A stretch of 64,000 nucleotides of DNA from Haliotis rufescens (lineage: Eukaryota): NCBI RefSeq assembly GCF_023055435.1, contig NW_025964372.1, forward strand, positions 33,108,001 through 33,172,000, written 5' to 3'. A program made the position numbers and the translations under genes. Shown here piece by piece: positions 1 through 64,000 of the stretch; the stretch's first letter is position 1; every line of letters begins with the position of its first letter. The notes below the pieces were generated by a model. The model was given only the letters and a program-made list of their open reading frames with translations. It searched no databases and was not told the DNA's origin.

Positions 1-203
1 CTGGTCGGCTCGGAGTCAGTATACTGTGTCTGAGTAGGGTATTCATGTTAAAACTGCGGCATGGTATCTCAGTGAGCTAGCACTATAAATCGGCATCAGT
101 CCGGACTAGTACAAGCAGCCACACAAACACACACACGTACATGCACGTCGCTATATAAGTGCAATAATCTTGGACGCGACGTTAAACCCCATTTCACCTC
201 ACC
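1..203 (+). mobile_element. 3' half of tRNA-derived SINE family C (Meta/MESC-domain-like), cut by window edge
   Basis: Reverse complement of the copies at 15635-15994 and 52968-53319; ends GACGTTAAACCCCATTT(CACCT)n. Confidence 0.8.
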
Positions 204-240
204 TGATTATAAGAGCTCGCCAAGCCGATTTGGTTGGGAA

Positions 241-668
241 TTAACCGCTATCAGTATATTCCTTTATATAGTTATCTAAATGGTATTTTTTAGCAGTATA
301 GAGAAGGATGTTGCATATGCTTACTGGACGGCTAATATTGACAATAGCGTTGGTAGCAATGTGAGCACAAAATAGATCTTTTCTTATTGAGTTACAGTCG
401 TTATTGCAGAGCCTTCCTAATAATTGTAGTCTACATTTATCAATGTGGCCATTCATCGACCACATTCCCAAGTTAGAAATAGACGAATCGGTTGGATGTA
501 TTTTACCAAACCCTTGTATATGACGAGCAAAGTAACGTTGTGTACATTCAATCATTTCAAGTTCTTCACCGTATAAGGCTGGTAACAATTCACATCCATA
601 ACAGCTTGTAGATAAAATCATTATTTTCCATATATTGACACATGCAACTGGGTGGAGGTCGGAATCGT
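241..668 (-). pseudogene. Decayed non-LTR retrotransposon ORF2 fragment (region C-terminal to RT)
   Basis: ORF 241-717 contains LHPV...YGCELL...IECTQRYFARHIQG...LG..S....ID..RL.LLGRL, the typical post-RT segment of LINE ORF2. Confidence 0.65.
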
Positions 669-893
669 GAGATTTGAGAACACTGAAATGATCAATAAGA
701 TCATGTAACATAAACATGCATAAACGGGTACAGAGAAATTGGTGGAAACAAACTGAAATAGATTTTAATAAAAAATAAATATTGTACTAAACAACTTGCC
801 TGTGCACAAGCGGTTCCTAAGGATAGGATATTGCATAGACAACACAAACCTGTTTGACTATTTTGAGTTGTTGTAGATTGGTGAATAGAAAGT
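669..893. repeat. 225-bp direct repeat, copy 1
   Basis: Appears identical to 1445-1669 (GAGATTTGAGAACAC...GAATAGAAAGT). Confidence 0.9.
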
Positions 894-1444
894 GAACATG
901 ATGTTAGTAATCGCAATTCATTTTAACTGTCTCTCTGTATATGCAGGTTGATTAATGCCTTCAGTAAATATATCTTCTTCTTATAATTAGGTCAGCTTAC
1001 TCTTGAATACACAATGTCACTCGCCTTAGAGAAAGTTGTATCTAATTACAGAGTCCGCCTAATGTGCAGGTGAGTCTACAATACCTGCACTCGTTCAATT
1101 ACAATCTGCCACACCACGAATAAACAGTTATATTATATTATATATTTTCGTTAATTGTAGATAAATGAGGTTGAAAGACACAAAAAGTTGAAGAGAAAGA
1201 TAACTAAAGAAAGATAACTGGACGATCAACTGGATGTTACATTGCTTATTTCAGCTAACGGTACTGTTGTGAACATATGCACTAGGCATAAGATTTAAAG
1301 ACTAATAAAATAAGACCGTACAAACAATAAATACAAATAAAATATATCTTGGTATCATCTGTTGTGTTTTAGATGATGGTTATGATCTGAAACCTTATAA
1401 AGTTAGAATAGGAAGGAGAAACATTAAAGTGTTTTATGATCCCC

Positions 1445-1669
1445 GAGATTTGAGAACACTGAAATGATCAATAAGATCATGTAACATAAACATGCATAAA
1501 CGGGTACAGAGAAATTGGTGGAAACAAACTGAAATAGATTTTAATAAAAAATAAATATTGTACTAAACAACTTGCCTGTGCACAAGCGGTTCCTAAGGAT
1601 AGGATATTGCATAGACAACACAAACCTGTTTGACTATTTTGAGTTGTTGTAGATTGGTGAATAGAAAGT
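1445..1669. repeat. 225-bp direct repeat, copy 2
   Basis: Appears identical to 669-893. Confidence 0.9.
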
Positions 1670-2724
1670 CCTTTTCATGCTGTGTATGCTTCCATATGCA
1701 CATTACAAATTCAGATATACCACATGTGTGAAACATTATGAAGCTGGGAACTGAGATGCCAAGTATTACCTGCATTCACACACGGAAGCAATATGACTCT
1801 GGTGTGTATGCCCTTTCCTCTGAAAAATGTAACTTTAAACTATTTTGAATTGTAGCAAACATAGCAATGAATAAAACTTGGTAACGCAACGTTACAGGGG
1901 TGTCTACGATAGATTTGATTTTCAGTTTATTAACAGCTTTGATTTATAGGGATTATGTACTGTAGCCACTTTCTCTAATTTATCTGCAAATCAGAATTTT
2001 AAATTTTCATGTAATAGCATTGTTACTAAAATCTGGCTGTTTGTATGGGGTATGATTAGATGAATCGTCTGGTCATACATTATACGATTCTTACCCGATC
2101 GAATGTACCACATATTCCAGCAGAGAGTTATTTTTATATATTTTTATTATATGAATGTATTGTTAATTGTAGTAGATACTTACATCACTGTATCCCAGAA
2201 CGCAGAACTGATAACATCCAAACATGTAATTAGTACACAGAGAATTGTTACATAGCATTTCCAGTAAAAACCCTTCTTGAACAGAGCCAACATGTATATA
2301 TGCTCCAATCGATGCAACTGTGTGTCCACATGTACAGTCTCAGCTGGCTAACGTCACATCTTCCATCAAGTCAGATCTATTTTTCAAGCATAGTTTAATT
2401 TCCGAAGACATTTTGAATGGAAGGAATTAAAACTCAATTCGTTACATAATCATATTAAACAAACCTATACGTGTATTTTGCCAAATTAAAAAAGATTATA
2501 CACCCGTTCTACTTATATATCTTATATCACATATGATCTTAACTGCGCAATATTTATTCAGGATAATCAATTAGTCTCGTTCCTAATTCGAATGAGCACA
2601 TTCTGACTCTAAATCTGCATAATGACAGACATAATTCTTCTTAGTACAATGCACTATCATTTCTTCCCCTTCAATCTATTGTACTTAACATTTGAAGTCA
2701 CTGTAAAGTTTCAAGAAGTACTGT

Positions 2725-3001
2725 AGTGAGTGAGTTTGGTTTAACGCCGCTTTTAACAATATTCCAGTTATATCGCGGCGTGTCATCTTAATGTGGGAGG
2801 AAAGCCCGAAGTGATGCAGGTCTCGGACGTTTACCCCTTCGGTGAAACCCAGGAGCACGGGTATGGTGCTGACAAACCTAGAATCATAATCGGGGCGAAC
2901 CGGGATTCGAACCCACAATCATAGGTTTCTGGCGTGCCCAAGGGACGCAACTCTGCACAGTGAATCGCGGCGCCTTAGACGACTGGGCCACCCATGCGCC
3001 C
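2725..3001 (-). mobile_element. tRNA-derived SINE family B
   Basis: Minus strand has A box TGGCCCAGTCGTCTAAGG, B box GGTTCGAATCC and 3' GGAATATTGTTAAAAGCGGCGTTAAAC(ACTC)n; other copies at 5927, 13688, 21491, 41177. Confidence 0.85.
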
Positions 3002-4149
3002 TGTAATGGTGTGGTATTATGAATGAAATTAGAATATAAATAGTGAAAAAACAGTAACCATATGGAATGAATGAATGAATAATCTTTATTTCCTCCATAA
3101 GTATTGGAGAGTACAAACATGGAAATTAATTAATCAGTGTGTACATGCATGATAACAGATATGTATATAGTTAGGATACAACTAGAGAATAGACGTCAGC
3201 TGTCATGAGCTTATTTCTTTGGTGACAGCGTAAATTTGTCAACACAACTGGAAGTATTCTGATGCTACCGTGCATGCGCAGAAACTGTGCAAGGGGTCCA
3301 GCGGAAATAGCCGAGTGGCCACTCCCTAAACATAGACTCACCATTGTCATACCTACAGGTTCAAGGTCAGTGTGAAATGGTCACAACAACCCGTCGAGTA
3401 GAGATCACTCACGAATGATTCAGTATGGATTTGGGGTCCAGCACAAGATACTGCATTCACAGCAGTTAAAGACACGTTAACATGTAGTCAAGTACACATA
3501 TTTCTATGATTCTATGATCCAGCTTTACCAGTAGTGGCCAGTGCTGATGACAGTAGTCACGCCATAGCTGGAGTACTGCTTCAAGTACATGGTGATGTAT
3601 TACGTTCTTCTGTTCACGCACCCTAACGGCCGGCCTTACATCATTCAAGCTTCAGATGGATCATAAACCGTTGATCAACTGCCATGATCTCAATGCTTGC
3701 TTAAGAGATTTTAACGTTTCAATACCAATGCTGACTATCTACCAGACAAGAATTTCCTTGTACCAGACACACTGTCAAGAGTGAGTGAGTGAGTGAGTGA
3801 GGTTTATCGAACCCAGGTCCTCAGCGTGAAGAGCGAACGCTTTAACCACTAGGCTACCCGACCGCTGAGTGAGTGAGAGTGAAGTAGCGATGTATAGGTT
3901 TCATGTGGGAAGAAATCCCAAAGTGACGTTTACCGCTTAGATGAAAATAAGAGCGACAAAACCCTTTTCATTTCCATAAGATATCTCTGCTAAAAGCAGA
4001 GTCGATTGTACGATTCCATGTGTTTATGAACCCACACACACTTATATAGTGCCTACAATGCCAGGACAAAACTCAGTACAATCCGAACACTCGATCAACA
4101 GATTAAACTATTTGTGTATATGCCCAATTTTTTATATTTTTAACATATA

Positions 4150-4324
4150 CAGTAAAGTACGGTTATAACGAACTCAAAGGGACTACTAATTTTATTTCGT
4201 TTTAACCGTAGTTCGTTATAAGCATATATACAGCATAACTAAAGCAAATAGTCGGGACCAAAAAAGTAGTTCGTTATATCCGTCAGGTCGTTAAAAGCGT
4301 GTTCGTTATAACCGTAGTTTACTG
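4150..4324. mobile_element. Tc1/mariner-pogo type MITE (TA TSD)
   Basis: TA|CAGTAAAGTACGGTTATAACGAAC ... GTTCGTTATAACCGTAGTTTACTG|TA; duplicated at 8787-8961. Confidence 0.85.
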
Positions 4325-4416
4325 TACATTAATTTTTAATTTCCATCAGACTAACAATCATTTTCTTGTTTTGTATATTTGTGTTTGACAGACGTTAACA
4401 TAGGTACAATACGATG

Positions 4417-5220
4417 TCATGTTGTAATAAAACCAAGATGTCTGTCATCCTGACTATACTGTAGGTGATACTGAAATTCCCAATAGCTGTCGTCCCTGTC
4501 GTGCACTAGGGAGCAGCGTTCTAGCGTCAACACCATCATACCATCAAGTTGTTGCGGCACCACGCAATACATCAGCTTTTTGGCAATCCCAAACTGTATG
4601 TGTCCCCCAAGAGGACCTGGATTCAGTTGCCACTGCCCTTCTTTACCAGCGTTACAAGAACACAAAGTTTCTCTTAAGATCAACTTCCCAGTTGTTGGAA
4701 CAATGCATTTTCCGTCAAGTAGAAACTGGCCATATTTGTCAATAGTGAATTGATTCTCAGGAAGGATTCTATGTCGAAAGCATCTATAGGAGAGAGTCAG
4801 TACACCGCCAGATGTCGCCGTTATACATGAATGGGTTAAAGCGTTTTCAATCTCACCATAATTAACAGCATCTTTAGTTGGAATTTTCATGTCAGGTGTT
4901 ATTACCTTCAGGAACCATCTGAAACTTTTTGATCTTAGACGCTGACGTAAACGCTTTCTCTCTTTAATAGAGTCTAGATCGGATACGGTAAATTCTGGCA
5001 TTATTGCTTCATATCGCTGAGTAGCGAGAAATATTTCCTTGTAGTCGTCCATCCACACCTCTGCAACTCGCATCAAATTTTTACGTAATATGTTTTGAAA
5101 ATCTTCCTGGAAGCGAAACGGCCCGGATTTGAAAACATGTCCGACCTTTGAGCAAGGAACTGTGAGTATTCTTCCTCCGGTCATCCATGTCTTGAAGGAG
5201 AGTTCCAGGTGCTCGCCACC
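4417..5220 (-). pseudogene. Orphan duplicated 3' part of GALNT exon 3 (GGEH onwards plus lectin domain)
   Basis: Near-identical to 9054-9857; N-terminal MWMLSVLR of the ORF call is read-through from the duplication junction; no upstream exons. Confidence 0.85.
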
Positions 5221-5261
5221 ACGCAGAACTGATAACATCCACACATGTAATTAGTACACAG

Positions 5262-5429
5262 AGTGAGTGAGTGAGTATGGTTTTACGCCGCTTTTAGCAA
5301 TATTCCAGCAATATCACGGCGGGGGACACCAGAAATGGGCTTCACACATTGTACCCATGTCGGGAATCGAACCCGGGTCTTCGGCGTGACAAGCGAAAGC
5401 CTTAACCACTAGGCTACCCGACCGCCCCC
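5262..5429 (-). mobile_element. tRNA-derived SINE family A, recent insertion with TSD ATTAGTACACAGAG
   Basis: Head GGGGCGGTCGGGTAGCCTAGTGGTTAA...GGTTCGATTCCC, (ACTC)n tail; empty site in the paralogous segment at ~2230. Confidence 0.9.
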
Positions 5430-5926
5430 ATTATTAGTACACAGAGAATTGTTACATAGCATTTCCTGTACAGCCCTGCTTGAACAGAGCCCACATGTAT
5501 ATATGCTCCAATCGATGCAACTGTGTGTCCACATGTACAGTCTCAGCTGGCTAACGTCACATCTTCCATCAAGTCAGATCTATTCTCCAAGCATAGTTTA
5601 AATTCCGAAGACATTTTGAATGAAAGGAATTAAAACAAAATTCGTTACATAATCATATTTAACAAACCTATACGTGTATTTTGCCAAATTAAAAAAGATT
5701 ATACACCCGTTCTACTTATATATCTTATATCACATATGATCTTAACTGCGCAATATTTATTCAGGATAATCAATTAGTCTCGTTCCTAATTCGAATGAGC
5801 ACATTCTGACTCTAAATCTGCATAATGACAGACATAATTCTTCTTAGTACAATGCACTATCATTTCTTCCCCTTCAATCTATTGTACTTAACATTTGAAG
5901 TCACTGTAAAGTTTCAAGAAGTACTG

Positions 5927-6204
5927 TAGTGAGTGAGTTTGGTTTAACGCCGCTTTTAACAATATTCCAGTTATATCGCGGCGTGTCATCTTAATGTGGG
6001 AGGAAAGCCTGAAGTGATGCAGGTCTCAGACGTTTACCCCTTCGGTGAAACCCAGGAGCACGGGTATGGTGCTGACAAACCTAGAATCATAATCGGGGCG
6101 AACCGGGATTCGAACCCACAATCATAGGTTTCTGGCGTGCCCAAGGGACGCAACTCTGCACAGTGAATCGCGGCGCCTTAGACGACTGGGCCACCCATGC
6201 GCCC
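5927..6204 (-). mobile_element. SINE family B (duplicated copy)
   Basis: Near-identical to 2725-3001. Confidence 0.85.
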
Positions 6205-6977
6205 TGTAATGGTGTGGTATTATGAATGAAATTAGAATATAAATAGTGAAAAAACAGTAACCATATGGAATGAATGAATGAATAATCTTTATTTCCTCCA
6301 TAATTATTGGAGAGTACAAACATGGAAATTAATTAATCAGTGTGTACATGCATGATAACAGATATGTATATAGTTAGGATACAACTAGAGAATAGACGTC
6401 AGCTGTCATGAGCTTATTTCTTTGGTGACAGCGTAAATTTGTCAACACAACTGGAAGTATTCTGATGCTACCGTGCATGCGCAGAAACTGTGCAAGGGAT
6501 CCAGCGGAAATAGCCGAGTGCCCACTCCCTAAACATAGACTCACCATGGTCATACCTACAGGTTCAAGGTCAGTGTGAAATGGTCACAACAACCCGTCGA
6601 GTAGAGATCACTCACGAATGATTCAGTATGGATTTGGGGTCCAGCACAAGATACTGCATTCACAGCAGTTAAAGACACGTTAACAAGTAGTCAAGTACAC
6701 GTATTCTATGATTCTATGATCCAGCTTTACCAGTAGTGGCCAGTGCTGATGACAGTAGTCACGCCATAGCTGGAGTACTGCTTCAAGTACATGGTGATGT
6801 ATTACGTTCTTCTGTTCACGCACCCTAACGGCCTTACATCATTCAAGCTTCAGACGGATCATAAATCGTTGATCAACTGCCATGATCTCAATGCTTGCTT
6901 AAGAGACTTTAACGTTTCAATACCAATGCTGAATATCTACCAGACAAGAATTTCCTTGTACCAGACACACTGCCAAG

Positions 6978-7140
6978 AGTGAGTGAGTGAGGTTTTACGC
7001 CGCTTTTAGCAATATTCCAGCAATATCACGGCGGGGGACACCAGAAATGGGCTTCACACATTGTACCCATGTCGGGAATCGAACCCGGGTCTTCGGCGTG
7101 ACGAGCGAACGCTTTAACCACTAGGCTACCCGACCGCCCC
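6978..7140 (-). mobile_element. SINE family A
   Basis: Full-length match to 5262-5429. Confidence 0.88.
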
Positions 7141-7207
7141 TACGACTGTCGTAAGGTATTGGAGTTACGAGCACATTAGCGCTAAGATCGCTTTGTACAA
7201 CGGCACC

Positions 7208-7455
7208 ATGGCCGTGATCTACCTTCACAAGTTCGTGCATACCACCAGATACGCACTGATGTCTCAGTCGATAATCATCTCTTGATATTCAGGGATCGCA
7301 TCGTTGTGCCAGCACAGTTGAGAGCTAAGATTGTGGATCAAATCTATCTAGGGCACCAGGGCATTAACAAATGCATATAGAGAGAGAGAGCCACTACAAG
7401 TGTATCGATGCCTGGCATTCAAGTGATATAAACGCAAACGTTTCACAGTGTGCTG
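7208..7455 (+). pseudogene. Gypsy/Ty3 LTR retrotransposon pol fragment (integrase H2C2 zinc-binding region)
   Basis: 7261 onward translates VSVDNHLLIFRDRIVVPAQLRAKIVDQIYLGHQGINKC*, matching the LSV.DG.L....RIVIP..LR..IL..IH.GH.GI.KC Gypsy pattern. Confidence 0.75.
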
Positions 7456-7458
7456 GTA

Positions 7459-7806
7459 TACACGCAACGTTTGGAATTAAGATTTGATAAGATTTGTGGG
7501 CTAGAAAGGGAAAATAGTAGGATATGTACGGTACATGGTCTGTGGATCCACATCGGTAGACCAGTTAGTCTGGAGTTTCAAAAAACACAGTGTACCGAGA
7601 GTTAGAGGTATGCTACAGCAGTTAATATTCTGAACAGCAAAATTTACCTTATTTCTCGTTTATGACGCTAGTCTGTATCCACATTTAATGATGACGTGCA
7701 TTTCCTTTTGCCTTTTCTGATAAACGGCACCCAGAAATGTGGATCCAACAATCTCGATACTAGCGCCATGCCAAGATTGACGAAGAATCAGAGAAACCAG
7801 GCTTTA
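7459..7806 (+). mobile_element. 5' remnant of a Tc1-like element
   Basis: Encodes MPRLTKNQRNQAL at ~7768, resembling a Tc1 transposase N-terminus, then truncated. Confidence 0.45.
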
Positions 7807-7878
7807 GTTCGTTTGTCGTTTAACGCCGAACTCAGCAATATTCTAGCTATGTGGCGGCGGTCTGTAAGTAATCAGGTC

Positions 7879-8175
7879 GCCCGAGAAGTTCCGGGGTAGA
7901 ATATGTCTTCAGCAACCCATGGTTGCCGTAAAAGGCGACTTTGCTTGTCAGCATGAGATTAGAATAATTGAATGTCGTTGAATGTTTCTAACATAAGAGG
8001 CGACTAGCGGGATAGGTAGGTCAGGCTCGCTGACTTGGTTGTATCACGTCATCGTATCGCAATTGCGTGGTTTGATGCTCCTGATATCAATCACTGGATT
8101 GTCTGGTGGAAACTCGAGTATTTACAGACCGCCGTCATGTTGCTGGAATAGTGCGGCGTTAAACAACAAACAAAC
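7879..8175 (+). mobile_element. SINE-like family D (non-tRNA structured head), degenerate
   Basis: CCGGGGTAGAATA.GTCTTCAGCAACCCA ... GGCGTTAAACAACAAAC; matches 43225-43470. Confidence 0.75.
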
Positions 8176-8357
8176 TCACACCAAAAGATACTAAGAGATG
8201 TTAGTCAGGGTAATGTAATGGGTATACAAGTTCAGTAGGTAGGCCTGCACAATAACACCAGCATAAATACGGACTGGCTGGTACAAACAGCCACACACGC
8301 ACTAGAATGCTCGTCACGATTTGGGTGCCATAATCTTGAACACAGCCTTAAACCCTA

Positions 8358-8503
8358 GTGAGTGAGTGAGGATAGTTTTACGCCGCTTTTAGCAATATTC
8401 CAGCAATACACGGCGGGGGGACACCAGAAATGGGCTTCACACATTGCACCCATGTCGGGAATCGAACCCAGGAACGCTTTAACCACTAGGCTACCCGACC
8501 GCC
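8358..8503 (-). mobile_element. SINE family A (internal deletion)
   Basis: Matches family A consensus with an ~18-bp deletion. Confidence 0.8.
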
Positions 8504-8786
8504 GAGTGAGTGAGAGTGAAGTAGCGATGTATAGGTTTCATGTGGGAAGAAATCCCAAAGTGACGTTTACCGCTTAGATGAAAATAAGAGCGACAAAACC
8601 CTTTTCATTTCCATAAGATATCTCTGCTAAAAGCAGAGTCGATTGTACGATTCCATGTGTTTATGAACCCACACACACTAATATAGTGCCTACAATGCCA
8701 GGACAAAACTCAGTACAATCCGAACACTCGATCAACGGATTAAACTATTTGTGTATATGCCCATTTTTTTATATTTTTAACATATA

Positions 8787-8961
8787 CAGTAAAGTACGGT
8801 TATAACGAACTCAAAGGGACTACTAATTTTATTTCGTTTTAACCGTAGTTCGTTATAAGCATATATACAGCATAACCTAAGCAAATAGTCGGGACCAAAA
8901 AAGTAGTTCGTTATATCCGTCAGGTCGTTATAAGCGTGTTCGTTATAACCGTAGTTTACTG
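8787..8961. mobile_element. Tc1/mariner-pogo type MITE (TA TSD)
   Basis: Same TIRs as 4150-4324; lies just 3' of the GALNT stop codon. Confidence 0.85.
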
Positions 8962-9053
8962 TACATTAATTTTTAACTTCCATCAGACTAACAATCATTT
9001 TCTTGTTTTGTATATTTGTGTTTGACAGACGTTAACATAGGTACAATACGATG

Positions 9054-12000
9054 TCATGTCGTAATAAAACCAAGATGTCTGTCATCCTGACTATACTGTA
9101 GGTGATACTGAAATTCCCAATAGCTGTCGTCCCTGTCGTGCACTAGGGAGCAGCGTTCTAGCGTCAACACCATCATACCATCAAGTTGTTGCGGCACCAC
9201 GCAATACATCAGCTTTTTGGCAATCCCAAACTGTATGTGTCCCCCAAGAGGACCTGGATTCAGTTGCCACTGCCCTTCTTTACTAGCGTTACAAGAACAC
9301 AAAGTTTCTCTTAAGATCAACTTCCCAGTTGTTGGAACAATGCATTTTCCGTCATGTAGAAACTGGCCATATTTGTCAATAGTGAATTGATTCTCAGGAA
9401 GGATTCTATGTCGAAAGCATCTATAGGAGAGAGTCAGTACACCGCCAGATGTCGCCGTTATACATGAATGGGTTAAAGCGTTTTCAATCTCACCATAATT
9501 AACAGCATCTTTAGTTGGAATTTTCATGTCAGGTGTTATTACCTTCAGGAACCATCTGAAACTTTTTGATCTTAGACGCTGACGTAAACGCTTTCTCTCT
9601 TTAATAGAGTCTAGATCGGATACGGTAAATTCTGGCATTATTGCTTCATATCGCTGAGTAGCGAGAAATATTTCCTTGTAGTCGTCCATCCACACCTCTG
9701 CTACTCGCATCAAATTTTTACGTAATATGTTTTGAAAATCTTCCTGGAAGCGAAACGGCCCGGATTTGAAAACATGTCCGACCTTTGAGCAAGGAACTGT
9801 GAGTATTCTTCCTCCGGTCATCCATGTCTTGAAGGAGAGTTCCAGGTGCTCGCCACCCCAGATCTGCAGCTCAGGATCGAATCCGCCAGTTGACATGAAA
9901 TGTTCCCTCCAGACCGCAATGGCACACCCGACCAATACAGGGGTGGGTATCGGATCTGCCATGGTCCTAAGAACCTGCTGTAAATAGTCGGGCTTGAAAA
10001 ACCAAGAGTATCTGCAGAGAAAATATAAGATTCCTTTCTGATAACCAACAAAAAACGTTGTAGTCACCGACAAGTTCGGCAAATCGTACAAACCCTATTA
10101 AAATATTTAGCTACTGATTATTTTTCAAATTTTCCAGCCATTGAAGAAAAAAGCAGCGTTAAAATGTAGTGTGACCTGTGAGCAATAAATACCACAATAA
10201 TCTTCTGGTATAGAAGTTGGCTTTTCAAGACAAGATACATACATTCCCAGTCACTGAGGTAGGTATGATATCATAGAGTGTATTGATCATTGGTCATATA
10301 TACAAAAGCGAAAATATTGTACATTCCACAAAGAAGGGCTTGATACGGACGGGAATGTTTACGCCAATTAATCAATTAAGAGACAATATAACATACAATT
10401 AACCTAACTTCTAAGGAGTAGTTCAATCTGATAAACGGTTGGATGGGTCAGTTTGTTGTTACGCTGATTTGATATATCCGTGATATATCAAGGGTGGTCG
10501 TCGCAGGATTCTATCAGGATTTTTTTACCACTACAGCTTGCAACAATGTATCTTTTGTGTTAAATTATAAGCACTGCATATATTAAGTAACATTTGTTCA
10601 TACTTGTTGGTAAGTTTACCACATGAGAAACGTTGTGTGTTTTAACTGTCACACAGAACTCACAATCTTAAATTTATAGATTTTTCATTATGTCATCTTC
10701 TCCAAAATCTAACTCAGTTCCTGTTTGGCAATTCAAGTCGCCTCCTAGAATTTGGTTGTTCGTTTTAGCGCCGCGCTCAGCAATATTCCAGCTATATGAC
10801 GGCGGTCTGTATATAATCGAGTCTGGACCAGACAATCCAGTGATTGACATGAGCATCGATCCACGCAATTGGGATAGGATGACATGCAGCAACCAAGTCA
10901 GCGAGCCTGACCACCCGATCACGTTAGTCGCCTCTTACGATAAGCATAGTCACCTTTTACGGCAAGCATTGGTTGCTGAAGACCTATTCTACCCCGGATC
11001 TTCACGGGTCCGCCTCCAAGGACATTTGATACATCATCGACTTGTTGTCATAACGAAACTAAACTCGAATCAAACTTACCGTAAATCCCATCCAAATCCA
11101 CCTACAAAGGTGGTCTCCTTTTCTTCTGAGAAGTTCAATGTTTTGGCATCTACAGAAACAACATCGGGTTGTACTATCGTGGCGGGTCCACCATTCACTA
11201 GCTGTTCCAACAAGGGCTCGAGCCACCCTACGTTTACCTCCATGTGGCTGTCTAGGAATACGATTACCTCCCCTTCCGCTACTGAAGCTCCTATCATCCT
11301 CGACCGTGACAGACCCTGCCGATGATTATTTCTCATGACCTTTACCCTTGAATCGAGAATCTTGAAATAATCGTCAAGACGTTTATCTAGAAAGGAGTGT
11401 TCACTTTTGTCATCCACAATAATTATTTCTTTCAGAAGTTCCTTTGGCGTCCGGGCAAGAAGTGAGTGGACGTGGCGCAAAAGTGTTGAAAGAGCCTCAT
11501 TATACATCGGTGACACGATGGTTACAGTGGGTAAGGTGGACATGTTGTATCCGGTTTTCTTGCAGTCATCTGGTCGTGTGTCCGGTAGTTGTCGTAAAAC
11601 GGGTATCTTGTCACTTACATCAACGTTAAAGCCAAAACTATCGGAAGATGATATGTTCTGTGTCTTCAAAAGGTAATGACGTGTTCGTCGTAACAGCTCT
11701 TCCTTGTGGCTGGGGCTGGAATCCAACAGTGCCCTGAAGTGCACTTGGGCATTGTCGTTAGTCTTGCCTTGGGCCATAGAGGCGGTTCTTCTGTCAAACG
11801 GATAAAATGGTTCAATAATTAAAAAACAATGACAACACAGCAAAACAAAACAATTTATTTCAACTGTGCGTCGTTATCTTTCGTGCGCCGTTGTTGGTGT
11901 TGATTAAGCGTCACTGCTAACTCATTTATTCTACATGTGGCATCGTCCCCCCAGCAACACTGAAGCGAATTTGATCTTATGAAACGAGGCTCTTCTGTTG

Positions 12001-12657
12001 GTGATATTTGTAATTCAAATATTTTGAGTATGTTTTTAGAGTCATCCCAGATTCATCCAGGGCTTCGACCCCACACCACGTTATTACACATATGGTTGTT
12101 CCATGGATGAGTAATATATGATGGGTACCCGGTAGAAAGAGCTGAGAATGTAATATGAAAGAACTCTGATCCAACGACAGGGTAACAATTGTGTCACAAA
12201 ATGAGCATGCTTTGAAAAATGGATATGNNNNNNNNNNNNNNNNNNNNNNNNNNNNNNNNNNNNNNNNNNNNNNNNNNNNNNNNNNNNNNNNNNNNNNNNN
12301 NNNNNNNNNNNNNNNNNNNNNNNNNNNNNNNNNNNNNNNNNNNNNNNNNNNNNNNNNNNNNNNNNNNNNNNACAAATAGCGGCTCTCATCGAGTTGGTTC
12401 CCAGCATGAAATAGCAACATTAAAAACCAATTCATAAATATATCTGTTTATGGCAAAAAATTAAAACAATGCTGCACAATCACCGGTTAAGTTGTGTCAA
12501 CATTAGTTTCCGTATCTCGCTCTTACCTTTTTTGTTGGGGTCGATCTTTTTCTCTGTTCGATCCAGTCGTCAAAAATAGACATAAACAGAGTATGTAAAA
12601 CGCAAACCAAAAAACAACAAAACTCGTCCACAAAAATATTGACCGCTGCCGAGCCAT
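9054..12657 (-). CDS. GALNT: Polypeptide N-acetylgalactosaminyltransferase (GT27), 3 coding exons complement(12527..12657, 11080..11790, 9054..10011), ~599 aa
   Basis: Exon 1 MARQRSIFLWTSFVVFWFAFYILCLCLFL (type II TM), not in the ORF track; GT-AG phase-2 junctions keep frame; motifs LPDTR, YNEA, IIIVDD, GLSRSR, FLDSH (DxH), GGFGW, WGGEH, PCSKVGH, RVAEVWMD; C-terminal ricin-type lectin. Intron 1 contains an assembly gap. Confidence 0.92.
10751..11010 (-). mobile_element. SINE-like family D in GALNT intron 2
   Basis: Minus strand starts GACCCGTGAAGATCCGGGGTAGAATAGG; shared 3' tail. Confidence 0.85.
12228..12371. other. Assembly gap (144 N)
   Basis: Run of N. Confidence 1.
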
Positions 12658-13052
12658 CGTTCAGCGAATCAATTACACATGTAGATATATAGCGTCAATG
12701 CAAGAGAATATACAGTCTGTAAACAATCTGTCCGCCTGCAGTTACCCTACCACTGTTTCGTGCTGGTGCATGATCGCTGTGATATGTAATTGCCCCCGTC
12801 TGTGAACATGAAGGTGTTTAATTTATGTTATCATCCAAAACTGGCTCCCACAGGAGATACCACTTGGGTGAGATCAAGCGATATCTACACTGTAGATATC
12901 GCTACAATGAAATTGCACCACAATGCTTTGCAGACCATTGTGACGTCATTGTTACCATGACGTCACAATCAAATGACATCACTAATGGCTCTGATACTTA
13001 TTACTTACTACAAACTAAAAAAGTTGGAAGAATGATGTTGGATGATAAACAA

Positions 13053-13134
13053 AATCTCACCCGAGTGTCTTTTGATATCATATATATCAACGAGTGTTGA
13101 TATATTTGATATCAAAAGACACTCGGGTGAGATT
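13053..13134. repeat. ~80-bp near-perfect palindrome, probably the end of a non-autonomous DNA element
   Basis: AATCTCACCCGAGTGTCTTTTGATATCA.ATATATCAAC-GAGT-GTTGATATAT.TGATATCAAAAGACACTCGGGTGAGATT. Confidence 0.85.
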
Positions 13135-13687
13135 CTCTATTTATCTACGACAGTTTCACCTGCACAATATAGTAAAGTGGTCGGATTAATAGTACTGGTT
13201 GTTGTCTCCGATTGGTAAATAATTTGTTTTGTGAAACTGGAGGCTAACTTAATTCTGTCCGGCATTTTCTGGAACAAAACGTTGTTTTTTTTCAAACTGT
13301 AAAACGAATTATGTTAATAGGTTTAAGATCTAAACATGTTTAGAAACAAAATATACGTCATTTAGAGTCATGATTAACATGTGTTACAGTTTCATCAAGA
13401 CTAGTATTTAGTACAGTAGCTCAGCTTTGATGGAGAAGGCAAATAACAAATACAATTATTACAACAGAATACGCTGACGTGATATCGCCGGAGTGGCGTA
13501 TAATAATAAGAATACAAAAAAATCGTCGTTTTCTTCACTTATATAATCTCTGCACTTGTACACAGCAGAAAATTAACATATCGTTTTCAGTTTCAACAAA
13601 ATCTGTAAATGCGCTATTGTGTCACTTGATTGTCTGGTTTGTTTCCTGGAAGGATCACTGAAAATCAGTGATGACACCAGGTGTTCG

Positions 13688-13935
13688 GGGGCACGGGTGG
13701 CCCAGTCGTCTAAGGCGCCGCGATTCGCTATGCAGAGTTGCGTCCCTTTGGCACGCCAGAAACCTATGATTGTGGGTTCGAATCCCGGTTCGCCCCAATT
13801 AGGTTTCTAGATTTGTCAGCACCATACCCGCGCTCGTGGGTTTCACCGAAGTGGTAAACGTTTCCTCCCACATTAAGCTGACACGCCGCGAAATAACTGG
13901 AATACTGTTAAAAGCGGCTTTAAACCCAACTCACT
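13688..13935 (+). mobile_element. SINE family B with 13-bp TSD CACCAGGTGTTCG
   Basis: TSD at 13675-13687 and 13936-13948; A/B boxes; (ACTC)n tail. Confidence 0.88.
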
Positions 13936-15043
13936 CACCAGGTGTTCGCGAGAAGAGTAACCACGTCCTAGCAGCAGCCGCCACTAAGAAAATGTGTACG
14001 CTACACTAAGTAGCTTTACTGCTTAACGCCGCACTGCAGGATTTCTGTCATAAGACGGTGACCTGCTTATACATTTTCCCCAGCTATTTTGCCTTTTTAC
14101 AATAGAATCTGTTTGGTGGATAATCGAGGCTGGTTATTGTCTGACGTTAACGTTCTGTTATTTGAATGAAAATAAATCCACATCAGGAGTGAGCAGGAAA
14201 TATGCAAAGGTAGATCAAATGTCCCTTTTCAATTAAATGAAGAGATTTTAATAAGTGATCGATTTGGGTATGATCAGCTTTGACCAACGAAATCAGCTAT
14301 GAGAGTGTGTTTATTACGGTAAAGGGGGCCAACGGCCCATTATACATGAAACTTGATTTAATAAGCGCTGAAGCGCCATATAATATGATTACAGTTTCTG
14401 TTTATGCAAATATTAAATGATGGACATCCATATTATGCAAAATATTTACTACGTTTCTTTAAAGTTAAAAAGATAAATTTAGCCCAATTATTTATGACCG
14501 TGATTTTCTGTGATGTGAATAATAAAATAAGCTTATTGTTCGATGGGAATTTATAATAAAATTCTAGAATAAGACTTTCTCTTAAGTCCTGATAACATGG
14601 ACATTCAAGACAAAAATGTAGTTTTGATTCAATATTAGGTATTACACAAAAGGGCTATGAGTAATTATGAAACGCCAACGCCAGCGAATAACCAGTCTCG
14701 ATTTGTAAGGAAAGAAATGTTGTGAATTGTGTGACAGCATTTTGAAGTGACCAATCACTTAAACATATTATGGGATAAAATATGCTGTGTGAACTATGAG
14801 CCATGCATTAAATACGTCCAACAAATACGTCCTCAAAGCAGTTATCTTAATGGTAATTTTATTCACATCCACTTAAACACTCACATGTGACTGTTGAAGC
14901 ACTTTCTAACCTTCGTCCCACTAAACTGTCATTCTTTAACATATAAAAACCATAACAACATGCGAAAGTAAACAGATCTATCGCGACACAAATTTGATTA
15001 CACCTGATTATAAGACATGAAAGATATAAAATCAGATCACTTT

Positions 15044-15210
15044 GAGTGAGTGAGTGAGTTTGGTTTTACGCCGCTTTTAGCAATATTCCAGCAATATCAC
15101 GGCGGGGGACACCAGAAATGGGCTTCACACATTGTACCCATGTCGGGAATCAAACCCGGATCTTCGGCGTGACGAGCGAACGCTTTAACCACTAGGCTAC
15201 CCGACCGCTC
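15044..15210 (-). mobile_element. SINE family A with TSD CAGATCACTTTGA
   Basis: TSD at 15033 and 15211. Confidence 0.88.
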
Positions 15211-15220
15211 CAGATCACTT

Positions 15221-15435
15221 TGAAGACCGGGGTAGAATTGGTCATCAGCAACGTATGCTTGTCAAAAAGGATGACTAGCGGGATCGGGTGGTCAGGCTTA
15301 CTGACTTGGTTGATGCCACTTCCAGTTGCGTAGATCGATGCACATGATGCCAATGACTGAATTGCCTGTTGCAGACTCGATAATTTACAATTCGCCGCCA
15401 TAAACCTGGAATATTGCTGAGTGCGGCTTTAAACA
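15221..15435 (+). mobile_element. SINE-like family D, degenerate
   Basis: Similarity to 43225-43470. Confidence 0.7.
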
Positions 15436-15634
15436 TACGACAATCATCTGATTACCTGTTCGAGTGAAACCGCCCAGGTGGAGATAGCAGGTGGAGACAC
15501 TATTAATCAAACCACTATTCTATACGACACAGCTGCAGCTGTTATAGATAATATTAATTAAACACATTTCTGTTCACCGATAGAGACGATTGTTAAAACT
15601 GCGTTCCAGCATACTTAAGCTTGCAGAGGTTGGA

Positions 15635-15994
15635 GGTGAGGTGAGGTGAGGTGAAATGGGGTTTAACGTCGCGTCCAAGATTATTGCACTTATATAGCGA
15701 CGTGTGTGTGTGTGTGTGTGTGTGTGGCTGCTTGTACTTGTCCGGACTGATGCCGATTTATAGTGCTAGCTCACTGAGATACCATGCCGCAGTTTAACAT
15801 GAATACCCTACTCAGACACAGTATACTGACTCCGAGCAGACCAGTCCTTGTTTTAGCCCCTTAATTCCGAGCGCCAGACATGGTAACAACAAGTACTATC
15901 TTTTCACGTCTTTTGGTATGACGCGGCTGGGGATCGAACCCCGGACCTTCCGCTCTCCGGGCGGACGCTCTACCATTAGACCACGGAGGCGGTC
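15635..15994 (-). mobile_element. Full-length tRNA-derived SINE family C (Meta/MESC-domain-like)
   Basis: Minus strand GACCGCCTCCGTGGTCTAATGGTAGAGCGTCCGCC...GGTTCGATCCCC..GTCATACCAAAAGAC...; internal (CA)n; (CACCT)n tail. Confidence 0.85.
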
Positions 15995-16218
15995 TGCTGA
16001 GGTTGGACAGCTGAAGGAAAACTACGTGTAACCATTTGACTGTTTGCAGGTGTCACTGGGTAGTTGTCAGATACCCCTGCATGGTAAATATCTTATGTTA
16101 TGTGTATGTGACCACTGAAGTATACACTCTGTGGTAGAATACGAGCCTCAGTCACTTGGAATGAATGCTTATTGTCTAATAAAGACCACCAGGATCCCAG
16201 GATGCCCAAGATTGCTCA

Positions 16219-16447
16219 TGTTTAACGCCGCACTCAGCAATATTCCAGCTATATTACGACGGTCTGTAAATAATCGAGTCGGCACAAGACAGTCCAATTA
16301 TTGACATCATGAGCATCGATCTTCGCAATTGGGATACGATAACATGCATCAACCAAGTCAGCAAGCCTGACCACTCGATCCCTTTAGTCGCCTTATACTG
16401 TAAGAATTGGTTACTGAAGACCTGTTCTAGCCCCGATCTTCACTGGT
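16219..16447 (-). mobile_element. SINE-like family D
   Basis: Family consensus match; inverted partner at 16617-16860. Confidence 0.8.
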
Positions 16448-16616
16448 AGACAAACGTATTTAACAATATAACGTGATTGTTTGTGGAACATGATGATGCC
16501 AAAAACGCCACGATGAAAGCACGGGAAACGTCGTCATACAAAAATGCATACGTATAATAGGTAGTCATAAATACATCACTGATAAACATTTATCCATGGT
16601 TACCAAACACAATCAG

Positions 16617-16860
16617 ACCCATGAAGATCCGGGATAGAATAGGTCTTCAGCAACCAATTCTTACAGTAAAAGACGACTAAAGGGATCGGGTGGTCAGGCT
16701 TGCTGACTTGGTTGATGCATGCCATCGTATCCCAATTGCGTGGATCGATGTTCATGATGTCAATCACTGGATTGTTTGGTCTAGACTTGAATATTTACAG
16801 ACAACCGTCACTATACCTGGAATGGGGTGTTTAACAACAAGCAAACAAACAAAACAAAAC
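16617..16860 (+). mobile_element. SINE-like family D
   Basis: GACCCATGAAGATCCGGGATAGAATAGG... (AAAC)n tail. Confidence 0.8.
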
Positions 16861-17082
16861 ATACAAACATTCACTTGGACAATAGTCAACGAAGCGTACG
16901 TAATATATTCTTGCACTAGGTGCCATGTACGGCAAATAGTCTCCCTTCCATTATTGTGGTAGTGGTGCTGAGGCAATGCTGATTCAGTGCGTCTTGATAT
17001 ACTTGATTTCTTTCATAAATGTACAAATCTCCATGTAAAGAAAACATTCACGTCAAAGCAAAATATACACAATGCAATATCC

Positions 17083-17853
17083 ATAGATGTTATCACGCGA
17101 GCGTGTTTGGGGATGGTAAATATCCTGTATTAGGAATAAACACAATCTCATTAAAATCAGATCTTAGTTCTCGCTATCGCAAAACAAAGATCTGAGGACA
17201 TCCCATTACGGGTCACGTCAGAACGACCTCTCATCCAACCAATCAAAGAGTCGCTTACGAGATCGTGAAAGTGACAATCGGAATGTGTTTTCTCATCATG
17301 CAACCTCGAAAACCTTAACACGGGGTATTCCGAATGACAGTTACGGCTCGTACGACTGATTCCGTCATATTTATCGTCTGTCTCTCGCTTCCGTGGGTCA
17401 AACATTTGAACGGAGGAGGCGTTGCACAGTACATGGGAAATACTGTCATACAATCTCAACCATATATTAGACATTCCGGATTGTTCGTTTGTTCAGTTTT
17501 CAAAATTTTAATCGAGAACTGTGCCAACATATTTTTCAAGCGTATTCTGAAATTGAAGTCGCCAGGTTGAAACGAGTGCCGTTTAGCTCGAGAAAGCTGC
17601 TTTCTAATTGGCTGATGTCGACTTCTTGTTAGTCATTTCAGTGATCGGTCAAAGTTCGCGAAAGGTCGTTCTGACATGACCCGTAATGGGATGTCCTCAG
17701 ATCTGTGTTTAGCGGCAGTGAGAACTTAGATCTGATTTTAATGAGATTGGAATAAACATTGTATTTAGCGAGCCTTGGCAATCTAAATACATAGTTTTAT
17801 TCCTAATACAGGATATATACCATCCCCAAACACACAAGCGTGATAACCTCTTT
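17083..17853. mobile_element. Short palindromic MITE (~160 bp) interrupted by a second MITE
   Basis: ~55-bp inverted arms GTTATCACGC..GTGTTTGGGGATGGTA.ATATCCTGTATTAGGAATAAA at 17089-17140 and 17797-17847. Confidence 0.75.
17143..17749. mobile_element. MITE with ~85-bp TIRs and 9-bp TSD (Mutator/MULE-like)
   Basis: TIR CAATCTCATTAAAATCAGATCT...AGAACGACCT; TSD GAATAAACA at 17134-17142 and 17750-17758. Confidence 0.88.
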
Positions 17854-19249
17854 ATCATATAAGTCATTCTTTAATTCTGTGCTTGAAAATCGCTTTCCCT
17901 CTCTCACAAACATTACCTAAACAGTTTTCCTCGCATTAATATTTATTACGTCACAGGGAAAGTGGTGTGTCAGTCGGACAGTGACAGTAGCCAATATAGT
18001 CCCAACTGAAATCTGTTTCTTATACAGTGGCGAAGCAACATATACGCAAAACAACAATTGTTTTTACTTGCATTTCGCGGCAGTCCATCGGTCTGTCCGC
18101 TAGAGTAACTGCCCTTTGTCAAAGGGAAGCTACTCTACCCATAGTCTATGAGACGTCATGGCCACGTTCAGACGTTTTTGACAGTCGGCCTGTCCTGTCA
18201 AAACGTCAAGAAGTGCAATCAGATGTACACACAGCGACAAAACGAAACAAGGTAACAATTCAAATATATTTCGGCCAAATCCAACTATTTTATTTGTGGA
18301 AAAGGTTTCAAGCCGCAGAGGTCTACAAGCACAGATATGGCAACTGATCCCACTTGGCTAGGCCTAGTGCTCTAGCAAAAATGTTTCGAAATTTATATCT
18401 CCAAAGTTGCCAAAACTTGTAAAATGCATTAGCGACGTCACAGTTAGACACTGATTTTAAGTATATTAGATTGTTCTTTTGATAATGATAGCAATTATCT
18501 CTGTAGTTTATCCAGATTCCCGATGGTTAATTCTGACTAGTTTGCCGAAAGACAAGGGCGACGCCTATGTTTGTTTATAAACACTAAAAGTAGTCCCTAC
18601 TTGATATTTGTATCTCTTTCCGCATATGACCCCAACGGATATCGTTTTTATCTGTTGGCTTCATCCTGCCGAGAAACCTACCCATCATATGATAAATTCA
18701 ATTATCCATACATACCAGGAATTCAAAACAATTATCTTTCTTTACTCTTTTAAGGTTATACACAACAAAGCGCCATGTGTTCATGTTTTTGCAACTTCTA
18801 AATGGCGAGCAAAGACATCATACGTCCATTAATTTAAGACGAAAAACTCATGCATGTTAACGTGGGACACGGGTGGCCCAGTTGTCATAGGTTCCGAAAT
18901 TCGCCATGCAGAGTTGCGTCGCTTGCGTCAGAAACCTTTGATTGTGGGTTTGAATCCGAATTCCCCCAATTATGTTTCTAGGCTTGTCAGCATCATGATG
19001 AATGGTTTTCACTATGATGCCTTTTTGTGAATGTAAAGTATTGTACTTAATGCAATCAGGAACAGTGCATTGCATATATGTAGCAACACCACAGACATCC
19101 ATGATCTTCATGAATAATACCAATGTATGTCACAGCGACCGATTGGGGACGACTTCTGTCTTAATGAACATTTAATTCCAAAGGCTAATTACCCTGTAGC
19201 CATGACATGTATATGTCTAGAATCACTTAATTGCCAATCGATGTCTGCA

Positions 19250-20614
19250 TGTCTAAGTGAAGAGCTACAAGAATATTTCAGAATCTTGGATTCACGAATT
19301 CAAATAATACGTAACAAAGAGCGAAAGGGTTTGATACTTTCAAGACTGCAAGGGGAAGAGAAATCACATGGTGAAGTCGTGGTTTTCCTTGATGCTCATA
19401 TGGAGGTTTGTGAGGGTTGGGCAGAACCACTGCTGGAGAGGATTAAGACACGCTCAAGTTGCAGGGGAGGGTTTAGATGGGACATGAGGTAAGACTGGAA
19501 TGCAATTTATTAAATAACGGGTCGTATGTAACCATTATCCTTGCCGTGCGTGTCACATTTTTGAATAGTATTGTAATTTGTCAATTTATTTTAAAGTAAC
19601 GTGGGCAGTCGATCTGTTTTATTAGAAAACTAATCTTATATTAATCAAATAAGGCTACATCACGAAATTTGGGAAGAGAGACACAAATAATCCTGGACAA
19701 AGATGTTTTCCTCGATGATGAACCCTGGTTAAGGCCGGCTGTGGTACAGACAAACCAAGAATCATAATAGGAGCGTATCTAAGTTTCGAAGTTGTGATTA
19801 TGCGAATTCTGTTCTAAAGGATGCACTACAACCATGCGGTGTTCCCTACATTACATTTAAAACCATGCGTCATGTTTGCTATGCAAAATGTATGAAGACA
19901 GTCATTTTGTTATTTGGTCACACTTCTCGATTATGCTGACACCCTATTTTCTGTTTGAAACGTCAATATGCCAAATATACAATGCTGGTATACCTGTCAT
20001 GTTCATCTCAACAGGTACGCTTGGTTTCCTCTACCTCCATATTTGAATCAGTTTCGGGGCTCCGACTGGGAACCATTTCCGACACCAGTTCTACAAGGAT
20101 CCTGCACCGCCGTCAGAAAGTCCTTCTTTAATGCCGTCGGACGTTTCGATCCAGGCCTTGAGATCTTGGGAGATGAACACTTTGACCTATCCTTTAATGT
20201 CTGGATTACAGGAGGAAGAATTGAAACAGTACCTTGTTCAAAGGTTGGCCACATCTACAAGGGAAACAAATACAGTTTTGGTTCAAATGAAAGGGAATAT
20301 ACGATTTTCAATAATAGTCCACGTGTATCGGAGGTATGGATGGATGAATATAAATATTTTGTCCGTGCTGCAATCTCCCATATTCTTAATCCACTGCCAG
20401 TGTTTACGGAAGCTGATCTGAGGTCTTTACAGGAAAGAAAGAAGTTGCGACAAGAGCGTAATAGTAAGTCATTTGCTTGGTTCTTGAAGAGTATATTTTT
20501 GCTTCTCAAGCTCAATCCACACTTCCGATCCACACTGGGAAGGATCTGGTACAATTACAGACATGTGCCCAAAAAAACGAATACCAAACATGGACGTTTA
20601 TGTTCAGATTTTAG
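19250..20614 (+). pseudogene. GALNT: GALNT pseudogene (5'-truncated, internally deleted paralogue of the plus-strand array)
   Basis: Exon 2 remnant 19250-19488 with internal deletion (ERIK|TRSSC); exon 3 from ~20015 has WGGE->LGDE and loses ~320 nt of the lectin domain at a GAGT microhomology with frameshift; 3' flank matches 31073+ and 39043+. Confidence 0.88.
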
Positions 20615-20855
20615 TGACGAAACGAAGTCTGTGAACAATTCTTTGATAAATATTTGGATAAAACTGAAAAACAAATCACCTTGGTGACCTTTGGACTGAT
20701 TTTCAGAAAAATACACAATATTTAATCTGAACGTTAAAACAGAACACTCAAACATTTATTGTTACGTTTTGAAGTTCTAGGAAGGAAATGATGATAACAT
20801 TCACACAAAATGTCACCAAACCTAAACACCCAGTCTATATGGGTTGCTAGGTACC

Positions 20856-21400
20856 CATCTTTCCGAGGCAAGTGAGTTAACTGACTATAAAAGTCCAGTT
20901 TTTATCCTTGCCAAACTAGGCTGGTATTATGGAGTTACATTTTGGCTGGACTAACGAGTCTATGCATAGTCCAATCAAAATCGCGCACCAAAATCGAAAT
21001 CTGGTTCGTAAAGTGTCATGCAGATTTCGGTCGACTGCACGATTTGAAAAGCATGTGCACCGCTAACTCGTTGTCAACCGATATTTTCTATATCTTTTCA
21101 TGTTAATAATCAAGGTGCTCACAGGATTTGATGCACTTCACGATGAAAGATTCGTTTGATCACAATATAGATCTTGATTATCGATCAGATCGTCTTGACT
21201 GGGCGCCACCGTTTCGTTTGAAGCAAATGCAAGTGATACGAGAGGTTGAATCTGATTGGTCAATAGGAGAGGCATAGAAAGGACATTACTCGTAAGAGCC
21301 ACTGGTGGCGCTACGATCGAGCCCAGGAATTCCAGCCTTGTTCGGCAAGGGTGGAAACTGGACTTTTAAAGTCAGTTAACTCTCTTGCCTCGGGAAGATG
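20856..21400. mobile_element. MITE with ~65-bp TIRs, CAT...ATG ends and 8-bp TSD (P- or hAT-type)
   Basis: TIR CATCTT.CCGAGGCAAG.GAGTTAACTGACT.TAAAAGTCCAGTTT; TSD TAGGTACC at 20848-20855 and 21401-21408; empty sites at ~31307 and ~39274. Confidence 0.9.
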
Positions 21401-21490
21401 TAGGTACCAGATCTGAAAAAAAGGTCTTGAGTTGACATTGTCAGTGGTTTACTATACAATATAATTTTATTGCGTTCCATTAAAGTCAAG

Positions 21491-21763
21491 GAGTGAGTGA
21501 GTTTGGTTTAACGCCGCTTTTAACAGTATTCCAATTATATCGTGGCGTGTCAGCTTAATGTGGGAGGAAAGCCCGAAGAGATGCAGGTCTCAGACGTTTA
21601 CCACTGAAACCCACGAGCACGGGTATGGTGCTGACAAACCTAGAAACATAATCAGGGCGAACCGGGATTCGAACCCACAATCAAAGGTTCCTGGCATGCC
21701 CAAGGGACGCAACCCAGGACAGCGAATCGCGGCGTCTTAGACGACTGGGCCACCCGTGCCCCC
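21491..21763 (-). mobile_element. SINE family B
   Basis: Family match; absent at the paralogous sites ~31405 and ~39372. Confidence 0.85.
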
Positions 21764-22254
21764 TTAAAATGAAGGAAAAGCATTACGATTGAGTGTAATA
21801 ATTTCAATAGATATTTGCAAATGTATTGTATCATTGAGATATTGAAAAATATGCATAAGTGATTGATATTATAAGCAATGATCAAAGCCATCAAGCAAAT
21901 CTCCAAACCTGACCATCCGAATATGTCTAATAAAACTTCGGCTAGTTTTTTAAAGTTTGTGATTTGTTGAAATATCTGTGATCAAACTCTTGGTCTGAAC
22001 AAATTCCTCATGGATCATAGACTGAAGTGTTTCCTTGAGTTTGTACTGTAGGATGGTGGTTGAAAAATCAAACGTTTTGACATAATTGAATTTTATTATA
22101 TACATATGAATGAAATACTGGAATTTATCAGTGACGATAGATCAAGTTATTAGTCACTAATGACTGATATAAACAAGGTGCCGGAACTACTTTCTCCTGA
22201 ATCAAAACATTAAAAAGTTATCCCCCTTTGTTTACGTCTGCTAAGCAACAATAA

Positions 22255-24714
22255 ATGGACGAAATGGACACTTCTGACATTGATTTATTGTTAAGTCAAG
22301 TTGACATTGATTTTGAAATTTTGAAAAGAAAGAAAACAGCAGATTTGCCAAAGTGACAGTTGAGGATGTGGACCAGTTTCTGGACACTGAGGTAAATCAG
22401 AACACTAAAAGAAAGACGGAGCAGAATGTAAGAGTCTTCCAGGAATTTTTGGAGGCCAATCTGGAATTCAGAGAGTTTACAGTCAAGCCTCCGACTGAGC
22501 TGAGCAATTATTTGAGCATGTTCATCTTGTCCGTGAAAATGAAAGATGGTGGGGAGTATGAGCCTTCCAGTCTTTGGTCATTCATCAGCTCAATTCAGCG
22601 GGTTATGAAAAAGAAAGGGTATAACAAAACAATTGATGATGTAGAATTTTCTAAAATGAAAGAAACCCTCACACTGAAACAAAAGTCTCTAAAATCCCAG
22701 GGTAAATGGAATAAACCCAAAGCAGCGGTTGAGTTAAGTGACGCAAATATAGAAGAAATGAATGCTCTTGACAAACTTGGCCCCCAAAATCCCCAATCAC
22801 TACTTCACTCAATGTGGTTTATTTGTACCATGCATTTTGGGATGCAAACCGGAAATGAATGCCACAATCTTACATGGGGCGATGTTGTCCTACTTACCGA
22901 TGATGATGGTACAGAGTACTTTCAGTACGACAGTGAGCGGCAGACCAAGACCAGGACTGGAGCAGATGCGAGAAATATGCGGGACACCAAGCCTCGTGCT
23001 TATGCAATCCCTCAGACACCAGAGAAAGACCCAGTTGCCTTGTACAAGCTGTACCGGGAGAAGCGACCAGATGCGATGCTCTCTGGCGACACTCCATTCT
23101 TTCTTGCCATCAACTACCAAAAACAAAAAAGTGGTTCATGGTTTGAAAAAAATGCCATGGGAATCAACACAATTTATGACATAATGAAAGACATGAAAAG
23201 CGGAACAACATTTGAACAAAATGAACGCATAACACCCTTCAGGTAAACATTACATTAATCACGACAGATTCTAAAACATAAATAAAAATATACATAATAT
23301 GAAACACAATACTGCTTTACAACAGCCATAATTCAACATGTTCAACTGGCTGCAAAACATTAATCATAATTAAAACTTTCAAATTACCCCTTGTTATAAT
23401 AACCTGAGTAAGAAAGAAAGATTATCATTATTTCTATTAAATATAGCAAACTCAGTCCAAAATTCTGGTTTGGGAAAATATGTCATAATTTCAAATTAAA
23501 CTGAATACATACATTATTCTCATGCTGATATATGCCCATTGTTTCATTGCAGTGTGAGAAAACATCTGGTGCAGAAACTGAACGACAAGGGCCTCCCCCC
23601 GAACCAAATTATGCACACAACGGGTAATATTTGTTTTTTGCAGATCAAAGTGAACATGAATCATTAGGCAAACATGATGAATTTTCTGCAAATTTAACTG
23701 CCAGATAATATAGCATATAGTATCCCCACATGAGGACTGCATCGATAAAAATACCACCTGCATGCATTGGAATTATTTATATTTACAGGTAAATTTTAGT
23801 ATTCTCAAATTTTCACTCTTCTGCAATACCTCATTTGAACACATTGTCCAATATACCTGAAACTAACAATATACCTGAAACTAACAATATACCTGAAACT
23901 AACAATATACCTGAAACTAACAATACACTGTATACCTGAAACTAACAATATACCTGAAACTAACAATATACCTGAAACTAACAATACACCTGAAACTAAC
24001 AATATACCTGAAACTAACAATGTACCTGAAACTAACAATATACCCGAAACTAACAATATACCTGAAACTAACAATATACCTGAAACTAACAATATACCTG
24101 AAACTAACAATATACCTTTGTTTGACTAATAACCATTAAAATATCAATTTCTTTTCCTATATGGACTATTTCTTTCAAATGCACATACAATTCCATTATT
24201 GTATCAGCATAAACTATCACATTCTAACTTCTAACAGCAGACTGAGGAATTATATTATAATCATGAAATGTTAGCCTACTTACAGTCATATGAGACTACG
24301 TACTTTTAATTGATAAATTAATTTATAAAAATAATTATAAATTATATATCGTCATACTCTAATTTAACAGGTCACCAGAATGTGAATTCCATCAACCAGT
24401 ACAGTCACCTTAATTCCAATCAACAAAAAAACATCTCGCACCTGTTGTCCGACAACACATCAATGGAAATGGGGTCAACAGGTGCGATCTGTCCTACACA
24501 CCGAGTCGGACCCATCTGCACGGTCAGTCCACCTGCCTCAGATGCCGACTGTATTCAGTCTCAACGGCAGGTGCATAACTTCTCTTCAACTGACAACAAG
24601 AACTTCTTGACGAGTCTGATGTCTAGAAATAACATCTATGGCAATGTTAATATCACTCTTGCGCCGGACATGCTTCGCCAGACACTAGGAACAACTGGCG
24701 ACAGCGAGATGTAA
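22255..24714 (+). pseudogene. Crypton tyrosine recombinase (DUF3504-like), exons 22255..23242 (frameshift near 22330), 23553..23623, 24371..24714
   Basis: NTKRKT, DGGEYEPSSL, HFGMQ (catalytic R->Q), RQTKTRTG, DPVALYKLY..KRP; after GT-AG splicing it continues TPFSVRKHLVQKL...IMHTTGHQNVNSINQYS (xxxR, H, Y of the tetrad). Confidence 0.82.
23849..24117. repeat. 18-bp minisatellite (CAATATACCTGAAACTAA)n inside Crypton intron 2
   Basis: About 14 tandem units; source of the spurious (LLVSGI)n ORF. Confidence 0.95.
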
Positions 24715-25354
24715 CGCCGAGGCGAGAAGCGCCCGCTTGAATTTTCCGAGAATTGAACTTTCCTAATTTAATTCATGACAGCAAGCAACAATGTTTCAGT
24801 TAAAATGTTCGGGTTCTATAAATGTGTTTATACTTTCATACTTATCTGTGAGAAAATTTGATCAAATTTTGCGGATTTTGCAAGCCTTGAGAGCGCTCAG
24901 CTGATCGTTCGACATGGTCATAGTACTAACTGTTTATGTATTCCTACGCCAATAAAATAATCGCTGTTTGAAAATGATTTCTGTTTTCATTTTGAACAGG
25001 AATGTTTAATTATGACAAACAAAAATGTCCACGGAACTTAATACTCGATATGAAATAATATATTTCGCATAACATATATTAACAGGGGTAGTTTTATTCA
25101 TGAACTATATTCTTTTCTCAAACCCCCTTTATACGGCGGTGGTAAAGGGGCGACAGGGAGAACTTAGTAATTTATCAGACACTGTTTTCGAAAAAATACA
25201 TAAATTGCAAGTAATAAAAATAAAACATGCATATAATAAATAGAAAATTCAGTCACGAGTGAAAATGTTAGACTCTCCCCACTTCACTTGATGAGATAAA
25301 ACTGGTATTTGAGAAAACACATTAAATATCCTCTATTATTTAAATTTTAAATAT

Positions 25355-25582
25355 GGTTGGTTGCTTAGTTGGTTGTTTTACGCCACACTCAGCAATATTC
25401 CAACTATATGACGGCGGTCTGTAAAAAATCGAGTCTGCACCAGACAATCCAGTGATTGATATCATGACCATCACTCAGTATCCACTCAATTGAGATCGAT
25501 GACATGCATCAACCAAGTCAGCGAGTCTGTTTGACCACCCGATTCTGTTGAAGACCTATTCTAGCCCGGATCTTCGCGGATC
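25355..25582 (-). mobile_element. SINE-like family D upstream of GALNT copy A (paralogues at 31978-32236 and 39928-40186)
   Basis: Family consensus match. Confidence 0.75.
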
Positions 25583-25982
25583 ATATTTATCATGTATACG
25601 AGAATATCACACACTTGATGGTCGTGGATGGGGTTAAATAAATTATAATTTAATTGTGTTCATTGTGAAAGGGAAGGAAACCGATTATAATTGTGTTTGG
25701 TATTAACAATAGATTTCGGCAAATGTGACATTATAATTGATATATGAACATAAATGAATATTAAAACGGATTGGTATTATATGCAATGATCCACGCTGCC
25801 TAGCAAATTACAAAACCAATTCATTTGGAGATGTCTTTGGGCTAGTTCTTTAAAGTATATGATGTATTTGAAAATTGATTTTTCAGCATCTGTGAGCAAA
25901 TCATTCATGCAGCAGGTGGTTTGAATGCTACATCATTATCGGAATTATCAGTCTATTGGTCAGTCATATGAAATCAAGCGAG

Positions 25983-28900
25983 ATGAGAAGTCGAGAGCCG
26001 TTGCTTGTTTTGAGTTTGGTGACTATATTTTGTTTCCTACTCACCACGGTAGTGCTACTCGGAACCCTGTCAACAGTGGGCCCTAATGTCAGTAAAAATG
26101 ATCATCATCTCACGGCTAAGAACGTTTTTTATCCCGAACCGTAAGTACTTGAATTTTTAACGAACTACAATGATCGAGAATTGTTTCAAACTATTGAGTA
26201 TGCATGCACTCATAGATATTCCAGTTCACCAGAGGTTGCCTGTAAATAATCGAATCTGGCCCAGTTATTGGAATTGTAGGCTGGGATGTTTGTTTGATAG
26301 GGACTAACTTTTCAGTTAGCTCTTCAATACATACATTGTCTTACATTTCTTATGATGATGGAAAGGGTTTAGTCGTTTTTGTGTTCTCAAAACACATTAT
26401 CTTCAGAACTTCCTGCAAGTCCAGTAACGATGTATTTAAGAATTAACTTTCACTTTGTGTGAGTTCATTGGAGTATGAACCTTCCAAGAGTGAGGGCCAA
26501 ACTGTATGAACGTCGGAGCTTGCGACAATTCTTATAAAATATTTTATCACAATTTCAAAGGATGTAAGCGAAGATCACACAATTTTATTTAGTACGTGTG
26601 ACTTCATGTTTACACTGACAGCCATATAACAACCAGCTATATCGCGGAGTAAAATAGTTCCTCAAAAAGAGAGGTGACATGGGCGTATGGATGCACAACC
26701 TGCTCTTCAGAAACATCTTACGCAGCACATGTGTTCAAATCATATCCTCATTAGATGAGAAATGTCTGTAAAAGCCTACCTCAGTAAGTCAGTCACATGA
26801 CAGCGCGTTGTAATACATTTACATCAAGTGTTTACGATAAACATGACGGGAGAGATTTCAGAAGTTGTTAATGAACCTGTGGCGGTTACATGTGTAAGTC
26901 ATCATTGATCAACTGGCCGATCATTGAAAGGTGAATAAAGATGCGTCAAACAGACACTAAGGTAAATTCATAGATTTCTGGAGATGGTCAATATCAGCCA
27001 AGGCACGGATTGGGTCGATAATACGATAGTTTAGATGTGCATTTCTTCGTTTGTTCATTAGGATTGTCTGCAGCGAGGATATTCGTGAACAATCATGCAG
27101 TCACGCGCTCTGACATTTCCCACTGTATACTGAAACACCGAGACCAATAATAAAGGTTCTAAATGATCAGAGAGAACGCTTATGTATGATTTCGTGCTAG
27201 GGAATTCCCAGGGGTTTCCCAAGGAATGTGAAAGTACTCCGTCAGTGTTGACGTCATTTCAAGAACATGATCTCGTGAAAAACGTATGAACGTCAAATTG
27301 TGTCGTTCATACACTTTTGAACGCCAATTTCCCGGTCATGTGACCGACCTCTCGTCCAATGGAAAAGCCGTATATCGTGTTAACTTCAAATTTAAAAATT
27401 ATTATGTTGTGTGAAACATGAGGACGCATATTTGTTTCCTTGTAAGTTCATATTAGAAAAATATCAAATTTTCGGCCCTGAGTTCAATGGGAGCGAATGA
27501 ATGAATTTGCGAGTTGGATTTTTACGCCAAATTTAGCAATATTATAGCAATGTACACCAGAAAGGGCTTCACCTATTGTAACCATGCAGGAAAAGATATT
27601 TGACAGGTAATTATTGATTACTGACAGTATTCATTTTGTTTTAAACTCAGCCTGCTTGCCTGCTTGTTTGTTGTTTAACGCCGCACTCAGTAATATTCCA
27701 GCTATATGACGGCGTTCTGTAAATAATCGAGTCTGGACCACACAATCCAGTGATTGACCTACAAAAGATGACAAGGTTCGCATTTTGAATGTGAATCTTT
27801 ACTGAACATAAGACCGGGAATTTTGACTGTTTATTTCAATCTCATGAGCGGAATAATTCTGTAGTAAGTTAGAGTGTTTTACAATATTCCGAAAGGGGCC
27901 CCCGACCCATTTTATAATGACAATAGATACATTAGATATGTGTCTGACTGGAGAAGCCAAGTACAAATGTAAAAACATAAACTGGCTCACTGAAGGGCGT
28001 GCTTACGTCGACTGTACTATCCGACTATATCACGAGCACGTGTTTATGAAACACTATCAAAAAGTGATGATACCAGGTGTTCGACAAAGGTGGGCGTATC
28101 CTGCCACAACTGTGGCAGCCATCACAACCCATGCAAAGGCATGTCAATTATTCTGAAAAATTGCTATAAAACTATATTTTTGAGATGAGATAGGGTGGTT
28201 GCATTATGGAGAATAGGTGGGAGGAGAGTTTCAGTGCTGTTGGGAAATTGTAATAATAGTTTGAGATAACAAACTGTCGGCACTAGTCCGCATAGAAGGG
28301 GCAAAAGTGATTTTCGGATTTTTGTATGAAAATTACAAAAAGGGTAAAGTTTCCAATAAGACACAATTGTCTCCCTTTCTCCAGCATAAAATTATTGCTA
28401 GAGCACCGAAATGAAATGAACAAAGTGCCATACGATATTGTTAAACTGCTACATTTGATAAAACACTTGATTAAAAATACACCTCTGTTTCCAAAAAGAT
28501 ATAAAGTGACTAATATTGGCAACATCTTGATCAATCTGAGCTGACATAAAACTATATTTAAATGATATTTGTTTACATTAAATGCCAACAGATAATATCC
28601 TTATTTGCTTAAGGTAATATTACTAAATAAACCTGCTTCGTATATAACATAATACTCTTGGTTAAGAAACAGATCATCAAGGGGAGGAACAGAATTGGTG
28701 CCCATGGGGACACCTACTGGAAGTCCAGTAATTCACATACTGTTTTCTCAAAAAACTTCAGATGCAGTTTGCTTTAATTTTTAACAAACTGTCCTGAACC
28801 TTGGAAGATAGCGATGTATCTCTTGTTGAGTTCCAAATGCCCCATGGTTCAAAGAACGAAGCGTTTCTTTCTTGTTGTAAAGTGGTTGACAACTCAAATG

Positions 28901-31073
28901 TTTTAACATTATCGAACTTATTCTCATAATTCAAAGATGGACATGGTGTCTAATGGGTCCCAGATGTTTATCCTATTTACGAGAGTATTATACACATTGA
29001 TAATTGACGATCGGATTACATGTGTATTATTTGTTGGGTCAAGAAAGTATCATGTTACATAAAAATAATTTGACTTGAACTAAACTTCTTTATTGTTTTG
29101 TTTCTTTCTAAGGAAAACAGAATCAGTGGGACAAAAACCCGCCCTAACATACAAGCAAGTCACAAATAAAAAAAAATCATACAGACTTGCATCTCTTTTA
29201 CAAAGAATGTTGAAAACTCATCCAAGACTAGCGGATGATTATTTCGGATTCAACGTCACGAGAAGTGACGAGATCCCGGTGACGAGAGACGTGCCTGATG
29301 CAAGACCATCTGAATGCAAAAACAGGAATTTCAACTACTCTTCTCTTCCAACATTATCAATCGTCACTCCATTCCACAACGAAGCTCTGACGCCATTATT
29401 ACGTCATGTTCACGCCATTTTGTCCCGAACTCCGCCACAGCTCCTGATGGAGATAATTCTAGTGGATGATAACAGCACCTTTTCATATCTAGGTGAAGAC
29501 CTACAAGAATATTTCCAAATCTTGGATTCACGAATTCAAATAATACGTAACAAAGAGCGAAAGGGTTTGATACTTTCAAGACTGCAAGGGGAAGAGAAAT
29601 CACATGGTGAAGTCGTGGTTTTCCTTGATGCTCATATGGAGGTTTGTGAGGGTTGGGCAGAACCACTGCTGGAGAGGATTAAGAGTCAGCCAGCCATTGT
29701 GGTCCAAGCAGACCCGATTCCGATCAATGAACAGACAATTGGTTTGGACACTGGGATTCGTTCAAGTTGCATAGGAGGTTTTGGATGGGACATGCGGTAA
29801 GATTGGAATGCAATTTTTTAAATAGCGGGTCGTATGTAATCAATATCCTTGCCGTGCGTGTCACATTTTTGAATAGTATTGTAATTTGTCAATTGATTTT
29901 AAATTAACGTGGGCTGTCGATCTGTTTTAATAGAAAAGTAATCTTAAATTAATCAAATAAGGCAAAATTAATCAGTAATTAAGTTACATCACGACATTTG
30001 GGAAGAGAGACAAATAATCTTGGACAAAGATGTTTTCTTCGATGAACCCTGGTTAAGGCCGGTTGTGGTACAGACAAACCAAGAATCATAATCAGAGCGT
30101 ATCTAAGTTTCGAAGTTGTGATAATGCTATTATGTTCTATTCTGTTCATCTCAACAGGTACAAATGGTTTCTTCTACCTCCATATTTGAATCAGTTTCGG
30201 GCATCCGAATGGGAACCATTTCCAAACCCAGTACTACAAGGATCCTGCATCGCCGTCAGAAAGTCCTACTTTAACGCCGTCGGACGATTCGATCCAGGCC
30301 TTGAGATCTGGGGAGGTGAACACTTTGACCTATCCTTTAATGTCTGGATGACAGGAGGAAGAATTGAAACAGTACCTTGTTCAAAGGTTGGCCACATCTA
30401 CAAAGGAAACAAATACAGTTTTGGTTCAAATGAAGTGGAATATACGATTTTCAAAAATAATCTACGTGTATCGGAGGTGTGGATGGATGAGTATATATAT
30501 TTTGTCCGTGCCGCAATCTCCCATATTCTTAATCCGCTGCCAGTGTTTACGGAAGCTGAACTGAGGTCTTTACAGGAAAGAAAGAAGTTGCGACAAGAGC
30601 GTAATAGTAAGTCATTTGCTTGGTTCTTGAAGAGTGTCCATACTGAACTGATTGTTCCATCGAAGGAGGATGTGTTTTTTGGAGAAATAAAAAACACAAA
30701 GAGTGAGCAGTGCTGGTTTGTATTTGAGGACGATTATATAGGTACAACTGGACAATGTGGCTTCATAATAAAAGAACAAACATTTTCTTTGGATAAGTAT
30801 GGGAGATTGAAATATCTGGACAGGTGTGTTGGATATGAAGAGTCGACGTTTCTTCTGCGGATCAAAGAGTGTCCATCCAAATCGGAGTCGAAAACATCGA
30901 TGACGTGGGTACATGCGAATGACAATTTGATGACTGTGTATCATTCGGAGTATATTTGTGCTTATCAAGTTAAATCCACATTTCCGATCCACACTGGGAA
31001 GGATCTGGTACAATTACAGACATGTGCCCAAAAAACCGAATACCAAACATGGACGTTTATGTTCAGATTTTAG
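25983..31073 (+). CDS. GALNT: Polypeptide N-acetylgalactosaminyltransferase, array copy A; exons 25983..26140, 29113..29796, 30158..31073, ~585 aa
   Basis: TM exon (PLLVLSLVTIFCFLLTTVVLL) ending CC|GTAAGT; phase-2 GT-AG introns; VPDAR, FHNEA, ILVDD, FLDAH, GGFGW, WGGEH, CSKVGH, EVWMDEY; lectin ending YQTW. Alternative in-frame ATG at 25968. Confidence 0.92.
26436..27402 (+). mobile_element. Unclassified ~950-bp interspersed element in intron 1 of copy A
   Basis: Also at 33113-33775 (deleted form) and inverted at 37074-37970; empty sites at ~41530 and ~19855. Confidence 0.75.
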
Positions 31074-32660
31074 TGACGAAAGGAAGTCTGTGAACAATTC
31101 TTTAATAAATATTTGGATAAAACTGAAAAACAAATCCCCCTGGTGACCTTTGGACTGATTTTCAGAAAAATACAAAATATTTAATCTAAACGTTAAAACA
31201 GAACACTCAAACAATTATTGTTACGTTTTGAAGTTCTAGGAAAGAAATGATGATAACATTCACACAAAATGTCACCAAACCTAAACACCCAATCTATATG
31301 GGTTGCTAGGTACCAGATCTGACTCAGACTCTTCACAGGAAAAGAGGTCATGAGTTGACATTGTCAGTGATTTGCTTTACACTATAATTTAAATGCGTTC
31401 CATTAAAATAAAGGAAAAGCATGACGATTGTGTGTGATATTTTCCATAGATATTTGCAAATGTATTGTAATCATTGAGATATTGAAATATATATATATTA
31501 TAAGTGATTGATATTATAAGCAATGATCAAAGCCATCAAGCAAGTCTCCGAACGTGACCATCCGAATATGTCTAATAAAATTTCGGCTAGTTTTTTAAAG
31601 TTTGTGATTTGTTGAAATATCTGTGATCAAACTCTTGGTCTGTCATATGAAATCAACTGAGATAGGAAGTCGACAGCTGTTGTGGGTATGTAGTGTGGTG
31701 ACTATATTTTGTTTCCAGGGCCCCGCTCCAAAAAGCGATCTTACCGTTTAGATGATCGTAGATCAGATTCCATAACATTAGCTTATGACAGCCGTAGCGC
31801 TTCCATCGCTTTGTGGAATAACCCGTCTGGATTACAAAACAAAACAAGTTCCATAAGGCGGAAAAAACAAATGCCTCGTGGATCATAGACTGAAGTGTTT
31901 CCTTAAGTTTGTACTGTAGGATGTTGGTTGAAAAATCAAAAGTTTTGACATAATTGAATTTAATTATACTTCAAATATGGTTGGCTGCTTGGTTGGTTGT
32001 TTTACGCCACACTCAGCAATATTCCAGCAATATGACGGCGGTCTGTAAATAATCGAGTCTGCACCAGACAATCCAGTGATTGATATCATGACCATCACTC
32101 AGTATCCGATCAATTGGGATCGGTGACATGCATCAACTAAGTCATCGAGTCTGTGTGACCACCCGATTCCGTTAGTCACCTTTTACAGTAAGCATGGGTT
32201 GTTGAAGACCTATTCTAGCCCGGATCTTCGCGTGTCTTCAAATATGGAGATAAGTCGATCATATTTATCATATATACGAGGATAGCACACACTTGATAAT
32301 CGTAGATGGGGTTAAATAAATTATAATTCAATTGTGTTCATTGTGAAAGTGAAGGAAACCGATTATGATTGTGTTTGGTATTTACAATAGATTTCGGCAA
32401 ATGTGACATTATAATTGATATATGAACATAAATGAATATTAAAATGGATTGGTATTATATGCAACGATCCACGCTGCTCAGCAAATCACAAAACCAGTTC
32501 ATTTGAAGATGTCTTTGGGCTAGTTCTTGAAAGTATATGATGTATTTGAAAATTGACTTTTCAGCATCTGTGAGCAAATCATTTATGCAGCAGGTGGTTT
32601 GAATGCTACATCATTATCGGTTATATCAGTCTGTTGGTCAGTAATAAGAAATCAAGCGAG

Positions 32661-35600
32661 ATGAGAAGTCGAGAGCCGTTGCTGGTATTGAGTTTGGTGA
32701 CTATATTTTGTTTCCTACTCACCACGGTAGTGCTACTTGGAACCCTGACAACAGTGGGCCCTAATGTCAGTAAAAATGATCATCATCTCAAGGCTAAGAA
32801 CGTTTTTTATCCCGAACCGTAAGTACTTTGATTTTTTAACAAACTACAATGATCGAGAATTGTTTCAAACTATTGAGTATGCATGCACTCATAGATATTC
32901 CAGTTCACCAGAGGTTGCCTGTAAATAATCGAATCTGGCCCAGTTATTGGAATTGTAGGCTGGGATGTTTGTTTGATAGGGACTAATTTTTTAGTTAGCT
33001 CTTCAATACATACATTGTCTTACATTTCTTATGATGATGGAAAGGGTTTAGTCGTTTTAGTATAATCAAAACACATTATCTTCAGAACTTCCTGCAAGTC
33101 CAGTAACGATGTATTAAGAATTGACCTTCACTTTGTGTGAGGGCCAAACTGTATGAACGTCGGAGCTTGCGACAATTCTTATAATTCTTATAAAAAAATT
33201 ATCACAATTTCTTACCTCAAAGGATGTAGGCCAAGACCTAAACACAATTTTATTTAGTACGTGTGACTTCATGTTTACACTGACAGCCATACAACAACCA
33301 GCTACATCGCGGAGTAAAATAGTTCATCAAAAAGAGTGGTGACATGGGCGTATGAATGCACAACCTGCTCCTCAGAAACATCTTACGCAGCACATGCGTT
33401 CAAATCATATCCTCATTAGATGAGAAAGGTCTGTAAAGAACTACCTCAGTAAGTCAGTCACATGACAGCGCGTCGTAATACATTTACATTAAGTACAAGA
33501 CGTCAAAATGGCCGACACGATAAACGTGACGGGAGAGATTTCAGAAGTTGTTAATGAACCTGTGGCGGTTACATGTGTAAGTCATCATTGATCAACTGGC
33601 CTATCATTGAAAGGTTAATTAAGATGCGTCAAACAGACACTAAGGTAAATTCATAGTTTGCTGGAGACCGTCAGTATCAGCCAAAAAAACCGTATGAACG
33701 TCAAATTGTGTCAATTTCGCGATCATGTGACCGACCTCTCGTCCAATGGAAAAGCTGTAAATCGTGTTAACTTGATGATGGAAAGTGTTTAGTCGTTTTT
33801 CTGTACTCAAAACACATTATCTTCAGAACTTCCCGCATGTCCAGTAACGATGTATTATGTTTTGTGAAACACGAGGACGCATATCATTTTCCATGTAAGT
33901 TCATTTTAGAAAAAAATCAAATGGTCGGCCGTGAGTTCAATGAGAGCGAATGAATGAATTTGTGAGTTGAATTTTACGCCAAATTTAGCAATATTATAGC
34001 AAGGTACACCAGAAAAGGGCTTCACCTATTGTAACCATGTGGGGAATCGGATCCGGGCCTTTGGCGTAGGCCTAGCGAACGATTTAACCACAAGGCTATT
34101 CCACCGCCCCTTATTCAGTCTGAATTGATAAAAGATCATTTACTTTTGTTTAGTTAGTAAGTGCATTATGTTTTAGTAGAACAGTAACATACCAAGTCTT
34201 AACAGTGTCTCTCATTATCCAGTATAATATATTTTCCTTCTGCAATGAAAACACCCTGGGTCAATCTGTCAATAGCGTCGACATTACCAATCAGATCGTT
34301 TTTTCATGTACCATCGCAATACAACTTTGTCTTTAGACGCCGGAAAAGATATTTTACAGGTAATTATTGATTACTGACAGTATTCATTTCGTTTTAAACT
34401 CACCTTGCTTGCCTGCTTGTTTGTTGTTTAACGCCGCACTCAGTAATATTCCAGCTATATGACGGCGTTCTGTAATCGAGTCTGGACCACACAATCCAGT
34501 GATTGACCTACAAAAGATGACAAGGTTCGCATTTTGAATGTGAATCTTTACTGAACATAAGACCGGGAATTTTGACTGTTTATTTCAATCTCATGAGCGG
34601 GGTATTTCTGTAGTAAGTTAGAGTGTTTTACAATATTCCGAAAGGGGCCCCCGACCCATTTTACAATGACAATAGATACATTAGATATGTGTCTGAGTCG
34701 AGAAGCCAAGTAAAAACATAAACTGGCTCACTGAAGGACGTTCTTACGTCGACTGTACTATTCGACTATATCACGAGCACGTGTTTATGAAACACTATCA
34801 AAAAGTGATGATACCAGGTGTTCGACAAAGGTGGGCGTATCCTGCCACAACTGTGGCAGCCATCACAACCCATGCAAAGGCATGTCAATTATTCTGAAAA
34901 AAAACCTATAAAACTATATTTTTGAGATGAGATAGGGCGGTTGCATTATGGAGAATAGGTGGGAGGAGAGTTTGGGAAATTGTAATAATAGTTTGAGATA
35001 ACAAACTGTCGGCACAAGTCCGCATAGAAGGTGCAAAAGTGATTTTCGGATTTTTGTATGAAAATTACAAAAAGGATATAGTCTCCAATAAGATACAATT
35101 GTCTATCTTTCTCTTACATAAAATTATTGCTAGAGACCCGAAATGAGCAAAGTGCCATACGATATTGTTAAACGGATACACTTGATAAAACACTTGATTA
35201 AAAATACACCTTTGTTTCCAAAAAGATATAAAGTGACTAATATTGGCAACATCTTGATCAATCTGAGCTGACATAAAACTATATTTAAATGATATTTGTG
35301 TACATTAATTGCCAAACAGATAATATCCTTATTTGCTTAAGGTAATGTAAATAAATATACCTGCTTCGTATATAACATAATACTCTTGGTTAAGCAACAG
35401 ATCATCAAGGAGGGGAACAGAATTGGTGCCCATGGGGACACCTACTGGATGTCCAGTTATTCACATACTGTTTTCTCAAAAAACTTCAGATGCAATTTGC
35501 TTTAATTTTTAACAAACTGTCCTGAACCTTGGAAGATAGCGATGTATCTCTTGTTGAGTTCCAAATGCCCCATGGGTCAAAGAACGAAGCGTTTCTTTCT

Positions 35601-38600
35601 TGTTGTAAAGTGGTTGACAACTCAAATGTTTTAACATTATCGAACTTATTCTCATAATTCAAAGATGGACGTGGTGTCTAATGGGTCCCGGATGTTTATC
35701 CTATGTACGAGAGTATTATCCACATTGATAATCGAGGATCGGGTTACATGTGTATTATTTGTTGGTTGGTTTGTATCATGTTTACATAGAAATAAGGGGC
35801 GGTCGGGTAGCCAAGTGGTTAAAGCGTTCGCTCGTCTTGCCGAAGACCTGGGTTCGATTCCCGGCATGGGTACAATGTGTGAAGCCCATTTCTGGTGTCC
35901 CCCGCCGTGATATTGCTTGAATGTTGCTAAACGCGGCGTAAAACCATACTCACTCACTCACTCACTCACATAGAAATAATTTGACTTGAACTAACCTTCT
36001 TTATTGTTTTGTTTCTTTCTAAGGAAAACAGAATCAGTGAGACAAAAACCCGCCCTAACATACAAGCAAGTCACAAATAATAAAAAATCATACAGACTTG
36101 CATCTCTTTTACAAAAAATGTTGAAAACTCATCCAAGACCAGCGGATGATTATTTCGGATTTAACGCCACGAGAAGTGACGAGATCTCGGTGACGAGAGA
36201 TGTGCCTGATGCTAGACCTTCTGAATGCAAAAACAGGAATTTCAACTACTCTTCTCTTCCAACATTATCAATTGTCACTCCATTCTACAACGAGGCTCTG
36301 ACGCCATTATTACGTCATGTTCACGCCATTTTGTCCCGAACTCCGCCACATCTCCTGATGGAGGTTATTCTAGTGGATGATAACAGCACCTTTTCATATC
36401 TGGGTGAAGACCTACAAGAATATTTCAGAATCTTGGATTCACGAATTCGAATAATACGTAACAAAGAGCGAAAGGGTTTGATACTTTCAAGAGTGCAAGG
36501 GGAAGAAAAAGCACGTGGAGAAGTCGTGGTTTTCCTTGATGCTCATATGGAGGTTTGTGAGGGTTGGGCAGAACCACTGCTGGAGAGGATTAAGAGTCAG
36601 CCGTCCATTGTGGTTCAAGCACATCCCATTCCGATCAATGACCATACAATTGGTTTGGACACTGGGACACGTGCAAGTTGCATAGGAGGTTTTGGATGGG
36701 ACATGAGGTAAGACTGGGATGCAATTTTTTAAATAACGGGTCGTATGTAACCAATATCCTTGCCATGCGTGTCACATTCTTGAATAGTATTGTAATTTGT
36801 CAATATTTTTTAAATTAACGTTGGCAGTCGATCTGTTAATTACTCAAATAAGGCAAATTAATGAGTAATTAAGTTACATCACGACATTTGGGAAGAGAGA
36901 CACAAATAATCCTGGACAAAGATGTTTTCCTCGATGATGAACCCTGGTTAAGGCCGGCTTTGGTACAGACAAACCAAGAATCATAATCAGAGCATATCTA
37001 AGGTTCGAAGTTGTGATTATGCGAATTCTGTTCCAAAGGATGCATTACAAACATGCGGTGTTCCTTACATTACAATAATTTTTTAATTTGAAGTTTACAC
37101 GATATACGGCTTTTCCATTGGACGAGAGAGAGAGATAAGTGTATGAACGACACAATTTGACGTTCATACGTTTTTCACGAGACCGTGTTCTTGAAATGAC
37201 GTAAACACTGACGGAGTACTTTCACATTCCTGGGGAAACCCCTGGGAATTCCCTAGCACGAAAACACACATAAGCGATCTTTCTGATCATTTAGAACCTT
37301 TATTCTTGGTCTCAGCTTTTCAGTATACATTGAGAAATGTGAGAGCGTGACTTCATGTTTGTTCACGAATATCCTCGCTGCGGCCTATCTTAATGAACAA
37401 ACGATGAAATGCACATCTAAACTATCGTAGTGTCGACTCGATCTATGAATTAACCTTAGTGTCTGTTTGACGCATCTTTATTCACCTTTCAATGATCGGC
37501 CAGTTGATCAGTGATTACTAACACATGTAACCGCCACAGGTTCATTAACAACTTCTGAAATCTCTCCCGTCACGTTTATCGTGTCGGCCATTTTGACGTC
37601 TTGTACTTGATGTAAATGTATTACGATGCGCTGTCATGTGACTGACTTACTGAGGTAGGCTTTTACAGACATTTCTCATCTAATGAGGATATGATTTGAA
37701 CACACGTGCTGCTTAAGATGTTTCTGAAGAGCAAGTTGTGCATTAATACGCCCATGTCACCTCTCTTTTTGATGAACTATTTTACTCCGCGATATAGCTG
37801 GTTGTTGTATGGCTGTCAGTGTAAACATGAAGTCACACGTACTAAATAAAATTGTGTTTAGATCTTTGCCTACATCCTTTGAGGTGAGAAATTGTTCATA
37901 CAGTTTGGCCCTCACTCTATGAAGGTTCTTACTCCAATGAACTCACACAAAGTGAAGCTCAATTCTTAATTAAAGACCATGCGTCATGTACACTATGCAA
38001 AACGTATGAAGACAGTCATTTTGGGCATAGTTATTTGGTCACACTTCTCGATTATGCTATTTTCTATTTGAAACGTCAATATGCCAAATATACAATGCTG
38101 GTATACCTGTCATGTTCATCTCAACAGGTACATATGGTTTACTCTACCTCCATATTTGAATCAGTTTCGGGGCTCCGACTGGGAACCATTTCCGACACCA
38201 GTACTACAAGGATCCTGCATCGCCGTCAGAAAGTCCTACTTTAATGCCGTCGGACGTTTCGATCCAGGCCTTGAGATCTGGGGAGGTGAACACTTTGACC
38301 TATCCTTTAATGTCTGGATGACAGGAGGAAGAATTGAAACAGTACCTTGTTCAGTGGTTGGCCACATCTACAAAGGAAACAAATACAGTTTTGGTTCAAA
38401 TGAAAAGGAATATACGATTTTGAAAAATAATCTACGTGTATCGGAGATATGGATGGATGAATATATATATTTTGTGCGTGCTGCACTCTCCCATATTCGT
38501 AATCCTCTGCCAGTGTTTACGGAAGCTGAACTGAGGTCTTTACAGGAAAGAAAGAAGTTGCGACAAGAGCGTAATAGTAAGTCATTTACTTGGTTCTTGA

Positions 38601-39043
38601 AGAGTGTCCATACTGAACAGATGGTGCCATCGAAGGAGGATGTGTTTTTTGGAGAAATAAAAAACATAAAGAGTGGGCAGTGCTGGTTTGTATTTGAGGA
38701 CGATTATATAGGTACAGCTGGACAATGTGGCTTCATAATAAAAGAAAAAACATTTTCTTTGGATAGGTATGGGAGACTGAAATATCTGGGCAGGTGTGTT
38801 GGATTTGATGAGTCAACGTTTCTTCTCCGGATCAAAGAGTGTCCATCTAAATCTGAGTCGAAAACATCGATGACGTGGGTACATGCAAATGACAGTTTGA
38901 TGACTGCGTATTATTCGGAGTATATTTGTGCTATTCAAGCTAAATCCACATTTCCGATCCACACTGGGAAGGATCTGGTACAATTACAGACGTGTGACAA
39001 ACAAAACGAATACCAAACATGGACGTTTATGTTCAGATTTTAG
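32661..39043 (+). CDS. GALNT: Polypeptide N-acetylgalactosaminyltransferase, array copy B; exons 32661..32818, 36024..36707, 38128..39043, ~585 aa
   Basis: Same exon sizes (158/684/916) and splice sites as copy A; DAH and WGGE intact. Confidence 0.92.
35796..35967 (+). mobile_element. SINE family A with 12-bp TSD ACATAGAAATAA
   Basis: TSD 35784-35795 and 35968-35979; empty site in copy A at ~29057. Confidence 0.9.
37074..37970 (-). mobile_element. Inverted copy of the unclassified ~950-bp element in intron 2 of copy B
   Basis: Reverse complement of 26436-27402. Confidence 0.75.
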
Positions 39044-40608
39044 TGACGAAAGGAAGTCTGTGAACAATTCTTTGATAAATATTTGGATCAAACTGAAAAA
39101 CAAATCACCCTGGTGACCTTTGGACTGATTTTCAGAAAAATACAAAATATTTAATCTAAACGTTAAAACAGAACACTCAAACAATTATTGTTACGTTTTG
39201 AAGTTCTAGGAAAGAAATGATAACATTCACACAAAATGTCACCAAACCTAAACACCCAATCTATATGGGTTGCTAGGTACCAGATCTGACTCAGACTCTT
39301 CACAGGAAAAGAGGTCATGAGTTGACATTGTCAGTGGTTTGCTTTACAATATAATTTAATTGCGTTCCATTAAAATGAAGGAAAAGCATTACGATTGTGT
39401 GTGATATTTTCCATAGATTTTTGCAAATGTATTGTGATCATTGAGATATTGAAATATATACATATTATAAGTGATTGATATTATAAGCAATGATCAAAGC
39501 CATCAAGCAAGTCTCCGAACCTGACCATCCGAATATGTCTAATAAAACTTCGGCTAGTTTTTTAAAGTTTGTGAATTGTTTAAATATCTGTGATCAAACT
39601 AGTTGGTCTGTCATATGAAATCAACTGAGATAGGAAGTCGACAGCTGTTGTGGGTATGTAGTGTGGTGACTATATTTTGTTTCCAGGGCCCCGCCCCACA
39701 CCGTTAAGATGATCGTAACTCAGATTCCATAACATCAGCTTACGACAGCCGTAGCGCTTCCATCGCTTTGTGGAATAACCAGTCTGGATTACAAAACGTT
39801 CCATAAGGCGGAAAAACAAATGCCTCGTGGATCATAGACTGAAGTGTTTCCTTAAGTTTGTACTGTAGGATGTTGGTTGAAAAATAAAAAGTTTTGACAT
39901 AATTGAATTTAATTATACTTCAAATATGGTTGGCTGCTTGGTTGGTTGTTTTACGCCACACTCAGCAATATTCCAGCAATATGACGGCGGTCTTTAAATA
40001 ATCGAGTCTGCACCAGACAATCCAGTGATTGATATCATGACCATCACTCAGTATCCACTCAATTGGGATCGGTGACATGCATCAACCAAGTCAGCGAGTC
40101 TGTGTGACCAACCGATTCTGTTAGTCGTCTTTTACAGTAAGCATTGGTTGTTGAAGACCTATTCTAGCCCGAATCTTCGCGGGTCTTCAAATATGAAGAT
40201 AAGTCGATCATATTTATCATATATACGAGGATAGCACACACTTGATAATCGTAGATGGGGTTAAATAAATTATAATTCAATTGTGTTCAATGTGAAAGTG
40301 AAGGAAACCGATTATGATTGTGTTTGGTATTTACAATAGATTTCGGCAAATGTGACATTATAATTGATATATGAACATAAATGAATATCAAATGGATTGG
40401 TATTATATGCAATGATCCACGCTGCCCAGCAAATCACAAAACCAATTCATTTGAAGATGTCTTTGGGCTAGTTCTTTAAAGTATATGATGTATTTGAAAA
40501 TTGACTTTTCAGCATCTGTGAGCAAATCATTTATGCAGCAGGTGGTTTGAATGCTACATCATTATCGGTTATATCAGTCTGTTGGTCAGTAATAAGAAAT
40601 CAAGCGAG

Positions 40609-43600
40609 ATGAGAAGTCGAAAGCCGTTGCTTGTATTGAGTTTGGTGACTATATTTTGTTTCCTACTCACCACGGTAGTGCTACTTGGAACCCTGACAAC
40701 AGTGGGCCCTTATGTCAGTAAAAATGATCATCATCTCAAGGCTAAGAACGTTTTTTATCCCGAACCGTAAGTACTTTGATTTTTTAACAAACTACAATGA
40801 TCGAGAATTGTTTCAAACTATTGAGTATGCATGCACTCATAGATATTCCAGTTCACCAGAGGTTGCCTGTAAATAATCGAATCTGGCCCAGTTATTGGAA
40901 TTGGAGGCTGGGATGTTTGTTTGATATTTGATATTTTGTTTCCTACTCACCATGGGAGTGCTACTTGGAGCCCTGTCAACAATGGGTAAAAATTATCATC
41001 GTCTCAAGGCTAAGAACGTTTTTTATTCTGAACCGTAAGTACTTGGACTTTTAACGAACTACAATGATTGAGAACTGTTTCAAGCTATTGAGTTTGCATG
41101 ACGCAATATTTCAGCTGACCAGAGCTGATTAATTTATAGTTAGCTCTTCAACACATACGCTGTCTAACATTTCTCGTGAGTGAGTGAGTGAGTGAGTGAG
41201 TGAGTGAGTGAGTGAGTGAGTTGGGTTTAACGCCACTTTTAACAGTATTCCAGTTATATTACGGCGTGTCAGTTTAATGTGGGAGGAAAGCCCGAAGTGA
41301 TACAGGTCTACCTCTTCGGTGAAACCCACGAGCACGGCTATGCTGCTTACAAACCTAGGGACATAATCGGGGCGAACCGGTATTCGAAGCCAAGGGACGC
41401 AATTCTGCACAGCGAATCGCGGCCCCTTAGACGACAGGGCCACCCGTGATGGTGGAATATGTGTAGAGTCGTTTTTCTGTACTCAGAACACATTATCTTC
41501 GGAACTTCCTGCATGTCAAGTAACGATATATTATGTTGAAACATGAGGATATATTTTTTCCATGTATTTTCATATTAGAAAAATATCAAATGGTCGGCCC
41601 TGAGTTTAATGAGAGCGAATGAATGAATTTGTGAGTTGGATTTTGTGCCAGTTTTAGCAATATTAAATCTTTTCCATGTTCTTTCGACAACATATGTTCA
41701 TATTAGAAAAACATCAAATGGTCGGCCCTGTGTTCAAAGCAAATGAATGAATTTGTGAGTTGGATTTTACGCGAAATTAAGCAATAGTATAGCAATAACA
41801 CGGCAGGGTACAATATAAAGGGTTTCAATTATTTTTCCCATATGGGGAATCGAATCCGGCCCTTCATCGTGACGAGCGTACGATTTAACCACTAGGCTAC
41901 CCCAGTGCCCCTTGTTCAATCGGAATTGATAAAGGATTTATTATAGTTCAGTAAATAAGTAAGCGCATTATGTTTTAGTTTCTGTAGAACAGTAACACAC
42001 CTAGTCTTAACCGAACATTTAAACACAGTACATTAAGAGTTGGTGCTACACTTTGAATCCGTTTTGTTTAAATAAAGCATTGCATTTGAATAGACGGGCT
42101 GATCACCAGGTTATCAGTGTATGGACTATTAAAGGACAGCAGCCGCCCATAAACATTTTTTTCTCAAAATCATCCAACTCAGTTACACAAGCCAAACGAA
42201 TGAAGGTCTAGATAACATTATCTCTCATTATCCAGTGTAATATATGTTCCTTCTCCTTCTATGTAGCTGGAAACAAGCGTTGAAATTACCATTCGGATCC
42301 TTATGTCGCCTCCCGTCGTACTACAACTCTGTAATAGACTCAGGAAAACATATTTAACGGGTAAAGATTGATTAATAACAGTATTCATTTGTTTTAAACT
42401 CACCTTCAAAATATAGACTGGGTCTGCCATTTTTAATATGAACCTGTGTCGAATTTCATACGAGGCATTTTATTGTTTATTTCGATCTCATGATGGAGGG
42501 GAATTCTGTACTAAATTAGTGACTGAATTTATTTTTTTTTAAACCCAAAAGGTCAAACCTTATGACCTTGATCCCCATTATCTCGAACGTACTGATATAT
42601 AGAACCTGTTCTCCGGTCCCGACCGTCTTGCTGTATAATGCTCATGCTCGGTATCTCTAATGTCCGGATATGTCGAAGTAACAACACGGTCCTGCTAGGC
42701 TCGAGATAACGGGGTTCGACTGTAGTTTTGGATAAGAGACTGTCGGCACATCTCGGCATAGAAGGGCCATTTCAAACAAAGGTGATAAAAGACAAAGTCT
42801 ACCTTCTCTACTCAGACTCATTCGTCTGTCGTTCTCTTTCATCAAAATTATGACTAGAGCACCGAAAAGATCAAAATGTCATACGATAAATATTTAACAA
42901 TTACTTTGGATAAATAACTTTCAAAATGAATACTGGCTTTCAATGAGGTATACAATTCTAATTTAGGATATTGTTGTTGATTCTGTTGATTGATATCAGT
43001 ACACCTGTTTGTAAAAAGATGTTAAATGACTAATCATTTCAACACCTTGATCAATCTGAACTGTATCTAAATGCTATGTTTTTACATGAAATCCCCAAAA
43101 CATAATATCCTTATTTACAGAAAGTACTTGATACAAATACACCTGCTTCAGATATAACATTACACTCTTGATACTGAAATATCTGAAGCAGATATGTCTG
43201 TTATCACATTAGACTTTTGATAATACCCGTGAAGATCCGGGGTAGAACAGGTCTTCAGCAACCCATGCTTGTCGTAAGATGCGACTAACGGGATCGGATG
43301 GTCAGGATCGCTGACTTGGTTGATGCATGTCATCGTATCCGCCCAATCGCGTGGATCGATGCTCATGATGTCAATCACTGGATTGTCTGGTCCAGACACG
43401 ATTATTTACAGACCGCCGTCATATATCTGGAATATTGCTGAGTGCGGTGTTAAACAACCAACAAACAAACTTCAGAGGACGTTTGGTTTGGTTTTAACAA
43501 ATTGTCCCGCATCTTTGAGAATAGTGATGTACCTGTTGCCACTGTGTTCAGTAAACGAATCTATGAAAGATTTATAATTAATTCTGTCACGTCAAAGCAA

Positions 43601-46064
43601 CCATTATCCCACAAGACAAATTTGAGGAAACACTTCATTCCCCTTATATTTATGTAACGGTTTGGATGTACAAAGTATCACGTTTCCACAGGCAAATTAT
43701 TAATTTCCTCCAACTTTAATACTTTATTTGTTTCTTTCTTTCTAAGGGAAACAGAATCAGTGATACGCGATTATTCCTTACCCGTCCACACATATAAGCA
43801 AGGAACAATTGATGCTAAGAAATCATACAGACTTGCATCTCTTTTACAAAAAATGTTGAAAACTCATCCAAGACAAGCGGATGATTATTTCGGATTTAAC
43901 GTCACGAGAAGTGACGAGATCTCGGTGATGAGAGACGTACCTGATGCTAGACCATCTGAATGCAAAAACAGGAATTTCAACTACTCTTCTCTTCCAACAT
44001 TATCAATTGTCACTCCATTCTACAACGAGGCTCTGACGCCATTATTACGTCACGTTCACGCCATTTTGTCCCGAACTCCGCCACATCTCCTGATGGAGGT
44101 AATTCTAGTGGATGATAACAGCACCTTTTCATATCTGGGTGAAGACCTACAAGAATATTTCAGAATCTTGGATTCACGAATTCGAATAATACGTAACAAA
44201 GAGCGAAAGGGTTTGATACTTTCAAGACTGCAAGGGGAAGAAGAAGCACGTGGAGAAGTCGTGGTTTTCCTTGATGCTCATATGGAGGTTTGTGAGGGTT
44301 GGGCAGAACCACTGCTGGAGAGGATTAAGAGTCAGCCAGCCATTGTGGTCCAAGCACATCCCATTGGGATTAATGACCATACAATTCGCTTAGACACTGG
44401 GGAACCTTTACGGTCCACGGGAGGTTTTGGATGGGACATGAGGTAAGACTGGGATGCAATTTTTAAAATACAAAGTCATATATAACCAATATCCTTGCTT
44501 TGTGTGTCACCTTTGGTGGAATATTATACTATGTCAAATTATTTGCAATTAATTTGCAGCCCATCTGCAATAATGGTGACATTATGTTCAATTAAGAAAA
44601 TGAAGTGAGTGAATATGGTTTTACGCCGCTTTTAGCAATATTCCAGCAATATCACGGCACGGGACACCAGAAATTGGCTTCACACATTGTACCGATGTCA
44701 AGAATCGAACCCGGGTGTTCAGCATGGCGTGCGAACGCTTGAACCACTAGGCTGCCCGATCGCCCCAAAGAAAATGAAGCATGTGAGTGACTATTTCATA
44801 TTTTAGTGACGACCACAGTAATGCAGATGAAAAACGTGTTCCTTAATGGTGAAACACGATTATGGTACTAAGAAGACAAGAATAAAACTCAGAGTGAATC
44901 TGGGGTTCGAATTTGCTATAATCCTATTCTGGTGTAAGGGACGCAAATCTGCACAATACATTTGGGGATCAACCACAGTTTTAAAGACCATACGTCCTGT
45001 ATGGTATGCCAAATGAATGAAAACAGTTGTAGGGTTTGATAATAGTTATTTAGTCACCTTTTCGTTTTGCTTGCACCTGATGCTACATTGTAAAGATAAA
45101 AATGCCAAATATGCAATGCTGGTACACCTGTCATGTTCATCTCAACAGTTACGCTTGGTTTCCTCTACCTCCATATTTGAATCAGTTTCGGGCATCCGAC
45201 TGGGAACCATTTCCCACCCCAGTACTACAAGGATCCTGTATCGCCGTCAGAAAGTCCTACTTTAATGCCGTCGGACGTTTCGATCCAGGTCTTAAGATCT
45301 GGGGATGTGAACACTTTGACCTATCCTTTAATGTCTGGATGACAGGAGGAAGAATTGAAACAGTACCTTGTTCAGGGGTTGGCCACATCTACAAAAAAAA
45401 CAAATACAGTTTTGGTTCAAATGAAAGGGTGCATACGATTTTGAAAAATTATCTACGTGTATCGGAGGTGTGGATGGATGAATATAAATATTTTGTCCGT
45501 GCTGCAATCTCCCATATTCGTAATCCTCTGCCAGTGTTTACGGAAGCTGAACTGAGGTCTTTACAGGAAAGAAAGAAGTTGCGACAAGAGCGTAATAGTA
45601 AGTCATTTGCTTGGTTCTTGAAGAGTGTCCATACTGAACAGATTATTCCATCGAAGGAAGATGTGTCTTTTGGAGAAATAAAAAACACAAAGAGTGAGCA
45701 GTGCTGGTTTGTATTTGAGGACGAGTATGTAGGTACAACTGTACGATGCGACCTCATAATAAAAGAACAAACATTTTCTTTGGATAGGTATGGGAGACTG
45801 AAATATCTGGACAGGTGTGTTGGATATGATGAGTCGACGTTTCTTCTGCAGATCAAAGAGTGTCCATCCAAATCTGAGTCGGAAACATCGATGACATGGG
45901 TACATGCGAATCACAATTTGATGACTGCGTATCATTCGGAGTATATTTGTGCTTCTCAAGCTAGATCAACATTTCCGATCCACACTGGGAAGGATCTAGT
46001 ACAATTACAGACATGTGCCCAAAAAAACGAATACCAAACATGGAAGTTTATGTTTGAATTTTAG
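40609..46064 (+). CDS. GALNT: Polypeptide N-acetylgalactosaminyltransferase, array copy C; exons 40609..40766, 43747..44442, 45149..46064, ~589 aa
   Basis: Open frame over three exons with GT-AG junctions; DAH intact; WGGE changed to WGCE. Confidence 0.9.
40930..41040 (+). pseudogene. Diverged partial duplicate of GALNT exon 1 within intron 1 of copy C
   Basis: ATATTTTGTTTCCTACTCACC...GAACC|GTAAGT repeats the 3' two-thirds of exon 1 with substitutions and a small deletion. Confidence 0.8.
41177..41447 (-). mobile_element. SINE family B with expanded (GAGT)n tail
   Basis: Family match. Confidence 0.8.
42578..42725. mobile_element. Tigger/pogo-like MITE fragment
   Basis: One end reads TA|CAGTCGAACCCCGTTATCTCGA on the minus strand; other end degraded. 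Confidence 0.5.
43225..43470 (+). mobile_element. SINE-like family D, near-consensus
   Basis: ACCCGTGAAGATCCGGGGTAGAACAGGTCTTCAGC...GGAATATTGCTGAGTGCGGTGTTAAAC(AAAC)n. Confidence 0.85.
44606..44767 (-). mobile_element. SINE family A
   Basis: Family match, flanked by AAGAAAATGAAG direct repeats. Confidence 0.8.
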
Positions 46065-47454
46065 TGACGAGGGAAAGACTTTGAACGATTCTTTGATAAA
46101 TATGTGGATAAAACTGAAAAGCTAAATATCATCGTGGTGACCTTTGGAATGATTTTCAAGAACATACAAGATGATTAACCTTAATGTTTAAACGGGATAT
46201 TCAAAAAATTACTTTTTCATTTTGAAGTTCTAGGAAAGAAATGTTGATAAAATTCACACAAAATGTCACCACGCCTGACCACCTTATCTATTTGGTCCCC
46301 TCTAACGACCAGCATAGGTTGCTTGGCACCAATTCTAATCCGGGATCCCGGTAAAATAATGCAACGAGTTAATGTTTTCAATTGTGTTCTATTAATTGTA
46401 ATTGAATTAAATTGTGAAAATGATAATGACTTTGTTTATTATTTTCAATATGTTTCTGACAATGTAAATCCGCTGCATTGAAATTTGAATGAATGAGTGT
46501 GTAACGGTGCTGTGCATAGCATTTCTTTTATATCTTGGCGTGTCAGCTTTACGTCGGAGAAAAGAATGAAGTGATGCAGATCTTTGACGTGTTCCTCTTT
46601 GGTGAAAACCACGAGCATGGGAATGGTATTGACAAAGCTTGAACCTTAGTAACTAAATTCATGTTGTCATTAATACATAAGCTTACGAGTTACCCCTGAG
46701 ATTGAATCGAAAAATAACCTCGCCATGATTACAATGGAAACGATTCGGTGAAATACGACAAAAATATAACAGGGTGTTAAATTAGTATTGAAATATTTCT
46801 TTTCAACTAAACATTAATACTTTATTCATGTTCACAATTTCATAATTTCACAAAATAAGTGACGTTAGATTGTAAAACGGCTACGATTTGTGAACGTGAA
46901 ATTTAAGGTAACTTCCAGAACATTCTATTTCGTATATTCATGTATGTTTCTATTCCGAACAACATGAACAATGGTCCTAAAGCTATAGTACTGAAATGGG
47001 ATATAAACCTTTTGTGATCCTCTTTAGGGGTTTCAAACCTAGATTGAAACCTGTAAATTTTATTCAGATCGAGAGCGATGGCGTGAGGTTTCAAATTTTT
47101 AAAAAAACAAATACTTTTATAAAATCACCTATCCCAGATATCCTATAAACATTATGCAAGCTGTCATTCCTAGATAAAATATAGCATCCCTTGCAATATT
47201 TATTTGTGAAGTACACAACACTAGAATGACGTCATAATGTAACCCCAAAATTCAAGTGTGTTTTCGCCTAACGCATATTCACACATTTGTTTAGAATAAT
47301 CTAGGACACCCCAAAACATATATTTTACCCATGAGGCGAATCAAACAATGTTTGTCGTTATGGGAAACTGTTTTAATCTTTTATATTCCATTCTAATCTA
47401 AGTAAATGTGAATATAAATGTCAACGCCAGAGAAAAACTAGTCTCGATTATTCG

Positions 47455-47591
47455 AGTGAGTGAGTATGGTCTTAAGCCGCTGTTAGCAATATTCCAGCAT
47501 TATCACGATGGAGGACACCAGAAATGGGCTTCACACTTTGTACCCATGTCGATAAGCGAACGCTTTAACCATTAGGCTACCCGACCGCCCC
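47455..47591 (-). mobile_element. SINE family A (internal deletion)
   Basis: Flanked by TCTCGATTATTCGA direct repeats. Confidence 0.8.
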
Positions 47592-47697
47592 TCTCGATTA
47601 TTCGACGAAACAGATATCAATTTTATTGATTTGATGCAAGTAAAAACTATATGTAAATTTGGAATTACGTCTGTTGTGTTAAAGTGTAGACATTAAT

Positions 47698-47779
47698 ATA
47701 TGTTATGTTATGTTATGTTATGTTATGTTATGTTATGTTATGTTATGTTATGTTATGTTATGTTATGTTATGTTATGTT
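47698..47779. repeat. (TGTTA)n microsatellite
   Basis: About 16 perfect units. Confidence 0.97.
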
Positions 47780-48499
47780 TGCCTCAGAATAACCTAGAAT
47801 AGCGCAATCGTTAATTTCACAACACCGTATCGATCATCTGTACATTTATCTGAGCTTCAGAAGATCTTTCAATCAACCAAGTTAGCGAGCCAGACCACCC
47901 GATCCCGTTTACGACAAGCAAATTCCCCTTTACGGCAAGCATGGGTTGCTGAAGACCTATTCTAACCCGGATGTTAACGGGTCTCAAAATTTATTCTGAA
48001 AGTATCTGAAACGTTTCGGTTCAATACCCAGCTGTTGAGAAGTTACCGATGTTTTCCGCTGACAACTGTCAATTTATCATATTATATATACGAAGTGGTC
48101 TGGATTAAAATGCATATGACGTCTGTCGCATCCGCTCTTTTCATTTACTCATCAATAAAGTGAAATGTTAAAATGTACAATCGAATATGTGCCGTGACCT
48201 ATTGGTGGTGCACTGGTTTCTTTGGTGTTGCCATTTTCTTTTGCAACAGCTTGGAATTCAGTTCGATGTATTGGTATCGATTAGTCATGACTATTTCATG
48301 AGAGATGAACACTTTCAGCATGATATCATGCACACCATTGTATTTAAAGTGGTAAGAAATGAAAAATGGGATCATGAGGGGTTAATATTAATTTATTTCA
48401 TTAACTCATGCAAAACACGCGAGCCGTAACATATATTTCCCGCCACCTCTCTAAGTATAGCCGTTGTCACCGCCCTCGCATTCGCCACTCAGCACTGTT

Positions 48500-49183
48500 T
48501 AGTATTGCCCCTGGTCCTAACCCTCGCCCTCGTTTCAGTCAAGTATCTCCCTCGTCCCAGTAATGTATTGCCTTGGCCCTAACCCTCGCCCTCGTTACAG
48601 TCAAGTATCTCCCTCGTCCCAGTAATGTATTGCCTTGGCCCTAACCCTCGCCCTAGTTTCAGTCAAGTATCTCCCTCGTCCCAGTAATGTATTGCCGTGG
48701 CCCTAACCCTCGCCCTCGTTACAGTCAAGTATCTCCCTCGTCCCAGTAATGTATTGCCGTGGCCCTAACCTTCGCCCTCGCTACAGTCAAGTATCTCCCT
48801 CGTCCCAGTAATGTATTGCCGTGGCCCTAACCCTCGCCCTCGTTACAGTCAAGTATCTCCCTCGTCCCAGTAATGTATTGCCGTGGTCCTAACCCTCGCC
48901 CTCGTTACAGTCAAGTATCTCCCTCGTCCCAGTAATGTATTGCCGTGGCCCTAACCCTCGCCCTCGTTACAGTCAAGTATCTCCCTCGTCCCAGTAATGT
49001 ATTGCCGTGGTCCTAACCCTCGCCCTCGTTACAGTCAAGTATCTCCCTCGTCCCAGTAATGTATTGCCGTGGCCCTAACCCTCGCCCTCGTTACAGTCAA
49101 GTATCTCCCTCGTCCCAGTAATGTATTGCCTTGGCCCTAACCCTCGCCCTCGTTACAGTCAAGTATCTCCCTCGTCCCAGTAA
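48500..49183. repeat. 62-bp minisatellite, ~11 copies
   Basis: Unit GCCGTGGCCCTAACCCTCGCCCTCGTTACAGTCAAGTATCTCCCTCGTCCCAGTAATGTATT; period 62. Confidence 0.95.
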
Positions 49184-49364
49184 ATTATCGCCCTCGCCCT
49201 TGCCTTCGCTCTCAACAACAGCCGTCGTCCCAAAGTATTGCCGTTTGCAAGGTCCTCACCCTCACTGACCCAAACATTGTGGTCCACGAATATAAAACGT
49301 CAATACCAGAGAATAACCAGTCGAAACAGATGACAAAATAACCGTGAAATGTATATGGTTGGAT

Positions 49365-49426
49365 CAGTGTTGACACCAGGTGTGTCAGTGATGACACCAG
49401 GTGTGTCAGTGATGACACCAGGTGTT
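49365..49426. repeat. 21-bp tandem repeat x3 adjoining a Penelope-like terminal motif
   Basis: CAGTGATGACACCAGGTGTGT x3, then on the minus strand CGGGTGCTACCGGTAGTGTAGGACATGCTTACTCC..GGAACACCTG, which resembles molluscan Penelope-type ends. Confidence 0.55.
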
Positions 49427-49822
49427 CCCCAAAGGAGTAAGCATGTCCTACACTACCGGTAGCACCCGGCACACCTGACATAAACGCGAGTCAAACACAT
49501 TCACTCTGGAAATGTGGAGCGTACGAGATGCTTTGAATGTGTACCAGACAGGTAAATAAAATCGACGAAGTCCTTTTCATAATCGAAAGGAAATATCTGC
49601 TAAAAACAGACTCAATTGTACCAACCACTATGAAATAGTAAGACAAGTAAGACAACATACAGCAATTATTTTCATGAAGTTTTCTTTGGTATACTTTGAC
49701 GCCCCATCTGTATATGGTTCTTTTTTGTCATACGCCAAATAAACAATCGTTCTGTTGAAGAAAAACCAGCAGAAGTTGAACAGACGTATTCAGCATAGGT
49801 ATTACCCAACATGGGTTGAATA

Positions 49823-51181
49823 AGTGGCAAAGCAATGAGGATATCGTTTTACAGTTAACACATTGTTTAACACATTGAAGGCCTGCAGTGGCATAGCAAT
49901 GAGGATATCGTTTTACAGTGAACACATGTTTAACATATTGAAGGCCTGCAGTGACATAGCAATGAGGATATCGTTTTACAGTTGACACATGTTTAACATA
50001 TTGAAGGCCTGCAGTGGCATAGCAACGAGGATATCGTTTTACAGTTAACACATTGTTTAACACATTGAAGGCATGCAGTGGCATAGCAATGAGGATATCG
50101 TTTTACAGTTAACACATGTTTAACATATTGAAGGCATGCACTGGCAAGGTACTGAGGATATCGTTTTACAGTTAACACATTGTTTAACACATTGAAGGCC
50201 TGCAGTGGCATAGCAATGAGGAAATCGTTTTACAGTTAACACATGTTTAACACATTTAAGGCATGAAGTGGCATAGCAATGAGGATATCGTTTTACAGTG
50301 AACACATGTTTAACACATTTAAGGCATGAAGTGGCATAGCAATGAGGATATCGTTTTACAGTTAACACATGTTTAACACATTTAAGGCATGAAGTGGCAT
50401 AGCAATGAGGATATCGTTTTACAGTGAACACATTGTTTAACACATTGAAGGCCTGCAGTGGCATAGCAATGAGGATATCGTTTTACAGTTAACACATGTT
50501 TAACACATTGAAGGCATGCAGTGGCATAGTACTGAGGATATCGTTTTACAGTTAACAAATTGTTTAACACATTGAAGGCCTGCAGTGGCATAGCACTGAG
50601 GATATCGTTTTACAGTTAACACATGTTTAACACATTTAAGGCATGAAGTGGCATAGCAATAAGGATATCGTTTTACAGTGAACACATTGTTTAACACATT
50701 GAAGGCCTGCAGTGGCATAGCAATGAGAATATCGTTTTACAGTTAACACATGTTTAACACATTTAAGGCATGCAGTGGCATAGTACTGAGGATATCGTTT
50801 TACAGTTAATACATTGTTTAACACATTGAAGGCCTGCAGTGGCATAGCAATGAGGATATCGTTTTACAGTTAACACATGTTTAACATATTGAAGGCATGA
50901 AGTGGCATAGTACTGGGGATATCGTTTTACAGTGAAGACATTGTTTAACACATTGAAGGCATGCAGTGGCATAGTACTGGGGATATCGTTTTACAGTTAA
51001 CACATTGTTTAACACATTGAAGGTATGCAGTGGCATAGCAATGAGGATATCGTTTTACAGTTAACACATTGTTTAACACATTGAAGGCATGCAGTGGCAT
51101 AGTACTGGGGATATCGTTTTAAAGTTAACGCATTGTTTAACACATTGAAGGCATTGAAGGCATGCAGTGGCACAGTACTGG
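49823..51181. repeat. 63/64-bp satellite, ~21 copies, partly as 127-bp dimers
   Basis: Unit GTGGCATAGCAATGAGGATATCGTTTTACAGTTAACACA(T)TGTTTAACACATTGAAGGCCTGCA. Confidence 0.95.
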
Positions 51182-51659
51182 TACAAAAAGTAAGTGAGAA
51201 GCAATATTCTAGTCATGGCACAGCGGGGACACCAAACTTGAACTTGAGCATGTTGTTTTGTTCTGTTACAAAACGAGTGTCGCAATTATTGTAATTTTCG
51301 AACGATAGCGAGGAAAATACAAAATCATGATTTTAATTGCGTAAAATCTATTCATACACACTAATAATTATCTGTTTTGAGGATTATGTGTCGTGTTTAT
51401 TGAAAACTGTGTCTAGACACAAACAGTCAACATGACGTCACATTATAATGGTGTGACGTCATTACGATTGGGGCATGAGTACATTTTACTTCAACAATGC
51501 CGTCCATCTTGCTTACATGTCCGAATGTTATGATCTGACTGGTTCACGTGATCTTGAGGAAATAAACTAAAATTAATACCAAAAATGAATTGGTCATCTC
51601 TGCATGGATTGGTGTTGTTTTGTGTGGAAAGAATGATGTACTTCAGAAATTTTGTGAAA

Positions 51660-52898
51660 ACATGGACAATTCGCAAAAACACAACTGGGTGAGACCCTGG
51701 CGTCGAAATACACCAACAGGAGATGCACATGCAACATCACTTGTTGGGGAATAAAACGTTGGGTTTTACATGCCATCACAATCTCACAGCAAGTGAACAA
51801 CGAAAATATGCCACGACTGACGGAAGTCCAACGGCCGTAGTAAACAGGAGAATCATCTTCAGCTGTAGCCAGGTTTTTCCACGTAGCACCAAGCACCATT
51901 ATAAGACTGTGGAACAGTTATCATAACCTCAACAACTACGACAATACCAGGATTGCGAAGGATATTAGCCCAGACAGGGAGGAATCGTTTACGTGCTGCA
52001 GGTATTCGCGCTAGACAACCTGTTAGAGGTGTTATTTTGACGGACCTGCATCGTCCGAAGGGACGTCAATGGTGTCAAGGTCACGGACCTGCATCGTCGA
52101 TAGGGACGTCAATGGTGTCAAGGTCACAGAGTAGGGCCACAACTACGATGGAGACGAGTTTAGTTTAGTGACGAGTCATGTTTTACGCTTCGCCGTGCAG
52201 ATGGTAGATGTCGTGTATACAGGCGTCTCGGGGAACGTTATGCACGGAACTGCATACATGAAGTGGACAGATTTGGCGGTGGTCGTGTGATAATGGCGGC
52301 AGCCATCTCCTACACCTACACTGGTAGAACAGACTTTGTGCAAGTTCTGGGGAATTTATCGGCACAACGTTACACGGATGAGATTATTCGGCCACACGTC
52401 CTTCCCTTTATGCAACAAGCAAAGGTCAATTTCCAGCAATACCTAACACGGCAAAACTGACAACAGCCTTTTTCAGGAATCACAACATCCAGGTCCTCCT
52501 GCCATGGCCCTCAAGATCTCCAGATTGTTAACTCAATCGAATAAATATGCACTGGATCAATGACTGCGAGCACGTCAGCATCAACCACGGAACTTCCGAC
52601 AGTTGGCACAGGCACTGCAGGCAGGGTGGGTGAACATTCCCAAGGCCACAATTAGGGATCTGATTGCGTCCATGGTATGACGATGCCATTCACTGTTGGA
52701 ATCCAATGGTGGTCATACAAAATATTGAGAACAGATGACCTCCACCTTGAAAATCTACTGTTCCATTAGCGCCATATTGAACCTGAGTCATGAGAATGAT
52801 GTGTGCCATTTTGGAATAATCCATTATCATGGATTATTTTTATGATGTATAGAATATACATCTAAAAATCACTTCAGCGAGGTTTTTTTGGCGGAGTA
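51660..52898 (+). mobile_element. Decayed Tc1-like transposon
   Basis: Fragments in several frames: RNRLRAAGIRARQP, FSDES, DGRCRVYRR, DRFGGG, FQQ, PWPSRSPD, GGHTKY*; ends ...TTTTTGGCGGAGTA|TA. Confidence 0.85.
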
Positions 52899-52967
52899 TA
52901 TTATGGGAAAGTACTTCTTACAGTCAAGGTCCCTTTCAAATAAATATATCAACAACAATCACCTGAT

Positions 52968-53319
52968 GGTGAGTTGAGGTGAAATTGGGTTTAACGTCTC
53001 GTCCAAGATTATTGCATTTATATGGCGATGTTCATGCACGTGTATATGTGGCTGCTTGTACTAGTCCGGACTGATGCCGATTTATAGTGCTAGCTTACTG
53101 AGATACCATGCCGCAGTTTAACACGAATACCCCACTCAGACACAGTATACTGACTCCGAGCCGACCAGTTCTTGTTTTAGCCCCTTAATGCAGAGCGCCA
53201 GACAGGATAACAATAAGTACCATCATTTAACGTCTTTTGGTATGACGCGGCCGGGGATCGAACCCCGGACCTTCCGCTCTCCGGGCGGACTCTCTACCAC
53301 AAGGCCACGGAAGCGGTCC
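52968..53319 (-). mobile_element. SINE family C
   Basis: Matches 15635-15994. Confidence 0.85.
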
Positions 53320-53373
53320 CCTGATAGCCAAAAGAAACTTTATCATAGTTTTAAATTACTATACACAAAAGAA

Positions 53374-54052
53374 AGTGAGTGAGTGAGTGAGTTAAGATTT
53401 ATAGTCACATCGGCAATATTTCAGCAATATCGTGACTAAATCAAGTTGTACATTAATAATACATAAATATAGACATTAAAATCTGTCGACAAAGGACAGT
53501 AAAAACACCAGACTATCACAGATGTAGATTTAAAACTAGCATATCATCATAAAATTTGAACAATTCACAACAGTACACAATAAAAATGGGCTATAGATCA
53601 CCAATACTAGGTACCATGGGGACTTACGATACTTCTGCTACCTACATGGTAACCCAGCAGGATTTACACCATCGCTCTGGCTACTGGTGATTGTCAGTAA
53701 GTTTAAGCCAAATCGTTAAAAAAAACAAAGAATTCTACGATTAAAAACCATTGAAAAAGAAAATTACTTTGAATGAAATAGGACTTATGTACCCTCTCAG
53801 GGGGACAATTATTTTACGTTACTTCAACCCCCTTTGAAGGTACAGCCACCAACAATCTCAGTTATTAGTTCATTTTACCAAATTAAAATCACATACTTTT
53901 TACAATACATATCAAAATTTATCAGTCAATTCTATTTCTTTTAAAAACCCAAGAATTAAACGAGAACTTACAGCAAAAAGATCCTTTATGGATGAAACCT
54001 TGAAATAATAATCCCTTGTGATGGAAAAATCGATACAGTCAAAAGAAAGATG
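53374..54052 (-). mobile_element. 5'-truncated I/Nimb-like LINE: ORF2 C-terminus, 3' UTR and (ACTC)n tail
   Basis: Minus strand 54052-53912 reads HLSFDCIDFSITRDYYFKVSSIKDLFAVSSRLILGFLKEIELTDKF*; 3' end CGATATTGCTGAAATATTGCC...(ACTC)n. Confidence 0.75.
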
Positions 54053-54289
54053 CATGAAGTAAAATGTATTGTAAAGATCAAAATCTCGACGAAATTAACA
54101 TTTATAATGAGAGCCAAAAAGCGTCCGATATTGGCCTGACAGTTGCCGGAATTGAGCAGGGGTAGCAAAATCAAACTTTTATCGTAATGGGCATAGGGCT
54201 CACATATCTAAAATCGCTCAAGTTCGGCACGTCACATTGATAGCGTGTATAACCACCCCCTGCACACGAAAAAAGTCTCCGGCGCACAG

Positions 54290-55330
54290 AAAGAAACCAG
54301 TTGTCTGATGACGTCACATGGGATACATCTTCTTTGAGGACCTAGACAGTTATTGTCAGTTGGCAGTGAATGTGGTCGCTATCGAACACGACGATCCATG
54401 ACATCCCTTAGGTGTTCTAAAATAGAATTGTCTGGTGATCGTACAGGCCATGGCGACACGTTGACGTTGATGGTTGCGAGGAAGTTATTGGGTCTGACGT
54501 TGTCGTGCTGATAAAGGACACCACGTGGTAGTTGTAGAAATGGTAGGACAATGTTATGACGAAGAATGTAATGCATGTAACATTGAGCTTTCAAATTTAG
54601 TTAACACTGACCAGTTGGGTTCTCTCCTGACCACACATGTCTCCCCACACCATAGCAACCCTCCACCATACGGCACGACCTCCTGAACCTCCTAAACGAA
54701 TCATTCATTCGTTCTCCATTTCTCCATGCCTTCCATCAGCTATGAACAGACTGGCTTTAATCACTGAAGACGATTCTCTGCCAATCACGTCGCTGCCAAC
54801 GATGTACAGTGAGGGTCCATCTCAATCTCTGACGACGACCTTGCACTGTCAATAACTGTCCTCTGTCCATCTGTAAGCCTGAATTCCTTGAAGCCTGAGT
54901 CGCTTGGCCACTGACTGTCGACTAACCATAAGTCCTAAGGCAATTTTCGCTGATGACGTCACTGTTTGGAATCGATTCCGGAGATGCAAAGTACCTAAGT
55001 ACCGGTCTTCATTGGGCGTAGTTACCCCAGGTCTGCCTGTCTTGGACTGTCTGCCCGGCCTGTCTGTAACGGTGCATCGGGGTAGTTACAGCAACACGGG
55101 AGCTACCAAACGTCGACTTCAGGCAAGGGGGAACCCACCAGTGCAGAATCTGACAACCCGATCCATCCATTGCCTCGGACGAACGCATAAACTGACGGGC
55201 AAAAGACAGTATACATCTATGGTTGATGGTGGCTAAATGAAACAAACAAGAAATGGTTATAACTTATTCGATGGCGGTGTATTTGATGCGTGTATCATAT
55301 TTGTGTTATAGACTTTAGTTTGCAGTGTAT
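54290..55330 (-). mobile_element. Decayed Tc1-like transposon
   Basis: LYQHDNVRP, PWPVRSPD, LEHL.DVMDRRVR, RYRQAG.TVQDR; multiple frameshifts. Confidence 0.8.
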
Positions 55331-55499
55331 CGGCGACTATTTTCAGCCTAGTAATGTTATGGAAACGTATGTAACGTTTTTGGTCAAATCCAATTTTCAA
55401 GTGTATACCTTCTTTTGGCCGGTAGTTTAGGTTGCTAGGGGCTTATAACTAGCAATAGGGTCCTGGGGACACATTATACACTGAGTGTCCACGGGGTCA

Positions 55500-55726
55500 T
55501 GTTGTTTGTTTGTTTGTTGTTTAATGCCGCACTCAGCAATATTCCAGCTATATGACGACGGTATGTAAATATTCTAATTTGGATCAGACAATCCAGTGAT
55601 TGACATCATGAGCATTGATCCACCCAATTGGGATCGATGACATGCATCAACCATGCTACACACATTGTACCCATGTGGGGAATCGAACCCGGGAATTCGG
55701 CGTGACGAGCGAAACACTAGGCTACC
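55500..55726 (-). mobile_element. Adjacent fragments of SINE families D and A
   Basis: Family D 3' half (55500-55655) abuts a family A head (55658-55726). Confidence 0.65.
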
Positions 55727-55873
55727 TTTTCCACTCTCGGTGTATTAAGAATAGTGACCAGATTACAATCTTTTAAAAAACAGTTCAGTGGTAGTTTTAG
55801 CGAAGTAAATGTGTACTTTGGCAATTTTGATATATGCACGTGTATCACCGGTCATGATCCATGCTCATATATA

Positions 55874-56833
55874 CGAGGTGTTCATTAAAGATTTCCCCTG
55901 ACCCACTTTCGATGGACCTAGTGGAATGAAACTTGGCATAGGTATTAGTCTTTCTCCACATAGGAACCACCAAGAGTTACGCACTTCCCCCATTGTTTTA
56001 TGCAACTATGGAGACCTCACTTGTGAAAGCCCTCATTCTGCGTCTCAAACCAGGACTTGACTTCAGAAATCAGTGTTTCATCATCTGTGAAACGTTTTCC
56101 CTTCAAAAATGACTTCATGGTTGGAAAGAGGTGGAAGTCAGATGGTGCAAGGTCAGGAGAGTAAGGAGGATGTGGAAGGATTTCATAGCCACAGGACCGC
56201 GCTTCTGTCTGGGCAACATGAGAGTTGTGTACTGGAGCATTGTCTTGCAGGAGACGGACACCCTTGGTCAGCATGCCACGCCTCTTAAGCTTGATAGCGT
56301 CCCGCAATTTCCGCAGCAGTGAAGCATAATAAGCTCCTGTAATTGTGGTACCCTTTGCCAAGAAATCCATCATCACTACTCCGTGCTGGTCCCAAAACAC
56401 CGTGAGCATGACCTTGCCTGCAGAGGGTTGGACACGTGCCTTCTTTGGGGGTGGTGACTCCACATGCTTCCATTGCATCGACTGAACTTTAGTCTCAGGA
56501 TCATAGTGATGGACCCATGTTTCATCCTGTATGATAAGTCTGTCAAAAAAGTTTGCCTGTTTTTTTTGGCACATGTCCAAAAGATCCTTTGAGCAATTGA
56601 CTCGTTCCTGCTTTTGGAAAGGTGTGAGCAACCTGGGAATCCACCGTGCAGACACCTTATGCATGTTCAAATTGTCATGGATGATTTTTTCCACAGACCC
56701 TACACTGATCTTGACATCTTGTGCTAACTGGCGAACAGTTATACGTCGGTCTGCCAAAATGGCGGTCTTCACTTGATGGATAGTGTCCTCATCAATGGCT
56801 GAATGGGGGCGACCAGGAATGGCAGCTGTTTCC
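55874..56833 (-). mobile_element. Mariner element, 3' part (DD34D transposase C-terminal portion plus TIR)
   Basis: TA|CGAGGTG end at 55872-55880; WIPRLL, QDETW, QDNA, YSPDLAPSD; premature TGA at 56017-56019 then in-frame GLHSCIKQWGKCVTLGGSYVEKD* to 55945. Confidence 0.92.
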
Positions 56834-58195
56834 CAAACCAAAACAAAAGTCGCATTAAGCATAGTACTGTGTGTAATGGTTTGACCTACTTTCTAAGATA
56901 CCCTTATTTCTCTCGACCACACACAACCCTATGTTGATTTTGTATATCTGGTTACAACTGAATTATATATATCAGGGTTGTTTAAAATGATACCTTGCGA
57001 CATTTGTTTAAAAAAAGTTGTATTTTGGTCGTACTTTGATATATATCGAAGGTCCATTACTGCATGTTTGTTTGAACTGACCTTGAAAGGGATTTCAGCA
57101 AGCACCCGTAAAATGGTTTCCAGGTAGCTAGTTACACCGTAGTTATCTTTTCCTGTCGATATTGAGAGCTCTTTGAAAAAATCACTGCGATTGGTGTAAA
57201 ATGCCCGCCGTATTTCAGTTTTGAATTAGACCACCCAGTCCACATCCAGTTAATATACATTTAGACGAGCCTCGTTTGGGATCCAGCACATGCGGCAAAG
57301 ACAGGCGAGCGGACGAGAGAAATATTATCTGCTTTCAAAACATTTGGTTAGTTCATTTTTATCACATTTCAGTATATAAATTTACATAACATGTCAAGGT
57401 CCAATTGGATATATGCAAAGCTTTATTTACTGACTTTTGCGAAGAAATATGACAAGTGTAAATGTTGAGTCGAATGTGGGTTATACCATTGTGACAAGGC
57501 GTAGGTGACGAAGGTTTAGATAGGGGCGATAACTCTCATTTGTTTACATAATTGTATAAATCAAAGTTATTTGCTGGGCGAAAATAGGCCTCCTTGACAG
57601 TCTCTGTTGCCCGTGCTGAGCCTAAATCCAATACACGAATCGATATAGTCGTAATCGTGACTTGTCTATGGTAAACTAATGTTGTTCTCAAACACTTTTC
57701 TAACTCAAAACAACAAATATAGCCCCATTTCAATTTGCCATGTTAACAGTGGATAATCTGAACATCAGTAGTGTTAACATATATATATTGATGGTTTTCA
57801 GTACATTAATTATACTTCAGGAAGTGTTAAACATTTGTTGTGAAATAGCATTTGGTAGATCTATCTATCTTATATCAACAACAACTGCTGAAAAACACTT
57901 AAAGTAGACAGGATAATGTTAAAATCATAATACACACACAAAAAAGGACCGATATCTTGAAATGCTTTTTATCTCAATTCTCTACAAACCCTTTCTCGCA
58001 AAGACCAAAGTGACATGTTTTTACCTACCACTTTGTTGAATCATATTTTATATTGTTCTCATAAATAGTAGAGCCAAAACTCCCAATATGAAAAACATAA
58101 GTAAAATTCAAGTTATTCCCATTTTTTAAATGAATTTGAAGTTCAAACTGTTTTCAAATCGTTTATATTGTAATGGTTTCACTTTGTCAGCCAGA

Positions 58196-58900
58196 ATGCC
58201 TCCAACGCTGAGGGAGAAACAGAACCTTGATTACCTGAGACTCAACACTGGGCCGTCATTTAGGCTGCCGAACCCATGTACACCAAAGGAGAAAGGCTGG
58301 AGAAGTTCTCAGCTTTTTTATGTAAAGATTGTCGATTCTAAAACTGATGCAGATGGAACTGATTTGGTAAAGGTCCACTACATTGGGTTTTCCACAAAGT
58401 ATGACCAGTGGGTGAAGGCATCTGCCACTGTAACAAGGTCATCCCTTATCAGCAGTGACCCAAAAGATGTTTTTCTTTTTAATGTCTTGTCCTTGGTGAA
58501 GGACAATCTCACTGTTTCCAGAGGGGTGGATTCAAAGGTTGTTATACGGTTTCCAATAGCATCTCCAGATGTGAGCACCCCACTCACTGATATTGCCCGA
58601 AATGTTTCACCAAAGTCCAGTTATGTAAGACATGAGTTCAGGTTCAATGATGTCCATGGACCAGACATCTTATTTGGAAACGATTGGTGGTACAGAATTG
58701 TTAACAAAGCAAATGATTTTGCTTATGTCAATAGGGAAACAGTTTTGTTTGGTTACTATGAGCGAAAGATGCGTGAAGAGTACACCCTGAACAATGAGCT
58801 CAAGCTTGCTCATAGAGGTTTTATGTTTTTCCTCAGATTTGTCAAGGAAAAGGGTAACAGAAATGATCTGTGTCTCTTACGGTGCATACTGAACAACTGA
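58196..58900 (+). CDS. Chromo-barrel (Tudor-knot) domain protein, ~234 aa, transposon-associated
   Basis: FYVKIVDS....LVKVHYIGFSTKYDQWV matches the MRG15/Esa1/ARID4-type VHYxGWxxxxDEWV motif; probable start MPPTLR at 58196 after a pyrimidine tract + CAG (ORF open from 58130); remainder of unknown function. Confidence 0.75.
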   Translation: MPPTLREKQNLDYLRLNTGPSFRLPNPCTPKEKGWRSSQLFYVKIVDSKTDADGTDLVKVHYIGFSTKYDQWVKASATVTRSSLISSDPKDVFLFNVLSLVKDNLTVSRGVDSKVVIRFPIASPDVSTPLTDIARNVSPKSSYVRHEFRFNDVHGPDILFGNDWWYRIVNKANDFAYVNRETVLFGYYERKMREEYTLNNELKLAHRGFMFFLRFVKEKGNRNDLCLLRCILNN

Positions 58901-59165
58901 ATGAACATGTGTCGATTTCCCTGCCCTGAAGCTGGTTGTGAATCCTAACTCAAGAAAGCATTTTTATCTACTCGCTTACATTTCACAACAGCTCGTTGAA
59001 ATCTGCCCACATTTAACAAAATACATGTTTTGGACATTAACTTACTTGAGACAGATTTTAGGAACAAACATTTGATAATGTTGTAAAATAAGTTTGAAAT
59101 CTTGAATTGCTATAATTTGCCTTTGAAGGAAGATTGTTTTTACTGCACAGTGTTTCAAGAAAGCT

Positions 59166-61484
59166 TTGAATGTATCTGTATTATATAGCTTAGGTATGAA
59201 TTGGCCACCCATTGTGTCTCTGTTCTATTGTGTTACATACTGCTCAATCATGCCACTTAACAACCTGACTAGGAGATCAGGAATGACTGGCATATCAGAT
59301 GTATTTAATGTAAGTGTATCAAAACTGACACTTTTTCAAGAATTTAAGAGATTAACACCGGTGAAAAACACATTTTCACCAGATATATGCAATGAAATAA
59401 TAACTTTTGTTTGCAGACAAAATAAGATTGACTGCAGTACTCTTCACTATGGCAAAATGTCATCTACAATGGCTTCATATTTGAAAAAGCTTGTTTCAAA
59501 ACATGATACAACCAGACGGAAGGGTGGGAAGCAGTATAAGACTCTGTTGGGGGCATGGGAGAAGGAACAATATTCCTTCAAAGTATTTGTGTCTGAACAC
59601 AACATAAAAACATTAAAATCAAAATTGTTAAAAAGCATGTCTTATCTTCACAAGTACAAATCTTCTGTTAGGAAGGCCAAATCCTTACTTTTACAAAATG
59701 TAAATCTAAGGAAAAAGGTTCAATTGCTATCCACAAAATTGTTAAATGTACAACAAGGAAACTTGCTTTCAAGTGTGTCCAATAGACGCTCATTGAAATT
59801 GCATTTTCCTAATGGGGAGGTGTCCAGGTCCCAACAGTATAAAAGGAAACATATGATTGTGAGAGACTGTAAACAATCTTTAGCATTTTTAGACAGATAT
59901 GAGCTTGAACCTATTTCAGTACAAACTCTGGACAGTGAAGGAAGGCAAATCCAGATATCTATGAAGGAGAACATGGTCAAAGAAACCGTTCCTCCTGAGG
60001 TGGAATTGAACAAAGTTGTTTATGTGAAAGATTCAGAAGGTATTTCAAACAAGGCTTACCATGAACTATCAATGATAGTGCCTACCCTTCCAAGATCACA
60101 CAAGGTTCTTAAAAAAATCAAGGAATGCAACGAAAATGTTTTACTTCATGACACACCATATCCAAGCTTTGGGGTTCAGCAGTCTTTGAAAGAAAGACTC
60201 ATTAGCTGTGTTTCACAAATTCTTGAAATGAAACATGACACCACAAACATTTTACAAACAAAACTTATTCGTGTGAAACGTACAGGTGATGGAACACAGT
60301 TTGGGAGAAGGAGAACTTTTATCAATTTTGGGTTCACAATACTAGATGATATGCTGTGTACTTCAGTAAAGGGAAACCATCTGTTAGCAGTATTTTCTGC
60401 CAAGGAAACTTATGATTGTGTTTCAACTGCTCTTTCTCAAATTATTGAAGAAGCTAAGGACTTAGAATATATTCATCTTGATGGTGTATGCTTTCAAATC
60501 AAGTTTTATCTGGGAGGGGATTTGAAATTTCTCAATATGATCTCTGGAATTGCGTCCTGTTCATGTAAACACAGTTGTCTGTGGTGTAAATGTTCGGCTT
60601 CAGACAGACACGATACTACCTTGCAGTGGTCAGTGACTGATGTCAACCATGGGGCTAGAACAAGAGAGGAGATCACTGAGTTGGCCAGAAAGAAATCACA
60701 AAATTTGAACTGTGTCCACACTCCCCTCTTTGATTTTATACCTCTCTGGAGGAGAGTACCTGACATGTTACACCTGTATCTTCGTATTTCTGATCAACTG
60801 GTGAAGCATTTGATATCAGAACTCCGGTTAATGGACAACATTGCCAGATGCACCAGTATTTACATCAGAGGCAAGTGCTCTAATGTATCAAAATTTGAAA
60901 ATTTTGTTAAAGGATTGGGAGTTGATTTTCAATTCAGAAATGATAGGGAGTCTGGTAGGTTCACGTTTAGAGATTTTACTGGTCCTGAGCACAGGAAAAT
61001 TGCAGATAACATAGTCTTTGCTGATTTCATTCCCCAACATTCCAAATTACAGTCGATATCTCTGTTGTGGAGTGAACTGAAACATATTTATCATCAGCTT
61101 CAAGAAGAAAGCTTTGAGGAGAGTGAAGTTTTAGCTCTTGATGAGAGATGTAAAAGGTGGGTGGCCACTTTTGGACTTGTTTACCAAAGCAAAGATGTGA
61201 CGCCTTATATGCATATTTTGGCATACCACATCACAGATATGCTTAAGATACATGGTAATTTGGTGACATTCAGCCAACAAGGATTTGAAAAGTTAAATGA
61301 CAATACAACTAAATGGTATTTTCGCTCTACTTCTCATAAGGGCAGGGAAGCTCTCAAACAAATCATTCTGAAACAGAATAGGCTTGAATCCCTTGAATGT
61401 TGTAAAAGAGTTGTACTGAAAGCAAAATGCTCAGTGTGTGACAAGTGTGGTCACAATAAACGGTCATGTGGCCTGAGTGACTGA
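59166..61484 (+). CDS. RAG1/Transib-like DDE transposase with C-terminal CCHC zinc knuckle (772 codons; true start uncertain)
   Basis: Motifs in RAG1 core order: RVKRTGDG (D1), YLGGDLKFL (D2), CLWC, PDMLHLYLRI, TPYMHILAYH, FSQQGFEKLND (E); terminal CSVCDKCGHNKRSC. Confidence 0.8.
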   Translation: MNVSVLYSLGMNWPPIVSLFYCVTYCSIMPLNNLTRRSGMTGISDVFNVSVSKLTLFQEFKRLTPVKNTFSPDICNEIITFVCRQNKIDCSTLHYGKMSSTMASYLKKLVSKHDTTRRKGGKQYKTLLGAWEKEQYSFKVFVSEHNIKTLKSKLLKSMSYLHKYKSSVRKAKSLLLQNVNLRKKVQLLSTKLLNVQQGNLLSSVSNRRSLKLHFPNGEVSRSQQYKRKHMIVRDCKQSLAFLDRYELEPISVQTLDSEGRQIQISMKENMVKETVPPEVELNKVVYVKDSEGISNKAYHELSMIVPTLPRSHKVLKKIKECNENVLLHDTPYPSFGVQQSLKERLISCVSQILEMKHDTTNILQTKLIRVKRTGDGTQFGRRRTFINFGFTILDDMLCTSVKGNHLLAVFSAKETYDCVSTALSQIIEEAKDLEYIHLDGVCFQIKFYLGGDLKFLNMISGIASCSCKHSCLWCKCSASDRHDTTLQWSVTDVNHGARTREEITELARKKSQNLNCVHTPLFDFIPLWRRVPDMLHLYLRISDQLVKHLISELRLMDNIARCTSIYIRGKCSNVSKFENFVKGLGVDFQFRNDRESGRFTFRDFTGPEHRKIADNIVFADFIPQHSKLQSISLLWSELKHIYHQLQEESFEESEVLALDERCKRWVATFGLVYQSKDVTPYMHILAYHITDMLKIHGNLVTFSQQGFEKLNDNTTKWYFRSTSHKGREALKQIILKQNRLESLECCKRVVLKAKCSVCDKCGHNKRSCGLSD

Positions 61485-62814
61485 GACAAATTGTAGTGGG
61501 CCATTTGTAGGAGTATATCACTACAACAGGAACTGTTTAATGCAGTATGACAGCTTAGCACTAGTGCTTCCTTGAGTGTAGATGCACTTCCTCTTCTGTC
61601 TTGTTGAGGACATACTTTGTTAAAAAAAGAATGTTATATACATTTGTGATACTTTGTCATTGTTCATCTTGAAACAAGATGAGTGATAATATTTCTGATA
61701 GGTTTTATTGGTGCAACAAGTGTAGGTACACTTTGTGATTTATTTGACCAAACCTTAGTTTATCATATCTGATAAACCTTGTTCAGGGAACTAGTTTCAG
61801 TTTAAATATGTTTCAACAAGTTTTGCAACTGAGCTCCATATGTTTTGTTAAACCGATTTCACTTTTTTTAAAAACACATTTTACTTATGGGCAAAGACTG
61901 TTTGTATCATTGTTTTGCCAGATTTGGAAAGCCCTATTATTTTGTGTGTAACGCTTTGAAGGCATCATTCTGTGTCAAGGTTATTTTTAAAGCCTATTAA
62001 TGATTATGACGTGCTTAAACCTTGATAGGGTGAACGAGTTGTAGTTCTTCAGACATGTTTTGGTATCGATTAATAGCCAAATATGGACGTCTTAGCAAGG
62101 TTGTATGCACGCCAAGCTTATGTCTGTACCAGAAGATAATGTAATTTTAAAGAGACAACTCCTCAGTTCAGATGTTTCACATTCTCATGGCACTTACAAG
62201 AAGGAATATATTTTGGGATTCATTTTGCTTTTAGTTGTATCAAAATTTACCCCAAAACGTAAACTTTGAGGTGTTAGTAAAACAGCTTTTTCAAATCCAG
62301 ATTTGTTTGCACCTGCTGGATGAATAACTTCTGCTGTAGTTGTATGAATCAGAAGGAAATGTTATGTTGAAGTAGCCACTGACATTACACTCAGTCTATC
62401 AAACTGTTATTGATTTTATCATTGAACCTATGAGGAAGTGTTTGAGAAATAATTAGCTTGAAAGATGTATAGCCTAAATGACTAAAGATAAGGTCTTTAT
62501 ATGAAAAGGCATAGGGATATCAACCGGAATCAATACATTTTGCATCAACTCCATGTATGGTGGCATTCTTTTCACTGAAATAAATGTTTACCTTACATAA
62601 TAGATAAAAACTTGTCTCTTTTTTACCTCACTATGGTACAGTAGACACCCACCCACCCGCTCACTCTCACTCACTCACTCACACAGCCACTCAGCCACAC
62701 ACACACACCGCTGAAGATAACATTGTCTTCAAGACATAAACCTTACAACCCCCAGTGACCAAATGGAACACCCCACTTCACACGAGACTGTTTCAGGTGA
62801 CATGTTTTCACTTG

Positions 62815-62983
62815 CGGATGTCCGACCACACTTGAACTGGCCATGCCAGTGTTTAACAACGTCATATGATGGGGCATCTTCCCCATAAGTTGCTTTCATT
62901 TCATCGAAAGTTTCTCTTGGTGTGCGACCTTTCAAATATAAAAACCTAATCACTGCTCGGTATTCTACTGGCTCAATTGTCAC
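62815..62983 (-). mobile_element. Mariner element, 5' part (HTH N-terminus of the split transposase)
   Basis: EYRAVIRFLYLKGRTPRETFDEMKATYGEDAPSYDVVKHW..QFKCGRTS; matching TIR not found upstream. Confidence 0.9.
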
Positions 62984-63475
62984 ACCCTACTCGATCATAA
63001 CACCTGTAAAAGTGGTAAGATTAATAGTTCGGTGCTGCAAATTCAGATATAAGCCATAGATACATGTATCATTACACATAGTACATAGAGACGTTCGCTT
63101 GGTACTTGCGTGAACCAATCATCAATCTCGTGTGTGCGACAGATGTTGTTAGTGACATGGTGTTATTATTGATAACACTCAAGCATTTACGTTTCATATA
63201 GGAACATGAACGGACAAAGGACTGTCACGGTCGCTGCTACAGTATTCGTTTATGTTGTCACCACGCTATTTCTTCTGGAAATACTGTCGAGCTTGGTTTA
63301 TCATGACCGAAATGATTATGGCACTCGCAGGAAAAGGATCGTTAAGCAATGGGACATGTGAGTACCATGTCGCTTTATTGATTGGTCCTCATGTTGACAG
63401 ATGCAATTGTATCAAAATATACTCACATGCATAAGAACAGATACTTCTGAGATTAAACGTAATATCCCGAGTGAA

Positions 63476-63771
63476 TGTTTGTTTGTTTGTTTGTTTGTTT
63501 GTTGTTTAACGCCGCACTCAGCAATATTCCAGCTTTATGACGGCAGTCTGTAAATAATCGAGTCTGGACCAGACAATCCTGTGATTAATATCATGAGCAT
63601 CGATTCACGCAATTGGGATCGATGACAGGCATCAACCAAGTCACCGAGCCTGGCCATCCGAGCCCTTTAGTCGGCACCCGAGCCCGTTAGTCGCCTCCTA
63701 CGCCAAGCATAGTCGCCTTTTATGGCAAGCATGGGTTTCTGAAGACCTATTCTACCCCGGATCTTCAGGGT
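63476..63771 (-). mobile_element. SINE-like family D with (AAAC)n tail
   Basis: Family consensus match. Confidence 0.85.
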
Positions 63772-64000
63772 CCTGTATCCTTATTGGACCAGGCTTTATC
63801 TAGTAAATAGTCAAGTCTGGACCAGGCTAACCAATACATCGAGTGCACACACGGGTAAAATAATGCAGTGCTTCCAACATACACTGCATTTGCACTTAGG
63901 CACTTTCCAAGCAGATTATTATTAATATTACCATTTTCCATGTTCTGTAACAAGCAGAATCTGAAAATAAATTTTAAAATGCATGTTTCCATCTAACATT

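Follow-up and report, generated by a model that had tools for sequence, protein, structure and literature searches.

A transposon of the abalone Haliotis rufescens pairing a RAG1-type transposase gene with a chromo-barrel gene

A discrete insert carrying two genes

The window analysed here, a stretch of 64,000 nucleotides from the genome of the abalone Haliotis rufescens, contains a mobile element that has split a mariner transposase gene and that carries two genes, one for a transposase (ORF2) and one for a smaller partner protein (ORF1). The element, its termini, its genes and the two parts of the interrupted mariner copy are located as follows.

56834..62814, + strand: whole mobile element, 5,981 bp, within a mariner copy (comparison across the Haliotis genome)
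56834..56845, + strand: left terminus, CAAACCAAAACA, common to 9 copies
62803..62814, + strand: right terminus, TGTTTTCACTTG (reverse complement CAAGTGAAAACA), common to 5 copies
58196..58900, + strand: ORF1, partner protein, 234 aa, open frame
59283..61484, + strand: ORF2, transposase, 733 aa from 59283, open frame
56017..56833, - strand: C-terminal part of the split mariner transposase gene (Pfam Transposase_1, 7.8e-25)
62815..62983, - strand: N-terminal part of the split mariner gene (empty-site comparison)

The limits at 56834 and 62814 were set by eight left ends and five right ends of copies with unrelated flanks, and similarity breaks at these limits in C556, C594 (22.15 Mb), C124, C1, C112, C12, C24, C607 and C90. 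Eight intact mariner copies represent the target without the insertion; in these, the sequence of 56017..56833 is continuous with that from 62815 onward, while in the window an ORF at 62729-62983 spans mariner sequence into the end of the element. The sharp ends common to other copies, together with these mariner empty sites, bear out the original prediction of a discrete insert, and the two reading frames within it are, as had also been claimed, intact and co-oriented on the + strand. Among the neighbouring transposases that the original prediction called broken, the analysis covered this mariner, whose break was made by the element itself.

Compared with the right terminus in reverse complement, the left terminus is identical at 9 of 12 positions, and it has the CA-N4-AAAA shape found in the termini of related elements. 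Because both termini are shared among copies, the ends of the abalone element can be read as 5'-CA...TG-3', the same as in three related lineages, and all six termini examined have T or A as their third base, i.e. CA(T/A). The inverted repeats are only 12-16 bp long, with a run of A directly after the first six bases, and searches of the abalone element turned up no arrays of subterminal repeats. A 1-bp target duplication is seen at 10 of 10 independent sites from two lineages, as well as in two comparisons of a filled site with its empty paralogue. Among the abalone copies it is absent in three of four pairs, and the mariner target has a small sequence change instead of a clean duplication. 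Internally deleted derivatives of the abalone element are present, as is one other copy with 99.8% identity to it; recent activity is likely, because some copies keep both genes intact and because of this near-identical sibling.

A RAG1-type core in the transposase

ORF2 has three possible in-frame start codons (ATGs at 59196, 59250 and 59283) and 72 homologues at 26-42% identity, found in echinoderms, molluscs and unassigned contigs. While a Pfam search with ORF2 gave no match, its AlphaFold model (pLDDT 84) and an alignment of 33 family members define the following features.

59292..59750, + strand: N-terminal alpha/beta domain (residues 43-143) and long helix (144-195), from model secondary structure and pLDDT
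59982..61421, + strand: RAG1-type core, residues 273-752 (VIA-align, Foldseek)
60288..60290, + strand: first catalytic Asp, D375, invariant in 33 sequences
60519..60521, + strand: second catalytic Asp, D452, invariant, HMMER-aligned to RAG1 D708 (GYDEK motif)
60576..60587, + strand: CxxC zinc ligands C471 and C474, invariant, aligned to RAG1 C727/C730 (CTLC)
61212..61229, + strand: HxxxxH zinc ligands H683 and H688, at least 90% conserved, aligned to RAG1 H937/H942
61287..61289, + strand: catalytic Glu, E708, at least 90% conserved, aligned to RAG1 E962
61428..61469, + strand: C-terminal CCHC zinc knuckle, C755, C758, H763 and C768, conserved in 28-29 of 33 members

Using VIA-align, residues 273-752 of the model superpose on residues 458-1008 of mouse RAG1 with a Z of 28.4 (about 446-450 residues aligned); amphioxus BbRAG1L (Z 25.1) and HzTransib (Z 24.8) follow, the RAG1 and HzTransib superpositions together spanning about 410-450 residues, and the next fold after these is the P element transposase (Z 13.7). 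Foldseek also places the model with the RAG1 fold (E 2.8e-16). The structure-based identity between ORF2 and RAG1 is about 13-14%, and a HMMER profile of the ORF2 family detects RAG1 (1.6e-4) and BbRAG1L (1.9e-4) in alignments that match up the catalytic and zinc columns; HzTransib goes undetected by this profile at the sequence level. ORF2 is a DDE transposase. As modelled, its core is composed of a dimerisation/DNA-binding domain, a pre-RNase H region, an RNase H domain carrying D375, D452 and E708, a CxxC...HxxxxH zinc module and a C-terminal domain. By structural superposition only, D375 would be the equivalent of RAG1 D600. E708 stands 20 residues beyond the second His, the same as in RAG1, and H536 is also invariant in the family alignment. 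Outside the core, the N-terminal domain is specific to the family, the long helix is probably a coiled coil, judging from the model, and residues 1-298 contain no Cys or His conserved across the family, no zinc finger and no zinc-finger Pfam match.

These results agree with most of what the original prediction had read from ORF2: its list of RAG1 motifs coincides with conserved columns of the family alignment, the CX2CX4HX4C knuckle at the end of the protein is real and conserved, and the RAG1/Transib core fold is recovered by both structural methods with catalytic and zinc residues present. The proposed NBD-like helix is suggestive at most, corresponding to a sub-significant HMMER stretch and to high-rmsd extensions in two structures.

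The DDE, CxxC and HxxxxH motifs are common to the whole CACTA-Mirage-Chapaev-Transib (CMCT) clade (PMC12730594), so the motifs of ORF2 alone cannot place it with RAG1/Transib over Chapaev-like relatives. ORF2 has the conserved residues of the clade (D375, D452, C471-x2-C474, H683-x4-H688 and E708) and the element has its 5'-CA...TG-3' termini, but the target-site duplication, at 1 bp or none, lies outside the 2-5 bp of the clade. Of the RAG1/Transib affinity originally claimed, the part that stands is the core fold with its catalytic and zinc residues; the motifs cited for it are clade-wide, and CAC termini and a 5-bp duplication are absent.

It is possible, though we think it the less probable placement, that ORF2 comes from a deep CMC lineage, Chapaev-like or other, outside the Transib/RAG branch, and that it resembles RAG1 only because no structures of the clade besides those of RAG1, RAG1L and HzTransib have been solved; we know of none for CACTA or Chapaev. 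Like the abalone family, Chapaev/CMC elements have CA...TG ends as well as the C(2)C and H(4)H motifs, and the language-model neighbours of ORF2 are DUF1280/Chapaev clusters (0.92 and 0.90), followed by RAG1 clusters (0.88). Because the nearest of these neighbours carry DUF1280, a domain equated with Chapaev that groups with RAG1 (PMC3985635), a distant relationship to it is possible. The short duplication is also closer to the 2-4 bp of CMC elements, though below that range, than to the 5 bp of Transib (bioRxiv 10.64898/2026.08.26.747230). Conversely, the abalone family has no N-terminal Chapa zinc finger, the domain that defines Chapaev (PMC4411706; bioRxiv 10.64898/2026.01.24.700457), and Pfam RAG1 is matched by two ORF2 family members (best 0.0016) against the one of 33 that matches Pfam DUF1280 (PF06918), at an E of 0.0093 that is below the cut-off. 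A six-frame search of the abalone genome for DUF1280 returned no match, and the search controls were likewise silent. In addition, the family profile detects RAG1 and RAG1L directly, and the superposition takes in the whole of the RAG1 core, DDBD and C-terminal domain included.

With Transib, the family shares the core fold (Z 24.8), the DDE and zinc module, CA...TG ends, an A-run near position 8 and compact autonomous elements of 3-4 kb. It differs from Transib, which has a single ORF and a 5-bp duplication, in its two conserved genes and its duplication of 1 bp or none. The recently described Nozomi relatives of Transib have a duplication of 3 bp or TA. Among other eukaryotic DDE transposons, Spy elements (PIF/Harbinger relatives) likewise leave no or almost no duplication, but their transposase belongs to an unrelated superfamily. 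Transib inverted repeats start with CAC and have a heptamer-spacer-nonamer structure (PMC1131882), which is absent from the 12-16 bp repeats of the abalone family.

A conserved partner gene with a chromo barrel

Counted from the ATG used in the original prediction, ORF1 encodes 234 aa; it is 88% identical to a predicted protein of Haliotis rubra and belongs to a family of proteins of about 230 aa with 131 representative matches (E <= 1e-3). Its dN/dS between copies (0.18-0.68) is as low as that of ORF2, and ORF1 is under purifying selection. The model of the whole protein has a pLDDT of 88 and contains two domains.

58307..58450, + strand: chromo barrel, residues 38-85 (profile and superposition)
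58451..58897, + strand: C-terminal alpha/beta domain, residues 86-234, confidently modelled

Against the PDB, the ORF1 family profile matched ARID4A (E 7.9e-9) and also Eaf3, MRG and MOF, and the barrel of the model (residues 38-85) superposes on RBBP1/ARID4A (Z 6.0, rmsd 1.8) and on MRG15 (Z 5.8, rmsd 0.8), these superpositions spanning 41-46 residues. Pfam Tudor-knot or MSL3_chromo-like families are matched by 11-16 of the 37 family members, abalone ORF1 by itself scoring below the cut-offs in the Pfam scan. Aromatic residues (counting His at 69) occupy positions 41, 62, 65 and 69 in 35-37 of the 37 members; from a reading of the alignment, these positions would correspond to the aromatic cage of MRG15. 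The domain is an MRG/ARID4A-type chromo barrel with a conserved aromatic cage, as the signature noted earlier had suggested, and methyl-lysine binding is putative. Methyl-lysine readers typically have such a cage; in MOF/MSL3-type chromo barrels the ligand is nucleic acid, not methyl-lysine.

The C-terminal domain, which the original prediction had also noted, had no clear match in fold searches, in which the best structural matches reached only Z 4.3-4.5. It is retained in all lineages, including one without the barrel, and within it D174 is invariant and W164, N170, G208 and F215 are nearly so. The barrel-less form of ORF1 occurs in one lineage with at least 7 copies that are about 99% identical; because this lineage is multi-copy, the barrel is not needed for mobility.

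The pairing of the two genes recurs well beyond this locus. At no fewer than 11 divergent abalone loci, an ORF2-like gene (50-62% identity) is preceded on the same strand, at a distance of 0.3-0.6 kb, by an ORF1-like gene (41-52%), and one further abalone pair is fully open. In other assemblies, the partner gene is convergent at 55 of 79 loci, being downstream of the transposase gene and on the other strand, the exceptions being mostly truncated contigs, and compact 3.8-kb elements have just the ORF1 and ORF2 genes between their inverted repeats. Pairwise distances for the two proteins correlate (r 0.85, Mantel p 0.008, six lineages), with ORF1 evolving faster (mean identity 25% vs 38% for ORF2). 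Overall, ORF1 has been kept in two gene orders and across lineages down to about 20% identity. Single-ORF relatives of the transposase, L107 and L108, are only 20-21% identical. ORF1 and ORF2 are a co-inherited, conserved two-gene transposon lineage and not chance neighbours, so that the linkage originally proposed holds in both sets of loci. No kelch or PHD domain was found in ORF1 by Pfam or fold searches; as predicted, the partner is not a kelch/PHD RAG2-like gene, and in most lineages it occupies the convergent position of RAG2L. Taken as a whole, we favor, with a probability of roughly 0.6, an autonomous, recently active cut-and-paste DNA transposon whose two-gene lineage within the RAG1/Transib-CMC (CMCT) clade is so far undescribed.

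Candidate roles of the partner and wider significance

To our knowledge, the kelch/PHD RAG2L has until now been the sole known partner of a RAG1-fold transposase. The abalone family shares with RAGL/ProtoRAG the RAG1 core fold, identical catalytic and zinc residues, a C-terminal zinc tail placed as in BbRAG1L (the structural alignment extends to model residue 771 and chain residue 1125), a faster-evolving second gene that is tail-to-tail downstream of the transposase gene in most lineages, and a partner module of the histone-mark-reading kind that is dispensable in some members. The partner itself is different, being a kelch propeller with or without a PHD finger in RAGL/ProtoRAG and a chromo barrel with an alpha/beta domain in abalone. 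The abalone-type transposase also lacks the N-terminal zinc finger or RING of RAGL/ProtoRAG, and its CA(T/A) termini and duplication of 1 bp or none contrast with the CAC termini and 5-bp duplication of RAGL. The convergent genes between inverted repeats of RAGL/ProtoRAG are found again in the 55 loci and the 3.8-kb units, whereas the abalone lineage is tandem.

We propose that ORF1 may be an accessory subunit of the ORF2 transposase. Its C-terminal domain would make the essential contact, either with the transposase or with transposon-end DNA, and its barrel would tether the complex to methylated histone tails, thereby biasing the place or time of cutting and insertion, in parallel to the RAG2 core and its dispensable PHD finger. 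A RAG2-like chromatin-reading cofactor of this kind is purely conjectural. In its strongest form, which we regard as doubtful, ORF1 would be an obligate cofactor whose C-terminal domain activates or positions the enzyme and whose barrel licenses cutting or insertion on methylated nucleosomes, making this a second, independent invention of a RAG1-type nuclease with a chromatin reader, here with a one-base-stagger active-site geometry in contrast to the 2-5 bp given for the clade in the literature searched. As the gene pair recurs in many genomes, the combination of RAG1 with a chromatin reader may exist in a second, independent version.

En/Spm of plants, in the CMC branch, also uses two proteins, TNPA and TNPD, and ORF1 could instead be a DNA-binding assembly factor like the TNPA of this CACTA element, binding near the ends and aiding their pairing, with the barrel contacting nucleic acid. 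This two-protein precedent, the conservation of the C-terminal domain rather than the barrel, and the Pfam name of Tudor-knot ('RNA binding activity-knot of a chromodomain') speak for such a role. We nevertheless consider it unlikely, given that four aromatic cage positions typical of methyl-lysine readers are conserved family-wide, that the abalone element has no subterminal repeat arrays and that structure searches found no likeness to known DNA-binding folds; TNPA is also unrelated to ORF1 as far as the comparison reached. Quite improbable is a role against the host, in which ORF1 would, for example, compete with MRG/HP1-type readers and so delay silencing or hold the chromatin of the element open. 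The reader-type barrel with its intact cage would suit this role, as would evolution faster than that of the transposase, which is expected of a host-interaction factor, but the barrel-less lineage is still multi-copy, and the fast evolution of ORF1 does not discriminate, because RAG2L also evolves faster than RAG1L (PMC7204232). While host proteins commonly contain chromo barrels and the capture of host gene fragments by DNA transposons is known, it is hardly credible that ORF1 is a captured passenger without a role for the element, since it is kept in two gene orders under purifying selection, diverges together with the transposase and persists in the compact 3.8-kb elements, whose repeats enclose only the two genes.

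For the accessory subunit that we propose, a functional analogy, and only that, exists in the chromodomain integrases of Ty3/gypsy chromoviruses and in LEDGF-guided lentiviral integration, where a DDE enzyme is also coupled to a domain of the methyl-lysine-reader type that steers integration by chromatin state, which is putative for ORF1. There, either a host protein or a domain fused to the integrase acts as the reader, whereas ORF1 is a separate gene encoded by the element, alongside a RAG1-type enzyme.

For the origin of V(D)J recombination, the way in which RAG1 became dependent on RAG2 is unsettled, and it is debated whether Transib captured a RAG2-like gene or lost one. If the proposed role is true, a widespread sister system would indicate that enzymes of this class have repeatedly arrived at two subunits, one of them with a reader-type module. 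The family combines an unrelated chromo-barrel partner, the tail-to-tail layout of RAG1L/RAG2L and a natural variant without the reader, and it would offer an experimentally tractable comparison for partner requirement, partner contacts and reader-steered targeting. Finally, a duplication that is 1 bp or absent implies a strand-transfer geometry unreported for the CMCT clade in the literature searched, and such a geometry would bear on how RAG's own transposition geometry is set.

The element and its copies

The two genes lie within a 5,981-bp mobile unit (hereafter, the element), which extends beyond the interval of the original prediction (window positions 58196-61484). Its limits are the exact points at which similarity starts and stops among copies with unrelated flanks; in this same-genome comparison, eight copies back the left limit with their left ends and five back the right limit with their right ends.

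Features of the element (window positions)
56834-62814, + strand: mobile unit, 5,981 bp
58196-58900, + strand: ORF1, open frame, 234 aa
59196, 59250 or 59283 (possible ATGs) to 61484, + strand: ORF2, open frame

The element lies within a mariner transposase gene, and the uninterrupted target is visible in eight intact mariner copies. The split gene occupies positions 56017-56833 and 62815-63200 on the minus strand. Copies of this mariner family are numerous and very young: a 300-bp probe gave 428 candidates at first look in the abalone genome, and all 40 candidates that were scored showed 98-99% identity over the probe.

One sibling of the element is 99.8% identical to it but carries an insertion of ~167 bp inside ORF2. 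Further copies are 97-98% identical and frameshifted, and several have internal deletions. This spectrum of a near-identical sibling together with frameshifted and internally deleted copies is the usual one for a young cut-and-paste family. In this 99.8%-identical sister copy, on contig C594 of the abalone assembly (G000:C594:22153046-22159204, loci L003 and L012), ORF2 is broken at window-equivalent 61353-61364 by a short repeat of roughly 167 bp that is present several times near other copies; the same repeat occurs at window-equivalent 67295-67461, 3.3 kb past the end of the window. The right arm of the element contains a short CA-rich stretch (62646-62706; a 20-bp unit in about 1.9 copies) with matches to many tandem arrays elsewhere in the abalone genome.

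Architecture and placement of the ORF2 transposase

ORF2 alone gave no useful Pfam match, and a phmmer search against the PDB was also empty. ORF2 has 72 homologues (26-42% identical), of which those with a name belong to sea urchin, sea cucumber, starfish and scallop. Within an alignment of 33 members, D375, D452, C471, C474 and H536 are invariant, and conservation reaches 90% or more at H683, H688 and E708. The profile built from this family matched zebrafish RAG1 (E 1.6e-4) and amphioxus RAG1L (E 1.9e-4) in the PDB, with the same outcome for a broader profile, and in the family profile the second Asp, the CxxC, the HxxxxH and the Glu line up with the RAG1 residues originally proposed as their counterparts. 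The last homologue search, using the broadened profile, returned no protein named as RAG1, Transib or Chapaev.

A template-free AlphaFold model of ORF2 (pLDDT 84) matched RAG1 in Foldseek with E 2.8e-16, and in VIA-align with Z 28.4 over about 446-450 residues, such that model residues 273-752 correspond to mouse RAG1 458-1008, the entire core minus the nonamer-binding domain. BbRAG1L (Z 25.1), for which the alignment continues into the C-terminal CCHC knuckle, and HzTransib (Z 24.8) followed, and the next-ranked fold, that of the P element transposase, reached only Z 13.7. The N-terminal 270 residues of the model are unlike RAG1 and consist of an alpha/beta domain, a helix of roughly 50 residues and a short helical segment; judging from the model, this last segment, which precedes the core, may be the counterpart of the nonamer-binding domain. 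Because the 33-member family shows no conserved Cys or His in the N-terminal stretch, the zinc fingers of RAG1 and RAG1L (NZD, RING) and the Chapa domain of Chapaev are absent. In the family alignment (A1), C476, C516 and H536 are conserved besides C471/C474/H683/H688, and by sequence these three residues could form a second metal site.

While these data identify the type of core, they do not single out a branch. EnSpm, Mirage, Chapaev, Transib and RAG1 all have DDE together with C(2)C and H(3-4)H (PMC12730594), and DUF1280, which represents Chapaev, groups with RAG1 (PMC3985635). Among the language-model neighbours of ORF2, DUF1280 clusters were closest (0.92 and 0.90), followed by RAG1-domain clusters (0.88), and sub-threshold Pfam matches within the ORF2 family were to RAG1 in two members (best 0.0016) and to DUF1280 in one (0.0093). 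Six-frame scans of the abalone genome with Pfam RAG1 and DUF1280 gave no match, with controls equally silent. As to our knowledge no structure exists for CACTA or Chapaev, a fold search cannot separate the branches of this clade. ORF2 therefore has a RAG1-type core and belongs to the RAG1/Transib-CMC clade, within which we assign it to no branch; a Chapaev-like or other CMC position is a minority reading that we nevertheless take seriously. The original observation is thus confirmed. The interpretation, of a RAG1/Transib-like transposase paired with a chromo-barrel gene instead of RAG2, is supported in part: it stands as to the two-gene lineage and its parts, whereas specific kinship to RAG1/Transib, given that the motifs are clade-wide, and a RAG2-like function of ORF1 are so far proposals.

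The abalone genome also holds another ORF2-like family, only 28-29% identical, whose frames of 679-780 aa are uninterrupted (C13:30303415-30537627, four copies; C246:1126397; C46:23425224; C113:8836091; C585:1163757; C605:29074227). The four copies on contig C13 lie within 0.25 Mb. The family has no ORF1-like match nearby and could represent either a further lineage of transposons or a cluster of domesticated genes.

ORF1 and its linkage to ORF2

ORF1 shares 88% identity with a protein predicted in H. rubra, and an exhaustive search yielded 131 representative relatives, one of them a Holothuria protein; many are about 220-235 aa long and align over their full length at 30-36% identity. The chromo barrel read from the ORF1 sequence was confirmed in two ways. 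The family profile matched the ARID4A chromo barrel with E 7.9e-9, as well as Eaf3, MRG, MOF and L3MBTL, and 11-16 of 37 family members matched Tudor-knot or MSL3_chromo-like families in Pfam. In the structure model (pLDDT 88), residues 38-85 superpose on the barrels of RBBP1/ARID4A (Z 6.0, rmsd 1.8) and MRG15 (Z 5.8, rmsd 0.8). Positions 41, 62, 65 and 69, which by our reading are the equivalents of the MRG15 cage, are aromatic in 35-37 of the 37 members (His counted at 69). The remaining residues, 86-234, form a confidently modelled alpha/beta domain in which D174 shows no variation and W164, N170, G208 and F215 show almost none. Structural searches with this domain returned weak and inconsistent matches and no convincing one, and we do not claim a new fold.

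ORF1 and ORF2 form one unit, as seen from abalone loci, other assemblies, element boundaries, and co-divergence and selection. The linkage is kept at no fewer than 11 divergent abalone loci, where an ORF1-like frame (41-52% identity) is followed on the same strand, 0.3-0.6 kb downstream, by an ORF2-like frame (50-62%); in the pair at 48.48 Mb of contig C556, both frames are fully open. It is likewise kept at 55 of 79 loci fetched with the ORF2 profile from metagenome-labelled assemblies, always with the ORF1-family gene 150-900 bp downstream of ORF2 and on the opposite strand. Most of the other loci are on contigs that end too early, and a few hold the most divergent transposases. RAG1L and RAG2L are arranged tail-to-tail (PMC7204232), as are the genes at these 55 loci, whereas those of the abalone lineage are in tandem. 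In two multi-copy lineages outside abalone (groups A and B), units of 3,795 bp and 3,812 bp contain only the ORF1 and ORF2 genes between short inverted repeats. Across six lineages, pairwise distances of ORF1 and ORF2 are correlated (r 0.85, Mantel p 0.008), with ORF1 evolving faster (mean identity 25% versus 38%), and comparison of abalone copies gave a dN/dS of 0.18-0.68 in ORF1 and 0.32-0.64 in ORF2. That ORF1 is a passenger gene is very unlikely. A single 5,831-bp Logan contig that is the source of both an ORF1-like and an ORF2-like protein provides a hint only.

Two of the loci with the most divergent transposases, L107 and L108, carry single-ORF elements whose transposases are 20-21% identical to ORF2 (L107:3206-5695, 829 aa; L108:1261-3831, 856 aa). 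A second ORF of at least 90 aa is absent outside the transposase frame, and in place of the CCHC knuckle their C-termini show weak, sub-threshold LEM- or SAP-like matches. A spliced ORF1-ORF2 fusion was rejected, as the lone 'fused' database protein (P0074, Haliotis cracherodii, 337 aa) is an annotation artefact, a gene model assembled out of ORF1 and ORF2 fragments in a decayed copy.

Termini, integration and the role of ORF1

The termini of four lineages share a common shape, consisting of CA, four variable bases and a run of A.

Termini of four lineages (right ends as reverse complement)
Abalone: left CAAACCAAAACA; right CAAGTGAAAACA
Group A: left CATATCAAAACC; right CATATCAAAACC; perfect over 12 bp
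Group B: left CATGTCAAAAAA; right CATATGAAAAAC
L070: left CATGGCAAAATATTGG; right CATGCCAAAACATTGG

This form is reminiscent of the protostome RAGL consensus CACTWMCAAACKT (PMC7204232). The C that RSS, Transib and RAGL ends invariably have at position 3 (PMC1131882) is lacking here. Inverted repeats in the element do not extend beyond about 12 bp, and its termini do not fit Helitron-like ends.

The insertion sites have no 5-bp target duplication. At 10 of 10 independent sites in groups A and B, the element is preceded and followed by the same base, and two insertions into repeats have exactly one extra base relative to empty paralogues. In abalone, a one-base match occurs in only 1 of 4 pairs, no hidden duplication of 2-8 bp is consistent over the four, and at the mariner site two bases stand where the target had three. 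From these sites, we conclude that the target duplication is one base or none. A one-base stagger implies two strand transfers at nearly opposite phosphates; in RAG and Transib, cleavage proceeds via a flank hairpin. The one-or-none duplication falls outside both the 5 bp of Transib and RAGL and the 2-4 bp of CMC elements, and is exceeded also by the 3-bp and TA variants recently reported for Nozomi-type Transibs (bioRxiv 10.64898/2026.08.26.747230).

The element encodes a DDE transposase built like RAG1, together with a conserved partner protein that is inherited alongside it and has a reader-type barrel. We propose that ORF1 would act as an accessory subunit of the transposase, in which the C-terminal domain may make an essential contact with the enzyme or the element ends, while the barrel would tether the complex to methylated histone tails and so bias when or where the DNA is cut and the element inserts. 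A complex prediction for ORF2 residues 40-772 with ORF1 scored 0.00, a value that was obtained with controls not run and is neutral on binding. In group B, ORF1 has kept the C-terminal domain and lost the barrel (L059:10130-10822, minus strand; copies L060-L066, L076 and L114). Because this lineage has at least 7 copies about 99% identical, the barrel is dispensable for mobility, and its loss supports a modular view of ORF1. The PHD finger of RAG2 likewise sits outside the RAG2 core, comparable to the dispensable barrel. Rather than an accessory subunit, ORF1 might be a TNPA-like DNA-binding protein, as in En/Spm, which we regard as unlikely, or it might act on the host in an anti-silencing role, which appears less probable still.

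Within the open literature that was searched, papers on Transib, RAG1-like and Chapaev elements mention neither a chromodomain or other non-RAG2 second gene nor a 1-bp duplication. Judged against that literature, the element represents a new lineage of the RAG1/Transib-CMC clade, one that has two genes, the partner gene being unrelated, and that integrates with an unusual geometry.
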